Below, piece by piece: positions 1 through 27,164 of a stretch of 27,164 bases of DNA. Each line of letters starts with the position of its first letter. Position 1 is the stretch's first letter. Both the position numbers and the translations under genes were made by a program. Origin of the DNA: a virus (Duplodnaviria > Caudoviricetes); the IMG/VR virus record IMGVR_UViG_3300028373_000019, positions 1 through 27,164 of that record; one strand, given 5' to 3'. The notes beneath the pieces were generated by a model. That model was given only the letters and a program-made list of their open reading frames with translations, was not told where the DNA came from and did not search any database.

Positions 1-1341
1 GTTTTCTTCTATATCAGCAATGTTACTAGTTCTAACTTTAAATAAGTAATCTTTTGTGGCGAAGTATACATGGTCTTCTGGTTCGGCTGTGGCTGGACTA
101 AACACGTTCTTAAACACATCTGTCCCTAGCCCAACGTGTTCTTCTGCACCTAATACGATACCAGTCTGGGCTTCTGTACTCATTTCTAGCTCGTAGAGCA
201 CGTATGGACCATTACTTGAAGTACTAATAGAGCCGTTTAGGTTTACAGTAACCGAAGTAGTGGAAATAAACATTTTATTCCCTCCCGGATATATTCCATA
301 GGGTGCAACGGTTTGTAGATAAATAGACTGGACATTATCGTTAAAAACAGAGCTGCGGTATTGCCAACTTTTACTATAGCTTATTGTGGACAGGTCGTAT
401 GCTGTAGATAAATCGTATTGGTAAAACCTATTTCTATTACCAACAACTGGGTACCCATATGCAATAATTTTAGTTCCGTCAGGGGAAAAAGAAATTGGTT
501 GGTTTCCACCAAAAAAGTTTACTTCTGTACCAAATGAAAATGATACTGAGTCATATGTTGCGGTTGAAATATCAAATGCCGTACTTAGTGTGTACTGGTA
601 TAAAGTCGGTGTGCCGTACTGGTCATCCCCAATATATAGTTTAGTTCCGTCAGTGTTTAACTGCATGTACCAGATTGATGTAGTCTCTGATGGTGTAAAC
701 GACTTTGAATCGTATGATGAGCTTGAAATGTCTATGTTAGAACCAGTGGAGTACTGATATATCACTGTAGCAGATGATACATACCACTTCGTCCCAGCAC
801 TATTCATGCAATATGCCCTAGAATCATCTGTCTGGGCAGAGTGGTTATATAACTCGTCGTATGCAAAGTCGCTTAAGTTATATCCACCATCTGTATCAAT
901 GTACCCGTAGATAAATTCATCCCCTGTTCTACCTAAATGAAATTTAGTATTTCCAAAACCAGCGTTTCTTATCCCCATAAAAACAGTTGAACGCACAGAA
1001 TTTGCAGTTACATCTAAAGACTGGTCGGTAAACGCCATTGTTCGAACATCCCATTCGCTAATGTTAAAGTTAGTCAAAAGCGTGTAAGTACCCGCAACTT
1101 CACGCCATACTTTTCCACTTTCACTCGAAAACCATAACCTTGAGCCGTCTGATACTTTTACTGAAACTTTACACAGCTCATCTACGACTGTACCTGAATC
1201 TTTAGTAAGCCGCTGGTGCGCTTTTAAGACCCCTGGCTTGCTTCGACTGTCTATACCAACACTTTTAGACACAGAACCGCGCTGACCGCTAAATATGCTG
1301 TCTGAGAGTCCTCTGTATCCGCCACTGAATAGGCTTTTCAT
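1..1341 (-). CDS. Virion tail/nozzle protein with beta-propeller repeats (3' end runs off the window)
   Basis: Not in the ORF track. ATG at 1341 lies 1 nt after the stop of 1343..2116. Reads MKSLFSGGYRGLSDSIFSGQRGSV..., with repeats of the type (LNT/FSP)DGTK..Y.Y.LSTA(F/Y)D(I/L)ST. Its position after capsid and adaptor matches P22 gp10 / T7 gp12-like genes. Confidence 0.65.
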   Translation of the reverse strand, partial: MKSLFSGGYRGLSDSIFSGQRGSVSKSVGIDSRSKPGVLKAHQRLTKDSGTVVDELCKVSVKVSDGSRLWFSSESGKVWREVAGTYTLLTNFNISEWDVRTMAFTDQSLDVTANSVRSTVFMGIRNAGFGNTKFHLGRTGDEFIYGYIDTDGGYNLSDFAYDELYNHSAQTDDSRAYCMNSAGTKWYVSSATVIYQYSTGSNIDISSSSYDSKSFTPSETTSIWYMQLNTDGTKLYIGDDQYGTPTLYQYTLSTAFDISTATYDSVSFSFGTEVNFFGGNQPISFSPDGTKIIAYGYPVVGNRNRFYQYDLSTAYDLSTISYSKSWQYRSSVFNDNVQSIYLQTVAPYGIYPGGNKMFISTTSVTVNLNGSISTSSNGPYVLYELEMSTEAQTGIVLGAEEHVGLGTDVFKNVFSPATAEPEDHVYFATKDYLFKVRTSNIADIEEN

Positions 1342-1342
1342 G

Positions 1343-2116
1343 TTAGTAGAGTGGGTAGTTACCTGAATAATCGTTTAGTAAGCCATTGGCTGTGTTGTTA
1401 CGTGCCAAACTGAGTGTGTGCTCGATGTCGTGTCGCTCTTGGTAGGTAACTGCTAGGGCGTTAAGAAGTCCTGACCCCTCAATTCCTCGGCGTGGTTCAA
1501 CTCCAATACGAACCTCTACCTTGCGAGCTTGTTCGTCTGGTCCGTTTATCTCTAGGTAGTCTAATGCGGGCATTAAAGCTGCCAACTCTTCGAAGATAGG
1601 GTCAAAACCTACTACTGCATCCTCGTCTGCAACTCCAGGTGTAAAGGCTACCGGACCCTCTTGGTATTGTACTTCTACGCCGTTAGATGCTGCGTAGTTA
1701 GAGAAGCCAACAATATATAAATTGCCTCCTAGTAGGTAATAGTGTTCTAACATCCCACTAACCATCTCATCATCAGTAACCACGTCACGACTTTTAAACG
1801 TCAGTGTCTTCCACGATGTGCCGTTAGACTCTTTAATTCTTATCCGTGAGATTTTGCGCCACGGGGTAGAGATAGCGATGATGTTTTCGCCGATAGTTAG
1901 ATTGTTTGTAGTATCCAGCAGGTTGCTGGTGGAGTTTGTATCCTGTGACTTCCAGCTCTTGTCATGACGTTGTGCTACCGCAGTCAGTCGATTAACTGCC
2001 ATATTTAGCGACTGAATAAAGTCTGCGTAGGTGAAGTTATTAGAATCAGCTCGCGCCCACCGCAAAGACAGGTGATACAGGCTGTTGTATTGATTTGTAT
2101 CATCTTTTAATTGCAT
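1343..2116 (-). CDS. Putative head-tail adaptor protein
   Basis: 257-aa ORF directly after the major capsid gene. Function inferred from synteny only. Confidence 0.5.
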   Translation of the reverse strand: MQLKDDTNQYNSLYHLSLRWARADSNNFTYADFIQSLNMAVNRLTAVAQRHDKSWKSQDTNSTSNLLDTTNNLTIGENIIAISTPWRKISRIRIKESNGTSWKTLTFKSRDVVTDDEMVSGMLEHYYLLGGNLYIVGFSNYAASNGVEVQYQEGPVAFTPGVADEDAVVGFDPIFEELAALMPALDYLEINGPDEQARKVEVRIGVEPRRGIEGSGLLNALAVTYQERHDIEHTLSLARNNTANGLLNDYSGNYPLY

Positions 2117-2128
2117 GGTGTGTGTGTT

Positions 2129-2176
2129 TTATGGACAAGGGAGAAAAGACAGTATCTGCTCTCCCCCACCCATAAG
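2129..2176 (-). terminator. Stem-loop downstream of the capsid gene (terminator or stabiliser)
   Basis: Nested imperfect inverted repeat ttatgg..gggag / ctccc..ccataa in the capsid-adaptor gap. No clear U tail. Confidence 0.4.
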
Positions 2177-2191
2177 GGTGAGATAACTTGG

Positions 2192-3394
2192 TTAGTAGCC
2201 AGATGCGTCTACAAAAGTAGTCACAGTCATGTACTTACCGTCAGTAAATGTCTTTGCATTGTGCATAGTCACTCCTGATAGTCGGGTGAAGTGAGCCTCG
2301 CCAGTCATTGGCTTTGGTCGACTCATTTCGATACCTTCATCTAGCTGTAGGGCAAGGTCAGTTGCGCCAACGGCTGTGAAGAACATCTTTGTAACTTCTT
2401 CACTCCAGATGTTACCAGCGGCAGTAAAGGTTTCAGCTGTTCCTACGTCACCGAATCCAGTGAAGAGTAGGTTTGCTGAACTTTCTGTTACTCCGATTCG
2501 TCGGTTTCGTCGTAGGTACATCCGTTGAGTGATGTCTGGGTTGCTGTATTGTGTTCCCACAGTTCCAGTTCCAGTGAAGTAAGCAATTGTGTTAGCTCGT
2601 GAAGCCGCTACGTTTGCTCCGATAAGGATTTCGTTTGCTGCTCCAGTTAGAGTAGTTTTGTACGTTGCAGTTACTCCAGCTACAGTCACAGTATCGTTGT
2701 TAGACGGTGCTGTGGCCATTGCTAGGGTTGCGCTCCAAGGTAGGTTGTTACTCTTTACAAGCATTGAGTCCATCAGCTGTCGAGCTGGATAACCTCCTAG
2801 GTACGTTTGGTCTCCTAGTACAGTTGCTCGGTTAGCTGTAGCTTTTTCGATTGCTCGGTACGCTCGTGGTCCCATAAGGATGACACGTTGGATTTCGTCA
2901 ATGTCTGCTACGTCTACTAGACCTAGACCGTCTTCTACAGTGTCGAGGATAGTATTCCCTGAAAAGTCGATTGGTGCTGCGGTTGAACCAAGAGTTTGTA
3001 CACTCTCAATTTTACCTACCCATCGCTTTTCAACTGAGTCTTTCATGGCTTGTCCAAGGTCGTCACCATAACGTGCTACGAGGTCTTGGTCTTTAAGCTG
3101 TGACTTTTCAGTGTCGTCGATGTTGATGTGGATTGATTCCGCATCGGTTGCTCGGTCTACGGTCAACTCTTCGTTAGCTGTCTCAATGTTTTGAGATACT
3201 GATGTAGCGGTGAGCGGGGTATAAGATTGCATCTGAGCGAATCCGATGATTGGCCGGTGATACTTACGTCCACCCTGGACCTTTAGTGCGTCTCCTGGTT
3301 CACGGTTGGCAAGTGCCATAGCCATGTTTTTGACGAAGAATTTACGCTGTGCTCGAGCATAAATTTGCTTCACCATGTTATTGTCGATTGACAT
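2192..3394 (-). CDS. Major capsid protein (P22 coat-like, HK97 fold) with an inserted beta-rich domain
   Basis: 400 aa, follows portal and scaffold. Coat-like segments (GDALKVQGG..YHRP, EELTVD, IDDTEKSQ, RVILMGP, VKSNNLP). Thr/Ala-rich insertion begins at ATLAMATAPSNNDTVTVAG. Confidence 0.8.
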   Translation of the reverse strand: MSIDNNMVKQIYARAQRKFFVKNMAMALANREPGDALKVQGGRKYHRPIIGFAQMQSYTPLTATSVSQNIETANEELTVDRATDAESIHINIDDTEKSQLKDQDLVARYGDDLGQAMKDSVEKRWVGKIESVQTLGSTAAPIDFSGNTILDTVEDGLGLVDVADIDEIQRVILMGPRAYRAIEKATANRATVLGDQTYLGGYPARQLMDSMLVKSNNLPWSATLAMATAPSNNDTVTVAGVTATYKTTLTGAANEILIGANVAASRANTIAYFTGTGTVGTQYSNPDITQRMYLRRNRRIGVTESSANLLFTGFGDVGTAETFTAAGNIWSEEVTKMFFTAVGATDLALQLDEGIEMSRPKPMTGEAHFTRLSGVTMHNAKTFTDGKYMTVTTFVDASGY

Positions 3395-3426
3395 AAAATG
3401 TTTTTACGTTATGGACTTGGTTGTAC

Positions 3427-4056
3427 TTAGTTTTTAGCCCATTCATCGTAGGCTTTTTGCCCCTCTGGGGTAGCCATGTATGCAGCATCAGTAAACTGAT
3501 CTGGCATCTCTCCTGAATTGCCTTTAGAACTTTTAGCACTTCCGCCTCCGTTTTTTGCGGCTTCTGAAATGCGTTTCCCGTCAGTTTCTTTTTCAATCAA
3601 GTACTGAATGTAAGAATCTTTGGTAGCAGCACGAACGGTAGTTTCGTTAAGTTTAGCAACTTTTCTAAGTTCTGCCTTGAGTGTGTCAGAATACTCTGAC
3701 TCTTCAAGATATTCCTCATCGAATTGCGCCTTTACGGTCTGTTCCGTTTGCTTGCGGATAGAATCAGCGTCGAATTCAGTCTTTGACTGCTCTGGCTTCT
3801 TCTGTTCAGGCTTTTGGTTAAACTTTTCTAGCTCTGTTCGGTACTTAATTTTGGCACCGATAGCACTAGATAGTTTCTGGCGGCTTGATTTCTCTCGCTC
3901 TACCAGTTTATTAACCAAGTCTTCGTTATTGTCATTGGCTTCGAGGCCTAATGAGTCAAGGACAGATGAACGAAGGTCTGCGTCCTGAACTTCTGCAAGA
4001 CTCTCCTGCTCAACTTGGAGCTCCTCCGGAGATGGAGTGTTGTTTTGATTTTCCAT
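3427..4056 (-). CDS. Capsid scaffolding protein
   Basis: Charged, helical 209-aa protein before the capsid gene. Start moved to ATG 4056 (MENQNN) because the longer TTG start overlaps a promoter and hairpin. Confidence 0.7.
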   Translation of the reverse strand: MENQNNTPSPEELQVEQESLAEVQDADLRSSVLDSLGLEANDNNEDLVNKLVEREKSSRQKLSSAIGAKIKYRTELEKFNQKPEQKKPEQSKTEFDADSIRKQTEQTVKAQFDEEYLEESEYSDTLKAELRKVAKLNETTVRAATKDSYIQYLIEKETDGKRISEAAKNGGGSAKSSKGNSGEMPDQFTDAAYMATPEGQKAYDEWAKN

Positions 4057-4135
4057 AGGAATACTTATTTTTGTTGGGTGGACAATGTCCTTAATAACCT
4101 CGCTCGAAGATAATTTATATCTTGAACTTACATAT

Positions 4136-4179
4136 AGGATAGCAAAATCCCCCATATTACTGGGGGAAACTGCCGACAA
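4136..4179 (-). promoter_or_regulatory. Putative late promoter (TTGTCGGCAGT box plus TGC-TATCCT) for scaffold/capsid
   Basis: Same box and same spacing to an extended -10 as at 6586-6629. A terminator-like hairpin (TCCCCCA/TGGGGGA, 4148-4167) sits in the spacer. Confidence 0.65.
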
Positions 4180-4182
4180 TTA

Positions 4183-4434
4183 TTACATCCCTAGCTTTCT
4201 GAGTGATTCAGCGCGCATGTTTGCGATTGGCTGGGGGTCATACTGGAATGGCTCGAGGATTTGGTGGATAGTCTGGACAGCCAGCGCCCGTCCTTTGGCT
4301 TCTACTGCAAAATCTTTGTCATCTGCAATGCTAGAGCAACTATCTAACACGTCTATACATTCTGCTAGGTGCTTTTCTAGCGCTTGCCATTCAGGTCGTG
4401 ACTTCAATTCTTTTGCCTCTGCGGGAGTTATCAT
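4183..4434 (-). CDS. Small head-module protein
   Basis: 83 aa, ATGA-coupled to the upstream gene. Resembles the small helical proteins found between portal and scaffold in podoviruses. Confidence 0.6.
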   Translation of the reverse strand: MITPAEAKELKSRPEWQALEKHLAECIDVLDSCSSIADDKDFAVEAKGRALAVQTIHQILEPFQYDPQPIANMRAESLRKLGM

Positions 4435-4676
4435 ACTTGGGCTTTCATTAGCTTTTCAATGTCTTTGTATACACTAACTTTTGCATCCAAAAACGCACAG
4501 TCGATAGCGTATAGGTTTTTAGACAAGTCATCGAACAGTGATTGTATCTCTGCTTGTGTTTCGGTTGATAGCTCTGTGCTTTCCCACAGTTCAAATACTG
4601 CAATCAGTCTATCCACCTCTGCTTTTTTAGCGTCAAACTCTTCTGTTGTTAAAATTGTAGCGTTTATTTTTGTCAT
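4431..4676 (-). CDS. Hypothetical protein
   Basis: 81 aa with ATGA overlaps on both sides. Confidence 0.6.
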   Translation of the reverse strand: MTKINATILTTEEFDAKKAEVDRLIAVFELWESTELSTETQAEIQSLFDDLSKNLYAIDCAFLDAKVSVYKDIEKLMKAQV

Positions 4677-4837
4677 AGACTATGTTTATTTGTTATTTCC
4701 TCAACTCTCTGCACTTCTGCTTTGTGTAACCGCCGTTGCTCTATTCGCTTAGGGTCGGTCATTTCGTTTAGGATGCGTTCAGTTGACGACCTTTCATCCA
4801 TTTCTAAGTAGGCTTGGGTTTGATTGAACTGTTCCAT
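4673..4837 (-). CDS. Hypothetical protein (54 aa)
   Basis: Below the ORF-track cutoff: MEQFNQTQAYLEMDERSSTERILNEMTDPKRIEQRRLHKAEVQRVEEITNKHSL. Fills the gap after the portal exactly, with an ATGA overlap to the next gene. Confidence 0.6.
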   Translation of the reverse strand: MEQFNQTQAYLEMDERSSTERILNEMTDPKRIEQRRLHKAEVQRVEEITNKHSL

Positions 4838-4838
4838 A

Positions 4839-6578
4839 CTATACCATTGCTGTCTGTGATGTTAGTGGAGCCGCTGGTTGAGCCGATGGCTGTGGCGCTT
4901 CTGGTTCCTGGGCTTGCATTACCTCTGGTGGTGTTTGGATGCCTTTTGACTTATAGATATAGTCTAGGAAGAACGCCCGTCTGACTGGGTCAGCTTCTAG
5001 ATTGATAGTTTGCATGATTGTATCAATCTCAGCGGTGTTGTATGCCTCACCTACCACTGTGACATACATTCGCGGTAGCACCTCCTTCCAGATTTCCTTA
5101 CTGTTTTTAAGTACCGGGTCAGTCTGTTGCAACTCCATTACCTTTTCTTCAATCAGTTGCTCTCGCATTTCCTTCGTGTGCGGTCCGATAATGGCAAGGT
5201 TGCTGTTAAACCAGACGTTAGCGGCCAGCTTTCTAAAGTCTTCAAGCATTTGGTCTGAACCAGTGATACGGATAATGTCCTTACCTTTTAAGTCTGACAC
5301 TAAATCTTTTAGTACAAAGTCGCGGTACACGTAGCGATATGGTACTGCCAGTTTCTTACGTAAGAAGTCAAACATCTTGTTGGCGTTACTGTTCATCATC
5401 TGGGTAGTTCCTAGTGGAGTACCTGATGCTGGAGTAATACCCTGTACTACTTCAAATGAGTTAGAGATAGTGTCCATCTCGTTTAGCACGCTGTTACGCA
5501 TGTTTACCGCTTCGGTAGTTTGCGCTGTGATTTGTACCTGTCGAATGTCTGATGACTTCAACAGTGTTCCTCGCTGCAACCCGTGACGGACATTCTGGAA
5601 AGTCTGCAAGTCATTAGACGCTAGGATTGCGGACGTACTCCAAGGAATAGCGCGCATAATCTCGTTGGTAAGCTCATTGTACGCTGTCTGGTGGTCTAGT
5701 AGCAGCTCATACAACCCTTCCCGCATCCACTTGCCTTTGTATGGTCCCCGGTGAGCTTCTTTGAAATGGTCTGACATTGAGCCAGTGAGCTTTTCGCAGA
5801 ACAATACGTATTCTGATTTGTCCTTACCATCAGCTGCGGTCAAACCACAAACAATAACCATCGCTAGAATGTATTTGTTTGGATCGCCTTTCTTTTCTCC
5901 CTTTGCTTCGTAGTATGCCTTCTCGGTAATTTCTCCAGTGCGACGGTATAGCTCATACTGAGGAGCCGTCTTGGTTGACTTAGAGGATGTCTGCGTTGCA
6001 CCGTAGGTAGTGTTCTTACATTTCTCTATCACCTCTTCGACGTTCTCATAAATGTTAGACCGCTTTGATAACTCTGATTGGGTCAGCGTAAACCGTTCGA
6101 TAATATCTGTCTCGTTTACTGAGCGGGCAAGTGTGTTGGTTAGAAACGTCTGCATCATGTCACATTTCTCATACGACCTATCTGTCTTACGCAGAAGAAT
6201 ATTGCCGTCAGCAGAAAAGTCTTCAGTGCTCTCAGACAGTTCCTCGGCTCGACCAGTATCTTCCATGTACTCAGCCAGCGCAGCGTTTGTGATATACACC
6301 GCTGGGAAGTCTTTAGTTGGGTTCTGACTCCAGAACATAAAGAAACGTGAGTCGATTCGCAGGTTCTTGATTTCGTTATTTACTCGTGACTGAATAGCGT
6401 CAAACCAGTACTCAATTTCCCCGTTGGCGTTTACCTTGCCAGTTGGATAACGTCTAGCTTTATAGTTAGCAATACGTTTCTTGAGCTTCCACTCTGAATA
6501 CAGCTCACCGCCTGATGTCTCGACTGATTCAGTGGTGTACTTGTCAATCTCCGCTTTGATTGTAGATAGTAATTCCAT
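4839..6578 (-). CDS. Portal protein
   Basis: 579 aa directly after TerL. Portal-like features: LYELLLDHQTAYN, VVQGITPASGTPLGTTQMM, and a Q/P-rich C-terminus. Confidence 0.8.
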   Translation of the reverse strand: MELLSTIKAEIDKYTTESVETSGGELYSEWKLKKRIANYKARRYPTGKVNANGEIEYWFDAIQSRVNNEIKNLRIDSRFFMFWSQNPTKDFPAVYITNAALAEYMEDTGRAEELSESTEDFSADGNILLRKTDRSYEKCDMMQTFLTNTLARSVNETDIIERFTLTQSELSKRSNIYENVEEVIEKCKNTTYGATQTSSKSTKTAPQYELYRRTGEITEKAYYEAKGEKKGDPNKYILAMVIVCGLTAADGKDKSEYVLFCEKLTGSMSDHFKEAHRGPYKGKWMREGLYELLLDHQTAYNELTNEIMRAIPWSTSAILASNDLQTFQNVRHGLQRGTLLKSSDIRQVQITAQTTEAVNMRNSVLNEMDTISNSFEVVQGITPASGTPLGTTQMMNSNANKMFDFLRKKLAVPYRYVYRDFVLKDLVSDLKGKDIIRITGSDQMLEDFRKLAANVWFNSNLAIIGPHTKEMREQLIEEKVMELQQTDPVLKNSKEIWKEVLPRMYVTVVGEAYNTAEIDTIMQTINLEADPVRRAFFLDYIYKSKGIQTPPEVMQAQEPEAPQPSAQPAAPLTSQTAMV

Positions 6579-6585
6579 TGTGTCT

Positions 6586-6629
6586 ATATTAGCAAATAAT
6601 AAGAAATTGAGGGGTTAGACTGCCGACAA
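6586..6629 (-). promoter_or_regulatory. Putative late promoter (TTGTCGGCAGT box plus TGC-TAATAT) for portal
   Basis: Twin of 4136-4179. The -10 hexamer is 7 nt from the portal ATG. Confidence 0.65.
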
Positions 6630-8153
6630 TTACAACCCTAGTCGCTGACCTATTTGAGCCGCGCGGTTACTGTCTTGCTCTTGTAGCATGGCTTGAGTCC
6701 TGGCACTGGCTGGAGCTTCGGCAAACTGTAGCTGGTACGCTGTAGCATCCGCGCAGTCATCGTTTGAACCCTTGGGAAACGCTAGTAGCTCCTCTTCTAA
6801 GTCAGTACAGTCACCTTCTAGGTGATAAACCATGTGCCCTGCATACCACGGGATAAGCCCTCTGATGCGCGTTTCCTTCATAGTCTGATTGTGTTTGAGT
6901 GGGATTACATTAGGGAACTTACCTCGCTTACGCATTTCCTCTTGTAAGAATGGTTCTACCACGTACGAGAACGCACCCTCCTCGATGCCAATCTTTTCAA
7001 AACCTTCATCATGCAATAAGAATATCAGGTCAATTACTTCTTTGCTGTTAACCCGATAGCGAGTAGAGCGCAGGTTCCACTGGCCTTCGCTGTTGATATA
7101 GTTTCTAGTGACTCCACAATAATCACTTTGGTCGGACTTCTTTAAGTTGGGGTCAATCGTTACAAACCGCCTAGTAGTCATTTTAGATATCTCATCGTAT
7201 GTTCGATACTTAAACCACTCGCGCTTAAACTCACGGCTTGCATCGTCTACAGGATTAGCTTGATAGAGCGCGCTAAACTCATACGGTCCCAGGGTGTTTT
7301 TAATATCCTGTAATTCAGCTAGGTCATATCTGTCTGGCCACAGTGCCTCCCCTTTCTTGCGATACTCTTCATCATTTTCTGCTATCGCTTTGAGCTGTAG
7401 TCGTACCCATTTAGCGTCACCTAGTCCGTTTTTAATGTAGTCAAAGTAATCTACCCACGGTTCCGCTGTCTCTTTACCATCGACCAGACGGCCAATCAGG
7501 TCATCTTCATGCCAGCGAGTGTGTAGTATAAGCATACAACCAGTGGGGGTAAGTCGTGTACGAGCCACTGAGCGCAACCAAGACCACACTGTCTCTCTAG
7601 TTACTTGGCTGTCTGCCTCTTTACGGTCTTTGAAAGGGTCATCAATAATAAAGAAGTCAGCTCCCTTTCCAGTGATTGAGCCACCAACACCAGCTGCATT
7701 GTAAGCTCCCTTAGCGTTTACCCACTCACCCTTTTCATCCTTTTTTTGCGTGTTCCACTTTCCTTTAGCTGATGAGTCTGGTGCTAGTCTAGTATCAAAT
7801 ACATTCTGATACTCTCGGCTTTGAATCAAGTTACGAGTCTCACGGCCGTGGTCTGAGGCTAGGTCTCCTGAATAAGAACCAACAATGACATCGGTGTCTG
7901 GCTTACGTCCCACTACCCACGCTGGGAACCGTTGTGATACGTGTAAACTTTTTCCATGGCGAGGCGGAACTTCTATAATCAACCAGCGAATCTCTTTTTT
8001 CTCTAGCCGCTGGAGTGCGTCACACATTAACTCAGTGTGCCAACTAGACATATAACCCTCATCAACGTACCTGTTAAAGTTTGTAAAGTGCCTACGAGCT
8101 AACTCACGGCGTGCTAATTCCTTTTCCGCGTCTTTTTTAGTGAATTGTGTCAT
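6630..8153 (-). CDS. terL: Terminase large subunit
   Basis: Walker A PPRHGKS, GVGGSITGKGAD, Walker B FIIDDP, TRWHEDDL, nuclease domain TIDP...D and FPKGSNDDCAD. Confidence 0.97.
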   Translation of the reverse strand: MTQFTKKDAEKELARRELARRHFTNFNRYVDEGYMSSWHTELMCDALQRLEKKEIRWLIIEVPPRHGKSLHVSQRFPAWVVGRKPDTDVIVGSYSGDLASDHGRETRNLIQSREYQNVFDTRLAPDSSAKGKWNTQKKDEKGEWVNAKGAYNAAGVGGSITGKGADFFIIDDPFKDRKEADSQVTRETVWSWLRSVARTRLTPTGCMLILHTRWHEDDLIGRLVDGKETAEPWVDYFDYIKNGLGDAKWVRLQLKAIAENDEEYRKKGEALWPDRYDLAELQDIKNTLGPYEFSALYQANPVDDASREFKREWFKYRTYDEISKMTTRRFVTIDPNLKKSDQSDYCGVTRNYINSEGQWNLRSTRYRVNSKEVIDLIFLLHDEGFEKIGIEEGAFSYVVEPFLQEEMRKRGKFPNVIPLKHNQTMKETRIRGLIPWYAGHMVYHLEGDCTDLEEELLAFPKGSNDDCADATAYQLQFAEAPASARTQAMLQEQDSNRAAQIGQRLGL

Positions 8154-8518
8154 GCTTTTCTAAATACTAACTCACGGTATGTCCCCTTAATACGCCGCGT
8201 GTCTTTGTGTTCGTGTATCAGTTCTAACCATCCCCGGTCTTCTATTCGTACAAGGATAGCGCGTTCAGTGATAGAGCCACCAGGCTTTAATATAAATAGT
8301 AGGTCTTTGTGCAGTAGTACGCACTTGTGTATATATCGTACTTGCCTATAAGTAACTGGCTGGGCTACCTGTAGTACCTCGTGAGTTCTGGCTGGTCCCC
8401 ATTGGTCACACATCTGGACTAGAGTTTCTATTACTCGTTTCTTTACCTTGTATCGTCTAGAAAAGTGCTGGAGTAAATCTACATGCTTTATATCGTTGTA
8501 TACTATAAAGTTACTCAT
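8150..8518 (-). CDS. Hypothetical basic protein between terminase genes
   Basis: ATGA overlap with terL. Likely start is ATG 8518 (MSNFIV), overlapping the terS end. Confidence 0.55.
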   Translation of the reverse strand: MSNFIVYNDIKHVDLLQHFSRRYKVKKRVIETLVQMCDQWGPARTHEVLQVAQPVTYRQVRYIHKCVLLHKDLLFILKPGGSITERAILVRIEDRGWLELIHEHKDTRRIKGTYRELVFRKA

Positions 8519-8957
8519 CCGTTTTCTTGTCACCTGCTAGTGCTAGTAGTTCTGCATCAGACATTTCTGAGACTTTGTTTATTTCTATAGCTCCACCGTC
8601 TTTTCCGGTAAACTCTGACCGTTCTGAGTACTTGTCTTTTTTCAATCCCTTCAAAACAAGTTTAGCGGCGTCTAGTTTTAATCTACCTGCTCCACTATCA
8701 ACTCTGCCTTCTTCGTTTACTGTGATGTATCCTAGTGCCTCTGAGAGTGCTTTTTCAGCTCTACTTACTAATTCTTCGTCCTTGACACTATCTGACAGCC
8801 AATCTAGATCCTTACTAAGTATCACCGAAGCATACTCATCTTCATACCCTGCGTGTAGTGCGGAACGGTATGCATTAGAAAATGTCTCGCTTTTGGGGTC
8901 TAGGTAAGCCGCTAAGAATAAAGATTGTCTCGGGTCTGCTTTGTACTGGTTAGCCAT
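8511..8957 (-). CDS. terS: Terminase small subunit
   Basis: PRQSLFLAAYLDP..TFSNAYRSALHAGY N-terminus and EFTGKDGGAIEI...MSDAEL C-terminus, both typical of TerS. ATG at 8957. Confidence 0.85.
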   Translation of the reverse strand: MANQYKADPRQSLFLAAYLDPKSETFSNAYRSALHAGYEDEYASVILSKDLDWLSDSVKDEELVSRAEKALSEALGYITVNEEGRVDSGAGRLKLDAAKLVLKGLKKDKYSERSEFTGKDGGAIEINKVSEMSDAELLALAGDKKTDE

Positions 8958-8980
8958 ATACAACTACTATACCACGTTGT

Positions 8981-9205
8981 TTAACTTACTACTGCAAATA
9001 TCTGCGTGTAGTCGATGTAGTAGAAACCGTTATCTAGTTTGTTGGCTACCCCTATTACTACCTTGTCTTGTAAATCTTTTGACTCCTCTGTTGTGGCTAC
9101 AACTTTGTATCGTGGTTCACCTCCGCCTGTGATAATTCCAGACCCACTAATAGTTTCATTATCTACTTTTGTTGCTATGACGTATTTGTTTATTGCTGTG
9201 TACAT
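8981..9205 (-). CDS. GroES/Cpn10-like co-chaperonin
   Basis: Cpn10 pattern: KYVIATKV, mobile-loop-like ETISGSGII, KVVAT, DKVVI, YYIDYTQIFAVV. Confidence 0.65.
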   Translation of the reverse strand: MYTAINKYVIATKVDNETISGSGIITGGGEPRYKVVATTEESKDLQDKVVIGVANKLDNGFYYIDYTQIFAVVS

Positions 9206-9216
9206 ATTTATATATA

Positions 9217-9342
9217 TTGTCCCCCATAGACGAATCGAACGTCTGCGGTGTAGTGAGTCGGTGTATTGATATGAGTCAATACAGATAGACAGAAAAGATA
9301 AATAAGAAATATCTCACTACTAGGTGCTTACCATAAGGGGGA
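9217..9342 (-). ncRNA. tRNA-like RNA carrying antisense segments in place of the anticodon arm
   Basis: Acceptor-like stem CCCCCTT/ATGGGGG followed by A-CAA. Perfect T arm AGACG-TTCGATT-CGTCT. Stemless D-like region ATGGTAAGCACCTA. An 8-bp helix GTAGTGAG/CTCACTAC encloses a 30-nt loop and a 7-bp hairpin. TATAAT at 9365..9360 upstream. Confidence 0.8.
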
Positions 9343-9390
9343 TGGAGAGCTAACCTCCTATTATAGGTATTTCGCCTTCTAGCTCTTCTA

Positions 9391-9705
9391 TTATACCTTA
9401 TTGGGTGGGGTTTTGTCTAGGGTTTTCTTATCGTAAAGGGGCTTTACTACTTTCGCTATGATGTCGGTGAGGATTTCTTCAGGAGTTTTCCTAACTATAT
9501 ATTCATGGTCGTGCATAACTTTCTTCGTTATCTCCATCCCCTCTATCCCCTCCACTAGGCTTGTGTATGCCTGGTTGCGGTCATCGATGATTAGCTTTTG
9601 AACATCCTCTACTTTGTAATTGTCGTAGTTAATTATGTCGTTTGGTAAATCTTTAAACATACTCCAGCCTTTGGTTAGTTCGTCTACTGATGTTAGTTTT
9701 TTCAT
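9391..9705 (-). CDS. Hypothetical protein
   Basis: 104 aa. TATAGT lies 8 nt before the ATG. Confidence 0.65.
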   Translation of the reverse strand: MKKLTSVDELTKGWSMFKDLPNDIINYDNYKVEDVQKLIIDDRNQAYTSLVEGIEGMEITKKVMHDHEYIVRKTPEEILTDIIAKVVKPLYDKKTLDKTPPNKV

Positions 9706-9747
9706 ATCCTCTCACTATACACCTCTGGGGTTTTATTGGTAGTTAGG

Positions 9748-10272
9748 TTATCCCCGTTTTAAATCTTCCAGTATCTTACTAAGTCGCTCGTAGTTCTCTA
9801 TGTAAAAGTGTACGTCTGCTTTTACCATGATTGGCTTTTTTGCTTTTAAAGGTAGCCACCATTCCATGCCTTTCTGTTCTACTATTACCGATGACCAGTA
9901 TGTCTCATGGCTGTGTAGCATCATGTGACAAGGGGTGCAGAGAGGGATTAGGTTGTCTATGTCGTAGCGTAAGTTTGTACACTGTGACTTTAAAACGTGG
10001 TGGTGCGCCACTTGTGTAACACTTTGACAGTTTTCCGCTGCTCCTAGAAAACAATAGGGGTGCATTGCCTTGATTATCGGGGTCAGGAACTTGTCACACT
10101 TATTACGCATTGTCTTGACCGTAGGGAGCTTGGTGCGGACAACCTTTGACTTACTAGCTTTCTTGGCTTTAATGGGCTTAGAATCGATTGTAGCCGCTCT
10201 CAGGGCACGTTTAGCTGCTTGTTTAGCTTTCACTTCCTCTATGCTTTTTTGCTTAAATCCTGACCTTACCAT
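9748..10272 (-). CDS. NinG/Rap-like HNH nuclease
   Basis: Basic N-terminus, then C..C, AHHH, LRYDIDNLIPLCTPCH. Confidence 0.75.
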   Translation of the reverse strand: MVRSGFKQKSIEEVKAKQAAKRALRAATIDSKPIKAKKASKSKVVRTKLPTVKTMRNKCDKFLTPIIKAMHPYCFLGAAENCQSVTQVAHHHVLKSQCTNLRYDIDNLIPLCTPCHMMLHSHETYWSSVIVEQKGMEWWLPLKAKKPIMVKADVHFYIENYERLSKILEDLKRG

Positions 10273-10286
10273 ATGGCTTTAGTATA

Positions 10287-10613
10287 TCACTTCGTCTTGT
10301 GCCATTCGTAGGCAATGATGTTCCAGACGGCTTGCATGGCGTGGTCCTCGTCGCGTTCTCCGTTTCGCCATTGTTCAAAGTGTCTGTAACCAGAACCGAT
10401 GAAGCGTTGGTATTCTTCTTCTGTTTCGGCTTTCTGCCAGTTGTTGTCTCCGTATTTAAATGATCCCCTGGTGTATACCTCAGCTAGTCTTTTAAGGATG
10501 TTGGGCGGGATTAGATCGTAGCGGGGTTTGTTCTCAGCTACGTCACGGTTAAAGCCTGACTTGAATGTCACTCGCTTGCCACTGTCTTTGGTGATGAACT
10601 GTTCTTTTTTCAT
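10287..10613 (-). CDS. dATP/dGTP diphosphohydrolase domain protein (DUF5664-like)
   Basis: KPRYDLIPP..LKRLAEVYTRGSFKYGDNNWQK, RH..QW..GE..EDH...AVWN. Confidence 0.8.
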   Translation of the reverse strand: MKKEQFITKDSGKRVTFKSGFNRDVAENKPRYDLIPPNILKRLAEVYTRGSFKYGDNNWQKAETEEEYQRFIGSGYRHFEQWRNGERDEDHAMQAVWNIIAYEWHKTK

Positions 10614-10927
10614 TTATTTTTTGCAGCTAACTCTTTTCGTCTTTGCTTTAGTAGGTCTTTGAGCCAGTCTTCTGCAATGTCGTATTTCTTAGGGTTGTTT
10701 TCCCATTTATACCCATTTTCTGTTTTACAAGATACATCTAGTTTGTAGCCAAAGCTGCTGACAAACTCTTGAAGTATCTTTAGCTCACACTCGAAGTCAT
10801 TAAATATTCCGTCATCCTTCAGTGGTGTGGTAAGCGACAGGTCGGCTTCTATTCGGTGTTCCAGGGCGTAGGCTAGGTCAAACATCTCACTGCTTGTTAG
10901 CTCTACGGTGTATTTTGTGATTTCCAT
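10610..10927 (-). CDS. Hypothetical protein
   Basis: 105 aa, ATGA-coupled to the next gene. Confidence 0.65.
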   Translation of the reverse strand: MEITKYTVELTSSEMFDLAYALEHRIEADLSLTTPLKDDGIFNDFECELKILQEFVSSFGYKLDVSCKTENGYKWENNPKKYDIAEDWLKDLLKQRRKELAAKNK

Positions 10928-10928
10928 A

Positions 10929-11276
10929 CTAATCTAATTCTGATTTTACTCTATCAATAAACTTTTCCATCTTTTCTCGATAGACAACCTCAAAGTCTCC
11001 CTTGCTTCCGTTTTGTTGCCACCAGACAAAGATAGTAGCTCGTAGTCTTTGGGCTGGTGTCTTTTGGTTTTCTTCGGCCTGTTCTTTGGGTAAGTCTTCG
11101 GTTTGTATTTGATTAGGTGACCAGGGCAGCCAGCCAAGCTCGTCTTTTCGACCAGCATTCAGTAAGTAAATGGTTTTGTCATCAGCTATCTCTGTTCCAC
11201 TAGTAAAAGAAAGCGTACAAGAACCATCTTTATTAAAGCGGGGGTTTCTCATGTGTGCTGATAGTTGAATTTTCAT
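10929..11276 (-). CDS. Conserved-looking phage hypothetical protein
   Basis: 115 aa with KTPAQRLR..IFVWWQQ...DFE..Y..KMEKFI, a motif I recognise from uncharacterised phage proteins. Confidence 0.65.
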   Translation of the reverse strand: MKIQLSAHMRNPRFNKDGSCTLSFTSGTEIADDKTIYLLNAGRKDELGWLPWSPNQIQTEDLPKEQAEENQKTPAQRLRATIFVWWQQNGSKGDFEVVYREKMEKFIDRVKSELD

Positions 11277-11416
11277 ACGCTATTCTTATCTATTAAGGTG
11301 ATGATGCACTCTTTGAAAACTACGTGTATCTACTTCCCAAGCGTTCCTTCAAGGGTGTCGAGCTGTGTCTGCCATAGTCTTCAAGGAACACACCATATAT
11401 ACATTAAGGACTAATT

Positions 11417-11521
11417 CGAGGGTTTGAGGCGAGCAAGTACCTACTTAGTTTCGTATCTAAGGATGCAGTATCAATATGAGTAACCCCTGAGGCCGCGGAC
11501 GAACCGCCACTCAAACCCTCG
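11417..11521 (-). ncRNA. Structured RNA domain 3 of the 11.3-11.8 kb cluster
   Basis: Perfect 12-bp closing stem CGAGGGTTTGAG/CTCAAACCCTCG around three hairpins (GCGG-TTCGT-CCGC; GTTA-CTCATAT-TGAT; CTTAG-ATACGAAA-CTAAG). Confidence 0.7.
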
Positions 11522-11545
11522 CTTTAATCTTCAATGTACTGTGAT

Positions 11546-11659
11546 GATGGGCTAAATGGACGGTATCACTTTTCCGGGAGCTACCCATCGATTGGCAGAT
11601 TGTATACATCTGTGTGACACCACTGGGTCGAAACCCTACCGTCCGTTTAACCAACCATC
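11546..11659 (-). ncRNA. Structured RNA domain 2 of the cluster
   Basis: Long imperfect closing stem GATGG..GGTTAAACGGACGGTA / TACCGTCCATTTAGCCCATC. Internal hairpins GGGT-TTCG-ACCC and CAGAT-GTATACA-ATCTG. Confidence 0.65.
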
Positions 11660-11667
11660 TTGTGTAC

Positions 11668-11782
11668 GGGGCAGGTGGCGGGTGCTGTGTGTTGCGGTAT
11701 TTTCTCACTTCGCTATAGCGAGAGGTGCGGAGGATTATAAGCCCTCATTCCTACGCCAACACTAGCCTCCCCCATCTACCCC
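11668..11782 (-). ncRNA. Structured RNA domain 1 of the cluster
   Basis: Closing stem GGGGTAGATGG/CCACCTGCCCC, inner GTGTTG/CAACAC, hairpins GAGGG-CTTATAA-TCCTC and TCGC-TATA-GCGA. Begins about 10 nt after TGG-TAGTAT (11801..11793). Confidence 0.6.
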
Positions 11783-11836
11783 CAACACTTCCATACTACC
11801 ACTACCCCCCTCTATTACAATGGGAGTTGTCCACAG

Positions 11837-11986
11837 TTAGAGTTTAACAAAGTCTTCTGCATCTATTAAGGCTTGGATCACTTCGTTGCTGCTACCGTAC
11901 TTCTTGAGAATGTACTCGTGTTCTTTGCCAGACTCTAATAGGCGACAGAACTTTTCTACTAGATAGTTTTCTTCTGGGTGTGGCAT
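11837..11986 (-). CDS. Hypothetical protein (49 aa)
   Basis: MPHPEENYLVEKFCRLLESGKEHEYILKKYGSSNEVIQALIDAEDFVKL. TGC-TACACT lies 8 nt before the ATG. Confidence 0.65.
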   Translation of the reverse strand: MPHPEENYLVEKFCRLLESGKEHEYILKKYGSSNEVIQALIDAEDFVKL

Positions 11987-12029
11987 TTACGAATAGTGTA
12001 GCACGCCGTAAACAAGATATTTCTACTTA

Positions 12030-12185
12030 TCAACAGGGTCTGTCTCTTAACTCCTGGTAGTAACTTCTCTTTGGTGATGCTTTGCCGTAGTCGTCGTAGA
12101 TTACTTCTTTTTCTTTTTGTATTTGTTTAACTTCGGCAGCTACTTGTTCGGGGGTTACGTTAAATTCTTTGTAGTACGATTCCAT
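12030..12185 (-). CDS. Hypothetical protein (51 aa)
   Basis: MESYYKEFNVTPEQVAAEVKQIQKEKEVIYDDYGKASPKRSYYQELRDRPC. TATAGT lies 6 nt before the ATG. Confidence 0.6.
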   Translation of the reverse strand: MESYYKEFNVTPEQVAAEVKQIQKEKEVIYDDYGKASPKRSYYQELRDRPC

Positions 12186-12236
12186 TCATCCACTATACCC
12201 AATCTTTTCTTTTTTACTAGTCTCTTCTGTTGATAA

Positions 12237-12692
12237 CTAAATCCAGCTAAGGTCGTCAATGTTAGACTCCAGCATTTGTAAGTGTGTCTGCCTAGCTTCT
12301 TTCAAATAGGTGTCGGTATCCTTGGTCATGTTTGTTTTTAGTTGGTAGGTTTGGTGGAACATGTGGTGATGGAATTGGCACAAAGCAACTAGCGCATCGT
12401 TTGGTTCATCTCCGTACTTCACGTCATATCTTTTATGATGCAAAGTAGTTCCTTCTTTCTTACTACAAATAAAGCACCTTTTCTCGTTTTTATTCCAATA
12501 CAGCAGCTTTCTTTTCTTCCAATAAGCTGAACCCATATATTGCTTATAAGTCATGTTAGGAATCTTTCTCTTGTTCCTTGTCTTCTTTCCCCTCCTGGTT
12601 TTCTTTGCTTTTAGTAGTCTGTTGGCAGATGCCTCAAGGCCTCGTCTGTTCTTTGCTCTCTTTACTACTTCTGTGTCGTCTAGTAATCCCAT
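12237..12692 (-). CDS. HNH endonuclease
   Basis: YKQYMGSAYWKKRK...RCFICS...LHHKRY...GDE..DALVALCQFHH..FH. Confidence 0.85.
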   Translation of the reverse strand: MGLLDDTEVVKRAKNRRGLEASANRLLKAKKTRRGKKTRNKRKIPNMTYKQYMGSAYWKKRKLLYWNKNEKRCFICSKKEGTTLHHKRYDVKYGDEPNDALVALCQFHHHMFHQTYQLKTNMTKDTDTYLKEARQTHLQMLESNIDDLSWI

Positions 12693-12932
12693 GTCTTTGT
12701 TAATGAGTTATAGCACTTCCCTGTCCCTCTGTAGAAAGTAGGGATTTAGAGAAAACAAAAAATGCTTTTTCTTTTAATATAAGCCTGCACAGCAAATGAG
12801 TTCTCAGCGTGCGTGGTCTGTATTTCGATTGTCTACACCGTGTCATGTCTCCGCTAATTGAGCACAGCCAACCCTATTGCTCCCCTACGTTCTTTTAAGT
12901 GCCGTAAGAGATTTAACCCTCTACACTATTAC

Positions 12933-12960
12933 AAAAAACACACGCCGTTAAACGTGTGTC
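12933..12960 (-). terminator. Intrinsic terminator
   Basis: GACACACG-TTTAACGG-CGTGTGTT followed by TTTTG on the minus strand. Confidence 0.7.
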
Positions 12961-13061
12961 TTGTTTTGAATACTATCAACGCCAGCCCAAAGTGCGATGA
13001 ACCCACAAGTATGGGCTGAGCTGACTGTGACAATATTCAATTGGTTTACTTGTTTTTTCAT
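12948..13061 (-). CDS. Putative leader peptide (37 aa) inside an attenuator-like structure
   Basis: MKKQVNQLNIVTVSSAHTCGFIALWAGVDSIQNKTHV. ATG is 9 nt after TGG-TACAAT, and the stop falls in the terminator loop. Confidence 0.45.
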   Translation of the reverse strand: MKKQVNQLNIVTVSSAHTCGFIALWAGVDSIQNKTHV

Positions 13062-13100
13062 CGCACGTATATTGTACCACGTACCGCAGTGGAGGGGTAG

Positions 13101-13388
13101 TTAGTTATCCCCAACTTTGTTTCTCCGCTTCCTATTCGCCCACCACGCAATCTTAGGCTCACAGTTACCACTATGCTTTGTAGCTTTCTGGTATGCGCTG
13201 GTGATTTCCTCTAGTGTCCAGCCCTCTTTCTCAAATATTTTATGCAGCTGAAAGAATGGACGGCCCAGCAGCTTCGCTGTAATGGCTACCTGTTCCCCGT
13301 ACTGCTCACTAGCTGAACCTGTAACTGTAAAGTTAAACCTACTAAGGTCTGGCTTCTTGAACGTCATTGGCGATGTATATTCTTGCAT
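13101..13388 (-). CDS. Hypothetical protein (95 aa), faintly DnaD/DnaB_2-like C-terminus
   Basis: Start moved to ATG 13388, 6 nt after TATAAT. The WTLEEITSAYQKA...W segment only loosely recalls DnaD domains. Confidence 0.55.
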   Translation of the reverse strand: MQEYTSPMTFKKPDLSRFNFTVTGSASEQYGEQVAITAKLLGRPFFQLHKIFEKEGWTLEEITSAYQKATKHSGNCEPKIAWWANRKRRNKVGDN

Positions 13389-13441
13389 AAGTACATTATA
13401 CCGGTGCAAGGGTGTGACTCTTTCTCCACCTGTGGACAAAC

Positions 13442-13461
13442 AAAAAACCGCACTAGGCGGT
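13442..13461 (-). terminator. Intrinsic terminator after the ERF/SSB operon
   Basis: GACCGC-CTAGT-GCGGTT-TTTTG on the minus strand. Confidence 0.7.
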
Positions 13462-13478
13462 CATTGCTGAATAGGGGG

Positions 13479-13874
13479 TTACTTCTTCTTTGATCGGCCT
13501 TTCTTTTTAGGTGGGGTGGGTGTTTGGTCACATCCACTTCCTTCACTCACCACCCAATCCGTCCAGCTAGGTACATTGCCAGAGTTTACAGTTAAATAGT
13601 TTGTCCTCTCCACTAACTTAGCTGGTTCCTTTGTCTCTGTCTCAGGGACGTACTTTAGCTTTAAGTGGTCTAGGATAAGCTCTTGTCTTTTTCTAGTTTC
13701 GTCCATCTCCTCACGGAACTGCTCGTAGCCGACGAGTCCCCTCCATTCATCTCCATCTTTGTACGCTAGGAAGCGGCTAGTGATAGCCCCAGTAAAACGG
13801 TTGAAGGCTTGTCGCTTTGATAGTGTGATGGGTAGTCCGTCTACCTCTACTACTTCTTTTTTATTCCAAAACAT
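13479..13874 (-). CDS. Hypothetical protein
   Basis: 131 aa, starts 1 nt after the upstream stop, basic tail. Confidence 0.65.
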   Translation of the reverse strand: MFWNKKEVVEVDGLPITLSKRQAFNRFTGAITSRFLAYKDGDEWRGLVGYEQFREEMDETRKRQELILDHLKLKYVPETETKEPAKLVERTNYLTVNSGNVPSWTDWVVSEGSGCDQTPTPPKKKGRSKKK

Positions 13875-13875
13875 A

Positions 13876-14211
13876 TTACCAAGGTACTTCTGACTCTGCT
13901 ATTGCTGGAGCGTCCTGACTATCCTGTGGGTTAGTCCCGGCCTGTGGTGCCGCTTGTGGAGCCTGTGAGGGTGGTTGTGCGGTGTCTTGTGTTGGCGGCT
14001 TCCAGTCGTTTAGTTGGAGGTATAGCTTTCCACCCTGGCTGTTCTTTAGGTCAAGGTTTACCCATCCACCGCTGTTGTGCTTTTGTAGGAAGGCAATAGC
14101 TTCGTCTACTTTAATACTTAGTGCGCCCTTTACAAAGTCTGGTGCTCCTTCGTTTGGTCGCTTGAATAAAAATCCATCTGCGAATACTGGGTCTGGTTTG
14201 TTGTTGTCCAT
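13876..14211 (-). CDS. Putative single-stranded DNA-binding protein
   Basis: Compact beta domain, Q/P/A linker and acidic-aromatic end (ESEVPW). Follows the ERF gene. Likely start is ATG 14211. Confidence 0.65.
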   Translation of the reverse strand: MDNNKPDPVFADGFLFKRPNEGAPDFVKGALSIKVDEAIAFLQKHNSGGWVNLDLKNSQGGKLYLQLNDWKPPTQDTAQPPSQAPQAAPQAGTNPQDSQDAPAIAESEVPW

Positions 14212-14212
14212 A

Positions 14213-14653
14213 TTAGATTGTATATTCTTCATTAGTAGATGCTGATTTTACCGACTTTGCGTTGTCGTGGCTCTGGTGTCCGTCTGGGTCGAGATTGTTG
14301 TCTTTTATCTGAAAGACTTTCATCTTGATATATCGCTCCGAGTACGTGTCTGTACTACCCATGTTCTGTGATTCGTTTGTATTCTTTAGGTCGCCTTTAG
14401 CTGTAGCTAGAGTAAAATAGATACTCCCTGCCACATCCTGTAGGTCTACAAGCTGCATTGTTTGTTTAAGTCCGTATTCATCCCTTTCAAGATTGCAAAT
14501 AGGTAGTAGTTTAACTTCACTACAAGCCTTTGCGACTAGTGACTCCACTTCCTCGGGTGTAAAGTATTTAAACATTCCACCTGATGCAGTTTTCTTTAAG
14601 GGGGTGTTTCTAATAAGTTCTCGTGCCTTGTCTAACTTTTCGTAGATGTTCAT
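14213..14653 (-). CDS. ERF-family single-strand annealing protein
   Basis: MNIYEKL..AR, FKYF, QNMGSTDTYSERY...VFQI.D..LDPD, matching the ERF G(S/A)xxTYxxRY motif. Confidence 0.8.
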   Translation of the reverse strand: MNIYEKLDKARELIRNTPLKKTASGGMFKYFTPEEVESLVAKACSEVKLLPICNLERDEYGLKQTMQLVDLQDVAGSIYFTLATAKGDLKNTNESQNMGSTDTYSERYIKMKVFQIKDNNLDPDGHQSHDNAKSVKSASTNEEYTI

Positions 14654-14656
14654 AAT

Positions 14657-14791
14657 TTATAGTTTACCTTTTAACTGCCGTTGCTTCTGCTCCCACTCTC
14701 TGATAGGCATGTCTTTTAGTATCTCATCAAAGGCTTTGCCGATTTGGGTGCGTTGCCCGATGATGGGCTTGTCTATCTCTAGGGGTTTCAT
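14657..14791 (-). CDS. Hypothetical protein (44 aa)
   Basis: MKPLEIDKPIIGQRTQIGKAFDEILKDMPIREWEQKQRQLKGKL. Fills the gap between its neighbours. Confidence 0.55.
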   Translation of the reverse strand: MKPLEIDKPIIGQRTQIGKAFDEILKDMPIREWEQKQRQLKGKL

Positions 14792-14792
14792 A

Positions 14793-14987
14793 CTACTTAG
14801 TTAGATTAGTAACCTCTCGTAAAATAGTGTTCTTGATGTGTCGTCCCCAGCCCTCGGCGTAGATGAGTAGACCCTCTACACCTTGCCTTTCTAGCCAAAC
14901 TTCAAAGAAGTCGGGCATGTCATCGTCTAGGATTTCAGGATACAGTTCAAAACATCGGTCTTCTAGGTACTGTTCAAATGATTTCAT
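14793..14987 (-). CDS. Hypothetical acidic protein
   Basis: 64 aa, tightly packed in the operon. Confidence 0.65.
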   Translation of the reverse strand: MKSFEQYLEDRCFELYPEILDDDMPDFFEVWLERQGVEGLLIYAEGWGRHIKNTILREVTNLTK

Positions 14988-14988
14988 A

Positions 14989-15177
14989 TTAGTTGTATCG
15001 TTCGTTAAATTGCTTGGACTTATAATCTAGCTCTTGGAAGTTCTGTACCTCGTACGGTATGTCTGTCACTGGTAGGCCTCCTGGTTGATAATTGTTTTTA
15101 CCTTTTATGCTGTCTCTTGTGTCTCGACTACGTTGCCTCAACTCTTCTTGGGTTAATGGTTTAGTAGACATGTCCAT
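14989..15177 (-). CDS. Hypothetical protein
   Basis: 62 aa. Start may be 15171. Confidence 0.55.
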   Translation of the reverse strand: MDMSTKPLTQEELRQRSRDTRDSIKGKNNYQPGGLPVTDIPYEVQNFQELDYKSKQFNERYN

Positions 15178-15259
15178 CTGAGATTAGGGTTACGTTGATA
15201 AATGTTTCTTGACTGGTCTCTACGTTTTCTTGGTTGATTTGGTCTGGTGATTTATTCAT
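15161..15259 (-). CDS. First ORF of the leftward early operon (32 aa)
   Basis: MNKSPDQINQENVETSQETFINVTLISDGHVY. First ATG after the leftward promoter, preceded by an A-rich leader. Confidence 0.5.
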   Translation of the reverse strand: MNKSPDQINQENVETSQETFINVTLISDGHVY

Positions 15260-15290
15260 ATATATTTCTTATTTATCTGCTTCACTTGTA

Positions 15291-15408
15291 AAGATAGCAT
15301 ATGCAGCGGTACCGTCAAGCAAAGTTATACACAGGGTATATAGCCATATATACATAGCTAAAGTTATCCCCACTTGATACTGGACAGGTACCGCTATTGT
15401 GCTACTAT
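15291..15408. promoter_or_regulatory. Divergent early promoter pair with a shared operator-like motif
   Basis: Leftward TTGACG-16-TATCTT (15318..15291), rightward TGGACA-16-TACTAT (15381..15408). Both have TGn extensions, both contain GGTACCGCT at the -35/spacer, and each has a DnaA-like box upstream. Confidence 0.75.
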
Positions 15409-15434
15409 CAGGGAGTACCAGCTAAGATAGACAT

Positions 15435-15596
15435 ATGGACGACGAGTTAAAAGCCCGCACCACAAGATTACGCCCAGACCAAGTAGACGCTTTAGAAGTA
15501 GCCAGGGCAGTCGACGGAATAGACGACGCAAAGTATATCCGTCAGTTGCTCGATGAACATTTACCAAAAAGAATGAGACGACTAAAAATAAAATAA
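15435..15596 (+). CDS. Ribbon-helix-helix (CopG/Arc-like) transcriptional regulator (53 aa)
   Basis: Not in the ORF track: MDDELKARTTRLRPDQVDALEVARAVDGIDDAKYIRQLLDEHLPKRMRRLKIK. Strand-helix-G-helix pattern with a YIR..L motif. First gene of the rightward operon. Confidence 0.7.
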   Translation: MDDELKARTTRLRPDQVDALEVARAVDGIDDAKYIRQLLDEHLPKRMRRLKIK

Positions 15597-15597
15597 A

Positions 15598-15756
15598 ATG
15601 ACCACAACCCTACGAGTACAACCTGACTATAAGACCTACAAGTTAGCCATCAAGAACAAAGCTACTGGTCAAACAAAGTCCTACACCCGTACCCTTAAAA
15701 ACGGTAATGTGATTCTTACTTGGAACACAATGCTTAAAGCTGCAAAGCATATCTAG
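15598..15756 (+). CDS. Hypothetical basic protein (52 aa)
   Basis: MTTTLRVQPDYKTYKLAIKNKATGQTKSYTRTLKNGNVILTWNTMLKAAKHI. 1-nt gaps to both neighbours. Confidence 0.6.
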   Translation: MTTTLRVQPDYKTYKLAIKNKATGQTKSYTRTLKNGNVILTWNTMLKAAKHI

Positions 15757-15757
15757 T

Positions 15758-15898
15758 ATGGAAAAACACACCAACCTCGGAGATGAAATCTTCACAATGA
15801 ACGAGCCAGACACATCATGGCACAGCACCCTAGTCGGAGTAGTAGTGATGATAGCCGTGACGTTTATTATTTATGTAGTAATGAGCTTAATTAGTTAG
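15758..15898 (+). CDS. Small membrane protein (46 aa)
   Basis: C-terminal hydrophobic helix LVGVVVMIAVTFIIYVVMSLI. Confidence 0.6.
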   Translation: MEKHTNLGDEIFTMNEPDTSWHSTLVGVVVMIAVTFIIYVVMSLIS

Positions 15899-15902
15899 TG
15901 GT

Positions 15903-16094
15903 ATGACAAAACAAGAACAAAAAGACGCAGCCTGGAAAGCCTATCGAGCTATCCGAGTACCAGCCTTTAAAGCCTTTAAAGCTATCGAAGAACCAGCCTG
16001 GAAAGCCTATGAAGCAGAACTAGCCAGAATCGACAACGAACCAGACGAAGACATTATCGAAGTGGACGGCAAGCGTTATCAGTTAATTAAATAA
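15903..16094 (+). CDS. Hypothetical protein with 11-aa repeats
   Basis: AWKAYRAIRVP/AFKAFKAIEEP/AWKAYEAE, encoded by 33-bp tandem repeats. Confidence 0.7.
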   Translation: MTKQEQKDAAWKAYRAIRVPAFKAFKAIEEPAWKAYEAELARIDNEPDEDIIEVDGKRYQLIK

Positions 16095-16099
16095 CACCG

Positions 16100-16393
16100 A
16101 TGACAAACCAAACAATAGAACAAGCGGTGGAGGAGTTTAAGAAACAATTTAATGCTTATCAAACTACTTCAAGTTCTCCTTACCCACTGTTGGTTGACTG
16201 GCTACGCCAAGCCCTACAAGCCCAACGTGACGCTGGGGCTAAAGAGGAGAGGGACAAGTGGGTCAAAGCCGTTGGCGAAAAAATAGACAAGAACACACGA
16301 GAGCTAATGATGTCATCGTTTAATGAAGGGGTGGCTGTAACGAGGGCGCAGTACGATGAGGCAATTAAAAACTTAACCCCACCCACTAAATAA
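16100..16393 (+). CDS. Hypothetical protein, paralogue of 16628..16912
   Basis: Shares the MTN..E..VE.F start, R(D/E)AGA(K/R)EER.K and the LTPPTK end. Confidence 0.7.
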   Translation: MTNQTIEQAVEEFKKQFNAYQTTSSSPYPLLVDWLRQALQAQRDAGAKEERDKWVKAVGEKIDKNTRELMMSSFNEGVAVTRAQYDEAIKNLTPPTK

Positions 16394-16395
16394 CT

Positions 16396-16614
16396 ATGAC
16401 TAAGATACGAGGCAAACAATTAAGAAACTTATCAGGTATTTTTTTTCGAGAAAAGATTGGTGACAAATGGGAAAATGTCTGCTTTGAAGAATGTAGTGAT
16501 AAAAAGCAAAAAGAGATTTTATCCCACAAGGACACTGAGTTCGTCAGGGGTATTGCTTTACACCTAGCAAAAACTATAAATGAAATTGGCGACCAGTTTA
16601 ATTTACAAAAATAA
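16396..16614 (+). CDS. Hypothetical protein
   Basis: 72 aa in the operon. Confidence 0.65.
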   Translation: MTKIRGKQLRNLSGIFFREKIGDKWENVCFEECSDKKQKEILSHKDTEFVRGIALHLAKTINEIGDQFNLQK

Positions 16615-16627
16615 ATAAGTAACACCC

Positions 16628-16912
16628 ATGACTAATATACCAAGCGTAGAGGAGAGAGTGGAGGGGTTTATGTCTCAATATGCGTGGGGTAAGTTTTTTA
16701 CCATTGAGCTAGAGCAAGAAGTTAGAGAAAACTTGCTTAAAACACTCACCGCCACACGTGAAGCAGGGGCTAGGGAGGAAAGGCAGAAGTGTGTTGCTGA
16801 AATGAAAACACACAAACATAATAGAAAGTTTATAACTGTTAACGGCACACTTCAAATGATGAGCATGATTGAACTTATAGAAACAGGTGCCCTAACCCCA
16901 CCCACTAAATAA
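16628..16912 (+). CDS. Hypothetical protein, paralogue of 16100..16393
   Basis: See paralogue. Confidence 0.7.
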   Translation: MTNIPSVEERVEGFMSQYAWGKFFTIELEQEVRENLLKTLTATREAGAREERQKCVAEMKTHKHNRKFITVNGTLQMMSMIELIETGALTPPTK

Positions 16913-16914
16913 CT

Positions 16915-17025
16915 ATGACAGCAACAGTAACCCTAGTCGTCCTCTGTACCCTACACAACTACATGATAAGTAACTGTGTACCGCCAGAGCTATTACCAAT
17001 GGAAGTAATGATGTGTGAATTATGA
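16915..17025 (+). CDS. Hypothetical protein (36 aa)
   Basis: MTATVTLVVLCTLHNYMISNCVPPELLPMEVMMCEL. Starts in the junction repeat and has an ATGA overlap with the next ORF. Confidence 0.45.
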   Translation: MTATVTLVVLCTLHNYMISNCVPPELLPMEVMMCEL

Positions 17026-17147
17026 CAATAGAAATAGACTTCAAAGTAACCCATACCCCAGGAGACTGGGAACACCATAACCAAATCCTAGAGAATTACT
17101 TTAGAGCCAAAGGAGTCCCCTACAAGGATGGTAGAATTACCTTGTGA
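17022..17147 (+). CDS. Hypothetical protein (41 aa)
   Basis: MTIEIDFKVTHTPGDWEHHNQILENYFRAKGVPYKDGRITL. Confidence 0.5.
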   Translation: MTIEIDFKVTHTPGDWEHHNQILENYFRAKGVPYKDGRITL

Positions 17148-17199
17148 AGAATCTGTGAATAACTCAAAAAACAACTAGCGGAGGTGGTATAGTTGTGGT

Positions 17200-18450
17200 A
17201 TGTCTACATATAAAGACGAGATTGAAGCGTACGTCAAAGCAAACCCTGGCTTATTTACCCGCCAGCAAGTAGCAAAACATTTCAATAAACCATATGACCG
17301 AGTTAGAAAAATAGCTACTGAGCGCAATCTTAGTAGCTTTTTTGATAGTGGTATAATTATGAAGGAAAGCTCATTAACACAGGAGGCTGTAATGACTGAA
17401 CCAACTCGGGCGGATGTCAACAGGCTCCGTCAAATATGTGAAGAACGTGGATTGCCCTTCGAGAAGTGGGGCATCTGGTGGGATAAAACCAAAGATTCTT
17501 CCATTGCTTTCTACAACAGGGAGGCGAAGGAAATCGAGGAAAAATCCCAAGAAGAATTCTTGAAACGAATATCTAAAGCTGCACCTCGCATAAAGAAATC
17601 GCCTGTACCGACAAAGACACTGGCGATTCCTGCAAACTTTGACATACATATCGGTAAGCACTGCGAACTGATACGTACGGGTCGTGACTATACCCCTGAC
17701 ATGGCGGTGAAGCAAGTCCTTGAAGGGCAAGCTGCACTGTTTGGACTCACTAAGCCGTTTGGTGTCACTGACATCTTGCTGCCAATGGGTAACGACGTTG
17801 TACACGTCGACGCCAACAACTCCAAGACTACTGGTGGTACACCACAAGACGTATACGGGTCTATTGAATCGCAGATGCTACTGGCAACTGAGATGTATAT
17901 CCGTTCTATCGAAGGGTTTGCTGTCAATCACAATGTCTGGCTGTGTCACGTACACAGTAACCACGATCGGGTAGCTGGCTGGAGCGTTAGCCAGATGGTC
18001 GCTCGATACTTCCACAACCACCCACGAGTACATGCGGCTATTCCATCTATTGGACAGCAACACCGCAAGTACTTTGTGTTTGGTGACAGTCTTATCATGT
18101 TCCATCATGGTGAGGCGAAAGAAGAAAAGTTGCTCGGCGTAATAAAGGCAGAGGCAGGACTTGCCCTTGCCCAAACTAACCGAGTGTACGTCTACCAAGG
18201 TCACACGCACCACCGCACCAAAAGCCGCCGAGGCCTAAACACAGAGATTGATGTTGAAAAAGACCACTCAGGTCTTACAGTAATCAAAGCGGGTAACGGG
18301 GCGGTCAACCAGATGTTTGTACAAACCGTCCGTTCACCGTCACCCGCAGACGACTGGCACTCACAAAAAATGTTTATAAACATCCCCTCAGTTGAGATGT
18401 TTATACACAACGACAAATGTCAATTCGCTCGGTTTACCCACGAATTGTAA
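17200..18450 (+). CDS. Calcineurin-like metallophosphoesterase with an N-terminal HTH-like segment
   Basis: DIHIG, GND, SNHD, HHG and GHTHH motifs. N-terminal TRQQVAKHFNKPYDRVRK resembles a helix-turn-helix. Confidence 0.85.
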   Translation: MSTYKDEIEAYVKANPGLFTRQQVAKHFNKPYDRVRKIATERNLSSFFDSGIIMKESSLTQEAVMTEPTRADVNRLRQICEERGLPFEKWGIWWDKTKDSSIAFYNREAKEIEEKSQEEFLKRISKAAPRIKKSPVPTKTLAIPANFDIHIGKHCELIRTGRDYTPDMAVKQVLEGQAALFGLTKPFGVTDILLPMGNDVVHVDANNSKTTGGTPQDVYGSIESQMLLATEMYIRSIEGFAVNHNVWLCHVHSNHDRVAGWSVSQMVARYFHNHPRVHAAIPSIGQQHRKYFVFGDSLIMFHHGEAKEEKLLGVIKAEAGLALAQTNRVYVYQGHTHHRTKSRRGLNTEIDVEKDHSGLTVIKAGNGAVNQMFVQTVRSPSPADDWHSQKMFINIPSVEMFIHNDKCQFARFTHEL

Positions 18451-18456
18451 AAACTC

Positions 18457-18487
18457 AAACCTCCCAGGAATGGGGGGTTTTTCTTTT
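18457..18487 (+). terminator. Intrinsic terminator
   Basis: AAACCTCCC-AGGAAT-GGGGGGTTT then TTCTTTT. Confidence 0.8.
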
Positions 18488-18523
18488 AGTGTATAATTGT
18501 AAGTTCAATCTTAATTTACTTTT

Positions 18524-18697
18524 ATGTTCATCGGCAACCGTATCAAAATCACCTCAGAAGAAACAACTAACTACGTGATACGAGACATACAGACCCAGGA
18601 TCAGCTAGAGAAGTACAGGGAGCTAGAGGGTTACGGTATAGAGGTGCTGCCAGTTGTCCACAACAACATGGCAGAGTGTGAGTCTTGCTCCGCTTAG
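18524..18697 (+). CDS. Small protein ending in CxxC (57 aa)
   Basis: MFIGNRIKITSEETTNYVIRDIQTQDQLEKYRELEGYGIEVLPVVHNNMAECESCSA. Has its own TATAAT at 18492. Confidence 0.65.
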   Translation: MFIGNRIKITSEETTNYVIRDIQTQDQLEKYRELEGYGIEVLPVVHNNMAECESCSA

Positions 18698-18714
18698 TAG
18701 TGTATAGTGTTATT

Positions 18715-18895
18715 AACACATCACACGAGCTGGGAGTACATCAGAAGCACAATTGTATTACCTCCGATGACAGTGTGGAAGCTGTCACCCCGAATAAAGG
18801 TTAGAAGTAGGCCACACAAACGAGTAACCTTGAAAGACCCAGTATCCAGTCTAGCTCTTAGGTGTGGACAACGCCCCTGTCACTGGGGGCTTTGT
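18715..18895 (+). ncRNA. Putative stand-alone structured small RNA
   Basis: TATAGT at 18703. Closing stem CACAC-GAGCTGG / CTAGCTC-TTAG-GTGTG, hairpins TGACAG/CTGTCA and AAGGTTA/TAACCTT, terminator GCCCC/GGGGC-TTTGT at 18873-18895. Confidence 0.6.
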
Positions 18896-18915
18896 GGTGT
18901 ATACTAAAAGACAGA

Positions 18916-19048
18916 GATGATAGGTAGTTCCCAGTAGTGGTGTGTTCAACAGGCGTATGATGTATTAAGTCACCGTATGGTGCGCTAACCTTTATCTCGA
19001 CAAGGGAGCGCCTATCAAGCAGACTACTACTGGGAACTACCTATCATC
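18916..19048 (+). ncRNA. Structured leader or RNA closed by a perfect 23-bp inverted repeat
   Basis: GATGATAGGTAGTTCCCAGTAGT (18916-18938) pairs with ACTACTGGGAACTACCTATCATC (19026-19048). Inner helices AGGCG/CGCCT and CACC-GTAT-GGTG. TATACT at 18900. Confidence 0.7.
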
Positions 19049-19074
19049 AACGTACTTTGACAAAGGAGGAGGCT

Positions 19075-19266
19075 ATGAAAACTGCATGTGTCTGGTGCTC
19101 TAAGATTGTCGAAGTCGCTGATGACTACGACGACCTGCGCCATAAGGCAGTCTGCTCACGCAGCTGTAAAGACGCGGAGACTGTGTTTAATCTATGGATG
19201 TCGGATGAGGAAATCAACCGGCGTGCTCATTACCGCTACCTGACAACAGGAGAGGACTATGACTAA
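19075..19266 (+). CDS. Small CxxC..CxxxC metal-binding protein
   Basis: CVWC...CSRSC. ATG 19075 follows AGGAGGAGG. Confidence 0.65.
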   Translation: MKTACVWCSKIVEVADDYDDLRHKAVCSRSCKDAETVFNLWMSDEEINRRAHYRYLTTGEDYD

Positions 19267-19504
19267 GAGAAAAAAACCTCGGGCGACCGAGGGTAACAAC
19301 TGGCATCACCGGCGCGCTAAAGTAAATGGTGGTTCTGGCAAGATTTCATCTGGCAATATGATTGAGGTGGATGTGTTAAAACATCGAGCCTTTCATCTAC
19401 TGTTTGGAACTAAAGAAACCGAACAGATTGCTGCAATCCTGAACAAGACTTGGATTGACCCAGCCTATGAGCTGGTAGTGAGGAAGCGCAATGAGATACC
19501 ATGA
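19259..19504 (+). CDS. Minimal HNH-motif protein
   Basis: NWHHRRAKVNGG...NMIEV...HRAFH. Confidence 0.65.
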   Translation: MTKRKKPRATEGNNWHHRRAKVNGGSGKISSGNMIEVDVLKHRAFHLLFGTKETEQIAAILNKTWIDPAYELVVRKRNEIP

Positions 19505-19703
19505 ATGGATACTGCAACAGTTCAGAAAGGAGCGTGAAATGGAAACTGTAACCTGTGCTAACTGTGGGCAAGTCCACATGGTGAGCGTGTCAGTCGCTAA
19601 GACTGTCTGGAATGGTCAAAAGGAAGTGACCTATCATTACTGCGGGCAAAATTGCCAGCAGGATGACTATCTCAAAAAACTTGCGGTGCAACTCTATGGG
19701 TAG
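19491..19703 (+). CDS. Small CxxC..CxxxC (TRASH-like) protein
   Basis: CANCG...YHYCGQNC. Alternative start at 19539 after AAGGAG. Confidence 0.6.
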   Translation: MRYHEWILQQFRKEREMETVTCANCGQVHMVSVSVAKTVWNGQKEVTYHYCGQNCQQDDYLKKLAVQLYG

Positions 19704-19884
19704 CCGCCGGTTTGAAATCCACACCTGCTGGATATGCGGGAAAAAAGACTTCGAGGAGAACATGCTCGAATACAACGACCATATGTTTTGCGGAATTATC
19801 TGCAAACTCAAACAGGAAAGGAAAGACAATGAGAATCTTGCTCGCCCTATGCCTCGTTCTGTGGGGTACTACGATAAAGGCTGA
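19696..19884 (+). CDS. Small CxxC..CxxxC (TRASH-like) protein
   Basis: CWICG...MFCGIIC. Start taken at ATG 19696, overlapping the previous stop. Confidence 0.5.
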   Translation: MGSRRFEIHTCWICGKKDFEENMLEYNDHMFCGIICKLKQERKDNENLARPMPRSVGYYDKG

Positions 19885-20101
19885 GGCGCCTAACACCATC
19901 AAGGACAACTATCCCTTGATAGCCGAGTCACCCTGCTCAGACAGCGAGTCTGACCAGTCTGGTCGCTGTTATATGTTTGACCGTGGCGATGGTACTTTCT
20001 ACATGGTTTTCACCCAACAAGGTGAACCAGTCTTTGTTCGGCAGACACTCAAAAAAGGTGGCTACATCACCGTCTGGCGGTTTGGCGAAGTCTCAGCCTA
20101 A
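19829..20101 (+). CDS. Putative secreted protein (90 aa)
   Basis: Signal-peptide-like MRILLALCLVLWGTTIKA from ATG 19829, after a purine-rich leader. Confidence 0.6.
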   Translation: MRILLALCLVLWGTTIKAEAPNTIKDNYPLIAESPCSDSESDQSGRCYMFDRGDGTFYMVFTQQGEPVFVRQTLKKGGYITVWRFGEVSA

Positions 20102-20105
20102 TCTA

Positions 20106-20137
20106 CAGCCGTCCTTTAACTAGGGCGGTTTTCTTAT
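20106..20137 (+). terminator. Intrinsic terminator
   Basis: AGCCGTCCT-TTAACT-AGGGCGGTT then TTCTT. Confidence 0.75.
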
Positions 20138-20185
20138 CCCCAATCTCCCCTTGTGTTATGTACGGGTGTTATATATATTAAAGGC

Positions 20186-20815
20186 ATGAATGAATATCAC
20201 AAAATAGAAACTCTCTTTGAGAGAGATATGGATGGAACAAAGAAACTTATAGAAGGTAAGTTTCGGAATGAATGCGTAGAGTATTTAAAAGATAACGAGT
20301 GGATGTTTACTGAAAAAGTAGATGGAACGAATGTGCGAGTCCACTGGGATGGTCATAAAGTTTCTTTTGGTGGAAGAACTGATAACGCACAAATGCCGAT
20401 GCCTCTAATGGAAAGACTGCAATTCCTGTTCGGCGGTAACACTAACGAAGAATTGTTTGAACAGAAGTTTGGTGCAAACCCTGTTACCTTTTATGGTGAG
20501 GGATATGGTGGAAAAATACAATCAGGGAGCCTCTATAAAGAAACGCAAGACTTTATTTTGTTTGACGTGAAGGTTGGTGAAACGTGGCTACAGCGTGAGA
20601 ACATAGAGGCATTGGCAGAAACATTTGCATTAGACGTTGTGCCAGTTATGCTACGTGGAACCATTCAAGATGCGATTGAGTATGTAAAAACTAGGCCCGA
20701 CAGTCCGATTGGTAAAGGGAAGCTAAGTGAAGGATTGATTGGAGTGCCACTAGCAAGACTCACAGACTTTAGAGGTAATAGAATTATTGTAAAGATTAAA
20801 GAATGTGATTTCTAA
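20186..20815 (+). CDS. ATP-dependent RNA ligase (Rnl2-like adenylation domain)
   Basis: Nucleotidyltransferase motifs I EKVDGTN, III FYGEGYG, IIIa FILFDV, IV EGLIG and V IVKIK. ATG at 20186. Confidence 0.85.
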   Translation: MNEYHKIETLFERDMDGTKKLIEGKFRNECVEYLKDNEWMFTEKVDGTNVRVHWDGHKVSFGGRTDNAQMPMPLMERLQFLFGGNTNEELFEQKFGANPVTFYGEGYGGKIQSGSLYKETQDFILFDVKVGETWLQRENIEALAETFALDVVPVMLRGTIQDAIEYVKTRPDSPIGKGKLSEGLIGVPLARLTDFRGNRIIVKIKECDF

Positions 20816-20827
20816 GAGCTACTTAAA

Positions 20828-20861
20828 TAAGAAACAGCCGTCTAACAAGCGGTTTTCTTAT
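20828..20861 (+). terminator. Intrinsic terminator, homologous to 20106-20137
   Basis: AGCCG-TCTAACAAG-CGGTT then TTCTTAT. Confidence 0.65.
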
Positions 20862-20874
20862 GATACAATACCCG

Positions 20875-21050
20875 CACAAGCCAGCAGCCTATTGTAGAAG
20901 GTAAGCTGGCTCGGTAGTGTGTTGAGTCTGTACTACAGCACTACTTAAAACCCGTGGTTGCAATGAAGACCACCGTCCTCTGCAATAGAAATAGCGCAAG
21001 CGTCATACAGAACCCCACGATAACGGCTACAACCGCGTGGGGTTTATTAT
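20875..21050 (+). ncRNA. Two-hairpin RNA plus downstream target/attenuator region
   Basis: TGA-TACAAT at 20861-20869. Hairpins AGCCAGC/GCTGGCT and GTAGTG/CACTAC. Terminator-like AACCCCACG/CGTGGGGTT-TATTATTT. Confidence 0.6.
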
Positions 21051-21121
21051 TTGAACTATCCTGTAAATTCAATTTGGTTATCCCCAGCAGTTGCAAAATA
21101 TGCAACAACTGCGTGCTATAG
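20963..21121 (+). CDS. Possible leader ORF (52 aa)
   Basis: MKTTVLCNRNSASVIQNPTITATTAWGLLFELSCKFNLVIPSSCKICNNCVL. Runs through the attenuator-like hairpin and stops 9 nt before the next ATG. Confidence 0.35.
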   Translation: MKTTVLCNRNSASVIQNPTITATTAWGLLFELSCKFNLVIPSSCKICNNCVL

Positions 21122-21130
21122 TGGGGAAAC

Positions 21131-21400
21131 ATGATAACTAATGCGCGAAAAAAATGGGGAATAGACGCTATTTGTAAGGAACGGGGTATAAAAATATCAC
21201 CCTCCCAACGAAAGTACCTAAACTGCCTAGTGTTAGAGCATGTCGCTAGAGCTAAGAAAAAAGGAAACCTGCTTGTGGATGTGTCTTTTGATGATTTAAA
21301 CGAATCGTACCAGTATTTTTTATACGACCACTACCTTAATGAGGTGTTAACCATCCCCGAAATATCTTCGGAGGTGTTGGGAGATAACGGTGTGTTCTAA
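21131..21400 (+). CDS. Hypothetical protein
   Basis: 89 aa. TGC-TATAGT lies 8 nt before the ATG. Confidence 0.65.
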   Translation: MITNARKKWGIDAICKERGIKISPSQRKYLNCLVLEHVARAKKKGNLLVDVSFDDLNESYQYFLYDHYLNEVLTIPEISSEVLGDNGVF

Positions 21401-21432
21401 TTGGGGATAACGACAATAGACAGAGCTAAATT

Positions 21433-21526
21433 TGGTATAATTAACTAACTAGGAAAAGCACCTAGTAACCCGTTTAGTTTCGACTTCCACGGTATTAGTT
21501 AATCAACGCTTATAAAACAAAACAAT
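21433..21526 (+). promoter_or_regulatory. Promoter and structured leader of the transglycosylase locus
   Basis: TGG-TATAAT at 21433-21441. Hairpins ACTAGG/CCTAGT and CCGT/ACGG. Confidence 0.6.
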
Positions 21527-21838
21527 ATGAAGAACATAATCCTAGTGGGGATTGTGGGTGCAGTACTGGGAGGTATGACACTAATCGGATATTTGAACGA
21601 ACCAACAGAAGCGGTCAACGTAAAGACTGAAACTGTTATTGAAGAAGTACACCCTGACTGGGCAACGGATGCAGACGCTGTAGCTGCCGCAGAGGCGGTT
21701 GTACTACGAAAGGCACAAGAAGCAGAGTTAGAAGCCTTAGAAGCTAGTTTTGCGTCCTCTACGGCGACGTATGAAGCAGAGCGAACAGACTTCCTAGAGA
21801 ATAAAGAGCGAATTGAGAAGCTTATTGGGAGTTATTGA
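21527..21838 (+). CDS. Membrane-anchored coiled-coil protein (N-terminal part of a probable read-through protein)
   Basis: Hydrophobic N-terminus MKNIILVGIVGAVLGGMTLIGYL. Ends in a TGA that is in frame with 21863..22186. Confidence 0.75.
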   Translation: MKNIILVGIVGAVLGGMTLIGYLNEPTEAVNVKTETVIEEVHPDWATDADAVAAAEAVVLRKAQEAELEALEASFASSTATYEAERTDFLENKERIEKLIGSY

Positions 21839-21862
21839 AGAGAGGACGAAAATGTTATTCGG

Positions 21863-22186
21863 TTGATCCGAGAAACATTCCCAGAGATGCCTAACACCGC
21901 CGTGGCAGTAGCGATGGCAGAGAGTGGGATGGTGATGCAACAGAGTAGACACAAGTATCCTAAAGACATGGACGGACAGAAGGCTGGCAGTCGAGAAAGG
22001 TCCTGGTGTATTTACCAAATTCATGAACCTGTCCACCACGCCAACGCTGTACGGTTGGGATATGAGAACTACAAGACAGACGTAGAGGATTGCGTCAAGA
22101 TGGCGAGAGTCATCTACGACCAAGCGGGCGGATGGAGTCCATGGACGGTGTACGTGAAAAAGATGCACCTTGCATACGTGAGGTAA
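21863..22186 (+). CDS. Lytic transglycosylase (lysozyme-like) domain
   Basis: AVAMAESG (catalytic Glu), CIYQI, ARVIYDQAGGWSPW. Confidence 0.75.
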   Translation: MIRETFPEMPNTAVAVAMAESGMVMQQSRHKYPKDMDGQKAGSRERSWCIYQIHEPVHHANAVRLGYENYKTDVEDCVKMARVIYDQAGGWSPWTVYVKKMHLAYVR

Positions 22187-22216
22187 AAAAAAGCACCTGT
22201 AATGGGTGCTTTTCTT
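22186..22216. terminator. Bidirectional intrinsic terminator
   Basis: AAAAAAGCACCT-GTAAT-GGGTGCTTTTT. Confidence 0.8.
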
Positions 22217-22250
22217 AATACTCACTATACTGCGAGTACGGCTGGTAGTC

Positions 22251-22345
22251 TTGACTGTGTTGAGATAACATGATAAAATTATGAGCGTATTAGCCTTGTA
22301 ATCTAAAGACAGCAACTACTTACAAGGCGGTTGCTGTCTTTTAAT
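22251..22345 (+). promoter_or_regulatory. Near-consensus sigma70 promoter with a pseudoknot/attenuator leader for the HNH-AP2 gene
   Basis: TTGACT-17-TAAAAT with TGn. GCCTTGTAA/TTACAAGGC is interleaved with AAAGACAGCAAC/GTTGCTGTCTTT. Confidence 0.75.
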
Positions 22346-22351
22346 ATAAAA

Positions 22352-22867
22352 ATGAAAACAATTAAAAAACTCCCACTAGAACTATTTAAAAAGCACTTTA
22401 TTTATGAGCCGTTAACAGGACTTCTGTACAGGAAAGTGTTTAATAGGAAAGAGTGCAAGCCAAAGCTTATTATACCTAACCAGAAGCAGGGGAGATTCTA
22501 CCCCACCACGTCAATAAATCAAAAGGACTTTTTGTACCACAGAATATGTTATGCGATTTATCACAACAAGAGTTATTTTGGTATAATTGACCACATAAAT
22601 AGCGATAAACTAGATAGTAGAGCGAGCAACCTACGTGAGATTTCTAACGGTGACAACATATTCAGAGCAGGAATAAGAAAAAACAACTCCTCTGGAGTAA
22701 CGGGAGTTTCTTTTAACAAACGAAGCGGTACGTGGTCTGCCAATCTTTGCTGCAATTGGGTGAACGAGTATCTTGGCACATTTAAAACTAAGGGTGAAGC
22801 CGTCAAAGCTAGAAAGGATGCCGAATCAAAGCGTTATTCAAAATCTCTGTCATCCATTTCGTCGTAG
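22352..22867 (+). CDS. HNH-AP2 homing endonuclease
   Basis: YEPLTGLL, HR, IDHINSDKLDSRASNLR, NNSSGVTGVS, W.A, YLGTFKTKGEAVKAR..AE. ATG at 22352. Confidence 0.9.
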   Translation: MKTIKKLPLELFKKHFIYEPLTGLLYRKVFNRKECKPKLIIPNQKQGRFYPTTSINQKDFLYHRICYAIYHNKSYFGIIDHINSDKLDSRASNLREISNGDNIFRAGIRKNNSSGVTGVSFNKRSGTWSANLCCNWVNEYLGTFKTKGEAVKARKDAESKRYSKSLSSISS

Positions 22868-22968
22868 TCACAAAAATCATCTCCTTGTTCGTAAGAATCC
22901 AACTCGGCAACCTCTGTTCCATATATATCATTTCCTTCTGGCTCCTCATATTTAGGTGTGCTACTCAT
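22834..22968 (-). CDS. Highly acidic small protein (44 aa)
   Basis: MSSTPKYEEPEGNDIYGTEVAELDSYEQGDDFCDYDEMDDRDFE. TGC-TACAAT lies 8 nt before the ATG. Confidence 0.6.
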   Translation of the reverse strand: MSSTPKYEEPEGNDIYGTEVAELDSYEQGDDFCDYDEMDDRDFE

Positions 22969-22984
22969 TTCAAATAATTGTAGC

Positions 22985-23021
22985 ACAGAAAAAGCACCAC
23001 TTTTGGTAGTGCTTTTTCTGT
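22985..23021. terminator. Bidirectional intrinsic terminator
   Basis: ACAGAAAAAGCAC...GTGCTTTTTCTGT. Confidence 0.8.
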
Positions 23022-23090
23022 ATCAGCCGAACTGCTATTTCCTACAGGCATGTAGTAGTGGGTTACGTCGCGAAACTCCCCCACCGCTAG
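22985..23090 (-). ncRNA. Putative ~100-nt small RNA
   Basis: Own box plus TATAGT (23098..23093), hairpin GTGGG/CCCAC, ends at the terminator. No substantial ORF. Confidence 0.45.
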
Positions 23091-23116
23091 GTACTATACA
23101 CTACTGCCTAGACTTT

Positions 23117-24199
23117 TTATACTGAGTTATCAACAACGCCAATCTGTTGGTATTTATTCCAGTTAACCTTATTACTTTTAAAGTCTCGCAAAGAATAACC
23201 CAACTTCATTTCAAAATGTGGGCGGTCTACAAAGCCGTTCCAGTCACCTCCCCACTCAAAACCCTGCTTTTTCCCTACATCCCCAAGCAACGCCCACAGC
23301 GTGTCGCTGGCGTTGTACCCTTCTCGCCTAAACACAAAATCTACAGCAACCCCATAGTTATGCAGGGATTGCCCCGCTTTAGCGTTAGTCACTACAGCAC
23401 CTGGAGTTGTGCGCCCTTGATTGTACAATTCTGTCTGACGTTCTAGTGTTCGGAACCCTTCTACTATTCTCACTGGGTGCCCGCGACGTTTCATTTCAGC
23501 CACCACAGCATCTGCTGCTCGTTGTACTTTAGGACGTAGTTGGTTAGTAGCTTTAGCTGAGAGTAAATCAGTCAGTTGAGCTACCCTTTTTTTTAGCAGC
23601 TCAATCACCTTTCGCTGGAGTAGCTCAATGATAGTCTCTTGCTTACGCTGTATCTGCAATCCTGGTCGATACAGTGTCCAGTCTAGGGTCGCAGCTAGCA
23701 TACGGATGTCCCCCATAGAGTAGTGGTGCTGGTGGGTGATGTCGGGGAGTCCAGCTCCACGATAGTACTCGTGAATCATCTCATGTAGAACAGTTTGGAT
23801 GTACTTGTTTAGACGACTACCGCCTGTGACGTATCTCTTGGTTGTATCCTCATCAGAGCGTAAATAAAACTCACCAATCTGGTCAGTATCTATTGGGTTT
23901 GCGCCATTAAGTGTTGGCCTGATACCTGCTTTAGTCCAGCCGTCCATACTGAAATGCAAGCCAGTGAAATCGTAGCCTTGATTGAAGTAGGGTAGGAATA
24001 TTTTATCGAGCCATTTGTGTTCGATAGCCCCGCGCGCAGCCACCTCTGGCTTGGCTAAGTCAAGCCGTAGCTCAACGTCAATCGCTGTGAAGTTAGCGCT
24101 CGGACTGGCGTTTAGTGCCTTGAGGATTTCTCTGTGTTTAGCCTTAAGACTCTTCCAGTTAGGGAGAGTAGTATCGGTGGTCAGTAGTTTTATTTTCAT
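23117..24199 (-). CDS. Endolysin: N-terminal HExxH domain plus C-terminal M15 L-Ala-D-Glu peptidase
   Basis: RTLERQTELYNQGRT..VTNAKAGQSLHNYGVAVD, WGGDW..FVDRPHFE. HEMIH in the N-terminal half. Confidence 0.9.
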   Translation of the reverse strand: MKIKLLTTDTTLPNWKSLKAKHREILKALNASPSANFTAIDVELRLDLAKPEVAARGAIEHKWLDKIFLPYFNQGYDFTGLHFSMDGWTKAGIRPTLNGANPIDTDQIGEFYLRSDEDTTKRYVTGGSRLNKYIQTVLHEMIHEYYRGAGLPDITHQHHYSMGDIRMLAATLDWTLYRPGLQIQRKQETIIELLQRKVIELLKKRVAQLTDLLSAKATNQLRPKVQRAADAVVAEMKRRGHPVRIVEGFRTLERQTELYNQGRTTPGAVVTNAKAGQSLHNYGVAVDFVFRREGYNASDTLWALLGDVGKKQGFEWGGDWNGFVDRPHFEMKLGYSLRDFKSNKVNWNKYQQIGVVDNSV

Positions 24200-24450
24200 T
24201 AAACAAATCGTGAAATTACCGTGGTCACTACAGCAATGGATACACCCCAGACGGTCATTACTTTGGTTTGGAATGTGCCAAGGCTATTTATCTTTTGTTC
24301 GTGCATTGCGACTTTGCTATTCAGTTGGGTCAAGTGTCGGTCTATGTTCTCTAGGGAGTTCAACATAGACGCTTGGGTAGCTACATTCTGTCTACTTTCT
24401 AAGCGCAGTTCTTGAACCAGCTCCTTTACTGTGTACCCTCCAGAAGCCAT
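24199..24450 (-). CDS. Holin-associated coiled-coil membrane protein
   Basis: Coiled coil followed by one C-terminal hydrophobic helix. Abuts the endolysin start. Confidence 0.6.
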   Translation of the reverse strand: MASGGYTVKELVQELRLESRQNVATQASMLNSLENIDRHLTQLNSKVAMHEQKINSLGTFQTKVMTVWGVSIAVVTTVISRFV

Positions 24451-24453
24451 AGT

Positions 24454-24621
24454 CTATTTCAAGCGAGTTCCAAACCAAGTAATACCAGAAGCTCGATACC
24501 TAGCCCATAAAGCCCCTACAGCTAGTACAACCGTGATTAGGGCGGCTGCTACTGAGTCTGCGTTGTCTACTCCTATTGCTGCTAGAAGTGCTACTAAAAT
24601 GTACGTGATTGAATATTGCAT
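24454..24621 (-). CDS. Putative holin (55 aa)
   Basis: Not in the ORF track: MQYSITYILVALLAAIGVDNADSVAAALITVVLAVGALWARYRASGITWFGTRLK. Two hydrophobic helices and a basic tail. TGC-TATAAT lies 9 nt upstream. Confidence 0.7.
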   Translation of the reverse strand: MQYSITYILVALLAAIGVDNADSVAAALITVVLAVGALWARYRASGITWFGTRLK

Positions 24622-24641
24622 ATTGACTTAATTATAGCACG

Positions 24642-25496
24642 CTACATCATCATAACGACTCCTCGGCGGGCTGTTTGGGCTGCTGGTCCGCCACTTGCTT
24701 CAACTACAGTAAAGGTTCCACTTGATGTAAACGTGTGGATTGTGTTGGCACCTACGGTAGTGATAGTTCCACCAGAAGAATCGGTAGAAACACCGTCTGA
24801 GCCGTCTGTAGCGTAAGCGATTATTACAATTCCTGAGCCACCAGCACCACCATTTTTATCATCGGTACCAGCTCCACCTCCACCACCGCCAGTGTTGGCA
24901 GTACCGTCAGTCCCGTCTACATTCACTCCACCAGCTCCACCACCACCTGAGCCACCAGTGCCAGCTGTTCCAGAGCGCAGTCCCCCACCTCCACCTCCAC
25001 CATAAACTACAGAAGAACCAGAGATAGAATATGAAGAACCATTACCACCGTTTCCTCCTTGAGAACCACCTGAGGCATTGCTACCTGCAGACGCAGCTCC
25101 ACCTCCACCTCCACCCGGATAACCAGGTAGAGATAAAACTCCGTTTCCTCCACTATTCCCATCTCCATTTGAAGCTGCTCCAGAAGAGTTAAAGTGACCT
25201 CCACCCCCCGAACCACCTGCACTAGGTGCGTTTACTTCTGAACCACCGCGACCTCCACCATTTGAGGTAATACCTAACGCAACTGAGTCTTGACCATTAG
25301 AACCCGCAGATATTCCACCTCCTCCAGGTAAGTCAATTCCCCCAGCTCCTCCATCACCAACAGTTATTGTTTCAGTGCCAGCCGTGACGGTGACAGAAGC
25401 ATTGTATTTAACATCACCTGCCCCACCGCCACCGCCACCAGTAATAGTCCCACCACCACCACCGCCAGCAACTACTAATGCTTTTACTGTTGCCAT
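24642..25496 (-). CDS. Glycine-rich virion/tail-associated protein
   Basis: LVVAGGGGGG...GGGGGAG, YGGGGGG, ANTGGGGG, GGSGIVIIAY, IHTFTSSGTF. Confidence 0.8.
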   Translation of the reverse strand: MATVKALVVAGGGGGGTITGGGGGGAGDVKYNASVTVTAGTETITVGDGGAGGIDLPGGGGISAGSNGQDSVALGITSNGGGRGGSEVNAPSAGGSGGGGHFNSSGAASNGDGNSGGNGVLSLPGYPGGGGGGAASAGSNASGGSQGGNGGNGSSYSISGSSVVYGGGGGGGLRSGTAGTGGSGGGGAGGVNVDGTDGTANTGGGGGGAGTDDKNGGAGGSGIVIIAYATDGSDGVSTDSSGGTITTVGANTIHTFTSSGTFTVVEASGGPAAQTARRGVVMMM

Positions 25497-25499
25497 AGA

Positions 25500-25937
25500 C
25501 TAAGCAACCTCACCTTTAGACAGCGAGCCTTTTGTTACATCGTTTGTCCCCCTAATTGCTTTCAGTTTTGCCGCTACATTTGTGTCAGTTAGTGCCAGTT
25601 CAGCGGCCTCTTTATTTAGTTTTGCTTTTGCAACAGCGTCATATAAGTCTATTTCTTTTCTTGCTGCGACTTGTTCTGCTATTTCAGCAGCAGTGGGTTC
25701 CGCTACCACCGCTTCTTTAACAGTAGGTGCTGTCCACTCCCCATCAGAAAGGGTAGGGAATACCTCTGCCACTTCATTGGCGATATTGAGGATATTTTTT
25801 AGCCGACTATTCATTTCGTCTTTAGTGCGAAACTCGATTACCTCAGAAGTAATAACGTCTTTTCCGTCTTTTACGTCAACGGTACAGCTAATCTTATTGC
25901 CTAAGTTGTTGAAGTCCCGGGTGTGTATTGTTTTCAT
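25500..25937 (-). CDS. Hypothetical protein in the tail-fibre module
   Basis: 145 aa between the fibre and glycine-rich genes. Confidence 0.6.
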   Translation of the reverse strand: MKTIHTRDFNNLGNKISCTVDVKDGKDVITSEVIEFRTKDEMNSRLKNILNIANEVAEVFPTLSDGEWTAPTVKEAVVAEPTAAEIAEQVAARKEIDLYDAVAKAKLNKEAAELALTDTNVAAKLKAIRGTNDVTKGSLSKGEVA

Positions 25938-25947
25938 ATGAATATTG

Positions 25948-27164
25948 TTAGATGATTAGCCAAGTATTAGTAGCAGTTTTCTGACACACGCGACTGCCGT
26001 GGATTTCTCCAATTGCTAGTGGTGCTGATGCTGGTGCGTTTAATGTAACACCTGCACCCGCTGCGATAGTAGTAGAGCCAGCACCTCCTTGAGTGATAAG
26101 TATTTTAGTATTAACAGGGAAAGCGACATCTGCGTTTGGTGGGATTGTTATCGTGTTAGCGGCTGCGTTTGTTTGCCGTACCCCGTCTAGGTACTCATCT
26201 CCAATTACTAGGGTGTAGGTAGTGCCTGTTTGAGCGTTGACTGCACCTCTAATACCAGCCTTTAGATTTACTTGTGCCTGTAGCTTACCAATAGCTACTA
26301 GGATAGTGTCACCAGCCACTACAACGGCACTACTGGCAGTAGAGAGTCCCGTTAGTACGGTAGCTCTTACTGTGGTTGCGAAGTTACTAATAGTAGAAGC
26401 TAACTGTGTCCCAGTGTGAGTACTTCTTGCCCTTGCATCGACGTTTGGTACGTCAGATAGCCCCACCTGTGCCTTAGAGACACTGTGAGGATTGTCAGTA
26501 GCTGATACGTGTGCGAACGCTGTCGCTCCTCTGTCTCCTCGATAAGCAGTAGAAGATGTTTCCCCTAGAGCTAGTTGAGCTGAGATGATGGCGTATGCGC
26601 TCCCTGTCCAACGGTAGAGGATACCAGTATCTTGAGCGAGGTAAAACTTATCTGCTGCGCCAGTGCCAGGAAAATCTCCCACGTTGGCGTGTTCGCTAAT
26701 GTTATCAAAGGCTGAAAGGTCTGGCTTGTTTGAGAGGTCATCGTAGTCGCCTGAGGTGGCTACTGTTGCGAGGTCAGCAGTATTGGCTTTGTTTGCAATA
26801 TCACTCTCCATTGTGTCTAGGTTGACTGCTTGAGTGACTGTAAGAAAGTCTACTTTTGTACCTTGTGCGGCGGTTGCGAAGTCACTAGCCTTACTGCCAC
26901 TGTCTTTAATTAGTTTACCTGTAGTTGTATCAAATGCGGCGAAGTTATTGTTTACGGCTGAGGCTGGACCGACTACATCACCAGATCCAGCTGAGCCTCC
27001 TGGAATAGTTACGACAGTTTTTCCGCCAGCGTCTGTAACAGTTACTCCATCTCCGACAAAGTTTAGATCGTCACGTTGGGTTAGTGGCGTACCCTCATCT
27101 TCAATAGTGTGGCCACCACCGGTCCCGCCAGCTTTGAATACTAGACTTTTTCCATCATCTGATA
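25948..27164 (-). CDS. Tail fibre protein (5' end outside the window)
   Basis: The frame stays open from 26811 to the window edge. Fibre motifs GDVVGPASAVNNNFAAFDTTTGKLIKDSG, ATVATSGDYDDLSNKP, LGETSSTAYRGDRG, NPHSVSKAQVGL. Confidence 0.8.
   Translation of the reverse strand, partial: SDDGKSLVFKAGGTGGGHTIEDEGTPLTQRDDLNFVGDGVTVTDAGGKTVVTIPGGSAGSGDVVGPASAVNNNFAAFDTTTGKLIKDSGSKASDFATAAQGTKVDFLTVTQAVNLDTMESDIANKANTADLATVATSGDYDDLSNKPDLSAFDNISEHANVGDFPGTGAADKFYLAQDTGILYRWTGSAYAIISAQLALGETSSTAYRGDRGATAFAHVSATDNPHSVSKAQVGLSDVPNVDARARSTHTGTQLASTISNFATTVRATVLTGLSTASSAVVVAGDTILVAIGKLQAQVNLKAGIRGAVNAQTGTTYTLVIGDEYLDGVRQTNAAANTITIPPNADVAFPVNTKILITQGGAGSTTIAAGAGVTLNAPASAPLAIGEIHGSRVCQKTATNTWLII

Follow-up and report, generated by a model that had tools for sequence, protein, structure and literature searches.

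The C4 RNA of phages P1 and P7 is described in PMC5320573 as a product of RNase P processing, in which two loops occlude ribosome-binding sites. According to the same source, it is about 77 nt long, has three stem-loops, and carries GGW at its processed 5' end (PMC5320573). The CI RNA of satellite phage P4 is reported to arise by processing and, as a small antisense RNA, to pair with two sequences (PMC4825925, PMC3632133). Y RNAs (YrlA) are non-coding tRNA mimics, some of which are cut by RNase P, and which occur in phages too, as described in PMC4201824.

The RNA considered here was found in a 27-kb linear phage record (27,164 nt, about 70% complete), which was analysed at its whole length and is referred to as the window. 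Positions 9217..9342 of its minus strand form a structured non-coding RNA gene with a predicted product of ~122 nt. The minimum-energy fold is -34.5 kcal/mol (z -4.03), with 0 of 200 shuffles equally good, a result that counts for an antisense reading, and the tRNA-shelled RNA can be regarded with high confidence as a genuine structured RNA family. It is present in 24 contigs including this one, some of which are perhaps the same phage resampled, and always occupies the same position between a consensus promoter and the packaging genes. These contigs were reached by searches with terL, terS, the GroES-like ORF, DNA patterns, and an early ORF. Five sequence classes can be discerned: A (10 contigs), B (11 contigs), C (G001, 85% complete), D (L082, with its 5' end cut), and E (G007, complete). 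The parts of the RNA gene in the window are as follows.

9390..9419, minus: sigma-70-type consensus promoter TAGACA-18-TATAAT, which probably drives the RNA
9342..9383, minus: predicted 5' leader of the precursor, its start placed ~7 nt past the -10 box; length and sequence differ between alleles
9335..9341, minus: 5' strand of the acceptor stem; RNase P is predicted to cut before 9341
9321..9334, minus: D-loop-like linker with GG at 9332-9331 and no conserved D stem; TATGGTA is invariant in 15/15 aligned class A and B alleles
9313..9320, minus: 5' strand of an 8-bp helix at the position of the anticodon stem; the helix sequence is another in each class
9292..9312, minus: U-rich guide strand, 17 nt of which are the exact complement of the left early leader, plus 4 nt able to lengthen the duplex
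9283..9291, minus: 9-mer, a doubtful second guide, complementary to the leader of the RHH-like gene
9263..9282, minus: inner 7-bp hairpin, overlooked by the initial annotation; classes A, B, D, and E have a hairpin 3' of the loop
9250..9257, minus: 3' strand of the 8-bp helix, pairing with 9320-9313
9228..9244, minus: T arm AGACG-TTCGATT-CGTCT with a 5-bp stem, paired 100% in 15 alleles, with two-sided changes at 3 of 5 pairs
9217..9227, minus: 3' strand of the acceptor stem (9227-9221), discriminator A9220, then CAA; CCA is not encoded

On re-inspection of the sequence, all coordinates that the initial annotation had given proved right, and the acceptor-like stem, the T arm, and the 8-bp helix were confirmed. 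The acceptor pairs (9341-9335/9227-9221) comprise five C-G, one U-U, and one U-A. The helix had been thought to enclose a loop of 30 nt, but the enclosed part is 55 nt long and consists of a 30-nt strand, the 7-bp hairpin (9282-9263), and a 5-nt linker. The description of the 30-nt strand as single-stranded needs qualifying, as the ends of the 17-mer pair together in the minimum-energy fold and UUUCUUAUU forms the apical loop, the fully open form having an energy of -28.0 versus -34.5. A 7-bp acceptor stem and T arm are compatible with 5' maturation by RNase P, the predicted route. The promoter motif, ~50 nt upstream of the RNA, is common to classes A, B, and E.

Pairing in the acceptor and T stems amounts to 94% across the 15 class A and B alleles aligned, and 5 of 12 pairs are changed on both sides, although these changes mostly represent a single contrast between the two classes. 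Classes C and E have further T stems of different sequence that are still paired, and both retain the D-like GG. Classes A, D, and E have a layout in common: a helix, a pyrimidine-rich strand of 26–30 nt, a hairpin, a linker, and the closing helix. The RNA of G007 has little sequence in common with that of this phage, and has the same layout and position. The loops are 46–63% U in classes A, B, and E; those of class B act like slippage-prone repeats, and the L111 loop is nearly pure U/C. The proposal of a conserved tRNA scaffold with a variable loop is supported. Stem pairs co-vary, and the U-rich loop changes among classes. Phages whose terL proteins are 98–99% identical carry different RNA classes at the same place.

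One pattern search returned 33 matches, comprising 13 from the tRNA-shelled family, 3 with a different shell, 15 true tRNA arrays, and 2 unstructured sequences. The complete record G006 (terL 71%) yielded no such RNA, and neither did 8 of 9 records reached via early ORF 14793 (most of them partial) or a strict T-arm scan of distant terL loci, many of which are without the upstream region. GenBank phages yielded no relative of the RNA, only 13 short chance matches, and their terL identity is at most 37% among the 15 matches listed. A possible minimal hairpin with acceptor and T arm lies at about 7270-7315 of L050, 2.7 kb upstream of a distant terL. L089 carries a cluster of six tRNAs at 2215-2683, including Arg(TCG) and none with an encoded CCA, which is absent from the window.

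The tRNA-like domain of tmRNA has an acceptor stem, a stemless D loop, a long helix replacing the anticodon arm, and a T arm, a layout that the tRNA-shelled RNA shares. It differs from tmRNA in having no G3-U70 (pair 3 is C-G in 15/15 alleles), in holding 55 nt inside the helix, and in receiving no tmRNA call from ARAGORN. Unlike a tRNA, it has neither an anticodon stem with a 7-nt loop nor a D stem. The ARAGORN and Rfam checks proposed by the initial annotation were run and gave no tRNA or family match at the RNA: ARAGORN called no gene in the window, nor did it place one at the RNA in those sister loci that were scanned, and an Rfam search of the window returned no family match for it. In engineered tRNA-scaffold RNAs, a cargo RNA is put in the anticodon arm for stability; the present RNA, by comparison, occurs in nature, with a cargo that differs from one sister phage to another.

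Like C4 (RF01695), as far as the description in PMC5320573 extends, this phage RNA has a terminal stem of a kind that RNase P could process, phage-variable single-stranded guides, and targets, here putative, in ribosome-binding regions. Unlike C4 (77 nt, starting with GGW; PMC5320573), it is predicted to be ~122 nt long and to start with CCC, and it includes both a genuine T arm and a D-like GG. Its guide hangs from the helix at the anticodon position, some 6 kb separate it from its target, which in L106 lies on the opposite strand, and no antirepressor or integrase context was found. As regards the two guide loops of C4, this RNA has one strong match at a start and a second segment that is weak and not conserved. 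Searches with RF01695 gave no match up to E 10 on 9150-9450, nor up to E 1 on the window; 0 of 5 records matched, and control genomes were equally without matches. Its likeness to P4 CI lies in being a probable small antisense RNA with predicted processing (PMC4825925, PMC3632133). In those accounts, CI targets seqA and seqC, which flank CI itself, and causes premature termination (PMC4825925, PMC3632133), whereas here the match covers a distant translation start. No exact match of at least 9 nt occurs near the RNA, and the best is 5.9 kb away. Y RNAs are described as adjoining Ro60 and as having permuted T and D arms (PMC4201824), while the present RNA keeps tRNA order, and no Ro60 (TROVE) match was seen in the ORFs flanking it among the window proteins scanned, a subset of ORFs. 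By analogy, the tRNA-shelled RNA likely works like P1/P7 C4 and P4 CI, and is a member of neither, nor a tRNA, tmRNA, or Y RNA. Literature searches, in which subscription journals were thinly covered, brought up work on RNase P, C4, Y RNAs, and atypical tRNAs and no description of its layout.

Leftward from 15259, the window carries a 32-codon ORF, small ORFs, an ERF recombinase, an HNH gene, a dATP/dGTP pyrophosphohydrolase, and then the RNA. Beyond the RNA are the GroES-like ORF, the terS-like ORF, the terminase large subunit, and then presumed head genes. A second gene set starts at the RHH-like ORF (15435) and runs rightward. The features that matter for what follows are listed below.

6630..8963, minus: packaging block of a terS-like ORF (assigned by position, without a family match), a small ORF, and the terminase large subunit
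8981..9205, minus: GroES-like ORF (phrog_3188, E 1e-3), beginning 12 nt after the RNA; other genes stand in its place in several alleles
15161..15259, minus: first ORF of the leftward early operon, 32 codons; it runs into the start of the following ORF and is conserved in L089/L124 and L106
15262..15283, minus: main target, an A-rich leader without a Shine-Dalgarno motif, at -24..-3 of ATG 15259; nearly the entire predicted 5' UTR
15318-15291, minus: leftward promoter TTGACG/TG-TATCTT
15425..15433, plus: putative second target, 9 nt before the RHH-like gene, complement of 9291-9283
15435-15596, plus: RHH-like gene

The reading of the RNA as a separate unit preceding the packaging genes is supported, and this position holds across classes. 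It is not a leader of one gene, because the gene that follows differs among alleles and is often provided with a separate -10 box. Late expression, which had also been proposed, is not borne out, as the promoter matches the sigma-70 consensus at 11 of 12 positions. The ATG at 15259 was correctly placed as the start of the first leftward early gene, although the 'gene' is only a 32-codon ORF overlapping the next ORF's start; a search with this ORF returned only two contigs, both already in the comparison set. The RHH regulator named on the right has no Pfam or PHROG match, and its CopG/RHH identity is indicated only by language-model look-alikes at 0.93–0.94. Contigs compared over 9150-15700 are mosaic, and so is the right-hand module.

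Several further features were observed in these genomes. At 1-620 of L106, the early module is inverted relative to the window, such that the RHH-like genes run into ERF and the short ORF points away, and a 9-nt inverted repeat overlaps both divergent early promoters. The minus strand of the window has a large structured non-coding region at 11300-11780 (z -5.05), within which a hairpin (11400-11538) has its ends kept and its interior replaced in sister contigs, suggesting a second RNA with variable cargo. A long hairpin at 18916-19048 has 40-nt arms, 23 nt of which form an exact inverted repeat. A conserved ORF of ~37 codons lies within a long hairpin and has its own -10 box (window about 12950-13060, minus; L089 4426-4539; L106 3309-3419). 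An RNA ligase gene occupies 20153-20815 on the plus strand (PF09414, E 4e-15). In the rightward operon, an exact 27-nt direct repeat at 16374-16400 and 16893-16919 spans a stop codon and the next start, and its core, CCCCACCCA, is also found inverted in the spacer of the RNA's promoter. Together with the five-copy leader of G009 described below, these repeats look like cassette boundaries.

The central observation is the match between the guide strand and the left early leader. The 17-mer at 9312-9296 is identical to plus-strand 15262-15278, that is, it is complementary to -19..-3 of ATG 15259; this complementarity, noted in the initial annotation, is exact and beyond chance. No other exact long-range inverted repeat in the window is as long, and its copies are 5.9 kb apart. 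Shuffled loops or RNAs reach 17 in 0–4 of 5000 trials (six tests), the target ranks 1 of 56 start regions, and both results favour an antisense reading. Elsewhere, the longest match of the real loop is at most 14 (121 other loci, 1.4 Mb). Viral contigs gave 0 matches to the exact 22-nt target leader. The 4 nt previously considered a linker can themselves pair with the left leader, in an arrangement of 17+4 bp across one bulge, and the duplex thus likely extends to 21 bp. Most class A alleles carry the 17-mer without change. Across four DNA runs, the intact 17-nt target accounts for most of the contig depth (which does not measure copy number), and target variants cluster at 15264-15269. In one of these variants, A>T at 15264 is combined with deletion of 15269, giving the 10-letter TTTTCTATTT, which is present in class B loops such as that of L001, a correspondence derived by hand for a variant that is not tied to an RNA class.

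Other observations count against an antisense reading. In L089, the 17-mer is identical and the orthologous target has a central mismatch (G>A) and an indel, leaving 10 contiguous pairs. Strict co-variation of guide and target, which had been expected, therefore fails here, with the target altered and the guide unchanged; in L108, the guide is changed and the contig ends short of the target. A near-identical leader occurs in five copies in G009 and one in L129, before unrelated genes, and no tRNA-shelled RNA was found in G009 (91% complete) or L129. When G-U pairs are allowed, the 17-mer target is only third genome-wide. As judged by sequence comparison, the target is partly a generic strong leader type of which this genome has a perfect copy. 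The recurrence of the leader in G009 and L129, together with the L089 mismatch, would make the guide antisense to a common strong leader type.

Other loops match their own genomes in part. The RNA and the divergent early region are both present in only 4 records; three loop/genome statistics were picked successively after seeing the data, and the p values below are uncorrected for multiple testing. Against the left early leader, pairing of the class B loop extends over 8 nt in its own genome versus 4–6 in others, and that of the class E loop over 8 versus 6–7 (p 0.03–0.09). When all starts are considered and one G-U is allowed, the longest pairing of the class A loop is 17 and 12 within class A genomes, against 11 at most in the nine others. 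The class B loop reaches 12 in its own genome versus 7–8 in those of class A, and class E gives no own-genome diagonal. Contiguous pairing exceeds that of shuffled loops at p<0.05 in 3 of 9 loop/genome pairs (this window, L105, and L106). For class B, the best own target has p 0.04 in L106 and 0.007 in L105, and is the same gene in both. Class C (G001, 85% complete) shows no own-start signal in contiguous pairing (p 0.83). By best-start energy, 0 of 4 genomes beat shuffled loops at p<0.05 (p 0.07–0.36); such energy-based genome scans are uninformative because U-rich loops pair widely through G-U. When starts bearing an 8-mer match are counted, significance is reached in 1 of 10 own-genome tests (G001, 0.037), driven by the complement of the start codon. 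A 10-nt match of the L106 loop to its own early promoter spacer was set aside as chance.

Leaders in these phages are A-rich, and Shine-Dalgarno-like motifs precede only 13 of 175 genes in five genomes. Three contigs of other phages have a smaller tRNA shell (L115 2965-3040; L118 7462-7537; L119, minus strand, within 10001-10123) near a tRNA-Asn gene, and its pyrimidine loop is complementary to their own Shine-Dalgarno-type leaders; 6 of 41 starts are matched versus 1.0 expected (p 0.02). This suggests that the loop may follow the start-region code in use.

The favoured interpretation, to which we assign a probability of roughly 55% from sequence comparisons, is that the tRNA-shelled RNA pairs its U-rich strand with A-rich starts of the phage's own genes, here chiefly the first leftward early gene, and so blocks translation. 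Host RNA polymerase would transcribe the RNA from its own consensus promoter, and RNase P and 3' trimming would free a stable RNA of ~122 nt. The apical U-rich loop would nucleate a duplex of up to 21 bp over -24..-3, ribosome entry would be blocked, and the 32-codon ORF and the ORF coupled to it would remain untranslated; the overlap with the next start could spread repression. Weaker matches of 9–12 bp to other starts, such as that of the RHH gene, may be secondary targets. The RNA would accumulate during infection and damp early expression, and could also act on co-infecting relatives with matching leaders. Immunity in lysogens, an earlier suggestion, is unlikely, as four RNA-bearing records, among them the complete G007, were searched and gave neither a tyrosine integrase nor a serine recombinase. 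Damping of early expression or exclusion of co-infecting relatives fits the data better.

The initial annotation had proposed two dedicated guides, one for each divergent early operon, acting as an early-to-late switch or an exclusion device. The 9-mer (9291-9283) is indeed an exact complement of 15425-15433, at -10..-2 of ATG 15435 on the facing leader, and for that leader alone its p value is about 0.004–0.012. It is kept in two contigs covering the right leader; in the four DNA runs, this leader drew little or no coverage, which carries no weight as evidence. The sole independent support for a two-leader design comes from G007, a complete and distant phage in which both divergent leaders are matched: in the first divergent gene of this phage, the stretch paired with the loop includes the start codon (E -13.9, p 0.005 by energy and 0.10 by length), and the loop pairs over 8 nt with the other early leader (p 0.03 by length and 0.08 by energy). 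Against this, the match is at chance level overall, as 4996 of 5000 shuffled loops have a match of at least 9 somewhere in the window, and 48% match one of the 56 start regions as well as the 9-mer does. Nor is it a conserved second guide: the segment differs among class A alleles, L089 combines the same 17-mer with a changed 9-mer and a different RHH gene without a match (p 0.4–0.5), and the first rightward leader of L106 has no match to the L106 loop (p 0.4–1.0 over both genomes). The right-hand module is moreover mosaic. A dedicated two-guide device seems distinctly improbable.

It is also unlikely, if slightly less so, that the loop is a generic U-rich strand, serving as a broad inhibitor of A-rich leaders with low specificity or as a decoy for a single-stranded RNA-binding protein such as ribosomal protein S1, in which case the 17-mer would have been captured from a common leader instead of being maintained as a guide. 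The U content of the A, B, and E loops, the variable repeat of class B, the widespread target-like leader, and the lack of compensation in L089 all point this way, as does the class C loop, which pairs with starts of unrelated phages no less well than with its own (p 0.01–0.17). The exact 17-nt match, its first rank among starts, its constancy in most class A alleles, and the class-specific diagonal for A and B are at odds with it. The shell might instead be a processing signal ahead of the packaging genes (RNase P plus 3' cleavage), or a decoy for tRNA-recognising defence, with the loop as filler. A position fixed before these genes in all five classes, the ATG only 12 nt away, and the RNA ligase of the window are compatible with such a role, but it leaves the helix-loop-hairpin layout and the 17-mer unexplained, and the RNA has its own promoter while several alleles provide another -10 box for the next gene; we consider it very unlikely. 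Hardly credible is a feature acting at the DNA level, either a tRNA-remnant attachment site or 17-bp inverted repeats for inversion or protein binding. The 17-mers do form an inverted repeat and the L106 early module is oppositely oriented; however, both acceptor strands co-vary, the 4 records searched have no integrase or serine recombinase, and L106 lacks a long repeat between loop and leader.

Building on the antisense interpretation, the tRNA fold could be a natural, reprogrammable antisense chassis, its shell enlisting the tRNA maturation of the host and its anticodon-arm cassette being swapped between sister phages to suit the start-region code, with classes A–E as exclusion types that silence the early operons of matching phages. 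This extension is tentative and rather less probable than not. If true, A-rich leaders would be targeted here and Shine-Dalgarno leaders elsewhere, within a recombining lake phage population. The 24 runs listed with the region are lake or salt-lake DNA metagenomes; no RNA run was among them, a result with no bearing on expression. Weak hints point to a host among the Patescibacteria: terL is 50% identical over part of its length to a sequence on a MAG contig assigned to Ca. Levyibacteriota (one of three loci), and a portal homologue occurs in 1 of 401 Ca. Levyibacteriota genomes, with ORF 14793 in 0 of 401.

If the antisense interpretation is true, these RNAs would constitute an uncatalogued class of phage regulatory RNA, missed by tRNA finders and Rfam alike. 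They provide a natural allele series for swap comparisons, and a natural counterpart of the engineered tRNA-scaffold design. They would also represent a form of antisense control suited to hosts that initiate translation without Shine-Dalgarno pairing, possibly the Patescibacteria, whose phage gene control is little known.
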